Assembly (NCBI GenBank): GCA_964384055.1
Contig: CAYLIV010000045.1
Coordinates: forward strand, 1-29,138
Length of the DNA: 29,138 nucleotides
Reading direction: 5' to 3'
From: an uncultured Fibrobacteraceae bacterium
GTDB taxonomy: Bacteria; Krumholzibacteriota; Krumholzibacteriia; LZORAL124-64-63
Made by a program: the position numbers and the translations under genes
Notes under the pieces: model-generated
Seen by the model: only the letters and a program-made list of their open reading frames with translations
Databases searched by the model: none
Told to the model about the DNA's origin: nothing
Shown: piece by piece, positions 1 through 29,138 of the stretch
How the letters are laid out: every line of letters begins with the position of its first letter
Numbering within the stretch: the first letter of the stretch is position 1

Positions 1-212
1 AGGGGCTACCATCTTTGGCACCTTCTTCACAAACATGTGGAGGAGGTGCTTTCTTTTTGCAGTAGGGGATGCATTGACCTGTTCCCATCCCGAATCAAAC
101 AACGCCGGGCGGTGTGAAGGGGAAAGCCTGCGTGAGTTGAAATCTGGTCCAGTCGGAAGTTGGTGAATCTGTCAGGTTGAACCAGGATCTCCTTCTTCAC
201 CAACACGGCAAC

Positions 213-1895
213 TCAGGAACGAGACGGCCCGGATTGATCCTCTGGAATGTTATCAAAGTTTCTGAGTACCCGCTCGATGATTGTATCCGCCGCTGCAGCT
301 TCTGCGGCGACAACATGGGTGGCGCCAGCTTTCTCCAGGCGCTTCACATCGGTTTCGTAGGTGGTTCGCACGGTGATCCGCAGATCGGGTGCCGCAAGTC
401 GCGCGGCTCCAGTTACCCGAGCCGTTGCGTCCGGATCGTTGATAGCGACCACGAGTTCGCTGGCATCGGCAACCCCGAGATGCTCGAGCACCTCTGCGCT
501 CGTAACGTCTCCGAAGCAAGCCGGCTCTCCCCGCCGAGCCGCCTCCCGAACATTCTCGCTGTTGAGATCGACGATAATGTACCGCGCACCTATCTGTGTG
601 AGAGAGCGGGCCAGACCCCTGCCCGTCAAGCCATACCCGGCGATGATGACGTGGTCCCTCAATGACTCGGATTTCTGTATCTCCGCTATGGTTTGCACCT
701 GGAGCAGACGCGTCAAGTGGTTGAGCTTTCCCAATCCAGCCGCCAGGTGGGGCCCCAGCGCGAGCCCAAATGGCGTGGCCAGCATCGAAAGGATGATTGC
801 CACAGTGAGATTGCCCCGAAGAGGTTCTTCCAGCAGGCCTGTTCCGCTCGCCGCTAGAAGGAGGACAAAGGCGAACTCTCCGACCTGGGACAAAGAAGTG
901 GCGGTTAGGATTCCCACACGCGCCGGAAGCCTCATGATGGAAGCGGCAAGGAAAATGATGATGAACTTACCAACGATGATGGCGCCGAATAGTCCGAGAA
1001 TGGGGAGCAGGTTATCGAGCACGTTCCCGAGATCGAGCAGCATGCCGATAGAGACGAAGAACACACTGGCGAGAACATCGCGCAACGGGACAAGATCGGA
1101 GATCGCCTGCTCGCGATACCGGCTACCGGAAACGACCAAGCCGGCGAGAAACGCGCCGAGGGCCAGCGAGACGCCCGCGGTTGATACCACCCAGGCGGTC
1201 CCGAGGCAGATCAGAAAGACGGAAAGTACGAAGAGATCGCGCTCCCGCGTGCGTGCAATTGCTTCGAGAAAACGAGGCACGACCAATCGCGACGCCACCA
1301 GTACGCCAGTGATCACTGCTGCAGCCTTCAGTAGCAGGACCAGCACGCTCGTACCAGCGCTGGCGGTGTCACAAAGGACAGGAATGAGTAGGACCATCGG
1401 TACGACACAGAGGTCCTGAAAGATCAGAATGCCAAGTGCCAGCCGACCGTGCGGCGTCTCGAGTTCTCCCCGGGTCGACAGGCCCCTCAGGACAATGGCA
1501 GTGCTCGATACGGCGATAATGAAACCCAGCAACAGTCCCGATCGAATGTCTCGCCCGAACAGATCATTGAGCCATAACACGATCAGGATAGTGGTGCCTA
1601 CCTGGACGGCGCCTCCTACGGCGATCGGTCTCCAGAGCCGGCGGACCCGGTTCAAGGAGAGCTCGAGTCCAATGCCGAAGAGGAGCAGCACAACGCCAAG
1701 TTCGGCGAGAGTTTCGACCTGGTGGATATCCTGAACAAGTCCCAGCGCGTTGGGCCCGATAACTGTTCCGGCGACGATGAACCCCGCGATAGACGGCACT
1801 CCCAAGCGGCGTAGAAACGCAACTACGGCAACAGCTGCCGCGAGAATTATAACCAGGTCCAAGAGGAAGACTAGCTCAGTCACAGCCGTTCCCAT
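213..1895 (-). CDS. Monovalent cation:proton antiporter-2 (CPA2) family, KefB/KefC-like, with C-terminal RCK/TrkA-N NAD-binding domain (copy 1)
   Basis: The 560-aa ORF starts at an ATG. About twelve hydrophobic helices show the Na+/H+-exchanger pattern (GPNALGLV, LLFGIGLE). They are followed by a Rossmann motif, IIAGYGLTGRGLARSL…IVDLN, typical of RCK domains. Confidence 0.85.
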   Translation of the reverse strand: MGTAVTELVFLLDLVIILAAAVAVVAFLRRLGVPSIAGFIVAGTVIGPNALGLVQDIHQVETLAELGVVLLLFGIGLELSLNRVRRLWRPIAVGGAVQVGTTILIVLWLNDLFGRDIRSGLLLGFIIAVSSTAIVLRGLSTRGELETPHGRLALGILIFQDLCVVPMVLLIPVLCDTASAGTSVLVLLLKAAAVITGVLVASRLVVPRFLEAIARTRERDLFVLSVFLICLGTAWVVSTAGVSLALGAFLAGLVVSGSRYREQAISDLVPLRDVLASVFFVSIGMLLDLGNVLDNLLPILGLFGAIIVGKFIIIFLAASIMRLPARVGILTATSLSQVGEFAFVLLLAASGTGLLEEPLRGNLTVAIILSMLATPFGLALGPHLAAGLGKLNHLTRLLQVQTIAEIQKSESLRDHVIIAGYGLTGRGLARSLTQIGARYIIVDLNSENVREAARRGEPACFGDVTSAEVLEHLGVADASELVVAINDPDATARVTGAARLAAPDLRITVRTTYETDVKRLEKAGATHVVAAEAAAADTIIERVLRNFDNIPEDQSGPSRS

Positions 1896-2269
1896 CCGAT
1901 AAACCCCGGAGTTTTACCAAGCGGAATTCAGCCAGTTTGTTGAATCCGCCGCCGCCGACCTTAACATCGCAGAACGGCCCGGTATACAGATTATAGCCAG
2001 TCAAAACCGGCTGACCACAGAGTACTTATCCTCTGAGCTGGCACAACTTTCATTACTCCAGATTAACAGGGCCAGGCCGCGAGCATGTGTGAAAGATCTT
2101 CGATTCTTGCCTGCTCCCACTTCATGGCGTCTGCTGACTACCATCTCGAATGCCTCCCTCACCGATGGTTGGGGGAGGCAATTCTGTGTGCGAAGCGAAC
2201 CGATCAGCACTCATGGCCGATCTGGCATGGTCGCGTCGAGGAAAGGCACCCTCCCGGCGCGAAGCCAGG

Positions 2270-2965
2270 TCAAGGTGACGATCCCGGCGAACCGACAGGA
2301 ATCACGAACCGCAAGACACAGAAAAAATGTAGAGTTGTGCCTGCCAGCACGAACAGATGCCAGACGGCGTGATGGTAAGGGAATCCACGCCAGATGTAGA
2401 AGATAGCGCCGGCACTGTAAGCCGCGCCACCCATTCCCAGCCAGATCAGAGCCTGCATCGGGAGTGCCGCGGCAAGTGGTCGAAAGGCGATGGCCACGAG
2501 CCAGCCGAGGGCGAGGTAGAAAACGAGGGACAACCTTTTCCAGGGACGGCGCCAGACGACCTCGTAGACTATTCCCAGGGCCGCCAGCCCCCATCCCAGG
2601 CCGATGAGGGTCCAACCCCAGCCACCGCCCAGCACGATCAGGGCGAACGGCGTGTAGGTGCCGGCGATGAGCAGGTAGATGGCGCCATAATCCAGCAACT
2701 CGAAGACGAACTTGGCGCGGGCCGCGGTGAGGGCGTGATAGAGGGTCGAGGCAGCGTACAGGGTCAGTATGGACCCGCCGAAAATGGTGACGCCCACCAC
2801 GGTCTGCGCATCGCCTGACGCCGCAGCACGCCAAACAAGAATCACCAGGCCCACCGCGCCACCGAGTGTTCCGAGGCCGTGGGTGATCGCATGGGCGATC
2901 TCCTCGCCGCGTGAGAAACGATCATGCTCAAAGGTGCCACGCAACGGGACTCTCTCCTGATCCAT
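2270..2965 (-). CDS. Hemolysin-III / PAQR (YqfA) family membrane protein (copy 1)
   Basis: The 231-aa ORF starts at an ATG and has seven predicted TM helices. Family motifs are present: EEIAHAITHGLG, TLYHA, LLDYGAIYLLIAGTYTPF and YHHAVWHLFV. Confidence 0.85.
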   Translation of the reverse strand: MDQERVPLRGTFEHDRFSRGEEIAHAITHGLGTLGGAVGLVILVWRAAASGDAQTVVGVTIFGGSILTLYAASTLYHALTAARAKFVFELLDYGAIYLLIAGTYTPFALIVLGGGWGWTLIGLGWGLAALGIVYEVVWRRPWKRLSLVFYLALGWLVAIAFRPLAAALPMQALIWLGMGGAAYSAGAIFYIWRGFPYHHAVWHLFVLAGTTLHFFCVLRFVIPVGSPGSSP

Positions 2966-3012
2966 GGTGACAGGGCCGGTTGGCTCTGGGGCCGCCCCAG
3001 TGCAGGTCTAGC

Positions 3013-3048
3013 AGAAAAAAGCCCCGATCTCCAGAGAAGACCGGGGCC
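3013..3048 (-). terminator. Intrinsic terminator downstream of the RRM gene (copy 1)
   Basis: A 6-bp GC stem (gccccg/cggggc) with a 15-nt loop is followed on the minus strand by U6 (plus-strand A6 at 3015..3020). A second small hairpin, gcgcc-ttccg-ggcgc, lies at 3071..3085. Confidence 0.5.
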
Positions 3049-3098
3049 GTGAGGAAAATCGGGATTCACCGCGCCTTCCGGGCGCCGTGATCAGGTGC

Positions 3099-3368
3099 TT
3101 ACCACCTCGAGCCGCCGCGAGGCTCACGCGGGCGCGCCTCGTTGACGTTGAGAGCTCGACCGTCGACTTCCCGGCCATTGATCGCCTGGATGGCCTGCAT
3201 GGCTTCGTTGTCGTTCTCCATCTCCACGAATCCGAATCCCCGCGAGCGGCCGGAATCGCGATCGGTGACGACCGTGGCGCTGTTGACGGCGCCATGCTCT
3301 GCAAACAGGGAATTGAGGTCGGGGTCGGACGTGTCGAAGCTGAGGTTGCCCACATAGATCTTCTTCAA
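3099..3368 (-). CDS. RRM-type (RNP-1/RNP-2) RNA-binding protein with Arg/Gly tail (copy 1); TTG start
   Basis: The 89-aa ORF carries RNP-2 (KIYVGNLSF) and RNP-1 (RGFGFVEM). The start codon is TTG, since the plus strand reads caa at 3366..3368. A Shine-Dalgarno AGGAAG lies 7 nt upstream. The only alternative start is an internal GTG. Confidence 0.8.
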   Translation of the reverse strand: MKKIYVGNLSFDTSDPDLNSLFAEHGAVNSATVVTDRDSGRSRGFGFVEMENDNEAMQAIQAINGREVDGRALNVNEARPREPRGGSRW

Positions 3369-3437
3369 GACTGCACTTCCTTCGGAACTCGGAATCCGCC
3401 GTCATTAACAGATATCGGTTCAACTCGACGGATCTAC

Positions 3438-3462
3438 AAAAAAAGCCGGCAGGGTTGCCGAC
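3438..3462 (-). terminator. Terminator-like hairpin plus U7 inside the RRM upstream leader (copy 1); candidate attenuator or 3' end of an upstream small RNA
   Basis: Minus strand: gucggca-accc-ugccggc followed by uuuuuuu (plus-strand A7 at 3438..3444). The stem is better on the minus strand (G·U) than on the plus strand (C/A mismatch). It lies about 75 nt upstream of the RRM TTG start. Confidence 0.45.
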
Positions 3463-3976
3463 CGGGCGCAATATAGGTGGATTCGGGGGAAACACAAGGT
3501 ATTTCTCCGATCATCGGTTCCCTGCCAATGGTCCCGGTACCGGATGCACCTCGCTGTCTGATCACTGTTATAGTACTACGGCGAGTGCCCCGGCTCGCGG
3601 CCTCGGGAGTGCTCCAGCCGCGGTCTGGGAGGTGGCAGCCCAGGATTCAAATCTTGTGGCTCGAGAGGTGCGGCGGAGGATCGTCCAGACAGGAGTATAT
3701 CAATTCCGGGACGGAAAACCACTTCCGACGGAGCACTCCGGGAGAGGTTCGCATACTGTCCCATACGGGCTACCATCTTTGGCACCTTCTTCACAAACAT
3801 GTGGAGGAGGTGCTTTCTTTTTGCAGTAGGGGATGCATTGACCTGTTCCCATCCCGAATCAAACAACGCCGGGCGGTGTGAAGGGGAAAGCCTGCGTGAG
3901 TTGAAATCTGGTCCAGTCGGAAGTTGGTGAATCTGTCAGGTTGAACCAGGATCTCCTTCTTCACCAACACGGCAAC

Positions 3977-5659
3977 TCAGGAACGAGACGGCCCGGATTG
4001 ATCCTCTGGAATGTTATCAAAGTTTCTGAGTACCCGCTCGATGATTGTATCCGCCGCTGCAGCTTCTGCGGCGACAACATGGGTGGCGCCAGCTTTCTCC
4101 AGGCGCTTCACATCGGTTTCGTAGGTGGTTCGCACGGTGATCCGCAGATCGGGTGCCGCAAGTCGCGCGGCTCCAGTTACCCGAGCCGTTGCGTCCGGAT
4201 CGTTGATAGCGACCACGAGTTCGCTGGCATCGGCAACCCCGAGATGCTCGAGCACCTCTGCGCTCGTAACGTCTCCGAAGCAAGCCGGCTCTCCCCGCCG
4301 AGCCGCCTCCCGAACATTCTCGCTGTTGAGATCGACGATAATGTACCGCGCACCTATCTGTGTGAGAGAGCGGGCCAGACCCCTGCCCGTCAAGCCATAC
4401 CCGGCGATGATGACGTGGTCCCTCAATGACTCGGATTTCTGTATCTCCGCTATGGTTTGCACCTGGAGCAGACGCGTCAAGTGGTTGAGCTTTCCCAATC
4501 CAGCCGCCAGGTGGGGCCCCAGCGCGAGCCCAAATGGCGTGGCCAGCATCGAAAGGATGATTGCCACAGTGAGATTGCCCCGAAGAGGTTCTTCCAGCAG
4601 GCCTGTTCCGCTCGCCGCTAGAAGGAGGACAAAGGCGAACTCTCCGACCTGGGACAAAGAAGTGGCGGTTAGGATTCCCACACGCGCCGGAAGCCTCATG
4701 ATGGAAGCGGCAAGGAAAATGATGATGAACTTACCAACGATGATGGCGCCGAATAGTCCGAGAATGGGGAGCAGGTTATCGAGCACGTTCCCGAGATCGA
4801 GCAGCATGCCGATAGAGACGAAGAACACACTGGCGAGAACATCGCGCAACGGGACAAGATCGGAGATCGCCTGCTCGCGATACCGGCTACCGGAAACGAC
4901 CAAGCCGGCGAGAAACGCGCCGAGGGCCAGCGAGACGCCCGCGGTTGATACCACCCAGGCGGTCCCGAGGCAGATCAGAAAGACGGAAAGTACGAAGAGA
5001 TCGCGCTCCCGCGTGCGTGCAATTGCTTCGAGAAAACGAGGCACGACCAATCGCGACGCCACCAGTACGCCAGTGATCACTGCTGCAGCCTTCAGTAGCA
5101 GGACCAGCACGCTCGTACCAGCGCTGGCGGTGTCACAAAGGACAGGAATGAGTAGGACCATCGGTACGACACAGAGGTCCTGAAAGATCAGAATGCCAAG
5201 TGCCAGCCGACCGTGCGGCGTCTCGAGTTCTCCCCGGGTCGACAGGCCCCTCAGGACAATGGCAGTGCTCGATACGGCGATAATGAAACCCAGCAACAGT
5301 CCCGATCGAATGTCTCGCCCGAACAGATCATTGAGCCATAACACGATCAGGATAGTGGTGCCTACCTGGACGGCGCCTCCTACGGCGATCGGTCTCCAGA
5401 GCCGGCGGACCCGGTTCAAGGAGAGCTCGAGTCCAATGCCGAAGAGGAGCAGCACAACGCCAAGTTCGGCGAGAGTTTCGACCTGGTGGATATCCTGAAC
5501 AAGTCCCAGCGCGTTGGGCCCGATAACTGTTCCGGCGACGATGAACCCCGCGATAGACGGCACTCCCAAGCGGCGTAGAAACGCAACTACGGCAACAGCT
5601 GCCGCGAGAATTATAACCAGGTCCAAGAGGAAGACTAGCTCAGTCACAGCCGTTCCCAT
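3977..5659 (-). CDS. KefB/KefC-like CPA2 antiporter with RCK domain (copy 2, identical translation)
   Basis: Identical 560-aa translation, offset +3,764. Confidence 0.85.
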   Translation of the reverse strand: MGTAVTELVFLLDLVIILAAAVAVVAFLRRLGVPSIAGFIVAGTVIGPNALGLVQDIHQVETLAELGVVLLLFGIGLELSLNRVRRLWRPIAVGGAVQVGTTILIVLWLNDLFGRDIRSGLLLGFIIAVSSTAIVLRGLSTRGELETPHGRLALGILIFQDLCVVPMVLLIPVLCDTASAGTSVLVLLLKAAAVITGVLVASRLVVPRFLEAIARTRERDLFVLSVFLICLGTAWVVSTAGVSLALGAFLAGLVVSGSRYREQAISDLVPLRDVLASVFFVSIGMLLDLGNVLDNLLPILGLFGAIIVGKFIIIFLAASIMRLPARVGILTATSLSQVGEFAFVLLLAASGTGLLEEPLRGNLTVAIILSMLATPFGLALGPHLAAGLGKLNHLTRLLQVQTIAEIQKSESLRDHVIIAGYGLTGRGLARSLTQIGARYIIVDLNSENVREAARRGEPACFGDVTSAEVLEHLGVADASELVVAINDPDATARVTGAARLAAPDLRITVRTTYETDVKRLEKAGATHVVAAEAAAADTIIERVLRNFDNIPEDQSGPSRS

Positions 5660-6033
5660 CCGATAAACCCCGGAGTTTTACCAAGCGGAATTCAGCCAGT
5701 TTGTTGAATCCGCCGCCGCCGACCTTAACATCGCAGAACGGCCCGGTATACAGATTATAGCCAGTCAAAACCGGCTGACCACAGAGTACTTATCCTCTGA
5801 GCTGGCACAACTTTCATTACTCCAGATTAACAGGGCCAGGCCGCGAGCATGTGTGAAAGATCTTCGATTCTTGCCTGCTCCCACTTCATGGCGTCTGCTG
5901 ACTACCATCTCGAATGCCTCCCTCACCGATGGTTGGGGGAGGCAATTCTGTGTGCGAAGCGAACCGATCAGCACTCATGGCCGATCTGGCATGGTCGCGT
6001 CGAGGAAAGGCACCCTCCCGGCGCGAAGCCAGG

Positions 6034-6729
6034 TCAAGGTGACGATCCCGGCGAACCGACAGGAATCACGAACCGCAAGACACAGAAAAAATGTAGAGTT
6101 GTGCCTGCCAGCACGAACAGATGCCAGACGGCGTGATGGTAAGGGAATCCACGCCAGATGTAGAAGATAGCGCCGGCACTGTAAGCCGCGCCACCCATTC
6201 CCAGCCAGATCAGAGCCTGCATCGGGAGTGCCGCGGCAAGTGGTCGAAAGGCGATGGCCACGAGCCAGCCGAGGGCGAGGTAGAAAACGAGGGACAACCT
6301 TTTCCAGGGACGGCGCCAGACGACCTCGTAGACTATTCCCAGGGCCGCCAGCCCCCATCCCAGGCCGATGAGGGTCCAACCCCAGCCACCGCCCAGCACG
6401 ATCAGGGCGAACGGCGTGTAGGTGCCGGCGATGAGCAGGTAGATGGCGCCATAATCCAGCAACTCGAAGACGAACTTGGCGCGGGCCGCGGTGAGGGCGT
6501 GATAGAGGGTCGAGGCAGCGTACAGGGTCAGTATGGACCCGCCGAAAATGGTGACGCCCACCACGGTCTGCGCATCGCCTGACGCCGCAGCACGCCAAAC
6601 AAGAATCACCAGGCCCACCGCGCCACCGAGTGTTCCGAGGCCGTGGGTGATCGCATGGGCGATCTCCTCGCCGCGTGAGAAACGATCATGCTCAAAGGTG
6701 CCACGCAACGGGACTCTCTCCTGATCCAT
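6034..6729 (-). CDS. Hemolysin-III / PAQR family membrane protein (copy 2)
   Basis: Identical 231-aa translation, offset +3,764. Confidence 0.85.
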   Translation of the reverse strand: MDQERVPLRGTFEHDRFSRGEEIAHAITHGLGTLGGAVGLVILVWRAAASGDAQTVVGVTIFGGSILTLYAASTLYHALTAARAKFVFELLDYGAIYLLIAGTYTPFALIVLGGGWGWTLIGLGWGLAALGIVYEVVWRRPWKRLSLVFYLALGWLVAIAFRPLAAALPMQALIWLGMGGAAYSAGAIFYIWRGFPYHHAVWHLFVLAGTTLHFFCVLRFVIPVGSPGSSP

Positions 6730-6776
6730 GGTGACAGGGCCGGTTGGCTCTGGGGCCGCCCCAGTGCAGGTCTAGC

Positions 6777-6812
6777 AGAAAAAAGCCCCGATCTCCAGAG
6801 AAGACCGGGGCC
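6777..6812 (-). terminator. Intrinsic terminator downstream of RRM gene (copy 2)
   Basis: Same sequence as 3013..3048. Confidence 0.5.
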
Positions 6813-6862
6813 GTGAGGAAAATCGGGATTCACCGCGCCTTCCGGGCGCCGTGATCAGGTGC

Positions 6863-7132
6863 TTACCACCTCGAGCCGCCGCGAGGCTCACGCGGGCGCG
6901 CCTCGTTGACGTTGAGAGCTCGACCGTCGACTTCCCGGCCATTGATCGCCTGGATGGCCTGCATGGCTTCGTTGTCGTTCTCCATCTCCACGAATCCGAA
7001 TCCCCGCGAGCGGCCGGAATCGCGATCGGTGACGACCGTGGCGCTGTTGACGGCGCCATGCTCTGCAAACAGGGAATTGAGGTCGGGGTCGGACGTGTCG
7101 AAGCTGAGGTTGCCCACATAGATCTTCTTCAA
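6863..7132 (-). CDS. RRM-type RNA-binding protein (copy 2); TTG start
   Basis: Identical 89-aa translation, offset +3,764. This copy keeps the native upstream region, which continues into unique sequence at 7540. Confidence 0.8.
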   Translation of the reverse strand: MKKIYVGNLSFDTSDPDLNSLFAEHGAVNSATVVTDRDSGRSRGFGFVEMENDNEAMQAIQAINGREVDGRALNVNEARPREPRGGSRW

Positions 7133-7201
7133 GACTGCACTTCCTTCGGAACTCGGAATCCGCCGTCATTAACAGATATCGGTTCAACTCGACGGATCTA
7201 C

Positions 7202-7226
7202 AAAAAAAGCCGGCAGGGTTGCCGAC
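7202..7226 (-). terminator. Terminator-like hairpin plus U7 in RRM leader (copy 2)
   Basis: Same sequence as 3438..3462. Confidence 0.45.
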
Positions 7227-7712
7227 CGGGCGCAATATAGGTGGATTCGGGGGAAACACAAGGTATTTCTCCGATCATCGGTTCCCTGCCAATGGTCCCG
7301 GTACCGGATGCACCTCGCTGTCTGATCACTGTTATAGTACTACGGCGAGTGCCCCGGCTCGCGGCCTCGGGAGTGCTCCAGCCGCGGTCTGGGAGGTGGC
7401 AGCCCAGGATTCAAATCTTGTGGCTCGAGAGGTGCGGCGGAGGATCGTCCAGACAGGAGTATATCAATTCCGGGACGGAAAACCACTTCCGACGGAGCAC
7501 TCCGGGAGAGGTTCGCATACTGTCCCATACGGGCTACCAGTTTCCTGAGTACGGCTTCCCCCAGCGGAGGGAGGCCGTCTCTGTTTCAAGACAGAAATCA
7601 CCGCAGCCACAACCGACTCTTGCGCACCGGGCCGATTTGTCTATTCTTCCCTCGATCGGAATCATCCAGATGGCCGCTGCCGGCCACGCTCCAATCTCGG
7701 AAAGGCAACGCC

Positions 7713-8234
7713 ATGAGTGAACGACCGGAAATCACGCCCGACCTGATGGTCGGACAGTTCCTGGACGCGTATCCCGAGCTGGAATCCGAGCTCATTGCGA
7801 TCGCGCCGCCTTTCGAGAAACTGAGCAATCCGGTCCTGAGGCAGACGTTGGCCAAGATCACCTCCCTGCGCCAGGCCGCCCAGGTGGGGGGCGTCTCGCT
7901 CGGTGCGATGATCGGTCGCCTGCGCCAGGCTGCCGGCATCGAAGACGAATGGTCCGGTGACGAAGGCAGCGATACCGCCAGGCCCGAATGGCTCGACCGG
8001 GTCGAAGTGGTCGACGTCGATGACGCGCGCGCCGAGATCGAGCGAGGTGAACATCCCTTACCCAGGGTGATGGACGCGCTGAAGAACCTGCAACCGGGCC
8101 AGGCCCAGGTGCTGATCACGCCGTTCATGCCGGGACCCTTGCTGGACAAGGTCAGGGAACAGGGATTCACCGTCTGGAGCCAAGCGGTCGGCGAAGAGGA
8201 ATTCCACAATACCTTCGCCCGGCTGGATCCTTGA
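7713..8234 (+). CDS. DUF1858-like (hybrid-cluster-protein-associated redox-disulfide) N-domain fused to a DUF2249-like C-domain; function unknown
   Basis: The in-frame ATG at 7713 follows GGAAAGG and gives 173 aa starting MSERPEITPDLMVGQFLDAYPEL. The N-terminal half resembles DUF1858 (ITPDMTI.E.L..YPE). The C-terminal half, VVDVD…PLPRVMDALKNLQPGQ.LVL…P.PLL..L, resembles DUF2249. The longer ORF from 7620 runs into the RRM upstream region and is unlikely to be coding. Confidence 0.55.
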   Translation: MSERPEITPDLMVGQFLDAYPELESELIAIAPPFEKLSNPVLRQTLAKITSLRQAAQVGGVSLGAMIGRLRQAAGIEDEWSGDEGSDTARPEWLDRVEVVDVDDARAEIERGEHPLPRVMDALKNLQPGQAQVLITPFMPGPLLDKVREQGFTVWSQAVGEEEFHNTFARLDP

Positions 8235-8424
8235 AAGCGGAGCAGGCTCTACGTCGATCAGCTGGGCTGCGCCGTCGTGTTATGAAAAGCGCCGAGCAGC
8301 CTTGATCGCGGGGTTGTTGCCTCGGGGCAACAGGCTCCGGTAGCGGACCGCATCGCACTGGTTCGGGATCACGAAGTTAGCGGCTGGACGAAGCACGACC
8401 ACCGGCACTAGCAGGTGTACCGCG

Positions 8425-9474
8425 ATGCCCACAGCAATGAACGGCACCACACGTATCGTCCTGATCTTCGTGGACGGCTTTGGCTGGGGCGCGCCGGATC
8501 GGCAAACGAATCCGTGTCTGGATTACGGCGGCAGTCTTCTGCGGGTGCCGGACGCGGAGACATCGGCGACGATACCGGCAGCCCAGGACGGTGACCCACG
8601 CCGCCTGCCCGGCAGCGGCGCCTGGGCCCGACCCATCGACGCGATCCTCGGTGTCGACGGCCTGCCTCAGAGCGCGACCGGACAGACGTCGTTGCTGACC
8701 GGCGTCAACGCCCAGGCGGTGCTGGGCAAACACCTCACCGGCTTCCCCAACGAAACCTTGCGGTCCATCCTGCTCGAGCACTCGGTGCTGCGTACCCTGC
8801 GGCGACGCGGCCGGCGCGTCGCGTTCATCAACGCCTTCCGGCCGCGGTTTTTCGACTTCCCGCGCGAGCGGCAACTGCTGTTCTCGGCGACGACGGTAGC
8901 CAACCTGGCCGCCGATTTACCTTTCTTCCGGCTCGAGGATATCGCCGCCGGCCGATCGATTTACCAGGAGTTCACCAACCGGTCGCTCCAGGAACGCGGC
9001 TTCGACGTGCCGACCTTCACGCCGGCCGAAGCGGGCGCCATCCTGGCGAAGCAGGCGCGCGAGTATGATTTCCTGCTGTACGAGTATTTCCAGACCGACC
9101 GCGCCGGCCACGCGCAGGATCGGCGGCGGGTCGCCGGGGAAATGCTCAAGCTCGACGAGTTTGTCGGACGCCTGCTGGCCGACCTCGGCTTGCGGGGAGC
9201 GGACGCGAACGAGCGCCGGCACGGTGGCGACGACGATGCGCCCCGTAGCCACAGTAGCGAGGACGAGCACCGACGGGGGCCCGAGGCGGCTCCCGATGAC
9301 CCGCAATACCTGGTCCTGTTGACCAGCGATCACGGCAATCTCGAGGACGTTTCGACCAAGCGGCACACCCGCAATCCCGTGCCGCTCTTCGCCTGGGGCG
9401 ACGGCGCGCAGGAGTTCGTGGCGGCAACCACTGGACTGACCGACGTGACACGTAATATCCTGCAGAAGTTCTGA
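8425..9474 (+). CDS. Alkaline-phosphatase-superfamily metalloenzyme (cofactor-independent phosphoglycerate mutase / ApgM / phosphopentomutase-like, PF01676-type)
   Basis: 349 aa. The N-terminal RIVLIFVDGFGWG resembles iPGM VLVILDGYGY. It also has LVLLTSDHGN and a C-terminal NPVPLFAWG. The start could be the ATG at 8425 or the one at 8437. Confidence 0.6.
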   Translation: MPTAMNGTTRIVLIFVDGFGWGAPDRQTNPCLDYGGSLLRVPDAETSATIPAAQDGDPRRLPGSGAWARPIDAILGVDGLPQSATGQTSLLTGVNAQAVLGKHLTGFPNETLRSILLEHSVLRTLRRRGRRVAFINAFRPRFFDFPRERQLLFSATTVANLAADLPFFRLEDIAAGRSIYQEFTNRSLQERGFDVPTFTPAEAGAILAKQAREYDFLLYEYFQTDRAGHAQDRRRVAGEMLKLDEFVGRLLADLGLRGADANERRHGGDDDAPRSHSSEDEHRRGPEAAPDDPQYLVLLTSDHGNLEDVSTKRHTRNPVPLFAWGDGAQEFVAATTGLTDVTRNILQKF

Positions 9475-9648
9475 GTCGGCTCGAACCCGGGCGCCTGCTG
9501 CCGTGTGCCGTCGGCGCGCGTCCGTAGTGCCATGCAACCATTCAGCACCCGCGGACGTCTTTCTTCCGTCGCCGCCGGGCCGTGGTTTCGCGTATCATTG
9601 ACCGGCGCCTGGTGTAGTTGGTCCTCGATTTCCACAAGGAGACCGATC

Positions 9649-10683
9649 ATGAATATTTCGCGCGGCAATCTCGTGTCCACCGTTGTCGGCGTCGCCCTGT
9701 TGCTCGTCGGCGTCATCGTGACCGTCCTGTTCACGACCGACTCCGCCCAGGCCAAGGAAGTGACCAAGGATTTCGCAGAGACCTTCGACGTGCGGCCGGG
9801 CATGACCCTGAAACTCGACCACGGCGACGGTGACGTGTCGATCGAGCCGGCGGACAACGACGTGCTCGACATCACCGTCCGCTATCGCGTCGAACACGCC
9901 CGCATCGGCGTGGGGGACAAGGCCAATCTCGACGTGAAATTTGATCGCGACGACGATGTCATCCGGGTCGTCGGCAAGGAGAAGGGCGGATTTGTCATCG
10001 GCTTCTCGCACTTCAAGCGCTACGAATATACCTATACCATCACCGCGCCACCGTATCTGATACTCGAGCTCCGGGGCGAGGACGGCGACGTCAGTATCAG
10101 GCGTTGGACGGGTAACATCGCCTGTACTCTCGACGACGGCGACGTCACGCTGCACGATATCGAGGCCGAGATGACGACCCTCGAACTGGAGGACGGCGAT
10201 CTGCAGATAGAAGGTTTACGCGGCGAACTCGACGTGCAGGCTGACGACGGCGATCTCGATCTCTTAGAACTCGTGGTGGACAACTGCAATATCGATCTGG
10301 CCGACGGGGAGATTCAGATCGATCGCAGCGAGGGCGTTTTCGATCTCGAGACCGAGGACGGCAACATCGAAATCCGCCGTACGCAGGCCACACGCCTCAC
10401 CGCACTCGCCGAGGACGGGGATATCGAACTCGACCTGGAAGGTGACGGGCCCATCGATCTGGACCTGGAGAGCGAAGATGGCGACATCGACGTCGATCTC
10501 GCCGCGAACCTGTCGGCCGACTTCAGTATCGAAACCAGCGATGGACGTATCCGCCTGCACTTGCCCGACGAGGCGGTCGACGTCGACCGTAAACGCCGTG
10601 CCTCAGGCCAGCTCGGCGACGGCGGCGGACGCATCCGCATCCAGACCGACGACGGCAACGTCACCCTACGCAGCGGCCGCTGA
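9649..10683 (+). CDS. DUF4097-family beta-strand-repeat protein (YvlB/LiaG-like putative adhesin); N-terminal TM anchor, Asp/Gly-rich repeats
   Basis: The ATG at 9649 follows AAGGAG. A TM helix, VVGVALLLVGVIVTVLF, is followed by at least 10 degenerate repeats of the form (E/D)DGD(V/I/L)x(I/L/V). Confidence 0.6.
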   Translation: MNISRGNLVSTVVGVALLLVGVIVTVLFTTDSAQAKEVTKDFAETFDVRPGMTLKLDHGDGDVSIEPADNDVLDITVRYRVEHARIGVGDKANLDVKFDRDDDVIRVVGKEKGGFVIGFSHFKRYEYTYTITAPPYLILELRGEDGDVSIRRWTGNIACTLDDGDVTLHDIEAEMTTLELEDGDLQIEGLRGELDVQADDGDLDLLELVVDNCNIDLADGEIQIDRSEGVFDLETEDGNIEIRRTQATRLTALAEDGDIELDLEGDGPIDLDLESEDGDIDVDLAANLSADFSIETSDGRIRLHLPDEAVDVDRKRRASGQLGDGGGRIRIQTDDGNVTLRSGR

Positions 10684-10700
10684 TCGTTCGGCTGCGGTGT

Positions 10701-10786
10701 CGCCGTTCTGAAACCGAAGCAGTCACCGCGCGGACTCGAGCCGAAGGCGAATGGAGCACGGTGACTGCTTCGGTTTCAGAACGGCG
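10701..10786. repeat. 28-bp perfect inverted repeat (arms 10701..10728 and 10759..10786) with a 30-nt spacer; it sits between convergent genes and is a putative bidirectional terminator or structured element
   Basis: CGCCGTTCTGAAACCGAAGCAGTCACCG and its exact reverse complement, read directly from the sequence. The spacer contains CTCGAG. Confidence 0.7.
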
Positions 10787-10804
10787 AGAAGCCAGCGAGA
10801 ACGT

Positions 10805-11698
10805 TCACGGCCGCAGCCCCTCGAGGTAGAACACCTCGAAGACCTTTTCGTGGAAGATCGGTCCGTGCCCGAAGTAGCCCTCCTCGCCGAACAGCTCTCC
10901 GTGGTCGGACATGATCATGAAGTAGGTATTCTTGGGGCAGCGTTCCATGAAGGTGCCCACGACCTTGTCCAGGTGCTCCACGCAAACGATCTGCTTCTCG
11001 TAGAAGGCCTTGAACTGCTCGGGAGTGAAGAACTCTTCTTCCTTGCGGTCCTCGATGAACTCGCCCGGATTCTTCAGGAATTCGTCGAGGGATTTGAACA
11101 CGCCGTGCACGCCGCTGATGTGGGGCAGGTCGTCGGCTTTCTCACCGGGCAGCAGGTAGGGATAGTGGGTTTCGCCGGTATTGATGAAGAAGAAACTCGG
11201 CTGGTCCTTCTTGAACTCGAGCTGATCGCAGATGGCCTGCAGGTCGTTGTGCGAGGGGGCCAGTTCGTACTTGTCGAAATGGGCCGAGAGGCTGGTCATG
11301 GGATTGAGTACGGGCAGGCTGACCCAGCCTTCGTTGTAGTAACCCTGGGCCTTGAGGAAGTGCGGCAGCGAGAGCTGCGGCACGAACTTGCTGAACTCCA
11401 CTTCCGGGATGTTCAGGCGCTCGGACCAGAGCGAGAACTCCTCGCGATACACGTTGGAGGCGAAAACGCCTTTCGGGCTCGTATGGGGGACCATTCCCAT
11501 CAGGAAGGTATAATGGCTCGGGCTGGTCCAGCTGGCGTAGCTGTAGCGCTGCTCGGCCGCACCGATCCGATCCAGATTGGGAGTATTGGCCTCCATGTAC
11601 GCGTCGTACCGGCAACTATCGAAAACGATGAACACGATGTTGTTCAGCGTGTCCCCACCGCCGAAAACCTTCTTCACGCCATCGAGAAATCCCGCCAT
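10805..11698 (-). CDS. Type-I phosphodiesterase / nucleotide pyrophosphatase (NPP)-like alkaline-phosphatase-superfamily protein, cytoplasmic
   Basis: 297 aa; the ATG follows AAGGA. FDSCRYDAY resembles the NPP FDGFRWDY motif. TSPSHYTFLMGMVPHTS resembles the TFPNHYSIVTGLYPESHG nucleophile region. MIMSDHGE is also present. The residues are rich in F/K/E/Y and GC looks lower than in neighbouring genes. Confidence 0.6.
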   Translation of the reverse strand: MAGFLDGVKKVFGGGDTLNNIVFIVFDSCRYDAYMEANTPNLDRIGAAEQRYSYASWTSPSHYTFLMGMVPHTSPKGVFASNVYREEFSLWSERLNIPEVEFSKFVPQLSLPHFLKAQGYYNEGWVSLPVLNPMTSLSAHFDKYELAPSHNDLQAICDQLEFKKDQPSFFFINTGETHYPYLLPGEKADDLPHISGVHGVFKSLDEFLKNPGEFIEDRKEEEFFTPEQFKAFYEKQIVCVEHLDKVVGTFMERCPKNTYFMIMSDHGELFGEEGYFGHGPIFHEKVFEVFYLEGLRP

Positions 11699-11832
11699 GG
11701 TTGTCCTTCGGTTCTGGATTGTACTAGGTAGTCATTGCTAACAAGGTGGTAGTTGGCCGCGATTTCGGCAAGGGCTGGAACACGCGATACGAAGCGGTAG
11801 CCGCGAAGCCGGCAGCCGCTCTCGAAGAACAC

Positions 11833-11859
11833 GGCCGGGCCACCAGAGGCGGCCCGGCC
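11833..11859 (-). terminator. GC-rich hairpin downstream of trxA, followed on the minus strand by a weak U-tract (guguucuuc)
   Basis: 9-bp perfect stem GGCCGGGCC/GGCCCGGCC with a loop ACCAGAGGC. Confidence 0.4.
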
Positions 11860-11895
11860 AACCAAAGAGGCACTGGTTAGAGCCTCGACCGGGTG

Positions 11896-12222
11896 TCAAT
11901 TCAAGGCGCTGTCCAGAGCCGAAGCCAGCTCCTCCTTGGGCTTCACGCCCACGTAACTCGTATGCACGTTGCCGTCCTTGAAGATCATTACCGTGGGAAT
12001 GCCGCGGATGCCGAATCGGGTGGCGAGCTCTCGATTGTCGTCCACGTTGATCTTGGCGACCTTCACCTTGCCGTCGTACTCGGCGGCGAGCTCCTCGACG
12101 ATCGGGCCGATCATCTTGCAGGGGCCACACCAGGGCGCCCAGAAATCCACGAGCACCGGAACATCGCTGGCAGCCACTTCGACGTCGAAATTGTTACCGT
12201 CAACATTCATGCTGTTAGCCAT
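11896..12222 (-). CDS. trxA: Thioredoxin
   Basis: 108 aa with the WAPWCGPCK active site and a GIRGIPT motif. The ATG start is at 12222. Confidence 0.9.
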   Translation of the reverse strand: MANSMNVDGNNFDVEVAASDVPVLVDFWAPWCGPCKMIGPIVEELAAEYDGKVKVAKINVDDNRELATRFGIRGIPTVMIFKDGNVHTSYVGVKPKEELASALDSALN

Positions 12223-12442
12223 GGTTGATTCCTTTCGGATTTCGGACTGTTTGCAGTCTGTGCAATGGTAGCTGCAGACCGTGAACGCTGTTTTCGGAGA
12301 GCATCATGCAGCTCGCGTGCCCGATCGGGGCAATGAAGATAAATTTTCTCATGAATCAGTTAACGATTATCATTGCAATGTTTTAGGGGTATTAATTTTC
12401 AATCTAATCGTGTCCTGTGATGACACGACAAAGTCCGGGTGT

Positions 12443-12480
12443 TTGACGTTAGCGTTGCATGCAGCTATATTGTTGCAACA
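12443..12480 (+). promoter_or_regulatory. Near-consensus sigma-70 promoter (TTGACG, 17 bp, TATATT) with an overlapping 10-bp perfect palindrome TGTTGCAACA (12471..12480) and flanking TTGCATGC palindromes (12454..12461 and 12487..12494)
   Basis: An AT-rich island of about 150 bp (12340..12490) between divergent trxA and the sigma-54 activator gene. The hexamers and spacer were counted from the sequence. Three TTGCA-containing palindromes lie within 45 bp. Confidence 0.5.
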
Positions 12481-12535
12481 TAAGTGTTGCATGCTACGCC
12501 GGGGTCGTCTTCCGCGGTCATTGTGGTGGCTGACG

Positions 12536-13954
12536 ATGACCGGGTGCTGCCATCAGGAGGTGCGGACCGTGTCCATCGCAGACGATTCGAAGCAGCCGGA
12601 ACTACCGTGCGAGGCCGGACCCGCGCTCAACAGTTTCGGCCCGGCGTGCTTGCTGCCGGTGCTGTCGGCCATGCGGGAAGGCGTCGTGGGCGTGGATGGC
12701 GATCTGCGGATTATCGGCGTGAATCCGGCTGCCGAGCGCATTCTCGGTCGCGACTTCGTCGAACTGGCCGGCAGTCCGGTGTGTACGCTCTACGGCGACG
12801 AGAGCTGTCCCTCGGACCAGCTGGCCGAGACCTTGCGCAGCGGTGAGCCGATCCTCGATTTCCAGACGTCCATCAGGCTGCGGAGCGGTGGCAGGGGGCA
12901 GGTGCTCATCCGCTCGGTGCCCCTCGAGCCCCGCCAGGGCGGCTCCATGGGGGTCGCACTCATACTTGGCGACGTGACCGAGGTCACCGAGTTGCGTAAA
13001 CGGATCAGGCGCCGCCGGCGCCTCGGCGATATCGTCGGCCAGGACCAACGCATGCAGGAGCTGTTTCGTCTGATCGAGGACGTGGCGGCGAGTCCGGCCA
13101 GCGTGCTTATCCGCGGTGAGAGCGGCACGGGCAAGGAGCTGGTGGCCAAGGCCATCCACAACGAGAGCAACCGGGCGTCCGGGCCTTTCGTGCAGGTCAA
13201 CTGTTCCGCGCTGTCCGAGTCGCTGCTCGAAAGCGAACTCTTCGGGCATGCCAAGGGCGCGTTCACCGGCGCAATCGCGTCGCGCCGGGGGCGTTTCGAG
13301 GAAGCGAGCGGCGGCACCATCTTCCTGGATGAGATCGGTGATGTGAGCCCGGTGATCCAGGTCAAGCTGCTGCGGGTGCTGCAGGAGCGGGTCGTGGAGC
13401 GGGTCGGTGAGAATCAGCCGCGGCCGGTGGATGTGCGGGTCGTCTCGGCCACCAACCGGGACCTCGCGGCGCTGCTGGCGACCGGCCGGATGCGCGAGGA
13501 CTTCTTCTACCGGATCAAGGTCGTATCACTGGAGATTCCTCCGTTGCGCCAGCGGCGACAGGATATCCCGCTGCTGGTCCGCCATTTTCTGGATCGTGCT
13601 CGCGCAACCGATGAAGCGGCCGCCGACGTGGACATCTCCAGCGCCGCCATGTCGACGATGATGGCGCACGCCTGGCCGGGCAACGTTCGCGAGCTGGCCA
13701 ATGCCGTCGAACACGCGCTCGTGCTGCGTCGTGGTGGGGTGATCCAGCCGCAGCATCTACCGGTGGAGATATCCCGCGGCGGGCAGGCCGGTCTGCGGGA
13801 GGTGCCTTTGCATAGCGACCAGGAGAGGGATCTCATCCTGGCGGCGCTCGAGCGCGCCGGCTGGAACCGCTCCCGCGCGGCGCGGCAACTCGGCATCGAC
13901 CGCACGACACTCTGGCGAAAGATCAGGGAATACAGGCTTCAAGAGTCGTCCTGA
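12536..13954 (+). CDS. Sigma-54-dependent Fis-family transcriptional activator with N-terminal PAS-like sensor domain
   Basis: Walker A GESGTGKE, the sigma-54 contact motif GAFTGA, ESELFGH, and a C-terminal Fis-type HTH ([22 protein letters not shown]). The start is taken at the ATG at 12536, preceded by GGTGG. The ATG at 12491 or the ORF start at 12281 are less likely because 12281..12490 is AT-rich promoter-like DNA. Confidence 0.8.
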
Positions 13955-14133
13955 TTGCTGTCCAGGTCGGTCGCACCGTCCGCCTGGTTCCGGCGATTGC
14001 GCTGTCTGACCGCCTGTCCGAGCAGGAATTCAATCTGCCCGTTGACACTGCGGAACTCCGCTTCGGCCCAGCGCCGCAGCTCTGTGTAGAGCTGCGGGCT
14101 GATGCGGAGGGGAAACGTCTTGCGGGCTGCCAC
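13939..14133 (-). CDS. Arc/MetJ-type ribbon-helix-helix DNA-binding protein (64 aa); GTG start
   Basis: [35 protein letters not shown] matches the Arc-family beta-alpha-alpha pattern. The start is GTG (plus-strand cac at 14131..14133) with GGAG 8 nt upstream. The gene overlaps the 3' end of the sigma-54 activator gene convergently by 16 bp. Confidence 0.5.
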
Positions 14134-14176
14134 GGTATCGCTCCGGCTACGTGGTTATTGTCTCGATGCGGTTTCG

Positions 14177-15043
14177 CTATTGATACAGCGTACCGGTGTT
14201 GACCACCGGCTGAGCCGCGTGTTCACTGCACAGCACCACGAGCAGATTACTGACCATCGTGGCCTTCTTTTCCTCGTCGAGCTCGACGAGCTCCTTGGCG
14301 TTCAGCTCTTCCAGCGCCATCTCGACCATGCCCACCGCGCCCTCGACGATCTTCTTCCGGGCGGCGACCACGGCGCTGGCCTGCTGCCGCTGCAGCATGG
14401 CGCCGGCGATCTCCGGCGCGTAGGCCAGGTGGCTGATCCGCGCCTCGATGACGGTCACACCGGCCTGGTTCAGACGCTCCTGCAGTTCCCGCTGCAGGTG
14501 AGCATTAATCTCATCGGTGGCGCCGCGCAACGTCAGGCTGTCTTCGGGGCCGTCGTACGGGTAGGAGCTGGCCAGGTGTCGTACGGCAGACTCGCTCTGG
14601 GTTGTGACGTAGTCCTCGTAGTCGTCGACCTCGAACAGCGCCATGGCGGAATCCCGCACCTTCCAGACCACGACAACCGCGATCTCGACGGGATTACCCG
14701 TCAGATCGTTCACCTTGAGGCGCTCGCTGTTGAAGTTGCGTGCTCGGAGCGAGACCTTCATCTTCGTCAGGAAAGGATTGGCGTAACGGAATCCGTTCTG
14801 CGTGCTCGTACCCTTGTAAGCACCGAACAACAACAGGGCAGCCGCCTCGTTGGGATTGATGATGAAGAATCCGGCAGAGAGGAATATGTTCACCACCAGC
14901 AGGATGCTCATGGTGATGATCTGACCAGGGATCTCGGCGGCGATACCGGCGATGAGCAGGTAGATGAACACGGCGTACAGGCAGATGTTGATGAACAGTA
15001 TCGCCCAACCGGACGCGGAATTGAAAGTCTTGTCGGCGTGCAT
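14177..15043 (-). CDS. SPFH / band-7 (stomatin/HflC-like) membrane protein
   Basis: 288 aa with two N-terminal TM helices followed by an SPFH core (…[23 protein letters not shown]…, a coiled-coil tail). The ATG follows GGAGG. The same strand continues 43 bp downstream into the RHH gene. Confidence 0.75.
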
Positions 15044-15091
15044 CGTCGAGCCTCCAGCGCTTTGGGATCCGGTGATCCCTGGTTCGTGTCA

Positions 15092-15108
15092 GATATCATA
15101 ATGATATC
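15092..15108. promoter_or_regulatory. 17-bp perfect palindrome GATATCATaATGATATC in the AT-rich promoter region of the SPFH–RHH operon; candidate operator
   Basis: Read directly from the sequence. It lies about 50 bp upstream of the SPFH start codon in a low-GC stretch of about 60 bp. Confidence 0.5.
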
Positions 15109-15155
15109 ACTATGACATCATACACACAATCGGTATTTCTATTCGGCACTGAAAT

Positions 15156-15185
15156 AAAAAAAACCGGCCGGAGGATCCGGCCGGT
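15156..15185 (-). terminator. Intrinsic terminator downstream of pepT
   Basis: A 9-bp stem ACCGGCCGG/CCGGCCGGT with loop AGGAT is followed on the minus strand by U8 (plus-strand A8 at 15156..15163). Confidence 0.7.
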
Positions 15186-15254
15186 ACATTAATCCCAATA
15201 TATTGTTGTAATTGAATGAATTACGATTCAAGCGCAATCAGCTGCGGACTCGAA

Positions 15255-16517
15255 TCAGGACTCCTTCTCGGTCCAGACCCCGATCAGCTGCAGGATCGTG
15301 TCCACCGCCAGATGCATGTCCTTGACGCAGATCCACTCGGTGTAGCCGTGGAAAGCCTGTTCACCGGTGAAGATGTTCGGCGTCGGCAGGCCACGCGCCG
15401 AAAGGTTCGAGCCGTCGGTACCGCCGCGGATCGAACCGAGTTTGGGCTCCAGACCGGTGCGCTTGACCGCTTCCATGGCGTACTCGATGGCCCGCGGTTC
15501 TTTTTCGAGATCATATTTCATGTTGCGGTAGTACTGCTTGATCTCGAAATCGATGCTGCTGCCGGGCCACTTCGCGCACGCTTTCTCGGCATACTCGCGG
15601 ATCTTCTCGGCCTTGGGTTCGAGACCGTTCACGTCGAAATCGCGGATCAGGAGCGTAACTTCGGTTTCACTCGTGTTGCCCTTGATACTGATCGGGTGGA
15701 TGTAACCCTCCTGGCCCTCGGTGGTCTCGGGAGTGCCCTCGCGCGGCAAGCTGGCGACAAATTCCGACGCGACCTTGATCGACGGGATCATCTTGTCCTT
15801 GGCGTATCCGGGATGGATATCGCGCCCGATGAACTTGACGATGGCGCTGTCGGCACAGAAGGTCTCGTTTTCCACCTCGCCCCGCTGCCCGCCGTCCATG
15901 GTGTAGGCGACCGTGGCCCCGAACTCCTCGATGTCGAAGTGTTTCACGCCCTGGCCCACTTCCTCGTCGGGCGTGAAGGCGATCTTGACCGGGCCGTGCT
16001 GGAAGTCCGGATTCTCCTTCAACCGTGTGAGCGCCTCCAGGATCTCGGCGATACCGGCCTTGTCGTCGGCGCCGAGCAGCGTGGTGCCGTCGGCGGTGAT
16101 GATCGTCTCGCCCTTGCAGGTCTCGAGATAGGGATTGTCCTTCACCGTTATCTTCCGGCCTTCCTGGGGCAGGTCGATGTCGCCGCCCTGGTAGTTGTCG
16201 TGGAAGGTGGGAATGACGTTCTCGCCGCTGACCTCGGGATAGGTGTCCATGTGGGAGATGAAGGCGATGGCCGGTACCTTTTCCCCGGCCGGGAAATTGG
16301 CGGGCAAGGTCGCCGTGACGTAGCAGTTGTCATCGACCTTCGCGTCGTCGAGGCCGAGCGCCCTCAGCTCCGTGACCAGGATCTTCGCCAGATCGAACTG
16401 GCGCTCGGTCGAGGGATAGGTTTCGGACTCTTCGCTACTGGTCGTGTGGACCTTGACGTACGAGACGAAACGATCGACGAGCGAGGGGAACTGCGAATCC
16501 GCTTTCCGTTCTAGCAT
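15255..16517 (-). CDS. pepT: Tripeptide aminopeptidase (peptidase T, M20B family)
   Basis: 420 aa from the ATG at 16517, preceded by GGAGG. The N-terminus MLERKADSQFPSLVDRFVSYVKVHT matches the PepT N-terminus, and M20 metal-binding His/Asp/Glu blocks are present. The 41 extra codons upstream in the ORF track are Arg-rich and unlikely to be coding. Confidence 0.8.
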   Translation of the reverse strand: MLERKADSQFPSLVDRFVSYVKVHTTSSEESETYPSTERQFDLAKILVTELRALGLDDAKVDDNCYVTATLPANFPAGEKVPAIAFISHMDTYPEVSGENVIPTFHDNYQGGDIDLPQEGRKITVKDNPYLETCKGETIITADGTTLLGADDKAGIAEILEALTRLKENPDFQHGPVKIAFTPDEEVGQGVKHFDIEEFGATVAYTMDGGQRGEVENETFCADSAIVKFIGRDIHPGYAKDKMIPSIKVASEFVASLPREGTPETTEGQEGYIHPISIKGNTSETEVTLLIRDFDVNGLEPKAEKIREYAEKACAKWPGSSIDFEIKQYYRNMKYDLEKEPRAIEYAMEAVKRTGLEPKLGSIRGGTDGSNLSARGLPTPNIFTGEQAFHGYTEWICVKDMHLAVDTILQLIGVWTEKES

Positions 16518-16794
16518 GGCGGGCCTCCGCTGGATGATTGACGAAACCGCGCGGCCGCCGTCGGCGACGAAATGGGGAACCGGCGCGGGCAGACAAAAAA
16601 CAACCCGGCGAAGATAACTGCGCGGACGGGCCCTACGCAAGTCGACGTTTGCCGGTTGTCGGAGCGCCAGGGGCCGCCCGCAGTTGCGATAACTGTTTCT
16701 TGTTTGTCCAGCCTCTGGGTGGTAGTGTTCCTAGCCGTGGCAATTTCGCCAGCGGCAATTACGTGCCGATTCATCGACCCACGCGGAGGTACTC

Positions 16795-18831
16795 ATGGAA
16801 ATCAGCGGCAAGAAGAGTCTGCCCGAGAATGCGTACCGCACGCTCAAACCGGGAGAGGAGTACGTCCCGGTCATCCCGGCCAGCAAGATCGTGCCGGAAG
16901 TGACCGGATACTCCCTGTTCTGGGGTTTGTTCTATGCGGTGCTGTTCTCCGCTGCCTGCGCCTATCTGGGGCTGAAGATCGGCCAGGTATTCGAGGCGGC
17001 GATCCCCATCACCATCCTGGCCATCGGCCTGAGCGGTCTGCTGAAGAAGAAGGACGCTCTGCAGCAGAACGTCATCATCCAGTCTATCGGATCGGCCTCG
17101 GGCGTGGTGGTTGCCGGCGCGATTTTCACCGTGCCGGGTCTGTATATACTCGGGCTCGACCAGCAAGCGGGATTTTTCCGGATCTTCATGGCGTCGCTGC
17201 TCGGCGGCTGCCTGGGTATCCTGTTCCTGATTCCGTTCCGCCGTTATTTCGTCAAGGACATGCACGGTGAGTTCCCGTTCCCCGAGGCCACGGCGTCCAC
17301 CGAGGTGCTGATGGCCGGCGAAGCGGGTGGCGGTCAGGCCAAGATCCTGATCCAGGCGGGCGCCTTTGCCGGCGTCTACAATTTCCTGTCGGGCACGCTG
17401 GGACTCTGGCGCGAACGCTTCACGACCACGACCTTCAACTGGGGCAACAACCTGGCAACCGACGTGCGGCTCGAGTTCCGCATGCTCGTCGACGCCGCGG
17501 TCGTGGGTCTGGGCTACATCGTCGGCCTGAAGTACGCGCTGATCATCGCCTCGGGTTCGTTCCTGGCCTGGTGGGTGCTCATCCCCGCGGTCGGTTTCAT
17601 CGGCAAGGAATTCGAGGTCGCCGAGATCATCGCCATGACGCCCCAGACCATTTTCGAAGACTACGTCCGGCACATCGGCATCGGGACCATCGCCATGGCG
17701 GGCCTGATCGGTGTCTGGAAGTCGCGCGCCATCATCGTCGGGGCCTTCAAACTGGCGCTCGGTGAGATCGGTGGCGGCAAGGCCGGCGGAGCCGAGGGTC
17801 CGATCGAGCGAACCCAGAGCGACCTGCCCATGAAGCTGGTGTGGGGGCTGATGATCATCACGCTGATCGTCGTCTTCGCCTTTTTCTGGTTTGGCGTCAC
17901 CGGTGCGCTGGGTTGGGCGATCACGGGCCTGTTGATCGTGGCGGTCATCGCGTTTCTGTTCACCACCGTGGCAGCGCGCGCCATCGCCATCGTCGGCACC
18001 AACCCGGTCTCCGGCATGACCCTGATGACCCTGATCATCAGTTCGGTGATCCTCAACGCGGTCGGTCTGAAGGGCGACAGCGGCATCGTCTGCGCCCTGC
18101 TGATCGGCGGCGTGGTCTGTACTGCGCTGTCCATGAGCGGCGGTTTCATCAGCGATCTGAAGATTGGCTACTGGCTGGGCACCACGCCGCGCGTGCAGCA
18201 GCAGTGGAAGTTCCTCGGCACGATCTTTTCCGCCGCCGCGGTCGCCGGTGTGATCATGGTCCTGAACAAGGTCTACGGCTTCGGCGCGGGCAGCCCGCTC
18301 GAGGCGCCGCAGGCCAGCGCCATGGCCGCGGTGATCCAGCCCCTGATGACCGGCGATCCGGCGCCGTGGCTGCTCTACATGGGCGGTTGTTTCATGGCCC
18401 TGGTGCTCGAGTTCATCGGCGTGCCACCGCTGGCCTTCGCCCTGGGCATGTACCTGCCGTTGCACCTGAACACCCCGATTCTGGCCGGCGGGCTGGTGGC
18501 CTACTTCTCCACCAAGGGCTCGACCGAGGAAATCCGGGGCAAGCGGAAAGAAAAGGGTACGCTGATCGCCTCCGGCTTCGTGGCCGGTGGTGCGATCATC
18601 GGCGTCGTTTCCGCGTTCATCCTGTTCTTCGGCCAGATGATCGCCGAGAAGTCCGGCTGGACCAAGACGCTCCATGACGGCACCGTGGTGGAGGCCAGCG
18701 ACTGGTCGCTGATCCATGCGCTGGGCTTGCATCACTGGGTCGAGGAAAATCCGGCCTCGGCAATCGTGTCGGTGGTCGTGTTCGCGCTGCTCTGCTTCTA
18801 CATGTATCGCACCGCCAAGAAGGCGAGGTAG
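16795..18831 (+). CDS. OPT-family oligopeptide transporter
   Basis: 678 aa with about 16 hydrophobic helices. The ATG follows GGAGG. The glycine-rich helical pattern is typical of the OPT superfamily. It is divergent from pepT across a 277-bp intergenic region. Confidence 0.75.
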   Translation: MEISGKKSLPENAYRTLKPGEEYVPVIPASKIVPEVTGYSLFWGLFYAVLFSAACAYLGLKIGQVFEAAIPITILAIGLSGLLKKKDALQQNVIIQSIGSASGVVVAGAIFTVPGLYILGLDQQAGFFRIFMASLLGGCLGILFLIPFRRYFVKDMHGEFPFPEATASTEVLMAGEAGGGQAKILIQAGAFAGVYNFLSGTLGLWRERFTTTTFNWGNNLATDVRLEFRMLVDAAVVGLGYIVGLKYALIIASGSFLAWWVLIPAVGFIGKEFEVAEIIAMTPQTIFEDYVRHIGIGTIAMAGLIGVWKSRAIIVGAFKLALGEIGGGKAGGAEGPIERTQSDLPMKLVWGLMIITLIVVFAFFWFGVTGALGWAITGLLIVAVIAFLFTTVAARAIAIVGTNPVSGMTLMTLIISSVILNAVGLKGDSGIVCALLIGGVVCTALSMSGGFISDLKIGYWLGTTPRVQQQWKFLGTIFSAAAVAGVIMVLNKVYGFGAGSPLEAPQASAMAAVIQPLMTGDPAPWLLYMGGCFMALVLEFIGVPPLAFALGMYLPLHLNTPILAGGLVAYFSTKGSTEEIRGKRKEKGTLIASGFVAGGAIIGVVSAFILFFGQMIAEKSGWTKTLHDGTVVEASDWSLIHALGLHHWVEENPASAIVSVVVFALLCFYMYRTAKKAR

Positions 18832-18875
18832 GACAGCCGTCGGTTGCCGGTAGCAATTGCGAAGCGAATCAACTG

Positions 18876-18900
18876 GGGCCGCCGGACATCTGGCGGCCCT
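18876..18900 (+). terminator. GC hairpin downstream of the OPT gene (stem GGGCCGCC/GGCGGCCC) with only a weak TT tail
   Basis: 8-bp perfect stem with an 8-nt loop. There is no strong U-tract. Confidence 0.3.
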
Positions 18901-18939
18901 TGACTGAAGAAGCCAGATCCGAAAACGAGGTTCACACCG

Positions 18940-19425
18940 ATGAACGAATGTCCCTGCGGTTCCGGAGCGTCCTTTGCCGATTGCTGCGGGCCCTTGATCG
19001 GCGGCGAGAGGAAAGCCGAAACCGCCGAGCAGTTGATGCGTTCACGCTACAGCGCTTACACACAGGTGGAGATGGACTACCTGCTGGCCACGCTGCATCC
19101 GGACAAACGGGCCGAACACGACGAGGAAAGCGCTCGCCAGTGGGCGTCTGATTCCCAATGGCACGGTCTCGAAATCCGTTCCGCCGTTGATGGCGGTGAA
19201 GACGACGCCAAGGGCAGCGTGGAGTTCGTCGCCGAGTTCACCTACGACGGCGAGCGCCAGGTCCATCACGAAAACGCGTTTTTCAGCAAGGAAGACGGCC
19301 AGTGGTACTTCGTCGAGGGCGAGCCGGTCAAGACGCAGCCTTTCGTACGCGAAGCGCCGAAGGTCGGTCGTAACGAACCGTGCCCCTGTGGCAGCGGTGA
19401 GAAATTCAAGCGTTGTTGCGGCTAG
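18940..19425 (+). CDS. ychJ: YchJ-family (UPF0225) protein with SEC-C metal-binding motifs at both termini
   Basis: 161 aa with CPCGSG…CCG at the N-terminus and [15 protein letters not shown] at the C-terminus. Confidence 0.8.
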
Positions 19426-19454
19426 TGAGCCTGCCGATCGCGAAGGAGCCGTCG

Positions 19455-20564
19455 ATGAGAGCCCGGAATAGCCACCGACCATATGGCACGCACTGCTGGG
19501 TAGGGTTCGTTGTAGTCCTGCTGACCCTGCCGATGCTGCCTGCGGTTACGGCCGCCCAGGACGATACGGACAAGAGTCCGCTGCTCGAGATCAGGAGTTT
19601 GCTCGACGCCGCCAAGGACCTCGGCGCCAAGCGTAATCTGTCCGAGGAGTATCGTCGCCTCGAAGGCGAGTTGAAAGACGCCGAACAGAGCGGTTGCGAT
19701 CAGGACGCGATCGAGCGCATGCGTACGCGGGGGCGTCGACTCGTGAACGCGGCCGAGCTGTTGCGTGAGATACGCGGTCACAAGAATCCGCTGGCCACGC
19801 TCCTGGGCCGCTATGATCGCTCGTTGGTGGAAATCGCGGCGCTCTACGACCTGGCGATACCGGAGACGCTGACCGGCCCTGCTGGCGCCGACGCCCTGCT
19901 GCAAGCGCTGAGCCGGCGCGTGCTGGCGCGGACCATGCTGATCGATTCCTTGACCGTGGTCAATCGTCGGTTGCAGACCGAAACCGTGGGCACGATCGCC
20001 GCCCAGGAATCGACACTGACCGCCTTGCAGGTCGAGGTCAGCAGTCTACGTCACCGATTGTGGGAAACCGAGCTGCGTGCCGGCGTGGCCGAGGCGGATC
20101 GCAGCGCTGCGGAATCGGTGCTCACCAGGCGCCAGCAGCGCGAAGAGGCGATCCGGCAGATCGGCGACACCTTCGCCGCACAAGACGGCGAGGTCGTATT
20201 GTCGCCGGAAGGCGAAATCAGGGTTCGCGTTTTCGGCTTCACCTTTGCTGTCGGCAGCGCGACGCTCAGGACCGAGCGGACGGATCTGCTGGAGAATCTG
20301 GTTGCCGCTATCGGGCTTTTCCCCGCTGCTACCATACGGGTCGAAGGCCACACCGACGATACCGGCAGTCGCGATGCCAACCAGCGTTTGTCCCGCCGCC
20401 GGGCCGAAACCGTGGCGGATCTGCTGGCCAAGCGGTTGTCGCTGCCTGCGGAGCGTTTGCAGTCGACCGGCCTGGGACCGGACTTTCCCATCGCTCCCAA
20501 CAGCCGGCCGGAGGGACGTTCTCGGAACCGTCGCATCGAAGTCGTGATTCTGCCGGCACCGTGA
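19455..20564 (+). CDS. OmpA-family protein: signal peptide, central coiled-coil region, C-terminal OmpA-like peptidoglycan-binding domain
   Basis: The ATG at 19455 follows AAGGAG. A signal peptide VVVLLTLPMLPAVTAAQ is present. The C-terminal VEGHTDDTGSRDANQRLSRRRAETV…NRRIEVVIL is a classic OmpA-domain motif. The gene starts 30 bp after ychJ, which suggests an operon. Confidence 0.75.
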   Translation: MRARNSHRPYGTHCWVGFVVVLLTLPMLPAVTAAQDDTDKSPLLEIRSLLDAAKDLGAKRNLSEEYRRLEGELKDAEQSGCDQDAIERMRTRGRRLVNAAELLREIRGHKNPLATLLGRYDRSLVEIAALYDLAIPETLTGPAGADALLQALSRRVLARTMLIDSLTVVNRRLQTETVGTIAAQESTLTALQVEVSSLRHRLWETELRAGVAEADRSAAESVLTRRQQREEAIRQIGDTFAAQDGEVVLSPEGEIRVRVFGFTFAVGSATLRTERTDLLENLVAAIGLFPAATIRVEGHTDDTGSRDANQRLSRRRAETVADLLAKRLSLPAERLQSTGLGPDFPIAPNSRPEGRSRNRRIEVVILPAP

Positions 20565-20649
20565 CGAGGCAACAACCATCGCTTGCGGTGACAGAGGTTG
20601 TCCTGGTGGGCGACAGCTTCGTGGCGGGTTACCACGCCGGTTTCCGACA

Positions 20650-21219
20650 CTATTCCTTCAGTAGATTCGCCACCAGCTTGAAGTCGTCCGTCCTGGCTCG
20701 CTTGAGGATCTCGAACATGATCATCTCGACGCCCATGTTCCGGACACCGAGATCCGCCATGCACCGCAGCCCGATCTCGCGATCGGCCGCGCGCCGGGAG
20801 CTGACGGCATCGACGGCGACCGTTACCAGCTTGTCCCTGTTGACCAGATCCAGCGCGGTCTGATACACACAGACGTGCGTTTCGATGCCGCAGAGGATCA
20901 GCTGATCACGTCCGAGCTGATCGATCGTGTTGTTGAATTCACCGTTGCCGCAGCAGCTGAAACTGATCTTCTCGATGGGCTCGAAGGGATCGAAGAGCCG
21001 CCGCAATTCGGGTAAGGTCACGCCGAGGCCGCGGGGATAGTGTTCGGTCGTCACGATCGGGATCTGCAACTGCTGGCAGAAACGAATCAAACGGTCGGTG
21101 GCGGCGACCACCGCCGGCATACCGTGAATGATATCTCGAAACCGCTCTTGCAGATCGATCACGACCACTGCGACACGTTGTTTTTGCAGCCGCTGGTAGC
21201 GATTGCCTTCGGGTACCAT
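20650..21219 (-). CDS. Isochorismatase-family cysteine hydrolase
   Basis: 189 aa with VAVVVIDLQERF, TTEH, and LILCGIETHVCV carrying the catalytic Cys. Confidence 0.75.
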   Translation of the reverse strand: MVPEGNRYQRLQKQRVAVVVIDLQERFRDIIHGMPAVVAATDRLIRFCQQLQIPIVTTEHYPRGLGVTLPELRRLFDPFEPIEKISFSCCGNGEFNNTIDQLGRDQLILCGIETHVCVYQTALDLVNRDKLVTVAVDAVSSRRAADREIGLRCMADLGVRNMGVEMIMFEILKRARTDDFKLVANLLKE

Positions 21220-21259
21220 TGACGAATCCTCCTGAGTGCGTGCGCCGGCACGAGAGGCC

Positions 21260-21754
21260 TCAATCGGCCAGCGTGAATTCCCAGCTACAGAACCACTGCT
21301 CCGGATGATCGTCCGGAGGGCAGGCGATACAGCGAGTCTCGATCCGCGGGTCGACCGTCCTGGCGAAGGTCGAGTACTCCACGATACCTACTTCCTTGCA
21401 CGGGAAATCGGCAAGCCCTTTTCGGGCGCGTGTTCCCTGGACGCGGCATTGCCGCATGCGGAACACGACCCTGCGGTCGCTGCGTTCGCCGATCTCCTGT
21501 TCGTTCAGGTGCCCGTAGAGACGGTGCTGCAGGCAGGCGACGAGCGCGTCCACACCGCCGCCGGGTTCGATATCCAGGCGTTTCATGATTCGCCGGGCCT
21601 CGATGGGGGAGAAGCGGCTCCAGGCTGTGGCATCGTGGGCGATGGCCTGGTCGAGCCCGGCGTCGTTTTCGATGGCCTGAAACCACAGGCCGTCGTGGGC
21701 GAGCCATAGCTTGGCAGCATCTTGCAGCCAGCCCAGCAGCTCTTCCTTGCTCAT
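21260..21754 (-). CDS. Hypothetical protein with Cys-rich C-terminus (…CKEVG…CIACPPDDHPEQWFCSWEF); family not recognised
   Basis: The ORF is open from 21889 with a GTG start, but that would overlap the upstream PLD gene by 32 bp. The internal ATG at 21754 (MSKEELLGWLQ…) is taken as the start. No motif is known to me. Confidence 0.4.
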   Translation of the reverse strand: MSKEELLGWLQDAAKLWLAHDGLWFQAIENDAGLDQAIAHDATAWSRFSPIEARRIMKRLDIEPGGGVDALVACLQHRLYGHLNEQEIGERSDRRVVFRMRQCRVQGTRARKGLADFPCKEVGIVEYSTFARTVDPRIETRCIACPPDDHPEQWFCSWEFTLAD

Positions 21755-21857
21755 GTCCGCGAAGGGATAGGGCAGTGACACGGTCAGGTCCTTTCTGGTT
21801 GCTGTGCCTGTTGCCGATGGTCCGTCTGGCCGCCGACCGCCGCGGTCGGCCAGCCTG

Positions 21858-23207
21858 CTATTCTCGCCGCGGCGGTTCGTACTGTCCACAGGGATCGACC
21901 ACTTCAGCGAATTCGCTGGACCAGCTGCGCGCGAAGAATCGATCGAGCGTCGCGGTACAGCCGTCGCCGCGCAAGAATAGACTGATATTGCGCGATGAGT
22001 GGAAATAGCTGCGCGACCAGTTGGCCGTGCCGAGCCAGCCGGCCTGCCGGTCGGCGGTCAGGTATTTGGCGTGCTCCACCCGGGCGTAGGGCACGAAACC
22101 GCTCGAGTGTTCGGGGATGTTGGTGAAGCGGATCTCGAGGTTGGGCAGTACGGCCAGGCTCTGGATGTGCGGCAGCATGTAGTGGCGTTTCGACCAGTTG
22201 GCGAGGATCATCCTGACCTGCACGCCGCGCGCCGCCGCTCGCCGGAGCGCGTTGTCCAGAGCAGCGTAGAAACCGCCCGAGCGGTCGGTCGGGTTGTAGC
22301 TCAGCAACTGCACCCGCAACGTGTCGCGAGCCGTATCGATCATGTCGATCAGCATCGGCTCATCCCAGGGAACGCCGGCGGGCAGGGCGTGAGGCGGACT
22401 GGCTGCCAGACATCCCTCGACGACACGGTCGTTCGCGGTCAGCATTGGCTGATAAGCGGCCGGCGTCGTCGTGTGCACATGGCCGGGTTCGGCACCCGTG
22501 ACCCCGCTGTGCGCCGGCGTCGAGTCCGCTACCGGGTTCAGTTCGCCGATGTCGTCGGCCAGCAACCAGTCGTGGCGAAAGAGCGCCTGGAAAGTCGCGG
22601 CCAGTTCGCGCTGCCGGATGACCGCACCGAGCTCGCGGATGTGCTCCAGCGCGCGCCAGTCCCAGTTCTGGCTGCCCAGAAATACCGTCTTGCCGTCGAT
22701 CACGAATCCCTTGGCGTGCTGTACGCCTCCCCAGAGTGTGCGTGCGTCCAGCAAGCGGACATCGATGCCCGCGATCGCGGCGAGTCGGCGGGTGCACTCG
22801 GGATACAGCGTGTCGAAGCTCCGGTCGGCCAGAACACGGACCCGTACGCCGCGCGCCGCCGCTCTGGCGACGGCGGCGAGGACCGGCTCGAGCCGACCGG
22901 AACCGCCAGGTCGGGAACTGAAGTAGAACGACTCGATGTCCAGCGATGTTCGCGCGCCGTCGATCAGCTCGATCCAGACCGAGGCGGCGTCGTCCAGGTC
23001 GGGTAGATCGAGTGCCGTCTCCGTCGGTACGCTTTCGACGAATTCGATGGAGCCGTCGACGACGGCGGTCTGCGCCCGGCTCGATCCCGGAAGATCACCG
23101 CTGGACAGCAGCAGCAAGAGCGCGATCAGCGCGCTGACACCGCCTCGACATTGCCGGTAACGGTGCTGGTGTGATTGTCGGCAATCAGGCACGCATGTCT
23201 CCCTCAT
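21858..23207 (-). CDS. Phospholipase-D superfamily protein with two HKD motifs (cardiolipin-synthase/PLD-like), probably secreted
   Basis: HAKGFVIDGKTVFLGSQNW and HAKYLTADRQAGWLGTANW are HxK(x)4D(x)6GSxN motifs. A hydrophobic leader (ALIALLLLLSSG) is present. The ATG at 23207 is chosen; the ORF track extends to 23426 and a GTG or TTG start nearer the signal peptide is possible. Confidence 0.65.
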   Translation of the reverse strand: MRETCVPDCRQSHQHRYRQCRGGVSALIALLLLLSSGDLPGSSRAQTAVVDGSIEFVESVPTETALDLPDLDDAASVWIELIDGARTSLDIESFYFSSRPGGSGRLEPVLAAVARAAARGVRVRVLADRSFDTLYPECTRRLAAIAGIDVRLLDARTLWGGVQHAKGFVIDGKTVFLGSQNWDWRALEHIRELGAVIRQRELAATFQALFRHDWLLADDIGELNPVADSTPAHSGVTGAEPGHVHTTTPAAYQPMLTANDRVVEGCLAASPPHALPAGVPWDEPMLIDMIDTARDTLRVQLLSYNPTDRSGGFYAALDNALRRAAARGVQVRMILANWSKRHYMLPHIQSLAVLPNLEIRFTNIPEHSSGFVPYARVEHAKYLTADRQAGWLGTANWSRSYFHSSRNISLFLRGDGCTATLDRFFARSWSSEFAEVVDPCGQYEPPRRE

Positions 23208-23591
23208 TGCAGTACGCACGGCCGTGTGATCTCGACCATACCATGCCGGCGGGTCGTCGCTCAGGGGAAAATCCGGCCGCGTCGCGGATCGAGGCGACCG
23301 GCGGCAGCGCACCGGTACGCAACGGAAACACCTGGCGCTCCCGCCACTCGCGGCTATACTATCCAGGACACACCTGCGGTAGTTTACCATCGACGAATCA
23401 GGTCGACGGATCGTACCGACCGCCACCTGTCCGGCCTGCCACCGCTAACCGCCCGGATCATTCACTCCCGGATTTCCCCATCCGTCTCCCCGCACAACTC
23501 GACGCGTTTCCCTTGTTTGCCGCCAGTCTAGCGGCGGCCGACGCCCGTGCGAGTGCGCGTTATCCGACTACCCACGACCAAAGGAGCACTC

Positions 23592-24626
23592 ATGTCAAAC
23601 CGGAATGATAAGCCTGACGATCGTACGCAGCACGCATCCCAGACCCTGGGGCAGATGATCAGTGGTTTTCTCGTCACGCAGGCCGTGTATGTCGCCGCCC
23701 GCCTCGGTCTGGCCGATCTGCTGGCCGACCGACCGCGATCGGTCCCCGACCTGGCCCGCTCACTGGAAGTGGACTGCGACGCGTTGCGCCGTTTGCTGCG
23801 GGTACTGGCCGGCGTCGGCGTGTTCGAGTCCGACGACGACGAGCTTTTTCGGCAGACCGCCCTGTCGGGCTGGCTGCGGTCGGATCGTCCGTCGCTGCGC
23901 AACTTCGCGCTCTGGGCGGGTGGCGACTGGACGTGGCGGCCGTTCGGCGCGCTGTCGCGGGTCGTCGAGACCGGACGCCCGGCATATCCCGACGTATTCG
24001 ATTGTCCCATCGACGAGTACCTCGCTCGCCACAGCGAAGCCGCGCAGGTATTCAATGACGTGATGGTGGAGCGGACGCAACCGGTGGCGACGGCCCTGGC
24101 CGCCGCCTACGATTTCGGCGCCGCCCGCCAGGTCGTCGATGTCGGCGGCGGGCTGGGCTGCCTGCTCGCCGAGGTGTTGAACGCGCACCGACACCTGCAG
24201 GGGACGCTGTTCGAATTGCCCGCGGTCGCCGAGCGCGCGCGGGCGTGGCTCGCCGATCAGCGGTTCGGCGATCGGTGTCGGATCGTGGCAGGCGACTTCC
24301 GGCGGCAGTTTCCGGTCACCGGCGACGTCTGCATCCTGTCGAGCGTGGTCCATGACTGGGACGATACGCAGGCGCGGGCCCTGTTGCGGCGCTGCCGGGA
24401 CGCGCTCCGGCCCGACGGACGGTTGCTGCTCGTGGAATACGTGCTGCGCCCGGACGCGGGACCGGATCCGGCGAAATTCTCGGATCTGATCATGCTGGTC
24501 AGCGGCACGGGACGGGAGCGCACCGAGGACGAGTTCCAGGACCTGCTCGAATGCTCCGGATTTACGTTCGAAGGCAGCCGACCGCTGGCGGCGGGGCAGT
24601 ACTTGATCGAGGGACGCGTGCCGTGA
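23592..24626 (+). CDS. Class-I SAM-dependent O-methyltransferase (plant/bacterial OMT, PF00891-like, with N-terminal dimerisation domain)
   Basis: The ATG at 23592 follows AAGGAG. The SAM motif VVDVGGGLG, F…DF and a HDW motif are present. 344 aa. Confidence 0.7.
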   Translation: MSNRNDKPDDRTQHASQTLGQMISGFLVTQAVYVAARLGLADLLADRPRSVPDLARSLEVDCDALRRLLRVLAGVGVFESDDDELFRQTALSGWLRSDRPSLRNFALWAGGDWTWRPFGALSRVVETGRPAYPDVFDCPIDEYLARHSEAAQVFNDVMVERTQPVATALAAAYDFGAARQVVDVGGGLGCLLAEVLNAHRHLQGTLFELPAVAERARAWLADQRFGDRCRIVAGDFRRQFPVTGDVCILSSVVHDWDDTQARALLRRCRDALRPDGRLLLVEYVLRPDAGPDPAKFSDLIMLVSGTGRERTEDEFQDLLECSGFTFEGSRPLAAGQYLIEGRVP

Positions 24627-24639
24627 TCCCGAGGTGGGA

Positions 24640-26682
24640 TCACGGATTCTCCGCCAGCCAACGACGAGCTCGTTCGTCATCCGGCCGCAGCCTGAGCAAA
24701 CGCTGATAGGCTTGTCTGGCCAGTTGCAGCCGACCGGTGCGTTCGTACACGCCGGCCAGGTTGCCCAGCGCCTGCCAGTTGTCCGGTTGCCGGCGCAGCA
24801 GTTCGGTGAAGGTGGTCTCGGCCTCCTGCAGGCGCTCGAGCTGGATCAACGCCAGCCCGACACCGAACAGGGCGTAATTGTTGGTCCCGTCCGCGGCAGC
24901 CCGCTGAAAGCGCGGCAGCGCCTCGGCGGCCTGGCCCTGACCCAGGAGAATCCAGGCCTGGCCGAGCAACGCGCCGGTGTTGTCCGGATCGATCTCCAGC
25001 GCACGGGCGAAATGCCCTATCGCCTCGTCGCGACGCTGCAATCGGAGCAGCAGGTCGCCGAGGTTGACGTGCGCAGCCGCGCTGTTCGACCGTTCCCGTG
25101 TCCACCGGCCGTAGAGTTGCAGTGCTTCGGACTGGCGGCCGAGTTGCAGCAGGATGTTGCCGCGTTCGGCGAAGAGGTAGTCAGCGATCCATGCGAGCCG
25201 TTCCGGCGAGGCATACGACCGGTATTCAAAGGCGCGTTCGTAGGCCCGACTCGCCCGATCCAGCTTGCCGGCTGCGGCGTAACTCTGTCCCAGCGAGCGC
25301 CAGATGAACGGATTCTTGAAGCCCTCGGCGGGCCGGAAGTTCAGAGCGTCGGGGATGATCGCGAATGCCAGTACCGCCGCGGCGACGATCAGCCCCGGTT
25401 TCGCACCGGCCCAGGAACGACCACGCCACATGGTCCACAGCCAGTCCAGCCCGCCGCCGGCCGCTACGGACAGCAGCGCCAGCGCCGGCAACCGAAACCG
25501 CGCGTTGACGAAGAACGCGAGCAAGGTCACTGCGTAAGCGGCGGGAACCGCGAGCAGCACGAAACGGCGCGCCGGAAGCAGATCGCGCCGAAACCACCCC
25601 AGCACGGCCAGCGCCAAGATCGGCGCCCAGCCGAGCCACACGGGCCAGCGCAACAGAGGCGATCGATCTCGCCAGAAGTAGATGTTCTTGTTGTTCGAAC
25701 GTTCGCCGGCCGCGAAGAGATAACGCAGCTTGGCCGCATAGAGCCGCGCCGCCTCACCGGGTTCGCGCATCAGGAAATCCAGTCCCTTGCGGTAATAAAA
25801 ACGATCGACCTGCGACGGCCGGAGTGAGCGCCCGCTCTCGTTTTCCGCCAGCGCGGTCACCTGATCGGTCAAGCCCTCCCAGGACGCTGCCGTCCCGGGT
25901 ACATAAACGCTCATACCGTCGGCCTGGCTGTTGTTGCCGACGTAGAAATTGACGCCGCCCGAGCTGGCAATGAGGACCGGGTCATGCCCTTTGAACAGAT
26001 TGTAACCGGTTACCGGCAGCAGCGGCAGTGCCATGCCCAGCAGCAGGAAAAGCCAGGCGCGCGGAGGTCGCAGACCGCCATGCCGGTACAGATACCAGGC
26101 AATCACCGGCACGAGGATCAGCACGTTGGGGCGCGTCACCGCACACAGCCCCCACAGCACACCGGCCAGCAGCAATCGTTGCGGAACCGCCTGCCGGCGC
26201 GCGTCCGTCTCGGCCGCGAGCAGGGCCCACAGCAGGGCGAGCAACAGGGTCGACGCCAGGCTCGTGGCCAGCAATTCGCCGGCGAAGTAGACACTCGTCC
26301 AGGCGCCGGCCAGCAGCAACCCCGCGAGCCAACCCGCCCGGCGGTTCCAGATCCGCGCCGCGCACAGGGCCGCCAGGCCGGCACCGCCGGCGGAGACCAC
26401 ACCGTGCGCCAGTTGAACGAGCAGGCGGTTGTCCAGTCCGAAGATCTTGTAGAGCAGGGCCAGGAAGTATGGATAGAGCGGCGCCTGGAAAAACGGGTTC
26501 GCCGTCGGCCAGGTGCCGTTCAGTATCCCCCGCGCAAGATCGTCGTACACCTGCTCGTCCATGATGGGATGCACGAAATGGGGATTGATGTCCGGGTTGG
26601 CGCTGATCAGGACGTGTGCAAAGCGCGTCGCCAGGGCAATAGCGCTCACGCCCCAAAACATCGTATGCTGCTTGGACCTCAT
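24640..26682 (-). CDS. Glycosyltransferase family-39 (ArnT/PMT-like) membrane domain fused to C-terminal TPR repeats
   Basis: The N-terminal 430 aa or so are polytopic, with an ArnT/PMT-like first loop (…DEQVYDDLARGILNG…). The C-terminal 250 aa contain at least 6 TPR units (YAAAGKLDRASRAYERAFEY…, ALGNLAGVYERTGRLQLARQAYQRLLRLRPDD). It is convergent with the OMT gene, whose stop lies 13 bp away. Confidence 0.65.
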   Translation of the reverse strand: MRSKQHTMFWGVSAIALATRFAHVLISANPDINPHFVHPIMDEQVYDDLARGILNGTWPTANPFFQAPLYPYFLALLYKIFGLDNRLLVQLAHGVVSAGGAGLAALCAARIWNRRAGWLAGLLLAGAWTSVYFAGELLATSLASTLLLALLWALLAAETDARRQAVPQRLLLAGVLWGLCAVTRPNVLILVPVIAWYLYRHGGLRPPRAWLFLLLGMALPLLPVTGYNLFKGHDPVLIASSGGVNFYVGNNSQADGMSVYVPGTAASWEGLTDQVTALAENESGRSLRPSQVDRFYYRKGLDFLMREPGEAARLYAAKLRYLFAAGERSNNKNIYFWRDRSPLLRWPVWLGWAPILALAVLGWFRRDLLPARRFVLLAVPAAYAVTLLAFFVNARFRLPALALLSVAAGGGLDWLWTMWRGRSWAGAKPGLIVAAAVLAFAIIPDALNFRPAEGFKNPFIWRSLGQSYAAAGKLDRASRAYERAFEYRSYASPERLAWIADYLFAERGNILLQLGRQSEALQLYGRWTRERSNSAAAHVNLGDLLLRLQRRDEAIGHFARALEIDPDNTGALLGQAWILLGQGQAAEALPRFQRAAADGTNNYALFGVGLALIQLERLQEAETTFTELLRRQPDNWQALGNLAGVYERTGRLQLARQAYQRLLRLRPDDERARRWLAENP

Positions 26683-26828
26683 GTGTTACCCCGTTTTCGC
26701 CGCTCCGGTGGCGCCACGTTGTTAGACCGGGAAACAATAGCACTCATACCCTGCGCCGACATACTTTTTCTACCGGGACCGTCGGCTGCGCATTCGAGTG
26801 CGTCCGTCCGAGAATCGATTCCGCGGGT

Positions 26829-26863
26829 ATCGATCTGTGTTTCGATCTGTGTTTCGATCTGTT
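26829..26863. repeat. 12-bp tandem repeat (CGATCTGTGTTT) x2.8, about 70 bp upstream of a secreted-protein gene
   Basis: tatCGATCTGTGTTTCGATCTGTGTTTCGATCTGTTgcg, read directly from the sequence. Confidence 0.8.
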
Positions 26864-26930
26864 GCGCCACGACGAGATTGGCGGTACATTCAAAGCTTCT
26901 CAGGCATATTTGTTTTTCCAGGAGGGGATC

Positions 26931-27560
26931 ATGCGTCAACTCATCGCGTTCGCCATCGTGCTACTGTTTTGTTTGCCCGCCGAGGCCCAGGTGCGTCAGA
27001 AAAAGAACACGCCGGCCGATTTCGACGGGTTGCTGAAAGCCAGCGGCGAGGCCTTTCACCAGCAGGATTTCGGCACCTGCATCAGCCGTCTGCAGGACGC
27101 GATTTCCCTGGCTGCCGCGCAGCACCATGCCGTGATCCTGGCCGCCATGCCGCCGGCACCCAGTGGGTTCACGAAACAGGAGTCGACCCAGCAGCAACAG
27201 AACAATCCGTTCGGCGGCGCCATGGCCGGTTCCATCGGACTGGTGGTCGAGCAGAGCTACAACCAGCAGGGCGGCAACGGACATATCTCGGTAACGGTCA
27301 CCGCCAACTCGCCAATGGTCGGCATGTTCGAAGCGATGTTCCGGATGGCCGGAATGGACCCGGACCTGGAAGTCGTGGAGTACAACGAATTCGATGCCCT
27401 GTTCAAGACGGAGAACGGCGGCAAGAAGTTCAACCTGCAGATGCCCCTGTTCGGTAAACACTTCCTGGATATCACGGCGACCGGCCTCGACGAAGACACG
27501 TTCTTCGCGACCTTCTCGCAGAAGTTCGTCGACGCCCTGGCTGCGGCCATGGGGAGCTGA
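26931..27560 (+). CDS. Secreted hypothetical protein (signal peptide MRQLIAFAIVLLFCLPAEAQ); family not recognised
   Basis: The ATG at 26931 follows AGGAGG. 209 aa, Q/N/G-rich in the middle. The upstream part of the ORF-track entry from 26862 lacks an RBS. Confidence 0.6.
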   Translation: MRQLIAFAIVLLFCLPAEAQVRQKKNTPADFDGLLKASGEAFHQQDFGTCISRLQDAISLAAAQHHAVILAAMPPAPSGFTKQESTQQQQNNPFGGAMAGSIGLVVEQSYNQQGGNGHISVTVTANSPMVGMFEAMFRMAGMDPDLEVVEYNEFDALFKTENGGKKFNLQMPLFGKHFLDITATGLDEDTFFATFSQKFVDALAAAMGS

Positions 27561-27610
27561 CGGCGCGCGCGGTGCCGAGCTCTCCGGAGTCGCCATGCCG
27601 GTATCGTCCG

Positions 27611-28180
27611 TTAACGATACAAGGCTCTGATCCGGCTCCAGGTACTGGCGCGCGACTGATCTTCCTCGGGTACGGCCACCGAATCGTCGCTCACCATGAT
27701 GGCTACCGGTACTCGGGATTCGAGGTGATTGCCGCCGCCGGCGTTGACGCTTCCGAACCAGGCAGCTTCCCAGGTGTAGGGACCGGGGGCGTACGGTGCG
27801 CGCGCCTGCAGCGATACGGGGAAGGTCACTGGACTACCCTGCCCGTCGTCGCCGGTTCCCGTCGGTCCCGACGCACGGTCGAGTTCGTTGTTGGCTTCGT
27901 CGTATAGCAACCCGCGAATCCAGCCGCTCTGGCTCCCGCCGGCCAGCGTTACGGTTACGGTGCTGCCGGGCGCATACGCATCCTGATCGGCTGTTGCCGT
28001 CAGCGGGTTGCGATGCCAATGGCAGCCGTTGCAGCTGATCGTGTCGTCGCTGTGACAACTCGCGCAGCGGCTGTTCCAGAAACTCGGGAAGGCGTTGGTA
28101 TCACAGGCCATGACGACACCGAGAACGAACATTACCAGAATCGCAAAGAGATATTTTCCTGTTTGAGTTCGCGCTGACAT
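27611..28180 (-). CDS. Small secreted/membrane-anchored protein with two CXXCH motifs (putative dihaem c-type cytochrome-like N-terminus) followed by a beta-rich domain
   Basis: 189 aa with an N-terminal hydrophobic segment LFAILVMFVLGVVMAC. CASCH and CNGCH motifs lie 12 residues apart. The start is an ATG. Confidence 0.5.
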   Translation of the reverse strand: MSARTQTGKYLFAILVMFVLGVVMACDTNAFPSFWNSRCASCHSDDTISCNGCHWHRNPLTATADQDAYAPGSTVTVTLAGGSQSGWIRGLLYDEANNELDRASGPTGTGDDGQGSPVTFPVSLQARAPYAPGPYTWEAAWFGSVNAGGGNHLESRVPVAIMVSDDSVAVPEEDQSRASTWSRIRALYR

Positions 28181-28276
28181 GCTGCATTCCCCATTCTCTG
28201 CTGCTGTTGCCGGTGGTGAGTCCTATGATCATACTGGATAGATGGGATATTTTCAACCGCGTGCGCTGCGCCGTTG

Positions 28277-28310
28277 AATAAAACGACCCCCCATCGGGAG
28301 ACGGGGGGTC
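28277..28310 (-). terminator. Intrinsic terminator downstream of the transketolase-like gene
   Basis: An 8-bp stem GACCCCCC/GGGGGGTC with a 10-nt loop is followed on the minus strand by UUUUAUU (plus-strand AATAAAAC at 28277..28284). Confidence 0.65.
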
Positions 28311-28346
28311 GAACGGTTGGTGCCGTGTATCGTGACGGCGCCCGTA

Positions 28347-29138
28347 CTACGCTTTCGCCGAACCCACCATCTCGGAGAGGATCTTCATCCGCGACTCGAA
28401 GTCCTGCGCGAAGCGGACCACGCCGTCACGGATTGATTCGGGATCGATCTTGGCGTCGACGCAAACCTCGGCGATGCTGCCGCCGGGCCGCCACTTGTCG
28501 TCCCAGTCGCTGCTGAGGGCGTATTGCTCCGCCACCGGATTGAAGGTCCAGTCGCTCATGGTGCGGCGCGACATGTTGGTGATGAAGGTGCTGTTCATCC
28601 GATCGCCGGCATTCAGGACACTTTCCTGGTAGGCGGCCGGCTGCAGCTTGAACAGCTGCACGCTCGGCACGGCGACGATCTTGACATTGACGTCGGCGGC
28701 GTCGATCTCGGGCAGCGCCTGGATCAGGTTGTACGTGGACATGGTGCCACGCACCATGATGACGCCCTGGCGCGGCTGTCCGTCCCGGTAGTCGCGCAGG
28801 ACGTAGGCACCCTTGGCGGCCTCGAAGTGCGATGCGAGGCCTAGCGCCGCCCGGTCCGGCAACTCGAGTCCCGGGCGGGTCAGATGCAGCGCGACGATTG
28901 GCTGTTCCGTCTGCATGGCGGCCGCCAGCATCACCGGCACCTCGTTGTATTCCCAGGGATGGATCTCGATGACGTGTCCATCCGGGAAGAGCGAGGTGAC
29001 GCCCGGCGCGAAGATGCCGAAGTGGGTTCGGCTGTCCTCGGCGGTTTCGGGTCCCGAGTGGCCCGCCACCCAGATCGTCTTGCCGATCTTCAGCTCGCAG
29101 TCCTGCGCCAGCTGGCTGTACAGGCGCATGGCGCCGTA
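28347..29138 (-). CDS. Transketolase-like protein, C-terminal portion (pyrimidine-binding end plus C-terminal domain); 5' part lies beyond the window end
   Basis: …GHSGPETAEDSRTHFGIF… parallels the transketolase GEDGPTHQ motif. KIVAVPSVQLFKLQPAAYQESVL parallels E. coli TktA [24 protein letters not shown]. The ORF is open to the window edge. Confidence 0.7.
   Translation of the reverse strand, partial: YGAMRLYSQLAQDCELKIGKTIWVAGHSGPETAEDSRTHFGIFAPGVTSLFPDGHVIEIHPWEYNEVPVMLAAAMQTEQPIVALHLTRPGLELPDRAALGLASHFEAAKGAYVLRDYRDGQPRQGVIMVRGTMSTYNLIQALPEIDAADVNVKIVAVPSVQLFKLQPAAYQESVLNAGDRMNSTFITNMSRRTMSDWTFNPVAEQYALSSDWDDKWRPGGSIAEVCVDAKIDPESIRDGVVRFAQDFESRMKILSEMVGSAKA

Follow-up and report, generated by a model that had tools for sequence, protein, structure and literature searches.

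Genomic islands at tRNA genes, bordered by direct repeats of the 3' end of the tRNA, are classically the work of tyrosine integrases, in which long identity between attP and attB restores the tRNA. CIMEs (cis-mobilisable elements), for which an accretion-mobilisation model has reportedly been put forward in the ICEs of Streptococcus thermophilus, also involve tyrosine integrases in the known cases. Independently of such elements, Salmonella and E. coli offer familiar cases in which unequal exchange at short direct repeats duplicates or amplifies genes in tandem, and selection for dosage can favour such amplifications. For serine integrases, Rutherford et al. (2013, PMC3783163), who describe the attP/attB architecture of the LI/A118 integrase, place the motif of the zinc-ribbon domain 5 bp further out in attP than in attB, and state that pairs of non-cognate sites are normally not recombined.

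Here, we analysed a stretch of 29,138 nt from an uncultured bacterium (the window, which is this stretch at its full length), at whose start a unit that we call X stands twice in tandem. A perfect duplication with a 9-bp joint suggests a story of stress amplification, yet the evidence backs a plainer and better-defined case, that of old element cargo and an att core. We infer that X is the cargo of a decayed large serine recombinase (LSR) element, that its copies were joined across the att core and, as the preferred mechanism, that the joining was an accretion by a sibling LSR element. To this reading as a whole we give a probability of about 0.55.

A perfect tandem repeat and its genes

Self-comparison of the window places the first copy of X at 3..3766 and the second at 3767..7530, each of 3,764 bp. 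The longest identical run at offset 3764 pairs 3..3775 with 3767..7539, i.e. 3,773 nt with 0 mismatches; it is bounded on the left by the mismatch at position 2 (G vs C at 3766) and on the right at 3776/7540, and the window contains 0 Ns. A perfect repeat of 3.77 kb is far beyond what chance could plausibly provide. The earlier note had described exact tandem copies of 3,764 bp and a 9-mer present exactly three times, and both descriptions were borne out: GGGCTACCA starts at 3, 3767 and 7531 on the + strand and has no occurrence on the - strand of the window. Polymorphisms between the copies, which might have been missed by eye, were looked for and there are none. The copies are thus identical, head to tail and joined within a repeat that flanks the single-copy parent, as in a tandem duplication.

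Pfam likewise confirmed the genes proposed as cargo, all on the - strand. A CPA2 cation/proton antiporter (213..1895 and 3977..5659) has a Na_H_Exchanger membrane domain (PF00999, 1.7e-61) fused to a C-terminal TrkA_N domain (RCK/KTN, PF02254, 3.9e-24). This is the architecture of KefB/KefC-type CPA2 proteins, and 'KefB-like' remains a label at the level of predicted domains. The two other genes encode an HlyIII (Hemolysin-III/PAQR) membrane protein (2270..2965 and 6034..6729; PF03006, 7.9e-36) and a single-RRM RNA-binding protein of 89 aa (3099..3368 and 6863..7132; RRM_1 PF00076, 4.6e-21). The genes are whole in both copies of X, upstream regions included. The first gene beyond the unit (7713..8234, +) carries DUF1858 and DUF2249 according to a profile search. 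Rfam gave nothing useful in the window at the gathering threshold; at E up to 1, positions 3000..4000 gave only sub-threshold sRNA and cis-regulatory matches (3011..3139), over a hairpin scanned at 3020..3048.

By its composition and context X looks acquired. Synteny is broken at tRNA-Glu in relatives. X has a GC content of 59.3%, where the remainder of the window has 63.1%. GC3 amounts to 0.66 in the antiporter gene and to 0.77-0.88 in the seven chromosomal genes outside X for which it was measured. Homologues of the antiporter (75-84% identity) lie in unrelated contexts, and none of the homologues of the adjacent chromosomal gene exceeds 64%. A shared gene order of antiporter, HlyIII and RRM was looked for in relatives and was not found.

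An attachment core at tRNA-Glu and the two ends of X

The earlier note read the locus as R-X-R-X-R, with R an anonymous short direct repeat. This anatomy holds, but R is not anonymous: GGGCTACCA is the final 9 nt of the tRNA-Glu(CUC) gene. In six of the displayed single-copy loci (L001-L005, L007), a 76-nt tRNA-Glu(ctc) placed after a tRNA-Gln(ctg) finishes exactly at AGGGGCTACCA. These last 11 nt of the tRNA gene, which the window start truncates, open the window (1..11, +), where comparison with the single-copy loci identifies them as the B half of attL; ARAGORN found no tRNA in the window. The first copy of the core lies at 3..11 (+), and its crossover dinucleotide is probably CT, the centre being placed from the perfect dyad of the attP of a related locus, L099. 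Displayed single-copy loci that span both ends of X have GGGCTACCA at each of them. Since the 9-mer, besides ending the tRNA-Glu(CUC) gene, is the core common to the LSR att sites, R-X-R already existed as attL*-X-attR, and the repeat is, on these comparisons, an att core doubled by an old integration. Positions 1-2 (AG) agree with the tRNA-Glu acceptor stem and with the alternative flank found in locus L006, where a second element, E, adjoins X, and not with the end of the unit. A third, upstream copy of X, which the earlier note had left open, is therefore out.

By itself the 9-mer is unremarkable. Counted at a spacing of 500-10,000 nt, maximal direct repeats of 9 nt or more form about 1,257 pairs in the single-copy locus (22 kb), and 362 of these are longer than 9 nt. 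Since the pair used is the att pair among all these, it is unlikely that the joint site was picked at random. A second, independent rearrangement, seen in L006, has its joint at this core too.

An attP arm forms the right end of X. The putative attR of the decayed element (7510..7539, +) consists of P arm and core (GGTTCGCATACTGTCCCATACGGGCTACCA) and is identical at 29/30 positions to the left half of the L099 attP, which adjoins an LSR gene and has perfect 16-nt inverted arms with an 18-nt centre between them. It is also similar to the element end that forms the alternative flank in L006 (28/30, with no similarity beyond those 30 nt) and to the tRNA 3' end (16/18). In the tRNA, the motif GGTTCG stands 14 nt away from the inferred centre; in the right end of X and in L006 this distance is 19 nt, as it is for the mirrored CGAAC of locus L096. 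This 5-bp shift fits the difference between attB and attP of serine integrases as given in PMC3783163. With a short core shared by both ends and a P-type arm at the distal one, X has the layout of an LSR remnant. A tRNA island of a tyrosine integrase was considered and dropped, since the identity with the tRNA is just 16/18, and the dyad symmetry and the 5-bp shift suit an LSR. The chromosomal B' flank follows at 7540..7578 (+). Its sequence is the same in L001-L004, L006 and L007, the six displayed single-copy loci that extend this far. The hairpin that a scan placed within it (7551..7578) may be the original terminator of tRNA-Glu.

The left end keeps a trace of the recombinase. Twenty codons of the 3' end of an LSR gene (KRKHLLHMFVKKV) lie at 19..78 and again at 3783..3842, on the - strand. 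They are 85% identical to L096 across 40 nt and match LSR residues 448-467 in tblastn, and the region retains the C-terminal motif conserved in the LSR family together with a conserved hairpin; the hairpin at 17..50 (+) is terminator-like and immediately 3' of the tRNA. MAFFT alignment with L096, L101 and L099, all of which have intact LSR genes, reveals a gap of about 72 nt between core and remnant, in which the P' half-site and some 24 codons from the end of the LSR gene have been lost. The P' half-site (ACAGTRTRCGAAC) was looked for at the left end of X and is absent there, and the two attP half-sites cannot both be recovered from attL and attR. No LSR open reading frame (Resolvase + Recombinase + Zn_ribbon_recom) exists in X or in the remaining window, and a Pfam search for integrase pseudogenes on all open reading frames in the non-coding parts of X returned 0 matches. 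Given an attP arm at one end and an LSR remnant at the other, X is best described as what is left of the cargo after an LSR element decayed, attL*-X-attR. Flanked by att sites and devoid of its own recombinase, it resembles a CIME in these features.

In relatives, the same site is occupied by complete elements. The order in L096 and L101 is tRNA-Gln, tRNA-Glu, core, P' and then an LSR of 505-508 aa. The recombinase open reading frame of this family crosses attL and goes on in antisense to the tRNA, and the C-terminal tails are translations either of the antisense tRNA (VAPTGLEPVLPP) or of the antisense P arm (MGQYAN). Judged from the sequences, the tRNA-Glu gene is an integration hotspot for one family of LSR elements in this uncultured lineage. 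This provides a matched set of attB, attP, attL and attR for an uncharacterised clade of tRNA-Glu-specific serine integrases.

Copy number and the origin of the second copy

The duplication junction (3746..3775, +) consists of the P arm (GGTTCGCATACTGTCCCATAC) and the core, followed by the left end of X; it is attP-like with the P' side truncated. On the - strand, the open reading frame 3576..3866 reads KHLLHMFVKKVPKMVARMGQYAN and resembles the attP-form C-terminal tail of the LSR P0134. Three open reading frames that span the junction were looked up in other contigs and none is on record, and a literature search with the run, sample and contig accessions found no papers.

The antiporter is identical in 16 public contigs. 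We displayed seven of these loci (L001-L007), all from the same clonal population, and X is in single copy in 7/7. The earlier note had proposed looking for the duplication in other subpopulations: what was found is the single-copy state in all seven displayed loci, and the duplication is known from one assembly. Its proposal of a recent event is supported, since 3/7 loci, in as many assemblies, are mismatch-free against copy 2 and the right flank over their overlap. A Logan contig (SRR8062321) crosses both boundaries of X in the single-copy state, and the same run also gave contigs identical to the right-hand part of the window. As a look-up of the TPR protein revealed, the right-hand 14.5 kb of the window are 100% identical to a 464-kb scaffold that extends past the window end. 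The neighbouring 684-aa protein was found in ten contigs, with the native state in both places displayed.

L006 differs on the left: in place of the tRNA, a P arm with its core abuts X. Element E is represented on this contig by 743 non-coding nt. This flank had no match in phage and plasmid records; in IMG/VR, the 18-mer of the P arm gave two chance matches and a 30-mer of the L006 flank none. A degenerate pattern for the four boundary types retrieved one unrelated 2-kb contig from Metagenome_contigs, a collection evidently without relevant samples. A hunt for E among LSR homologues with a matching tRNA tail gave sequence only from a related but different organism.

How, then, did the second copy arise? 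The window starts at the very base at which two variants of the population split, one with the flank of the tRNA (…CCCGT|AGGGG) and one with that of L006 (…CCCAC|AGGGG), and the junction path merges 2 nt further on. This start looks like a branch point of the assembly graph. Hence, the two-copy state could be a loop traversed by the assembler, and the copy number is the assembler's inference. One might then suppose that each chromosome has a single X, and that the assembler threaded once a loop whose junction k-mers came from rare X circles, a minority variant or chimeric reads. A de Bruijn loop beside a branch would look just like this, a circle and a tandem array give the same junction, and all the displayed public contigs are single-copy. 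Yet the junction-specific word CGGGCTACCAT occurs in neither parental context, so that an assembler with k of at least 21 needs true junction-spanning reads, and random chimeras are not expected at an att core. We regard an artefact or ambiguity of assembly as doubtful. The junction could stem from a minority tandem array or from an excised circle, and a tandem duplication at the end of a metagenome contig is not trustworthy without reads.

Unequal exchange between the 9-bp (16/18-bp) repeats on sister chromosomes, by slippage, template switching or short homology and independent of any recombinase, would give a true chromosomal duplication. It accounts for R-X-R-X-R joined precisely within the repeat, for R at both ends of the single-copy parent and for the lack of divergence from single-copy loci in the three overlapping assemblies, and its junction would be the same as that of an enzymatic exchange. 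We nevertheless consider it unlikely: with so many repeat pairs available, including 362 longer ones, it was the att pair that was used, and the rearrangement in L006 shares this core. Moreover, 9 bp is very short: without strong selection, of which no sign was found, an exchange over 3.8 kb would hardly become frequent enough to be assembled. That the extra antiporter, HlyIII and RRM genes were selected for dosage under osmotic, pH or cold stress, as the earlier note suggested, would suit the intact duplication of complete genes with their upstream regions. We found nothing in support of it; the same clonal population has one copy in every displayed locus, and the boundaries are fixed by att sites, not by genes. 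Such an adaptive amplification seems very improbable.

Accretion by a sibling LSR element is the explanation that we prefer. Element E would sit between the tRNA and X in some of the population and would be the source of an integrase and a directionality factor. Recombination between the attL of E and the attR of X would excise E and X as a single circle, which could then enter another chromosome that still holds X, at its tRNA|X-left site. The outcome would be tRNA-E-X-X-flank; in a simpler variant, a circle of X alone would be excised. Accretion faces difficulties of its own. The window has no recombinase gene, and as E is known from 743 non-coding nt, its LSR and directionality factor are putative. 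The duplication is in one assembly only, with the Logan contig in single copy through both boundaries, and any crossover within the 9-mer, enzymatic or otherwise, yields an identical junction sequence. As the junction is without the P' half-site, direct action of an LSR on the attL* of X itself is doubtful. It also counts against accretion that pairs of non-cognate sites are normally not recombined by serine integrases (PMC3783163). One might go further and see in X a non-autonomous cassette, bereft of its recombinase and of one half of its attP, which the sibling element still moves and amplifies in trans via accretion at tRNA-Glu; this would be an LSR counterpart of the cis-mobilisation of CIMEs in a natural population. 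We think this rather unlikely; if it were true, integrase-less remnants could still spread their cargo via serine recombinases.

Comparison with known systems

LSR elements and prophages resemble this locus in the dyad attP of L099 and the short core around a central dinucleotide, in the position of GGTTCG, which the element site places 5 bp further from the centre than the host site does, and in the recombinase gene at the extreme end of the element, with members of the same family at tRNA-Glu in L096 and L101. The window differs in that a 20-codon stump stands for the recombinase and one attP half-site is deleted. In addition, the predicted recombinase open reading frame of this family continues beyond attL, antisense to the tRNA. 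Like tRNA genomic islands, the locus is bordered by an intact tRNA and, at its other end, by a partial tRNA-like repeat; it also shares with them cargo of atypical GC and GC3 and a break of synteny at the tRNA, but the identity is just 9 bp (16/18) and the sites have LSR architecture.

The amplifications of Salmonella and E. coli show the same identical head-to-tail copies, joins within a flanking repeat and heterogeneity in the population. Here, however, the repeat is a site-specific core and not a random microhomology, a REP or an IS, and the copy number is what the assembler made of it. CIMEs come close in another respect. Like them, X has att sites on both sides, lacks a recombination module and would be left over from an integrative element that decayed. 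In L006 a putatively related element would stand in tandem with it at the same site, and co-excision followed by re-integration would give a tandem array. The known CIMEs depend on tyrosine integrases, whereas the enzyme here would be an LSR, mobilisation is what we infer, and the partner element is seen through its 743 nt.

The repeated unit and its single-copy counterparts

When the window is compared with itself at a shift of 3,764 nt, 3..3775 matches 3767..7539 over 3,773 nt with 0 mismatches. The match breaks off to the left at position 2 and to the right at 3776/7540, and the 9-mer GGGCTACCA occurs in the window at positions 3, 3767 and 7531 only. The perfect tandem repeat reported in an earlier note is thus confirmed in the sequence and lies where it was placed. 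The antiporter, HlyIII and RRM labels given there are borne out at the domain level: each unit (hereafter X) carries on the minus strand, once each, the genes for a 560-aa protein with Na_H_Exchanger and TrkA_N domains, a 231-aa HlyIII protein and an 89-aa RRM protein. The ~400-nt non-coding leader of the RRM gene contains, 76 nt ahead of the start codon, a terminator-like hairpin with a T-run (3444..3463 and 7208..7227), which is on the minus strand like the gene. No Rfam family matches this hairpin; it may act as an attenuator within the 5' UTR of RRM or mark where a small RNA ends. We also observed an exact 21-nt match between the HlyIII gene (2661..2681) and the Band_7 gene (14946..14966), both encoding IYLLIAG in a transmembrane segment. 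Chance alone is unlikely, and this is probably a coincidence of codon usage.

An identical antiporter protein is found in 16 public contigs (JGI, ENA, Logan), and the seven loci displayed out of these all have one copy of the block (7/7). The single-copy gene order is Metalloenzyme, DUF1858, RRM, HlyIII, antiporter, tRNA-Glu, tRNA-Gln, a 684-aa holin/phosphodiesterase protein and GluRS. Three of these loci (L003, L005 and L007) show 0 mismatches over their overlap with the second copy (3767..7530) and the right flank, and together with the window they represent one clonal population. L007, a Logan contig from run SRR8062321, passes both unit boundaries uninterrupted in the single-copy state, and the same run also gave contigs identical to the right-hand part of the window. 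The final 14.5 kb of the window are 100% identical to a 464-kb scaffold extending past its end. A search pattern for the unit boundaries that occurs in JGI contigs (e.g. Ga0117909_1000004) had no match to them in the metagenome_contigs collection; the two sets do not overlap for these samples, so absence from the latter is uninformative. Elsewhere in these loci, the window, L002 and L003 have a 76-nt segment able to form a hairpin (~10699..10774, arms 10691-10731 / 10756-10796) between the genes for DUF4097 and sulfatase, and L001, L004 and L006 lack exactly this segment. The palindrome is polymorphic as an indel in an otherwise near-identical population.

The 9-mer as tRNA end and recombination core

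In the single-copy loci a 76-nt tRNA-Glu(CUC) gene lies left of window position 1. Its last 11 nt, AGGGGCTACCA, are window 1..11, hence the 9-mer is the end of the acceptor stem with the discriminator base and CCA. On the right side of the unit, GGTTCGCATACTGTCCCATAC stands before the 9-mer. The 18 nt ending at this right-hand core are identical to the tRNA end at 16 positions (16/18), and in a gapped alignment the GGTTCG of the right end aligns with the T-arm of a relative's tRNA-Glu, with 5 extra nt between. The element flank in L006, a variant locus where a second element (E) replaces the tRNA, aligns likewise to the tRNA of the organism studied here. Just 6 of 3,000 segments drawn at random from the window reach this score with the tRNA.

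The right end of the unit is also 29/30 identical to the left half of the attP in L099, a contig with a large serine recombinase (LSR) gene. The dyad centre of this attP falls at G|T, equivalent to C|T within GGGCTACCA. The GGTTCG motif lies 14 nt from the centre in the tRNA, the host site, and 19 nt from it in the right end of X, L006 and L099; the mirrored CGAAC in L096, a relative's locus, is also at 19 nt. For serine integrases, Rutherford et al. (PMC3783163) describe a distal motif 5 bp nearer the centre in attB than in attP, and the 14- versus 19-nt spacing is this shift. The right end of X differs from the tRNA end at two positions, both left of the presumed crossover, as expected of B-derived versus P-derived sequence.

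At the left end, a terminator-like hairpin occupies window 17..50 directly past the tRNA, and 20..59 is 85% identical to L096 over 40 nt. Read on the minus strand, these nucleotides code for KRKHLLHMFVKKV, which is the C-terminal motif of the LSR. Alignment with L096, L101 (another relative) and L099 shows that it lacks ~72 nt directly past the core, i.e. the P' half-site and the last ~24 codons, while the conserved hairpin is kept. Given the LSR remnant, the loss of P' and the P-arm at the right end, X has the structure attL*(tRNA|ΔP')-cargo-attR(P|B'), attL* being the left att site with P' deleted. X is the stump of an LSR element, whose cargo consists of the antiporter, HlyIII and RRM genes. 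Several features are consistent with acquisition. GC content is 59.3% in X and 63.1% in the rest of the window, and the antiporter gene has a GC3 of 0.66, compared with 0.77-0.88 for the seven genes outside X in which GC3 was measured. Antiporter homologues with 75-84% aa identity come from MAGs labelled as several phyla and share no neighbours, which suggests horizontal gene spread or unreliable MAG labels. For the chromosomal gene next to X, a larger database has no homologue exceeding 64% identity. In the homologous loci L009-L017 (labelled Planctomycetota, Gemmatimonadota, Deltaproteobacteria, Acidobacteria and Fibrobacteraceae) there is no HlyIII, RRM or tRNA-Glu neighbour beside the antiporter, and several homologues are ~500 nt from a contig end.

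Serine recombinases at this tRNA

Relatives with a 64%-identical orthologue of the 684-aa protein keep the left-hand synteny and both tRNAs, and differ directly past tRNA-Glu. There, L097 has a terminator and efflux genes, and L096 has an integrated element encoding a 505-aa LSR (Resolvase, Recombinase, Zn_ribbon_recom) and, after it, SpoVG, a D12 methylase and ParB_N; the layout of L101 is the same. In L098 (Ga0070729_10025900) the contig stops exactly at the last base of tRNA-Glu (4233..4308), another sign of site variability in natural populations.

This LSR family is large and has a conserved C-terminal motif (…QKKHLLxxLVKKVLxxDRRT.EVWY.LP…), past which the tail is the antisense translation of a tRNA 3' end. 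The tail …VAPTGLEPVLPP matches this organism's tRNA-Glu exactly, and some members have instead …MGQYAN/…QYAN, the antisense translation of GTTCGCATACTG; among proteins P0121-P0240, clades differ in the source tRNA of their tails. The ORF crosses attL and continues on the antisense strand of the tRNA used as target (L096 10268..11785; L101 4084..5610; P0121-P0240), so that the tail (…GLEP…) is encoded by the host and is not the same in the integrated form as in the attP form. Within the 3' part of the LSR coding region, a conserved hairpin resembles a terminator of the tRNA operon that lies on the other strand. The LSR of L099 (P0134), one of the members with a …QYAN-type tail, adjoins a real attP, GGTTCGCATACTGTCC-CATACGGGGTACCAAATC-GGACAGTATGCGAACC, with perfect 16-nt inverted arms. 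On this contig (L099 1..15666, ERZ24794647 NODE_19948) the recombinase side encodes a Prim-Pol/PriCT primase and SpoVG, and the P-arm side has what looks like defence-type cargo (AbiEi/AbiEii, a 1,349-aa DEAD/helicase protein and a SUKH_5 protein).

In L006, a contig from two samples (two more similar places were not displayed), unrelated, low-GC, ORF-free DNA stands in place of the tRNA. It ends in GGGTTCGCATACTGTCCCACAG; next come the same core and then X, starting from its left end. E, known from 743 nt only, has just ~30 nt in common with the right end of X (28/30 identical). L006 is a second, independent rearrangement joined at the same core.

Origin and state of the duplication

The duplication junction (3746..3790) consists of P arm, core and left end of X, and is an attP-like joint without P'. 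Any exchange within the 9-mer yields this sequence, so the mechanism cannot be named from sequence alone. Random microhomology might have made such a junction, but ~1,257 pairs of repeats of 9 nt or more (362 of them exceeding 9 nt) were available in the 22-kb locus and the pair used is the att pair; the independent join at the same core in L006 also argues against it. The repeat was probably made by, or at least at, a serine-recombinase core. One possible route needs canonical LSR reactions only. The integrase of E, with its directionality factor, would act on attL_E and attR_X, so that E+X is excised. The resulting circle, with attP P_X-P'_E, would then re-integrate at the tRNA|X-left site, whose use by E is demonstrated by L006, to give tRNA-E-X-X-flank. 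This route expects the end of E, not the tRNA, upstream of window position 1. Since both ends read …AG, the window cannot tell which lies there.

Only a single assembly has the two-copy state, which stands there at the end of a contig. The first base of the window is precisely the one at which the flank with the tRNA (…CCCGT|A) parts from that with E (…CCCAC|A), and the junction path merges 2 nt past this branch. An assembly graph that has a branch and a loop looks like this, and an assembler can thread such a loop once whatever the true copy number. Yet, the word CGGGCTACCAT is in neither parental context, and real junction-spanning reads are therefore required at any usual k, which speaks against a pure artefact. 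An excised circle would have the same junction as a tandem array. A fixed duplication, a minority tandem array and a circle would all be compatible with the sequence.

The feature is a cargo cassette flanked by att sites and repeated head to tail, at a tRNA-Glu gene that is a hotspot of integration. The earlier observation stands, and its interpretation holds in part: the R-X-R-X-R arrangement ascribed to unequal exchange is there, but its repeat is not an anonymous 9-bp sequence, being the tRNA-Glu end and att core. Selection for gene dosage under stress finds no support, as nothing was found bearing on it and the boundaries are set by att sites, not by genes. As a by-product, the analysis gives a coherent set of attB, attP, attL and attR for an uncharacterised clade of LSRs specific to tRNA-Glu. 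The kinds of biology involved are all known ones, namely LSR elements, tRNA islands, accretion and tandem duplication.

Follow-up and report, generated by a model that had tools for sequence, protein, structure and literature searches.

The DNA shown above raises the question of why a hairpin that resembles a transcription terminator lies upstream of, and on the same strand as, the gene of a small RNA-binding protein. It belongs to a window of 29,138 nucleotides, which is the whole stretch of DNA that was analysed, and in this window the gene occurs twice:

6863..7132, minus strand: gene for an RRM-domain RNA-binding protein, copy 2 (native), 89 aa, TTG start, from the ORF list
7140..7146, minus strand: Shine-Dalgarno sequence (SD) AAGGAAG of copy 2, 7 nt 5′ of the TTG start
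3099..3368, minus strand: RRM gene, copy 1 (duplicate), same sequence as copy 2

The answer developed below is that the hairpin, here called P1, probably belongs to a cis-acting leader, conserved among relatives and about 95 nt long, that carries two hairpins on the RRM mRNA and takes part in its feedback control. The identical RRM protein matched PF00076 (RRM_1) in a Pfam search, and its homologues are of 89 aa. The reading frame with a TTG start that an earlier note on this DNA had pointed out was seen in both copies, with AAGGAAG 7 nt upstream. JGI labels some of the RRM homologues as cold-inducible.

The two copies of the gene lie in a unit of 3764 nt that is repeated in tandem. Window positions 1..3775 equal 3765..7539 except at position 2, which places the junction at 3775/3776; the shared repeat starts 2 nt into the window. 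Copy 2 can be considered the native one because contigs of the same species (L001, L002 and L003) read through 7539/7540 and because L001, from a 113-kb scaffold, contains only one copy of the unit. The native copy is bounded by a divergent DUF1858/DUF2249 gene (7713..8234), and the read-through in L001-L003 agrees with the earlier proposal that copy 2 is the native arrangement, with a spacer shared with this DUF1858-like gene.

The RRM loci of relatives were gathered from related genomes and metagenomes, and they provided 15 distinct leaders. A protein-guided scan of a genome collection gave L005-L008, in which the leader is present, and a protein-guided scan of metagenomes gave L085, the sole added leader-bearing locus among the matches listed. 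The other ~150 loci listed, with RRM genes of at most about 70% identity (Acidobacteriota, Planctomycetota and others), were used as negative controls. Closer relatives were collected locus by locus. Across the 15 distinct leader-bearing relatives the identity of the RRM protein is 64-89%. The nearest genomes are uncultured Fibrobacteraceae MAGs (79% protein identity) and Candidatus Krumholzibacteriia (68-76%), and a neighbourhood of the RRM gene with tRNA-Glu(CUC) and tRNA-Gln(CUG), the tRNA pair lying downstream of the RRM gene, is common to L007 (Krumholzibacteriia; 4268..4457) and L001 (9358..9579). The nearest loci and this tRNA synteny suggest that the source of the DNA is an uncultured relative of Krumholzibacteriia and of Fibrobacteraceae-labelled MAGs.

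When the whole 580-nt spacer upstream of the RRM gene was used as nhmmer query, only its proximal 130-240 nt were matched in relatives, and the distal ~450 nt had no counterpart in them. In the alignments, conservation sets in abruptly at the motif cCTTGyr, which is followed by 16 unconserved bases and then by TAnnnT; from 6-8 nt past TAnnnT to the start codon nearly all positions are conserved. The part common to the 15 relatives is therefore only the proximal ~130 nt, with the promoter, P1, a U-rich tail, a second hairpin (P2) with its apical P2a, the SD and a UUG or GUG start codon. These elements are located in the window as follows:

7256..7261, minus strand: −35-like hexamer TTGTGT (cCTTGyr), copy 2, with a 16-nt spacer to the −10 box
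7234..7239, minus strand: −10-like hexamer TATATT, copy 2, TAnnnT in 15/15 relatives
7208..7227, minus strand: P1 hairpin, copy 2, 8 bp, loop ACCC, terminator-like, predicted mRNA 5′ end
7202..7208, minus strand: U7 run, copy 2, whose first U is the last P1 pair; U-rich single-stranded P1-P2 linker
7157..7198, minus strand: P2 hairpin domain, copy 2, with a 9-bp stem of 7198..7190 with 7165..7157
7262..7509, no strand: non-conserved spacer, which holds a 10-bp inverted repeat at 7370..7379 and 7494..7503
3369..3497, minus strand: copy 1 leader and promoter, every part intact
3376..3382, 3393..3434, 3438..3444 and 3444..3463, minus strand: SD, P2, U-run and P1 of copy 1
3470..3475 and 3492..3497, minus strand: −10 box and −35 box of copy 1

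Everything beyond this common part varies. The gene upstream is, depending on the relative, an ABC transporter, a sulfatase, a PadR operon, a radical-SAM gene or a DUF1858-like gene, and the intergenic spacer 5′ of the RRM gene ranges from ~190 to 630 nt. In the window, folding of the spacer was no better than that of shuffles (7133..7620, z −0.84; 7262..7620, minus strand, z 0.03; 7262..7712, plus strand, z −0.53), and spacer ORFs of 62, 109 and 159 aa had no Pfam match. The earlier note had described a structured leader of more than 400 nt. The non-coding DNA is there, but a conserved or structured leader of that length is not, with conservation beginning ~130 nt before the start codon. Since conservation covers the proximal ~130 nt only and the distal part is both unconserved and unstructured, the leader itself would be of ~95 nt.

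This length depends on where transcription starts. CTTG is found in 14 of the 15 relatives at a fixed spacing of 16-17 nt from the −10 box, and the −10 box ends 6-8 nt 5′ of P1 in all 15. In sigma70 promoters the TTG of the −35 box and the TA...T of the −10 box are the positions that matter most, and here both are present and in register. A strict promoter scan of 6700..8300 called no promoter-like site; the conserved promoter was missed because its −35 box matches at 3 of 6 positions only. From the position of the boxes, transcription is predicted to start at ~7226-7229, no more than about 2 nt from where P1 begins, which would give a 5′ UTR of ~95 nt (108-114 nt counting the SD and the first codons). 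With the promoter placing the start at P1, the mRNA would begin with a GC-rich 8-bp stem-loop. One subclade calls for caution in this respect: in L172, L165, L176 and L006, P1 can be extended to 12 bp, the four added nucleotides lie only 2 nt past the −10 box, and the extension carries one compensatory exchange, C-G to G-C (for example L172 2399..2426). A 12-bp P1 in this subclade conflicts with the predicted start and would need an unusually close or an upstream start.

The consensus fold obtained with RNAalifold was equal with 10 and with 15 distinct leaders. It consists of P1 (8 bp, loop ACCA or ACCC), the U-rich linker, P2 (9 bp), the small apical P2a and then a single-stranded stretch that bears the SD. 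In the window, P1 corresponds to GGTCGGCA-ACCC-TGCCGGCT at 3463..3444 and 7227..7208 on the minus strand, with a run of seven T next to it (3444..3438 and 7208..7202); the P1 of the native copy (7227..7208) is GGUCGGCA-ACCC-UGCCGGCU, then U7. A pattern scan of 6700..8300 found 4 terminator-like sites, P1 with U7 among them, compared with 0.8 ± 1.1 in shuffles. When P1 is read on the RRM-sense strand, two of its eight pairs are G·U; on the opposite strand they would be A/C mismatches. G·U pairs recur in relatives. Both observations of the earlier note on this hairpin stand: it is followed by U7 upstream of the TTG in either copy, and its stem is better on the RRM-sense strand. The leader alone has a fold z of −2.5. 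The minimum free energy structure of the window's own sequence keeps P1 and rearranges the P2 region, where the apical P2a is weak, and most relatives reach the consensus fold unaided.

The two helices were also examined by comparison of the 15 leaders. In the model-fitted alignment, 92% of the paired cells can form a pair, whereas shuffles gave 83 ± 1.2% (0/500 reached 92%) and sliding of the partners gave 22-43%; cells changed on both sides numbered 29 against 11.5 expected. In P1, 98% of the cells are paired and 3 of the 8 pairs have changed on both sides (GC to AU, UA to CG and AU to GC, in either direction), and P2 displays both-sided changes in 4 of its 9 pairs. A structure-blind MAFFT alignment led to the same helices, and in 8 of the 19 pairs both sides had changed. 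P1 and P2 are supported by compensatory changes as well as by the sense-strand G·U pairs. Covariation against orthologous upstream regions had been suggested earlier as a check of the hairpin; the hairpin is kept with compensatory changes in the 15 relatives, and these also support the idea that the RRM mRNA has a structured 5′ leader with a regulatory role, formed on the sense strand, in which the hairpin is the key element.

A covariance model, R1, built from 10 of the leaders, matched the window at 3360..3467 and 7124..7231 (both 101 bits) and recovered five leaders outside its training set (L005, 85 bits; L177, 78; L180, 63; L179, 59; L008, 29.5), each of them directly upstream of an RRM gene. 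All 18 R1 matches end 9 nt inside the RRM coding sequence. Upstream of the ~150 RRM genes of other phyla (Acidobacteriota, Planctomycetota, Chloroflexota and others) R1 had no match. The leader is confined to RRM genes of one lineage and is absent from Rfam: a search of Rfam 15 gave no family match for the window, either at the gathering threshold over the whole window or at E <= 10 over 7050..7800, and no family, RF01697 and RF01766 included, matched in 9 relatives at E <= 1; only tRNAs and chance matches appeared in these searches. That the region could be matched to no known RNA family, as had been noted before, is confirmed by this covariance search of the window, which included Chlorobi-RRM. 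In L165 (1861..2181, minus strand), L166 (1726..2046, minus strand) and L172 (1..131, minus strand), the RRM gene has a longer second one of 91 or 106 aa nearby, and R1 found no leader before this second gene.

The downstream end of the leader is as constant as its helices. AAGGAAG is found in 12 of 15 relatives and one-base variants of it in L006, L179 and L008. The start codon is non-AUG in all 15 leader-bearing RRM genes (UUG in 9 and GUG in 6; in the window, 7132..7130), whereas among 127 RRM genes from other lineages, which were scanned roughly, ~80% had ATG and only one had TTG. A conserved weak start codon fits a translation that is tuned via the leader.

Put together, these elements suggest a control of both feedback and stability of the RRM mRNA as the likeliest function of the leader. 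According to this proposal, the sigma70-like promoter (cCTTGyr-16 nt-TAnnnT) would start the mRNA at P1, which would be followed in order by the U-rich single-stranded tract, P2/P2a, the exposed SD AAGGAAG and the UUG or GUG start. P1 at the 5′ terminus may shield the transcript from 5′-end-dependent decay, the RRM protein or its paralogues may bind the U-rich linker of their own leader, and the weak start codon would leave translation dependent on the conformation of the leader. P1 with the U tract could, in addition, behave as a leaky promoter-proximal pause or terminator. In this manner the leader would set, via feedback, the level of an abundant RNA-binding protein of the cold-shock type. 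The transcription start, protein binding, the direction of the regulation and its mechanism are all inferred.

The main alternative is that P1 and the U-run constitute a true intrinsic terminator, that is, an attenuator at about +28 where most transcripts stop, with read-through when a melting factor (the RRM protein or another chaperone) or a given condition blocks the formation of P1. In all 15 relatives the stem is GC-rich and of 8-12 bp (dG37 of −12 to −22 kcal/mol), the 8 nt on the 3′ side of P1 include 4-7 U, and 11 of the 15 pass a lenient terminator rule. In the window, L085, L005 and L008 the U run directly abuts the stem; the window is without a 3-nt spacer that is present in most close relatives, and it is this missing spacer, which lets U7 abut the stem, that makes the window's P1 look so canonical. 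Csp-type chaperones are known to act as antiterminators. Against the attenuator, L172, L170, L175 and L006 fail even the lenient rule, with a tail that is short, interrupted or offset (poor tails such as UUCUU and UUCCU, or an offset of 3 nt). Further, an attenuator would be expected to have an alternative antiterminator pairing, but no conserved one was found upstream or downstream, and when the 55 nt before P1 were added to the consensus fold (−55..+50), they took part in no conserved pairing. Finally, self-antitermination amounts to positive feedback, whereas the Bacteroides rbp genes are under negative feedback (PMC13370968). An attenuator of this kind is the less likely reading but a serious rival. 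P1 and the U tract are better read as being primarily a 5′-terminal stem-loop with a U-rich single strand, which may also pause or terminate part of the transcripts.

A bolder version of the same idea adds a role for the duplication, and its evaluation requires the boundaries of the repeated unit:

1..11, plus strand: genuine 3′ end of tRNA-Glu(CUC), last 11 nt AGGGGCTACCA, left boundary of the unit and window start
7510..7539, plus strand: degenerate copy of the tRNA-Glu(CUC) 3′ end, GGTTCGcatacTGTCCCaTAcGGGCTACCA, right boundary of the unit, by comparison with the tRNA-Glu of L001
3746..3775, plus strand: tRNA-Glu-like segment of copy 1, at the duplication junction 3775/3776

The complete tRNA-Glu was located by ARAGORN in L001 (9358..9433), where it adjoins the left of window position 1; ARAGORN found no tRNA in the window, at whose start there are 11 nt of the tRNA only. 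Fifteen of the last 17 nt of 7510..7539 are identical to the real tRNA-Glu. The convincing similarity is limited to the 3′-terminal 17-30 nt, since the full-length tRNA-Glu scored 32 against the spacer (shuffle mean 25.6, maximum 36), which is not significant alone, and in L007 the tRNA end does not occur a second time. At the junction (3765..3775) the sequence is that of the spacer (AC), which places the crossover within GGGCTACCA. L004, an independent assembly from another sample, has its position 1 at the exact junction base (window 3775 / 7539), which suggests that the assembly graph really branches there, at the junction of a duplication or circle or at a difference between strains. The 3764-bp unit is thus flanked by a direct repeat of a tRNA 3′ end in an att-like arrangement. 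A tRNA-targeted integrative element was considered: the att-like repeat is present, but no integrase or recombinase was seen in the unit, among the Pfam matches in ±6 kb of L001 or in ten large ORFs of the window, and the neighbourhood, which is found also in L007, is partly ancestral. The genes of the unit are only those of an Na+/H+ exchanger, HlyIII and the RRM protein; the RRM-HlyIII adjacency is also seen in L170, L172 and L175. The repeat may have arisen by a tandem duplication of recent date, from a circle that was excised and then traversed by the assembler, or as an artefact. The duplication may be a variant of a subpopulation or an assembly effect.

Two further hairpins were observed close to these boundaries. 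One, of 10 bp and GC-rich, lies at 7551..7578 (plus strand), 12 nt past the tRNA-like segment, and is followed by CTCTGTTTCA; it could be the relic terminator of a tRNA copy that has decayed, or it could belong to the sequence upstream of the DUF1858 gene. The other, GCACCTTCTTCAC...GTGGAGGAGGTGC then TTTCTTTTT, lies just past the tRNA-Glu end (3776..3976 / 12..212) and is probably a terminator common to the tRNA and to the convergent Na+/H+ exchanger gene.

The bolder version holds that read-through of a sensor-less promoter-proximal terminator is set by the RRM protein on a nascent RNA of 28 nt and that, besides, the 3.76-kb unit is amplified or excised via the tRNA-Glu repeats. If true, it would provide a minimal protein-controlled attenuation loop as cold-shock or chaperone autoregulator in those lineages of the Fibrobacteres-Chlorobi-Bacteroidetes (FCB) group in which RRM proteins seem to serve as chaperones, as has been shown for Bacteroides, and recombination of the RRM unit would lead to variation in the gene dosage of the regulator in natural populations. 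This combination is distinctly improbable.

The breakpoint, which had earlier been placed inside the leader, turned out to lie ~280 nt upstream of the −35 box; the leader is not truncated, the promoter and the UTR of both copies are intact, and the position of the breakpoint says nothing on the function of the leader.

A plain terminator that overlaps the promoter region and insulates the RRM gene from upstream read-through would suit those relatives in which the upstream gene is on the same strand (L165/L166 and L172-L174), a subclade in which P1 reaches 12 bp. However, the window and L167, L170, L175, L176, L177 and L179 have a divergent upstream gene, which leaves nothing to terminate, and P1 is still kept with compensatory changes; moreover, P1 lies downstream of the −10 box. 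Insulation is consequently very unlikely to be the role of P1. Still less probable is an RNA thermometer, in which a temperature-dependent refolding of P2 together with a UUYC/GGAA mini-hairpin would expose or hide the SD. The UUYC just 5′ of the SD is conserved, the JGI label of some homologues points to cold induction and the literature on cspA and rbp genes raises the question (PMC13370968), but at 10, 25 and 37 °C the SD is predicted to be unpaired with a probability of 0.3-0.6 and with no consistent trend across relatives, and no covariation was found for a helix occluding the SD.

Least credible of all is the proposal of the earlier note that the hairpin is the terminator, and therefore the 3′ end, of a ~300-nt small RNA transcribed in the direction of the RRM gene: the hairpin is terminator-like, on the correct strand and preceded by ~340 nt of non-coding DNA, but the hairpin is conserved and the upstream body is found in no relative, only the −35/−10 boxes being kept in spacers of ~190-630 nt; the distance from the hairpin to the upstream gene is only 60-130 nt in relatives such as L165 and L172; the distal fold has a z of 0.03; there is no Rfam match; the conserved promoter lies directly upstream of the hairpin; and no promoter-like site of its own was called in 6700..8300. 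The long-range complementarity reported in the same region is exact, as GGAGTGCTCC (3606..3615) and GGAGCACTCC (3730..3739) are perfect reverse complements, but it does not amount to a meaningful pairing: an exact inverted repeat of at least 10 nt occurs in 15% of dinucleotide shuffles of the 580-nt spacer. Each arm of the repeat is itself a near-palindrome.

The two-hairpin leader of the RRM mRNA is a known kind of regulatory leader that lies outside every catalogued family, and no general concept is changed by it. Among its analogues, the E. coli cspA leader (RF01766) also belongs to the gene of an abundant RNA chaperone and has a conserved stem-loop near the 5′ end (Xia et al. 2002, cited in PMC1636342). 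This cold-box stem-loop of cspA has reportedly been implicated in mRNA stability, and the cspA leader is implicated in negative autoregulation or attenuation. In contrast to the RRM leader, however, the cspA protein is an unrelated Csp with an OB fold, its UTR is of 159 nt with an AUG start, and RF01766 has no match here. The 5′ UTRs of cyanobacterial rbp genes are also UTRs of RRM genes, and that of Anabaena rbpA1 is reported to control transcript accumulation at low temperature (Ehira et al. 2005, cited in PMC4152365); they come from another phylum and have no detectable sequence relation to the leader.

The closest catalogued element is Chlorobi-RRM (RF01697), the only RRM-gene leader motif in the catalogue. 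Its architecture is that of two stem-loops followed by a terminator. In both cases a conserved structured element occupies the presumed 5′ UTR of single-RRM genes within one lineage of the FCB group, and some members of Chlorobi-RRM are annotated with terminator-like hairpins, in which they resemble the leader described here. The differences are as clear: the Chlorobi-RRM covariance model gives no match in the window even at E <= 10, the Chlorobi hairpin is CCARYGGUUGG as opposed to GGCYGGCA-ACCA-UGCCRGCY here, the terminator-like hairpin comes first and P2 after it instead of the terminator being last, and the Chlorobi genes start with AUG in the alignment whereas the start here is always UUG or GUG. 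Weinberg et al. (2010; PMC2864571) present Chlorobi-RRM as a leader motif of RRM genes that occurs in Chlorobi only, and they propose an autoregulatory role for it.

In Bacteroides thetaiotaomicron, three RRM-1 proteins are needed for cold adaptation; the 5′ UTRs of their genes, rbpA, rbpB and rbpC, measure 122-155 nt, and experiments have shown that each gene is repressed by its own product and by those of the others, via promoter and 5′ UTR (PMC13370968), and RbpB crosslinks to its own mRNA with a preference for AU-rich sites (PMC11697453). These UTRs and Chlorobi-RRM (PMC2864571) give substance to the analogy with leaders of cold-shock and RRM genes that had been drawn for this locus at the outset. 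The likeness to B. thetaiotaomicron concerns the protein family (~90-aa RRM-1 proteins of the FCB group), the size of the UTR (122-155 nt there and ~95 nt here) and the regulation, no UTR structure being published in PMC13370968 or PMC11697453. In Bacteroidota and relatives, the role of global RNA chaperone and cold-shock factor is increasingly being assigned to single-RRM proteins, and feedback through the 5′ UTR is known for them without a defined RNA structure. The leader described here offers such a structure: its two helices are supported by covariation, its start is precisely predicted and its weak start codon is conserved. It constitutes both a candidate for a new Rfam family and a compact test object for the self-control of RRM proteins.

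Follow-up and report, generated by a model that had tools for sequence, protein, structure and literature searches.

The window, by which we mean the whole 29,138-nt stretch of DNA analyzed here, contains two convergent genes whose stop codons (10681–10683 on the plus strand and 10805–10807 on the minus strand) bound an intergenic gap of 121 bp. One gene encodes a DUF4097 protein and the other a metalloenzyme resembling sulfatases and type I phosphodiesterases; a long inverted repeat lies between them (Table 1). A first-pass annotation of this DNA had described a perfect inverted repeat with 28-bp arms and a 30-nt spacer in a gap of 121 bp. The coordinates bear out the spacer and the gap, and the perfect repeat is real, but its arms had been measured short: they match at 29/29 bp. 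None of 100 dinucleotide shuffles yielded two matches to the inverted-repeat pattern. The perfect stem begins symmetrically, 16–17 nt past each stop codon.

Table 1. The palindrome, its parts, and the two genes that converge on it (positions in the window).
Feature	Position	Strand	Evidence
DUF4097 ("toastrack") gene; 3' end enters the palindrome	9649..10683	+	Pfam PF13349, E 5e-39; gene calls
Imperfect outer left part of the quasi-palindrome; takes in the last codons of the DUF4097 gene and its TGA stop (10681-10683)	10669..10699		Folds, self-BLAST, anchored alignment
GCTGCGGT, left copy of the 7/8 imperfect direct repeat; site of the 76-bp deletions	10691..10698	+	Contig alleles
Left arm of the perfect 29-bp inverted repeat, TCGCCGTTCTGAAACCGAAGCAGTCACCG	10700..10728	+	Direct reading, repeat finder, pattern search
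Spacer/loop, CGCGGACTCGAGCCGAAGGCGAATGGAGCA, 30 nt; small internal GCC/GGC hairpin and XhoI palindrome	10729..10758		Reading and folds
Right arm of the perfect 29-bp inverted repeat	10759..10787	-	Direct reading, repeat finder, pattern search
GCTTCGGT, right copy of the direct repeat, within the right arm, 76 bp from the left copy	10767..10774	+	Contig alleles
Imperfect outer right part of the quasi-palindrome; takes in the stop (10805-10807, -) and last codons of the sulfatase-like gene	10788..10819		Folds, self-BLAST, anchored alignment
Convergent sulfatase / type I phosphodiesterase-like metalloenzyme gene	10805..11698	-	Pfam PF00884/PF01663; homologues; synteny

Folding calculations showed the hairpin to be extreme in either nucleic acid. 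As RNA, the region folds with an energy of -84.5 kcal/mol (z -9.0) on the plus strand and -84.8 kcal/mol (z -11.1) on the minus strand; as DNA, the corresponding value is -41.8 kcal/mol (z -10.4). No other 90-nt fold in the window is as strong (5.5 standard deviations under the mean), and no other perfect inverted repeat of at least 12 bp (loop of 3–100 nt) occurs in about 44 kb of the same genome. A weaker complementarity extends outward to and beyond both stop codons: the repeat finder reported 41-nt arms at 88%, and self-BLAST aligned 10673–10817 with its own reverse complement at 77%. In an anchored alignment, the outer 35 nt alone were complementary at a level modestly over background (p ~0.03). 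The perfect core is thus nested in a weaker, stop-to-stop quasi-palindrome (~10669–10819) whose outer-arm complementarity is weakly significant.

The sulfatase-like gene, which the first-pass annotation had judged to be of atypical composition, is no foreign acquisition: it is conserved and syntenic across relatives, and we rejected that notion. Its product shows ~80% amino-acid identity over thousands of homologues, the best-named of which come from Candidatus Krumholzibacteria metagenome-assembled genomes (71–83% identity), which makes that lineage the probable source of the window. A thioredoxin gene lies upstream of it in every relative fetched, and a sigma-54 activator gene is found further upstream in nearly all of them. 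The gene downstream, by comparison, varies: it is DUF4097 in the window and HNH, SpoIIE, Rrf2, CitMHS, a metalloenzyme, or a hypothetical gene in relatives (loci L007, L008, L010, L013, L014, and L015 and the P0002/P0003 contigs were compared with the window). Even the closest sulfatase homologues, those of P0002 (87%) and P0003 (83%), have different downstream neighbors, and none of the relatives compared provided an outgroup that shares the DUF4097/sulfatase junction. Because the gene downstream of the conserved block differs in almost every species, the palindrome sits at a synteny breakpoint.

Two other features of this gene neighborhood were recorded. Between the thioredoxin gene (minus strand) and the sigma-54 activator gene (plus strand) there is an AT-richer, divergent promoter region at 12440–12500. 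It holds a sigma-70-like TTGACG-17-TATATT at 12443–12471, overlapped by the repeats GTTGCATGC ... GTTGCAAC ... GTTGCATGC, which form a palindrome at 12452–12499; from their sequence, these repeats are a probable operator or activator-binding site. In addition, the sulfatase-like coding sequence carries within its last ~30 nt (…TTCGAGGTGTTCTACCTCGAGG…; window 10805–10845, minus strand) a hairpin of its own, of 9–11 bp, just before the stop codon. This small hairpin is present in most of the orthologues that were folded (L007–L015 positions), and it is speculation on our part that such an inverted repeat seeds template switching here.

Is a long hairpin a general property of this gene's 3' end? 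Among seven orthologous loci, three have an extreme hairpin right after the gene: the window (z -9.3), L007 (z -9.3), and L014 (z -6.8). At the remaining four, folding gave no significant 3' structure (z +2.0, +1.4, -1.1, and -0.9). The three hairpins have no sequence in common, and in each of the three genomes such hairpins are rare elsewhere. As to sequence, the element was unique in the parts of the genome searched and absent from the related loci, an outcome that the first-pass annotation had named as counting against its own reading; the position, however, is occupied by unrelated long hairpins in two other species. In L014, the structure (3904–3968) comprises a 23-bp perfect stem and a 19-nt loop. 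That of L007 (GCA_964343835.1; 4860–5021) directly follows the sulfatase-like orthologue and has arms of ~69 nt, of which 31 bp are perfect, around a 24-nt loop. The distal arm repeats, in inverted orientation, the final ~30 nt of the coding sequence, which specify the conserved C-terminus, together with the gene's 3' UTR. Because this arm copies the gene's own end, we conclude that the L007 hairpin is a local inverted duplication rather than a mobile element or a product of convergent selection. Selection, a position-specific mutational bias, or a fragility that itself gives rise to the synteny breakpoint could each account for the recurrence of long hairpins here in three species.

A different intergenic region of L014 contains a 16-bp hairpin (695–729) and, next to it, a perfect inverted repeat whose 27-bp arms enclose a 79-nt spacer (740–872). 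Some of these genomes may thus be rich in long palindromes that are each unique.

Through exact-protein look-up, the locus was found again in several independent assemblies of metagenomes (JGI, ENA, Logan), which allowed the palindrome to be compared among contigs. Those aligned to ~25 kb of the window (~3767–29138; L018–L025 and L003–L004) differ from it outside the palindrome by one SNP across all of them, at 8662. The contigs, which derive from different assemblies and sequencing runs, represent one near-clonal population that was sampled repeatedly. Within 10694–10774, by contrast with this background, there are an arm SNP, two 76-bp deletion alleles, and a contig end with a flipped loop. 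The full perfect palindrome is found in the window and in L022, and parts of it in L004 and L023. In L002/L021, an A->C change at 10718 in the left arm is the only difference from the window over 16.9 kb. The first deletion allele (L001/L016/L020, a 335-kb contig) has the junction GGCTGCGGTTTCAG and keeps a G; the second (L025, from a different sequencing run) has the junction GGCTTCGGTTTCAG and keeps a T. The reversed loop occurs at the end of contig L003, whose partner in the same assembly, L023, has the reference orientation.

Palindromes are known to stimulate deletion between short direct repeats by slipped mispairing. Both deletions join GCTGCGGT to GCTTCGGT, on either side of the single mismatch that distinguishes these two copies. 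Each leaves 17 nt of one arm in place and extends 5 nt past the end of the other. Because the two junctions retain different mismatch bases, a pattern that crossovers in two slipped-mispairing or annealing events give and that an insertion would not, the palindrome is ancestral and was lost on at least two occasions. An outer hairpin still forms in the deletion allele (-37.6 kcal/mol, z -2.9). In the mechanism that we propose, a hairpin or cruciform in the DNA would promote slipped mispairing between the two copies of the direct repeat; 76 bp, comprising the loop, an entire arm, and a portion of its partner, would thereby be removed, leaving the weaker outer hairpin behind. It should be borne in mind that a polymerase jumping over the hairpin during library PCR leaves the same junction signature as does a deletion in vivo. 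The 76-bp deletions are probably in-vivo alleles, to which in-vitro polymerase jumps or assembly-graph ambiguity could in part contribute. That four contigs (L003, L004, L023, and L024) end within the palindrome indicates that the structure also disrupts assembly.

These contigs also bear on the start of the window, where a 3764-bp segment (unit 3767–7530) occurs twice in tandem at 100% identity (copies 3–3775 and 3767–7539). The unit carries a Na+/H+ exchanger-TrkA_N gene, an HlyIII gene, and an RRM gene, and the window begins 2 nt before its first copy. Other assemblies (L020, L021, and L023) have one copy. The left bound of the unit is the 3' end of tRNA-Glu(CTC) (L020 4052–4127, ...GTCCCGTAGGGGCTACCA), and the right bound is a direct repeat resembling a tRNA 3' end (window ~7500–7539, GGTTCGCATACTGTCCCATACGGGCTACCA). 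The window itself contains no tRNA genes. L022 and L024 break at the unit boundary; upstream, L022 differs in sequence and terminates in the same att-like repeat. From its sequence, the duplication resembles an island that lacks an integrase, or a segment integrated in tandem, at a tRNA-Glu att site; alternatively, the assembly may have looped through a circular or tandem form.

Our preferred account of the palindrome, to which we assign a probability of roughly 0.5, is that it is a locally generated, non-mobile quasi-palindrome that was perfected by template switching, that forms a passive 3' hairpin on both mRNAs, and that is fragile as DNA. One portion of this account is held with considerably more confidence: the palindrome is quite probably non-mobile, of local origin, and structurally unstable in vivo or at least in vitro. 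With respect to origin, a perfect core with an imperfect periphery fits template switching, in which the nascent strand would copy the opposite arm during replication and so create or homogenize the inner stem. Template switching is reported to create and perfect inverted repeats (PMC8794818, PMC5941160) and to invert their spacers (PMC8604942). Neither the arms nor the loop had another match in the loci searched, and the distal arm at L007 copies the coding end of its gene. Template-switch quasi-palindromes as described in the Ripley model and in these three studies resemble the present case in several respects: a perfect core in imperfect flanks, an arm that is the reverse complement of local sequence (which at L007 includes the gene's 3' coding end), a possible spacer inversion, and hairpins that are single-copy and lineage-specific. 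The bacterial cases surveyed, however, are short inverted repeats; the window has a 29-bp stem and a 30-nt spacer, and its template-switch event is inferred. The variant alleles on record are derived deletions and one arm SNP of unassigned polarity.

With respect to fragility, interrupted palindromes are unstable in E. coli (PMC3315005). The interrupted long palindromes of that study and the one described here have in common recurrent deletion between short imperfect direct repeats (here 7/8 nt, 76 bp apart) in an invariant background; as in palindrome-stimulated deletion, one of the repeats lies outside and one inside an arm. The E. coli palindromes were engineered, whereas the variants of the window are natural metagenome alleles with a possible partial origin in vitro, and the involvement of SbcCD and replication is presumed for them.

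What would such a hairpin do in RNA? Transcripts from either gene would fold into the same very stable structure 16–17 nt after the stop codon. The role that we propose is a passive one: the structure would impede 3'->5' exonucleases and hinder transcription from running on into the opposing gene, as E. coli REP hairpins do. The latter serve as combined 3'-UTR terminators and stabilizers, also between convergent genes (bioRxiv 10.64898/2026.03.23.713779). We put an effect of the hairpin on RNA at an even chance or a little less. The roles of insulator, terminator, and RNase III target proposed in the first-pass annotation are plausible on the sequence. That annotation was also right that the stem is far longer than those of ordinary terminators: canonical ones in this very window have 8–13 bp stems, 3–4 nt loops, and T-runs (e.g., 6812–6784, 15185–15163, and 7227–7208, all on the minus strand). 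Reading both strands likewise confirmed its statement that no T-tract follows the stem, the next letters being GAAGCCAGCG on the plus strand and CACCGCAGCC on the minus strand. A terminator scan of the window called canonical sites elsewhere and did not call the hairpin. With its 30-nt loop and lacking a U-tract, the hairpin is expected to be a poor canonical intrinsic terminator. It shares with bidirectional intrinsic terminators a symmetric hairpin common to two convergent units, but those have short loops and A/U tracts on both sides; the present structure combines a 30-nt loop and a 29-bp stem with no A or T tract on either strand.

If the passive role is doubted, the palindrome might be a neutral mutational by-product of template switching, without function at any level and on its way to loss. 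This account shares the evidence for origin and instability with the preferred one, and it accords with a stem that is dispensable and absent from most orthologues. We nonetheless regard it as unlikely, on two grounds: a GC-rich 29-bp stem in two 3' UTRs folds and impedes exonucleases whether selected or not, and long hairpins would be unlikely to recur after this gene in three species if their position were random.

At the opposite pole, the hairpin might be a selected, factor-specific cis-regulatory RNA element, such as a site of retroregulation by RNase III or a bidirectional terminator, specific to the lineage, that dispenses with a U-tract. At 29 bp, a perfect stem of double-stranded RNA has sufficient length to serve as an RNase III substrate. 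The symmetrical start of the stem after each stop codon, the extreme hairpins that follow the orthologous gene in three of seven species (with unrelated sequences), and their rarity elsewhere in those genomes all speak in its favor. Strong selection for the stem is disfavored, however, because strains with the deletion exist, one of them assembled as a 335-kb contig, and because four of the seven orthologous loci lack significant structure. The organism, moreover, has ordinary U-tract terminators at its disposal. Rfam at gathering thresholds returned no family for the locus; relaxed searches gave plant and animal miRNA-precursor models over the hairpin core (28–37 bits vs. thresholds of 80–268), i.e., generic long-hairpin matches, and two sRNA models, far below threshold, over the wider region. 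We consider a selected element of this type somewhat less likely still than a functionless by-product.

An extension of this idea combines selection with instability: hairpins without U-tracts would be re-created recurrently by inverted duplication after this one sulfatase-like gene in various Krumholzibacteria, and would serve as a selected, lineage-specific 3'-end signal and a high-rate contingency locus toggled, in the species of the window, by recurrent 76-bp deletion. We view this combination as rather improbable. If it were true, the contingency locus would tune the expression of both convergent genes within a clonal population, through termination or RNase III processing.

The first-pass annotation had also raised a REP/MITE-like element or the scar of one. 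According to this explanation, a miniature mobile element (MITE, REP/BIME-like, or Correia-like) was inserted between the two genes. The size of 88 bp and the 29-bp terminal inverted repeats suit a MITE, presence and absence are polymorphic among strains, and the location is a synteny breakpoint at which the downstream gene differs between species. Copy number, however, argues to the contrary. The annotation had found no second copy of the arm in the window, and a pattern search with up to 3 mismatches agreed. Searches (blastn-short) with the arm, the loop, the 88-bp core, and a 152-bp region against all 25 fetched loci, which include ~19 kb of further flanking sequence of the same genome (L016, L018) and loci of seven related species, matched the same locus only. 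In public collections, a 20-mer of the arm with one degenerate position found two unpaired chance matches in genome_contigs and metagenome_contigs, L005 (in apparent coding sequence) and L006, and nothing in viral_contigs. These negatives are weak, as the scans missed JGI and ENA contigs known to be sources of the sequence, among them JGI contigs that carry the exact pattern (e.g., Ga0171656_1004672 and Ga0117908_1002982); the genome and metagenome collections scanned do not cover, or mask, the source of the window. Comparison of the element with plasmid and phage collections by blastn gave no match.

The structure of the locus is equally unfavorable to mobility. No target-site duplication was found: the flanks (...GCGGTG before and GAAGCC... 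after) share no direct repeat, and the only direct repeat nearby, GCTNCGGT, lies partly inside an arm. The "empty" alleles retain 17 nt of one arm and have lost 5 nt outside the other, which is not a precise excision, and the complementarity of the palindrome runs on into both coding sequences. Pfam searches identified no gene for a transposase, a RAYT/Y1 transposase, an integrase, or a recombinase within ~20 kb on each side. The element is thus like MITEs such as Correia, RUP, and Nezha in size (about 90–150 bp in those families) and in its long terminal inverted repeats (29/29), but it differs from them in that no target-site duplication flanks it, no family of copies appeared in the sequences searched, and the alleles without it are not precise empty sites. 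Likewise, it resembles REP/BIME sequences as an extragenic 3'-UTR palindrome without a canonical U-tract, located between convergent genes and variable in presence among strains. REP units, on the other hand, are ~35-nt imperfect palindromes with hundreds of copies and a link to RAYT; here, the element is single-copy in the ~44 kb searched, its arms are not self-complementary by reading, and no Y1 transposase gene is near. We therefore set aside the REP/MITE proposal, and consider a mobile origin very unlikely.

The flipped loop of L003 raises the prospect of an invertible DNA switch, in which the 30-bp spacer would flip between the 29-bp arms. Indeed, L003 reads from the sulfatase flank through an arm into the reversed loop, L023 of the same assembly has the reference orientation, and template switching is known to yield inverted spacers (PMC8604942). 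The reversal, however, is seen at a contig end only. Because its every k-mer of up to 29 nt also occurs in the reference orientation, so that a de Bruijn graph with k of 29 nt or less is ambiguous as to orientation, we judged it to be an assembly ambiguity; the flipped loop is probably an artefact of the assembly graph. The three assemblies that span the palindrome (the window, L021, and L022) share one orientation, the loop contains no promoter-like sequence, and the Pfam searches described above revealed no recombinase. A switch of this kind is highly improbable. Perfect dyad symmetry could suggest that a dimeric DNA-binding protein recognizes the element, either as a binding site or as a cruciform, but 29-bp arms 30 bp apart far exceed operator half-sites, the element lies between two 3' ends with no promoter, and neither a second site nor sequence conservation in relatives was found, making this the least credible of the explanations.

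Certain other element types were considered and rejected. An integron attC site would not fit: the stem is perfect and without bulges, no core-site consensus (RYYYAAC ... GTTRRRY) could be read in it, and no integrase gene is present within ~20 kb on each side. A CRISPR-like repeat was rejected since the repeat is inverted, not direct, and a protelomerase site and an operator were rejected on architecture (the 30-nt spacer, the perfect stem, and the location between two 3' ends).

The feature that emerges belongs to a familiar type: a probable template-switch quasi-palindrome, located in a convergent 3' UTR and subject to palindrome-stimulated deletion. It constitutes no new element or mechanism. 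On the practical side, such a palindrome breaks or confuses short-read assemblies. The L007 locus shows directly that inverted duplication of the 3' end of a gene can give rise to hairpins of this type, and it supports template switching, rather than stepwise compensatory change, as the process that builds long perfect stems in bacterial 3' UTRs. If the variation at the present locus exists in vivo, at least three independent events have occurred within 90 bp in an otherwise near-invariant population, and a natural long palindrome would be the dominant mutational hot spot in this uncultured bacterium.

Follow-up and report, generated by a model that had tools for sequence, protein, structure and literature searches.

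Gene context and orthologous loci

The window analyzed here, the whole stretch of 29,138 nucleotides, contains an intergenic region bounded by two divergently transcribed genes, one for a thioredoxin (trxA) and one for a PAS/sigma-54 activator. The genes and the predicted hairpins associated with trxA are as follows.

11832..11860, minus strand: terminator-like hairpin directly past the trxA stop codon (consensus scan; stem of 13 pairs, 11 of them G-C, and a weak T tail)
11896..12222, minus strand: trxA, thioredoxin of 108 aa with a WCGPC active site (Pfam Thioredoxin, E = 2e-34), the proposed target gene
12249..12286, minus strand: hairpin predicted by RNA folding within the putative 5' leader of trxA
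12536..13954, plus strand: activator gene, encoding PAS - sigma-54 AAA+ (GAFTGA) - HTH_8 (Pfam domains; GAFTGA seen in the translation)

An earlier note on this DNA described the intergenic region as the control region of the activator gene. This holds for the activator's own promoter and the dyads discussed below, but the description missed a predicted sigma-54 promoter on the opposite strand that faces trxA (12322..12307). The lesson for annotation is that an intergenic region of this kind is to be read on both strands, the palindromes being one half of a divergent control region.

In scans of genomes and metagenomes, only two close loci were found, L081 and L001, the latter from a Candidatus Krumholzibacteriia MAG with an activator of 66% identity. 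More than 120 orthologs of the activator, at 61-69% identity, are present in the protein database, several of them named by their source as Krumholzibacteriota or Krumholzibacteriia. Our comparison set comprises 14 loci: the window and 13 orthologous loci from Krumholzibacteriota MAGs (L001, L081 and eleven more distinct ones). A wider set, used for the array, comprises 176 loci, 18 of them orthologous and 158 belonging to other bEBPs (approximately 0.9 Mb). A Pirellulales locus (L051), in which an activator of 43% identity has a thioredoxin-like neighbor (a membrane-anchored CPPC protein), was dropped, as it is without a convincing -24/-12 element and without the array.

Gene order is the same in all 14 distinct loci, with a sulfatase gene followed by trxA on one strand and the activator gene on the other, such that trxA and the activator gene are divergent throughout. 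Downstream of the activator gene lie a gene for a small RHH protein and a Band_7 gene, in convergent orientation. The start of trxA has a constant offset to the WCGPC codons across the loci, and the gene appears to be monocistronic, given the terminator-like hairpin at 11860..11832. When the 14 intergenic regions are aligned with MAFFT, mean column identity is 44%, and only three conserved islands stand out between the two genes: a -24/-12 element, the -35 hexamer together with the array, and the start codons.

An array of three dyads on the activator promoter

The elements on the activator side of the intergenic region are listed below.

12443..12448, plus strand: -35 hexamer TTGACG of the sigma-70-type promoter of the activator gene (promoter scan)
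12466..12471, plus strand: -10 hexamer TATATT of the same promoter, filling the spacer between dyads 1 and 2 (promoter scan)
12454..12497, no strand: two-fold symmetric array of 44 bp with six GTTG/CAAC half-sites, proposed enhancer (UAS) and operator
12454..12465: dyad 1 of the array
12472..12479: dyad 2 of the array (inside 12471-12480)
12486..12497: dyad 3 of the array

The earlier note had placed a sigma-70-type promoter before the activator gene, and the comparison bears this out. In the promoter scan TTGACG-17-TATATT scores 10/12, and the 1-kb region has three promoter-like sites against 0.3 expected from shuffles. In 12 of the 14 loci, the array is preceded at 11 bp by a -35 of the form TTGC or TTGA, with a gap of five to six bases from TTGCG/TTGACG to the array. 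The position of the -10 is kept in all 14 loci, with the consensus GATAnT (T at position 6 in every locus, A at position 2 in 12), and mean information is 1.28 bits in this spacer versus 0.86 in the spacer between dyads 2 and 3. The promoter passes E. coli stringency in four of the 14 loci only, because the -35 is TTGCGN in most of them.

As the note had also described, a perfect 10-bp palindrome, TGTTGCAACA (12471-12480), has its first base on the last T of the -10 box; dyad 2 within it covers the predicted transcription start of the activator gene, near 12478. The two flanking copies of TTGCATGC are present as well, the second exactly where it had been placed (12487-12494) and the first at 12455-12462 instead of 12454-12461. 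The claim that TTGCATGC is a palindrome has to be corrected: the 8-mer itself is not palindromic, and the palindromic cores are TGCATGCA in the first copy and GCATGC in both. The copies are better described as the cores of 12-bp dyads, the conserved 12-mers GTTGCATGCAGC (12454-12465) and GTTGCATGCTAC (12486-12497), each of which fits GTTG-N4-CAAC at seven of the eight specified positions.

The three dyads form an array with the pattern GTTG-N4-CAAC, GATAAT or GATAnT (the -10), GTTGCAAC, N6 and again GTTG-N4-CAAC. Its symmetry axis is the center of TGTTGCAACA, and in the window its dyad centers follow at intervals of exactly 16 bp. The array of the window matches 22 of the 24 specified positions, and those of the other comparison loci match 19-24 (14 loci in all). 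A single 10-bp palindrome is unremarkable in this DNA, since the window has 61 perfect ones and 32 of 100 shuffles contain GTTGCAAC one or more times. The composite 44-bp pattern, with up to three mismatches, is found once in the window and in none of 100 shuffles. Within the wider set, the array score reaches 19/24 or more in every one of the 18 orthologous loci and never exceeds 16/24 in the 158 belonging to other bEBPs. The dyads are thus conserved upstream of every orthologous activator gene covered, and the reading of the earlier note passes the test it had set for itself on this point.

Among the 14 loci the arms of the dyads are almost invariant and the central N4 is free to vary, which is the signature of protein-DNA recognition and not of RNA structure. 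It could be argued that the palindromes act as RNA hairpins in the leader of the activator mRNA and control its translation or stability, since part of dyad 2 and the whole of dyad 3 would be transcribed and dyad 3 ends 4-10 nt before the Shine-Dalgarno sequence in most orthologs, where this sequence and the start codon lie within 10-16 nt of the dyad (the leader in the window is longer than in most orthologs). Such stems would be of 4 bp only, however, and their arms are invariant without compensatory change while the supposed loop varies; dyad 1 would be untranscribed, being located upstream of the -10 box, and an Rfam scan covering the entire window, run with gathering thresholds, matched no family. 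We regard an RNA-level role as extremely improbable.

The bases of the array can be read in two ways, either as three dyads (N4, N0, N4) or as two overlapping 18-bp inverted repeats, TGCAAC-N6-GTTGCA, with half-site centers 12 bp apart and two outer half-sites in addition. The geometry of the second reading resembles that of the NtrC site, TGCACC-N5-GGTGCA. As the half-sites are separated by N4 in the outer dyads and by N0 in the central one, no one rigid dimer geometry can accommodate the three dyads together. In the searchable literature, the motif strings matched only primers and unrelated sequences, and not the site of any described factor.

With respect to the predicted start, dyad 1 lies between -35 and -10, dyad 2 over +1 and dyad 3 over about +10 to +25, and the array as a whole occupies the promoter of the activator gene in its spacer, its -10 box and its +1 to +25 region. 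A protein of any kind that binds at these positions would be expected to impede RNA polymerase. We lean, if only slightly, toward the view that occupancy of the array lowers transcription of the activator gene, as negative autoregulation; autoregulation through the activator's HTH, as put forward in the earlier note, is plausible.

A conserved, predicted sigma-54 promoter facing trxA

On the other side of the intergenic region, two further elements are found.

12307..12322, minus strand: predicted sigma-54 (-24/-12) promoter of trxA, GGGCAC-gcgag-CTGCA, conserved in the 14-locus alignment
12330..12440, no strand: AT-rich spacer between the sigma-54 promoter and the array, proposed DNA bend permitting looping

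Promoters dependent on sigma-54 are recognized by a GG at -24 and a GC at -12, exactly 10 bp apart (TGGCAC-N5-TTGCW), and the element in the window has both at this distance. On the trxA strand, its form across the 14 loci is TGGCAC-N5-yTGCa, in which the GG and the GC are invariant in 14 of 14 loci, the 5-nt spacer varies and the flanking sequence is unalignable. The element is oriented towards trxA and lies upstream of it, the -12 being 85 bp from the ATG in the window and 55-86 bp from it across the loci. The top minus-strand match to the -24/-12 pattern is at this same place in 13 loci; in the remaining one (L170) a match within trxA comes first and the homologous element, with a score of 15, second. 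Shuffling each locus gave p = 0.001-0.12 for the element, with a Fisher combined p of 2.5e-16 that overstates independence owing to shared ancestry.

In the window alone, a match with two mismatches is at chance level (10 found versus 7.2 expected), and the case therefore rests entirely on conservation. This raises the alternative that the -24/-12 match is fortuitous and that trxA is transcribed from an unrecognized sigma-70-type promoter within the AT-rich spacer, for which the weak minus-strand TTAATA-18-GATAAT at 12395..12366 from the promoter scan would be a candidate. A fortuitous match is difficult to reconcile with a GG and GC that are invariant and at the same place in 14 diverged loci amid unalignable surroundings. 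Moreover, minus-strand sigma-70-like matches occur in two of the 14 loci only, at differing positions, and a conserved sigma-70-type promoter for trxA was not found in the set. We consider this alternative very improbable.

From the sigma-54 promoter, transcription of trxA is predicted to start near 12296, with a leader of approximately 74 nt. Expression of trxA would thus depend on sigma-54. A gene for sigma-54 (rpoN) is absent from the 29-kb window, and its presence in the genome is implied by the activator, a bEBP with an intact GAFTGA loop. For a housekeeping gene like trxA to rely on sigma-54 alone is unusual; there may also be a second thioredoxin gene or some weak constitutive promoter.

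Geometry of the array, the spacer and the predicted sigma-54 promoter

Enhancers of bEBPs are dyad-symmetric sites, usually more than one, located roughly 80-200 bp upstream of the -24/-12 element, and this is the arrangement found for the array. Its center is 167 bp from the GC of the -12 in the window and 146, 147, 155-159 (nine loci), 167 and 121 bp from it in the other loci. The distance is therefore 146-167 bp in 13 of 14 loci, within which it differs by steps of about one helical turn, and the exception (L175, 121 bp) is out of phase. A Rayleigh test gives p ~0.002 at periods of 10-11 bp, with a best period of 11.6 bp, though the loci are related and their independence is overstated. The distances are compatible with helical phasing, no more than that.

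The spacer between the two elements contains the lowest GC content of the window, as the earlier note had observed: 36% over the 150 bp from 12332, followed by 36.7% at 15082. The note had assigned this AT-rich island to the activator promoter, whereas the position of the sigma-54 element makes it the spacer between the proposed enhancer and that promoter. A 40-bp AT peak (62-88% AT, compared with 29-52% locus-wide) is centered 36-83 bp upstream of the -12 in all 14 loci, even in those with approximately 30% AT overall. Across the set it is this AT-rich composition that is conserved and not the sequence of the spacer. The E. coli-type IHF consensus, WATCAANNNNTTR, occurs with at most one mismatch in four of the 14 loci, at differing positions and none of them in the window. 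Because the sequence is unconserved and no IHF consensus is shared, we infer only a spacer that may be bendable or may bind an architectural protein.

A conserved -24/-12 promoter depends on an enhancer. Because the intergenic region has no further conserved block that could provide one, we take the array to be that enhancer. The dyads could also be nothing but an operator of the activator's sigma-70 promoter, serving autoregulation or another repressor and having no part in the expression of trxA. The overlap of the array with the -35/-10/+1 region of a positionally conserved sigma-70-type promoter fits this explanation, as a bound protein would obstruct RNA polymerase, but it leaves the -24/-12 element that faces trxA in 14 of 14 loci without the enhancer it needs. 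Nor would a pure operator need a distance of 146-167 bp to be held in 13 of the loci with an AT peak in between. An operator function alone is quite unlikely in our estimation.

The activator as candidate binder

The activator contains the domains Sigma54_activat (PF00158, E = 8e-71), AAA_lid_14 (PF25601) and HTH_8 (PF02954, E = 1.5e-17), and has the AAA+ domain with GAFTGA and the C-terminal HTH_8 by which bEBPs are recognized. The nearest solved structures are those of ZraR, NifA, FleQ and NtrC, with ZraR as top PDB match (2e-91); no close solved PAS structure was found for the PAS domain. Gene callers place the start at GTG 12569, which yields a protein of 461 aa (P0001). We think that ATG 12536 is the more likely start, since the N-terminus it adds is colinear with that of the L081 ortholog (MNRQPEPNAR-TVSIA, aligned at the motif TVSIA).

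Several observations make the activator the candidate binder of the array. It is a complete bEBP, its HTH is almost invariant among orthologs and variable in paralogs, and among the 176 loci the array occurs only beside this orthogroup. In addition, the region offers no other conserved candidate for an enhancer, and genes for one-component bEBPs are commonly divergent from the sigma-54 promoter that they control (PMC4641369). We infer that the adjacent activator binds the array.

A different factor, encoded elsewhere, might instead occupy the array and co-regulate trxA and the activator gene, for example as a redox repressor, with the enhancer of the activator located elsewhere or unneeded. 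Thioredoxin genes of other bacteria are under dedicated redox regulators, and the N4, N0, N4 spacing of half-sites is unusual for a single dimeric HTH protein. Yet the array is present only beside this activator orthogroup and at none of the 158 other bEBP loci, the HTH of the activator is conserved in step with it, the sigma-54 promoter has no other conserved candidate enhancer, and the literature search described above returned no factor to which the motif belongs. Binding by such a factor appears decidedly unlikely, and we return to the adjacent activator as the protein that would act through the array.

The PAS domain of the orthogroup has two invariant cysteines, C83 and C91 (numbered from ATG 12536), in the motif VCxLFGxxxCPxD with a C-x7-C spacing. 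More distant homologs have C-x8-C-x3-C in the same segment, of which the third cysteine is deleted in this orthogroup. The invariant cysteines and the thioredoxin target lead us to suspect a redox input, and we tentatively suggest, at rather less than even confidence, that the signal is redox-related, be it thiol, metal or cluster-based.

Proposed mechanism

The sequences show the elements themselves, their conservation, geometry and restriction to this orthogroup, and the domains of the activator; the binder of the array, the dependence of trxA on sigma-54, autoregulation, bending and the kind of signal are proposals built on them. On this basis, the array is probably the enhancer through which the adjacent PAS/sigma-54 activator drives the divergent trxA, placed on the activator's own promoter. 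Its main role is most likely to activate trxA, and control of the activator gene would follow secondarily from the overlap. As the array overlaps the -35/-10/+1 region of that promoter, it probably serves autoregulation too.

In the model we propose, the -24/-12 promoter (12322..12307, minus strand) would drive trxA, with the array approximately 165-195 bp upstream of the predicted start. Resting dimers of the activator would sit on the array via the Fis-type HTH and damp their own sigma-70-type promoter. Upon a signal, the PAS domain would release the AAA+ domain, and three dimers, with six HTHs on six half-sites, would nucleate the active hexamer. The AT-rich spacer would bend, intrinsically or with an IHF/HU-like protein, allowing the hexamer to reach the closed complex of the sigma-54 holoenzyme. 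ATP hydrolysis would then open the promoter, leading to transcription of trxA with the leader predicted above.

With such a model, an uncharacterized activator that is conserved across an uncultured phylum is given a target (trxA), a DNA motif and a full promoter architecture. The array of six half-sites would constitute a compact, well-defined enhancer, and might serve as a redox-responsive genetic part.

Comparison with known systems

By analogy, the design is already well known from PspF, NorR and PexR, and it is the present example that is new. In E. coli, the gene for the bEBP PspF is divergent from its sigma-54 target pspA, and the enhancer sites overlap the sigma-70 promoter of pspF, which results in negative autoregulation, and looping is aided by IHF. 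PspF itself lacks a sensor domain, PspA exerting control over it in trans, and it has two enhancer sites, compared to the six-half-site array described here.

NorR of E. coli acts from a three-dyad enhancer that nucleates its hexamer (PMC2831303). In the NorR/norVW system, as in our model of the locus under study, the bEBP gene is divergent from the sigma-54 target, and three consecutive dyads are read as three dimers and one hexamer (PMC2831303). Between the enhancer and the promoter of the NorR system lies a bend site bound by IHF (PMC2831303), comparable to the bend proposed here, and NorR is a one-component sensor that is DNA-bound at rest (PMC2831303), as we propose for the activator. The differences concern the site, which is GT-N7-AC for NorR and GTTG-N4/N0-CAAC here and sets the array apart from sites of the NorR type; the sensor, which is a GAF domain with non-heme iron that senses NO in NorR and a two-cysteine PAS domain here; and the targets, NO-detoxifying enzymes in one case and thioredoxin in the other. 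In contrast to the NorR system, an E. coli-type IHF consensus is not found here.

PexR of Myxococcus xanthus provides a precedent for a bEBP enhancer that overlaps a housekeeping promoter (PMC12754779). Like the activator in our model, it is a bEBP acting on antioxidant genes with sigma-54 promoters, through three tandem interrupted palindromes (CACCG-N6-CGGTG), and the repeats at ahpC contain a sigma-A promoter that is down-regulated by the resting protein, making PexR both repressor and activator (PMC12754779). The sensor of PexR, however, is a Zn/Fe-binding GAF domain and its motif is another one, whereas Pfam finds a PAS and no GAF in the activator, which is thus not of the PexR type. Furthermore, the sigma-A promoter repressed by PexR is that of the target gene, whereas here the promoter in question belongs to the activator gene. 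As motif, sensor domain and target differ, we do not count the present locus as a member of the NorR, PexR or PspF systems.

With respect to the sensor, a parallel is OrpR of Desulfovibrio vulgaris, which shares the PAS - AAA+ - HTH arrangement and has PAS cysteines in the same segment (PMC8359166). Its PAS domain senses redox potential via a [4Fe-4S] cluster, for which the three cysteines of C-x8-C-x3-C are required, and OrpR binds the site GGGCGYRTTTTGCGCCC and targets the orp operons (PMC8359166), in both of which it differs from what we describe. As the orthogroup keeps only the C-x7-C and has lost the third cysteine, its PAS is not an OrpR-type sensor by that criterion.

The similarity to OrpR allows for a wider, more speculative reading, which we consider rather unlikely to hold in full. 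The locus would then be a thiol/redox homeostat of an undescribed kind, common to the phylum Krumholzibacteriota, in which a two-cysteine PAS domain derived from an OrpR-like Fe-S PAS detects oxidation, fires the sigma-54-dependent thioredoxin gene and is reset through reduction by thioredoxin, with the array pre-assembling exactly one hexamer over the activator's promoter. If so, this would be a direct feedback loop, in which thioredoxin resets its own activator.

A search of the literature on sigma-54 and thioredoxin returned only one case, the thioredoxin RB10378 of Rhodopirellula baltica, for which a promoter was predicted. To our knowledge, no cognate activator or enhancer of RB10378 is known. 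The sigma-54 promoter upstream of the gene was predicted by Studholme and Dixon (2004), as cited in PMC2754498, and is an in silico precedent for a stress-responsive sigma-54 thioredoxin gene, albeit from a different phylum. If the proposed control of trxA is correct, thioredoxin would join a short list of antioxidant genes under sigma-54/bEBP control, of which those established experimentally are ahpC and katB, with PexR.

Other elements of the intergenic region

Further candidates were set aside. The 10-bp palindrome CATTGCAATG (12371-12380) and the hairpin CGTGTC-N7-GACACG (12411-12429) are both unconserved in orthologs, and we regard them as incidental. The TTGCA motifs were inspected as possible -12 elements of a sigma-54 promoter for the activator gene; there is no GG 12 bp upstream of them on either strand.

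The predicted leader of trxA contains a hairpin of its own. The z-scores of the whole leader fold are weak, ranging from +0.89 to -2.1, and consensus folding of the leaders on the MAFFT alignment gave no pairs, the hairpins being out of register in the alignment. In single-sequence folds, a GC-rich hairpin of 5-8 bp with differing stem sequences recurs in 13 of the 14 loci.

PAS domain and start codon of the activator

The PAS domain of the activator, a protein with PAS, sigma-54 AAA+ and HTH_8 domains, contains the motif VCxLFGxxxCPxD, and the two cysteines of this motif (C83 and C91) are invariant across all orthologs compared.

12782-12808: codons C83 to C91 of the PAS domain, numbered from ATG 12536

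More distant homologs (L091, L008, L015, L051, and L097) have the arrangement C-x8-C-x3-C in their PAS domain, which is the pattern carried by the [4Fe-4S] PAS domain of OrpR, a redox-sensing regulator from Desulfovibrio vulgaris (PMC8359166).

Two start codons are possible for the activator, ATG 12536 and GTG 12569. The latter was chosen by the gene callers and is preceded by a strong AGGAGG. The N-terminus read from ATG 12536 is colinear with that of the orthologous locus L081, the motif TVSIA being common to both. The 14-nt sequence ACCGTGTCCATCGC is the same in the window and L081, with no differences. At its 3' end, the activator gene overlaps by 16 bp with a gene for a RHH_5/ParD-like protein, and the pair formed by the latter and the Band_7 gene is kept in many orthologous loci.

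13939-14133, minus strand: RHH_5/ParD-like gene (64 aa), upstream of Band_7

Leader and coding sequence of trxA

The predicted 5' leader of the thioredoxin gene trxA contains a GC-rich hairpin of 5-8 bp in 13 of the 14 loci (the window, L001, L081, L161-L165, L167, L168, L170, L172, and L174), with stem sequences that differ.

12249-12286, minus strand: GC-rich hairpin in the predicted trxA 5' leader

Folding energy z-scores of the leaders are weak (+0.89 to -2.1), and automatic alignment of the leaders did not bring the hairpins into register. In several loci the hairpin loop contains UGCAAC, the half-site sequence of the dyad array upstream of the activator.

A match to sigma-54 promoters is also located within trxA itself.

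12117-12132, minus strand: sigma-54-like match in the trxA coding sequence (WCGPC codons, TGGTGYGGNCCCTGCAA)

At the equivalent position in all 14 loci, the stretch encoding the active-site motif WCGPC of thioredoxin resembles the sigma-54 consensus TGGCAC-N5-TTGCA. When the 14 loci were scanned for sigma-54 promoters, this match took second place in 12 of them and the top place in L170; for L081 and L168 another site held rank 2. The likeness is a coding coincidence, and false positives from the WCGPC codons are to be expected when genomes are scanned for sigma-54 promoters.

Duplication and AT-rich stretches

Positions 3-7539 form a perfect tandem duplication with a unit of 3764 bp, which may be a genuine recent event or an assembly artefact. 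The stretches 3-3775 and 3767-7539 are 100% identical. Each unit carries one copy of two genes:

2270-3007 and 6034-6771, minus strand: HlyIII-family gene
3099-3401 and 6863-7165, minus strand: RRM_1 RNA-binding protein gene

Two elements lie within the AT-rich spacer between the predicted sigma-54 promoter and the dyad array, neither of which is kept in the aligned orthologous intergenic regions:

12371-12380: 10-bp palindrome CATTGCAATG
12411-12429: hairpin CGTGTC-N7-GACACG

A second AT-rich island, in which the palindrome CAATATATTG is found at 15196, separates two further genes:

15082-15231: AT-rich island (36.7% GC) between the Band_7 and M20 peptidase genes

Follow-up and report, generated by a model that had tools for sequence, protein, structure and literature searches.

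An SPFH/Band_7 gene followed by a gene for an Arc-like ribbon-helix-helix (RHH) protein forms a pair that recurs, together with a near-invariant repeated TGATATCA site in its promoter, in no fewer than a dozen bacterial phyla. The repeats are phased at 11 bp and overlap the core promoter, and the array and the RHH gene are largely present or absent together. We consider it probable, judging from comparative sequence analysis, that the pair is a self-contained, negatively autoregulated two-gene operon with the RHH protein as its repressor. An autoregulated SPFH–RHH module had been proposed in the initial annotation of the locus; pairing (76/80 loci), array (76/80 loci) and joint absence support it, and repression itself is what we infer from them. 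The DNA under study is a stretch of 29,138 nucleotides from an uncultured Fibrobacteraceae bacterium, hereafter the window.

In the window, the SPFH gene (14177..15043, minus strand) encodes 288 amino acids and is preceded by GGAGG (15051..15055, minus strand), which we read as its Shine-Dalgarno sequence, 7 nt before the ATG. The RHH gene (13939..14133, minus strand; 64 aa) lies 43 nt downstream and starts with GTG. Its GGAG ribosome binding site (14141..14144, minus strand) is found 7 nt before the start codon inside the intergenic spacer (14134..14176, minus strand), and no terminator was found when this spacer was scanned. Genes, start codon and GGAG are all where the initial annotation had placed them, and the JGI and ENA gene callers independently make the same call for the RHH gene. 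ORF coordinates also agree with the 16-bp convergent overlap (13939..13954) described between the 3' ends of the RHH gene and a sigma-54 activator gene, whose ORF ends at 13954; the same convergent layout is present in close relatives. On the other side, the upstream pepT gene (NCBIfam PRK05469, E 5e-162) is followed by an intrinsic terminator (15163..15185, minus strand) with a 10-bp stem, 8 of its pairs being GC, and then TTTTTTTATT. This terminator is the upstream limit of the SPFH–RHH transcription unit. The promoter region is AT-rich, as had been claimed, with a GC content of 0.45–0.49 over 15000-15300 as compared to 0.55–0.70 in the flanking coding sequence, but it is not the only such stretch nearby, since 12200-12500 has a GC content of 0.43.

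The SPFH protein matches Pfam PF01145 (Band_7) over residues 60–231 with 93 bits (cut-off 23.6; E 2.4e-26). More than 8000 homologue clusters were found, with 65–100% identity for the best 120 matches (65–76% for the 120 closest clusters). The AF2 model contains helices at 13–36 and 39–57, an alpha/beta region and a helix at 206–249, with a mean pLDDT of only 58 owing to low diversity in the alignment. This low-confidence model suggests a two-helix membrane hairpin at the N-terminus, followed by an SPFH domain and, C-terminally, a long helix; given the hairpin and the lysines before the first helix, the SPFH domain is probably cytoplasmic. Foldseek matches of the same low-confidence model in the PDB, which are supportive only, are headed by stomatin, prohibitin and HflK/C.

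The RHH protein passes the Pfam gathering scores of both RHH_5 (28.8 bits, cut-off 26) and ParD_like (27.2 bits, cut-off 23). It matches an Arc-like repressor in PHROGs (1.5e-5) and its profile aligns to P22 Arc over the strand, helix A and the RSVN loop, so the label "Arc-like" is a fair one. Residues K5, L9, R10, W22, A23, R28, S29 and N31 are invariant in the alignments. The core is conserved, while the charged C-terminal tail varies in sequence and length and is short in most members. In the AF2 monomer model (pLDDT 76) the protein is one long helix and not strand-helix-helix, as expected for an obligate intertwined dimer; the model is uninformative for such a dimer and was left out of the fold search. 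Note that the gene is currently labelled "hypothetical" or, by NCBI for the Bacillus thuringiensis orthologue, "HicB family antitoxin". It is missing from at least one gene table.

The gene-neighbourhood survey covered 80 SPFH loci from different species of many phyla. An RHH homologue (E 1e-16 to 1e-28) is found just downstream of the SPFH gene and on the same strand in 76 of them, so the RHH ORF is neither absent nor unconserved in relatives and is a recurrent partner. The surveyed pairs include Fibrobacterota, Planctomycetota, Bacteroidota, Acidobacteriota, Chloroflexota, Deinococcota, Proteobacteria and Clostridia, and the pair was further found in Bacillus thuringiensis (WP_000660677.1/WP_001085171.1 in the Bacillus cereus/thuringiensis group), Deinococcus, Prevotella, Acetoanaerobium, Nonomuraea, Bosea and Rhizobium. 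Gaps between the two genes are short (0–30 nt in 38 loci). Only one further gene recurs as a neighbour in the 80 loci; it encodes a protein with two TM segments and a weak bPH_5 match. An NfeD gene is neither adjacent to the pair in the window, where the neighbours are pepT and RHH, nor recurrent in the 80 relatives. SPFH genes without RHH were seen at loci L030, L065, L084 and L085, and likewise at L038, which keeps the array. The genomic contexts of the module vary and its distribution is patchy. Matches in phage records were rejected as signs of phage carriage: the records are "UNVERIFIED_ORG" wastewater contigs, two of which were counted solely as extra SPFH loci without RHH and array.

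The promoter in the window was assigned by eye and by homology to relatives with TTGACA-N17-TATCAT, that is with TTGACA-like hexamers at equal distance from the −10. A putative −35 hexamer TTGTGT (15124..15129, minus strand; 3/6 vs TTGACA) is located 17 nt upstream of an extended −10, TGaTATCAT (15101-15109, minus strand; general form TGnTATCAT), which is overlapped by an array of three candidate operator hexamers. Hexamer 1, GATGTC on the minus strand and GACATC on the plus strand (15114..15119), falls in the promoter spacer. Hexamer 2, GATATC (15103..15108), is 11 bp from hexamer 1 and is embedded in the extended −10. Hexamer 3, GATATC (15092..15097), lies at about the predicted transcription start, a position deduced from the −10 element. 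The initial annotation had pointed to a perfect 8+1+8 palindrome of 17 bp (GATATCATaATGATATC/GATATCATAATGATATC; 15092..15108) and a related half-site, TATGACATCATA (15111..15122). Both are present, but the palindrome is not the conserved unit: it consists of hexamers 3 and 2 with a 5-nt spacer whose symmetry is fortuitous, and the "half-site" encloses hexamer 1, the third repeat of the array. We rejected the palindrome as operator, as its spacer is unconserved in relatives and the third repeat falls outside it. Because of the unconserved spacer, the putative functional unit is instead the phased hexamer array, GATATC (TGATATCA) every 11 bp in two or three copies. The 29-kb window contains such an array at the SPFH promoter only. 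For GATATC-N5-GATATC with up to 2 mismatches, shuffling of the window gives an expectation of 0.43 matches, and at least 2 were obtained in 5 of 100 shuffles; the chance argument inside one window is weak and significance comes from conservation.

Conservation of the array was followed in the same 80 loci. In 76 of them the SPFH gene is closely preceded by two or three GATATC hexamers with a spacing of exactly 11 bp. Within the 180 nt upstream, GATATC-N5-GATATC (10 or more of 12 positions matching) is present at 75 loci, or 76 when the start at L051 is corrected, and its density is 113 in 14,290 upstream positions vs 14 in 493,377 positions elsewhere. Spacing between hexamers is 11 bp in 76/80 loci and 22 bp in 34/80, and any other spacing in the range of 6–23 bp is seen in at most 13/80. 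A −35 element (at least 4/6) is found 16–18 nt upstream of the hexamer-embedded −10 in 32 of 76 loci, as compared to 8 for a displaced control. In a sample of 90 loci, the window included, 82 have both the RHH gene and the array, 2 have RHH only, 2 have the array only and 4 have neither (Fisher p = 8.5e-5). RHH without the 11-bp array is confined to two divergent alphaproteobacterial loci, and at one locus the array stands alone, 3 kb around it being free of RHH genes. Ribbon residues were not seen to covary with variants of the hexamer (e.g. GATATA in Planctomycetota), both being simply conserved. Phasing, joint absence and the reverse search described next give strong comparative support to the hexamers as putative sites of the RHH protein at its own promoter.

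The motif was also used in the reverse direction. Metagenomes yielded 120 exact matches of TGATATCA-N3-TGATATCA, half of which (60) lie 10–214 nt upstream of the SPFH family. An RHH gene follows in 48 of these 60; as to the 12 matches lacking it, in 10 the sequence ends inside the SPFH ORF or within 32 nt of it, and in the other two (L199 and L209) only 292 and 94 nt come after the SPFH ORF. Another 13 of the 120 matches precede operons of an unrelated FitA-like RHH antitoxin and a PIN protein, the box being 0–34 nt upstream of most of them. The box is therefore used by RHH regulators. The half-site at fitAB is TGCTATCA. Some 47 of the 120 matches adjoin neither module.

How could such an operon be regulated? 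A sigma-70-type promoter with a weak −35 and the extended −10 would drive SPFH and, 43 nt downstream, RHH. The RHH protein would dimerise, and each dimer would contact one GATATC, a palindrome of 6 bp in its own right, through its two-stranded ribbon inserted in the major groove. Since the hexamers are 11 bp and thus about one helical turn apart, neighbouring dimers would be on one side of the helix and may bind cooperatively. Two Arc dimers cooperate in this way at a subsite distance of 11 bp; the Arc operator consists of subsites with about this spacing, which are occupied by cooperating dimers and overlap a promoter. As the array extends from the promoter spacer over the −10 to the start site, bound RHH would exclude RNA polymerase. 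With the repressor and SPFH made from the same mRNA, the output of the operon would be held at a set level, and this would suit a protein assembling into large membrane cages. Dimerisation, binding, cooperativity, repression and physiological purpose are in this scheme what we infer from comparative evidence. Several observations count against autorepression: the RHH protein has no evident sensor domain to relieve repression; the −35 in the window has only 3/6 matches, with the promoter scan tool reporting no promoter in the window and not flagging the −35; the monomer model shows no strand-helix-helix; ribbon residues and hexamers do not covary; and a few loci have the RHH gene or the array alone.

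A repressor without a ligand-binding domain would have a protein partner as its natural signal. The pair could be a feedback sensor, in which the RHH repressor is titrated or stabilised by SPFH and transcription reports whether the SPFH cage is assembled or under stress, with a logic similar to the control of PspF by PspA or to toxins tuning operator binding by RHH antitoxins. Co-inheritance of both genes across phyla as a closed unit would fit, as would a cytoplasmic SPFH domain, which the N-terminal hairpin and the preceding lysines suggest. The DNA box is common to FitA-like antitoxins, and the prototype FitA binds more strongly together with its partner protein (PMC3920265, PMC3378870). 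However, outside the DNA-binding fold the RHH protein has only a short, low-complexity, unconserved tail, which for these reasons is unlikely to be a specific interface for a partner conserved at 65–75%. Fusion proteins, moreover, were not seen among the SPFH (267–296 aa) and RHH (55–127 aa) matches. We consider the sensor unlikely, and equally doubtful is its wider form, an ancient, horizontally shared membrane-state feedback device in which SPFH assembly sequesters or releases RHH or co-represses with it.

Still less probable, indeed quite improbable, is a toxin-antitoxin-like or abortive-infection module with SPFH as a membrane-damaging effector and RHH as both antitoxin and operon repressor. 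The ParD_like match of the RHH protein, the antitoxin name given to the Bacillus thuringiensis orthologue, the compactness of the module with its varied contexts and patchy distribution, and the box common to genuine FitA-PIN toxin-antitoxin loci all speak for such a role. On the other hand, SPFH is evidently tolerated alone, because loci without any RHH exist (the five named above). The tail of RHH is too short and too variable for a toxin-neutralising domain, and a conserved C-terminal region of this kind was not found in the alignments. There is no known toxin family adjacent, the partner being Band_7 only, and the context in the window is one of housekeeping genes (pepT, OPT transporter, thioredoxin, OmpA and a PLD-family protein). 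None of the PADLOC-DB 2.0 defence models matched either protein at E up to 1, and the SPFH gene is present on only 8 of 2.9 million viral contigs, mostly at contig ends.

It is hardly credible that the array is not the RHH target at all and reflects −10 conservation, the site of another host factor or an RNA/DNA hairpin while RHH acts elsewhere: the central repeat does coincide with the extended −10, so part of the conservation could be that of the promoter, two GATATC copies are able to pair as a 6-bp hairpin and the metagenome matches beside neither module would fit as well, but the array is equally conserved in Bacteroidota, whose promoters follow another consensus, exact 11-bp phasing extends to the flanking repeats beyond the −10, absence of the array tracks absence of RHH (4 loci without both), and the only factor common to all these phyla is the co-inherited RHH. 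A hairpin role was rejected, as 59 of the 63 loci that have a variant hexamer lose complementarity between hexamers and show no compensating change, and no Rfam family matched the promoter or the 5' UTR, the weak matches on the pepT terminator being far below gathering scores.

Autorepression by a small RHH protein has known parallels. P22 Arc is likewise a small RHH protein (53–64 aa for the two), with the strand motif x-F-x-L-R and RSVN opening helix B, and the geometry of its operator is that of the 11-bp hexamer array. The match to Arc is nevertheless remote (PDB profile E 0.002–0.13), the Arc operator sequence differs from GATATC, and the SPFH–RHH array has up to three subsites. Arc is a phage immunity gene, whereas SPFH–RHH is a chromosomal module across bacterial phyla and the gene regulated would be that of an SPFH membrane protein. 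The CopG-type RHH repressor of pMV158 is co-transcribed with its target, binds repeats in its own promoter and excludes RNA polymerase (PMC2724298). It too is a tiny autorepressor of a bicistronic operon, a role that sequence suggests for SPFH–RHH, but the repressor gene is first in copG-repB and second in SPFH–RHH, and CopG serves plasmid copy-number control with an operator sequence and architecture of its own. The RHH fold of FitA also binds operator half-sites (PMC3920265, PMC3378870), and FitA-like antitoxins (FitAB/VapBC type II) have the exact box TGATATCA-N3-TGATATCA in common with the SPFH promoter. They belong to another RHH lineage (profile-profile E 0.013, probability 3%) and have a PIN toxin as partner where the SPFH-linked RHH has an SPFH protein; the latter lacks the toxin-binding C-terminal domain, and its gene order is reversed.

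On the SPFH side, the operons of SPFH and NfeD (stomatin/QmcA-YbbJ, flotillin YuaG-YuaF, YqfA-YqeZ) combine a membrane-anchored SPFH protein with a small dedicated partner in a conserved operon (PMC2636767). The SPFH–RHH operon similarly has one small dedicated partner gene, which encodes a predicted DNA-binding protein and not an NfeD membrane protein. HflK/HflC and stomatin cages share with our protein an SPFH domain followed by a long helix, and the solved structures that match it best are HflK in sequence (E 1e-5) and, in fold, stomatin from human and archaea. This likeness is very remote, the N-terminal two-helix hairpin sets the present subfamily apart, and the HflK/HflC equivalog scores are missed (TIGR01933 29 bits, cut-off 159; TIGR01932 24 bits, cut-off 134). 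A link to FtsH is not evident for SPFH–RHH, and cage formation by this subfamily is a supposition. The pairing had been called undescribed in the initial annotation, and a description was likewise not found in open-access papers, PADLOC models or Rfam families. A 2009 SPFH survey lists subfamilies SPFH6-12 without documented members and names no RHH-type partner, and the pairing is not mentioned in a Bacillus anthracis flotillin paper or a 2026 Pseudomonas SPFH survey.

We know of no function for most bacterial SPFH proteins, and of no recognised dedicated partners other than NfeD. Our results define a large, very conserved SPFH subfamily whose partner is a predicted DNA-binding repressor instead. 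The promoter element of this subfamily hardly varies between Bacillota, Bacteroidota and Deinococcota, and few regulator-operator pairs are kept over so many phyla. For annotation, TGATATCA every 11 bp provides a sequence tag of the module, and the "hypothetical" and "HicB family antitoxin" labels of the RHH gene can be corrected. The module lends itself to a simple binding and reporter assay, and deletion of RHH would give a derepression mutant that could show the effect of excess SPFH. If the doubtful feedback device were true, transcription from the TGATATCA array would report how far the SPFH cage is occupied or intact. Signalling by such a logic would be new for SPFH proteins, and RHH would be the first dedicated transcription factor known for the SPFH family.

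The SPFH gene of the window encodes 288 aa (14177..15043, minus strand; Pfam Band_7 E 2.4e-26 over residues 60-231) and is followed on the same strand by a 64-aa RHH gene with a GTG start (13939..14133), which scores above the gathering scores of Pfam RHH_5 and ParD_like. A gap of 43 nt separates the two genes and a GGAG lies 7 nt 5' of the GTG, all exactly as the initial annotation had placed them; its 16-bp convergent overlap between the 3' end of the RHH gene and the end of the PAS/sigma-54-activator gene is also confirmed from the ORFs. The same 64-aa gene is predicted by the JGI and ENA callers on near-identical metagenome contigs. A clean intrinsic terminator of pepT is found upstream of the pair on the same strand (15163-15185) and no terminator-like site was found in the intergenic gap, therefore we consider the pair to be its own unit. 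Weak Rfam matches at 15157-15227, minus strand, coincide without exception with the pepT terminator hairpin and are most likely terminator look-alikes; among them is Hrs13 (E 0.0012, 25 bits, gathering score 52). GC content drops to 0.45-0.49 in the promoter region of the pair, which had been described as the sole AT-rich stretch nearby; it is AT-rich, but so is 12200-12500 (GC 0.43). The latter holds the first ~300 nt of the sigma-54 activator ORF (12281-13954; PAS, AAA+ and Fis-type HTH domains), which are probably promoter and leader and not coding: the protein has 557 aa from the first GTG versus 461-472 aa by other gene callers. Synteny of this activator with the pair is seen in close relatives only, for example L002. 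Elsewhere in the window there is an exact tandem duplication of ~3.77 kb (3-3775 and 3767-7539, offset 3764 bp, zero mismatches) containing a Na+/H+ exchanger-TrkA_N gene and a haemolysin-III-family gene; it could be real and recent or an assembly artefact.

The SPFH family of the window is very large and tightly conserved, with more than 8000 clusters, the best 120 of which are 65-100% identical to the window protein. A survey with one genome per species gave more than 570 confirmed loci, and the analysis used the best 80, which come from Fibrobacterota, Eisenbacteria, Krumholzibacteriota, Planctomycetota, Hydrogenedentota, Acidobacteriota, Bacteroidota, Ignavibacteria, Chloroflexota, Deinococcota, Alpha- and Gammaproteobacteria and Clostridia. 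When an RHH profile was run against their six-frame ORFs, a same-strand RHH homologue was found directly downstream of the SPFH gene in 76 of these 80 (E 1e-16 to 1e-28), the gap being 0-30 nt for 38 of them and 31-120 nt for another 22. Thus the RHH partner, whose recurrence the initial annotation had left to a gene-neighbourhood survey, does recur. Annotated records of Bacillus thuringiensis, Deinococcus and Prevotella hold the same pair, as do Acetoanaerobium, Nonomuraea, Bosea and Rhizobium. About a dozen of the best 80 loci, in Bacteroidota and Fibrobacterota, have a third gene between the two (L023:3851-4375, L029, L032, L046, L054, L056, L059, L061, L069, L076; shorter in L002:3845-4336). 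Its product, 140-190 aa long, is a membrane protein whose two transmembrane helices lie at the N-terminus; it carries a conserved (E/Q)(F/Y)GGxG motif, and Pfam matches it only weakly, to bPH_5 (bacterial PH domain). It could serve the module as an accessory subunit. Clustering of the flanking ORFs of the best 80 loci revealed no recurrent neighbour besides the RHH and two-TM genes.

What is conserved upstream of the SPFH gene is the hexamer GATATC, in fuller form TGATATCA, in two or three copies exactly 11 bp apart. The initial annotation took as operator a 17-bp perfect palindrome, GATATCATAATGATATC (15092..15108), followed by a related half-site, TATGACATCATA (15111..15122). Both sequences are present and the repeats do lie upstream of the SPFH gene, but the unit is the phased hexamer, and the related half-site is the third repeat of the array. 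On the minus strand the three copies are GATGTC (15119-15114), GATATC (15108-15103) and GATATC (15097-15092); no further array sites were found in the 29-kb window. The palindrome as a conserved feature is ruled out, since in alignments of the upstream regions the 5-nt spacers between hexamers are A/T-rich yet unconserved across relatives; its perfect symmetry in the window is incidental. Among the best 80 loci, and requiring at least 10 of 12 positions, the array is enriched ~280-fold (113 matches in 14,290 upstream positions versus 14 in 493,377 elsewhere). The 11-bp spacing occurs in 76 of the 80 and the 22-bp spacing, which is the third repeat, in 34; no other spacing between 6 and 23 bp is present in more than 13. 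A hairpin role of the hexamers is unlikely, as 59 of 63 loci with variant hexamers lose hexamer-to-hexamer complementarity uncompensated. In Acetoanaerobium noterae (L088:1222-1252) the operator has an extended form, CCTATTTGATATCATTATGATATCAAATAGG, which is perfectly palindromic over 31 bp; it directly follows a TTGACA hexamer and precedes the SPFH start by ~150 nt.

The central repeat of the window is an extended -10, TGaTATCAT (-10 at 15106-15101, TG at 15109-15108, minus strand), with a -35-like TTGTGT 17 nt upstream (15129-15124), and so the array, as read from the sequence, runs from the promoter spacer over the -10 to the start site, a classical repressor position. A scan with stricter criteria called no promoter at the window array. 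Many relatives have TTGACA-N17-TATCAT at the equivalent place, and a -35 with at least four of six matches lies 16-18 nt from the hexamer-embedded -10 in 32 of 76 loci (8 in the displaced control).

The RHH protein has a near-invariant core, (R/K)K-x-F-x-LR-I/L ... W-A ... (F/L)RS-x-N-(G/A)-Q-IE, and a charged, unconserved tail that is short in most members; its 1643 relatives at E up to 1e-10, among 1.84 billion cluster representatives, are all small proteins. Its alignment with P22 Arc covers the strand, helix A and the RSVN turn. On the Arc operator two dimers bind cooperatively to subsites spaced by 11 bp, and because both the protein and the spacing are Arc-like we infer a similar arrangement here. 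One RHH dimer would bind each palindromic hexamer, adjacent dimers would touch on the same DNA face, and the occupied array would shut out RNA polymerase. The operon's own mRNA would supply the repressor, so that negative autoregulation would fix SPFH output. It is quite likely that the RHH protein binds the array cooperatively and represses its own operon, and the comparative survey supports the autoregulated module first proposed, with its operator architecture corrected. A less likely reading, compatible with autorepression, is feedback sensing, with SPFH modulating the repressor: it is attractive because the repressor lacks a sensor domain, but the unconserved RHH tail speaks against it.

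Among 90 loci including the window, 82 have both and four lack both (L030, L065, L084, L085); the array stands without an intact RHH gene in L033, which has an RHH remnant, and in L038, with no RHH within 3 kb, and RHH without the array in two, Bosea and Rhizobium (Fisher p = 8.5e-5 over the 90 loci). This joint absence, the conservation of the array in Bacteroidota and the hexamer phasing all argue against an array that belongs to something other than RHH. The Bosea (L086:1290-1360) and Rhizobium (L087:1230-1300) loci have single GATATC copies at other spacings; these alphaproteobacterial members are divergent (SPFH identity 42-48%, a different RHH ribbon, e.g. EREALSLRL) and may represent a shifted operator architecture. 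A reverse, gene-blind search of metagenome contigs for exact TGATATCA-N3-TGATATCA returned 120 loci, and in 60 of them a window-type SPFH gene begins 10-214 nt downstream of the motif. The RHH gene is also visible in 48 of the 60; of the other 12 loci, 10 have DNA available only to a point inside or within 32 nt of the SPFH ORF, and the remaining two extend just 292 and 94 nt past it. In 13 more loci (L104, L106, L116, L155, L156, L162, L164, L180, L196, L206, L208, L211, L212) the motif lies directly 5' of operons in which a FitA-like RHH antitoxin gene (Pfam PF22513) precedes a PIN toxin gene. FitA, the prototype, binds operator half-sites via its RHH fold (PMC3920265, PMC3378870). The FitA-like lineage is distinct from the SPFH-paired one (profile-profile E 0.013), and two RHH lineages barely related in sequence appear to use one DNA box. 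Since at least 73 of the 120 motif instances adjoin RHH-encoding operons, the search supports TGATATCA as a candidate RHH-type binding box. Joint absence and reverse search are two independent comparative lines tying RHH to the array.

A toxin-antitoxin or defence module is argued against by the lack of a PADLOC match, SPFH genes that stand without RHH, the housekeeping neighbourhood in the window and the presence of the SPFH gene on just 8 of 2.9 million viral contigs. In the annotated Bacillus thuringiensis, Deinococcus and Prevotella records the small gene is called 'HicB family antitoxin' or 'hypothetical protein' ('toxin-antitoxin system HicB family antitoxin' at L082:3261-3425, B. thuringiensis), and current names are probably misleading. 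On the plasmid of Bosea sp. ANAM02 the homologous ORF (L086:2211-2507, E 2.5e-12) is missing from the PLSDB gene table.

The SPFH protein truly belongs to Band_7 but is distant from every characterised member. By sequence its best solved relative is HflK (E 1e-5), but it falls far under the equivalog cut-offs of both HflK and HflC; the best fold match is stomatin, with a low-confidence predicted model. Whereas the well-known SPFH operons are defined by an NfeD partner, the SPFH gene of the window has none. A 2009 survey of SPFH proteins in prokaryotes assigns NfeD partners to subfamilies 1, 2 and 5, describes subfamilies 6-12 as small and without documented members, and nowhere mentions a DNA-binding partner (PMC2636767); the 2026 Pseudomonas SPFH survey likewise reports none. 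We found no description of an SPFH-RHH pairing in open-access full texts, which agrees with the initial annotation, though absence there is not proof. The proposed mechanism is conventional: in the well-known regulatory logic of CopG and Arc, a very small RHH protein represses the operon in which it and its target are co-transcribed. What appears to be new is that RHH is paired with an SPFH gene, that the pair spans many phyla and that the phased operator is near-invariant. The finding is solid and directly testable, and it gives experiments a first way into an uncharacterised SPFH subfamily.
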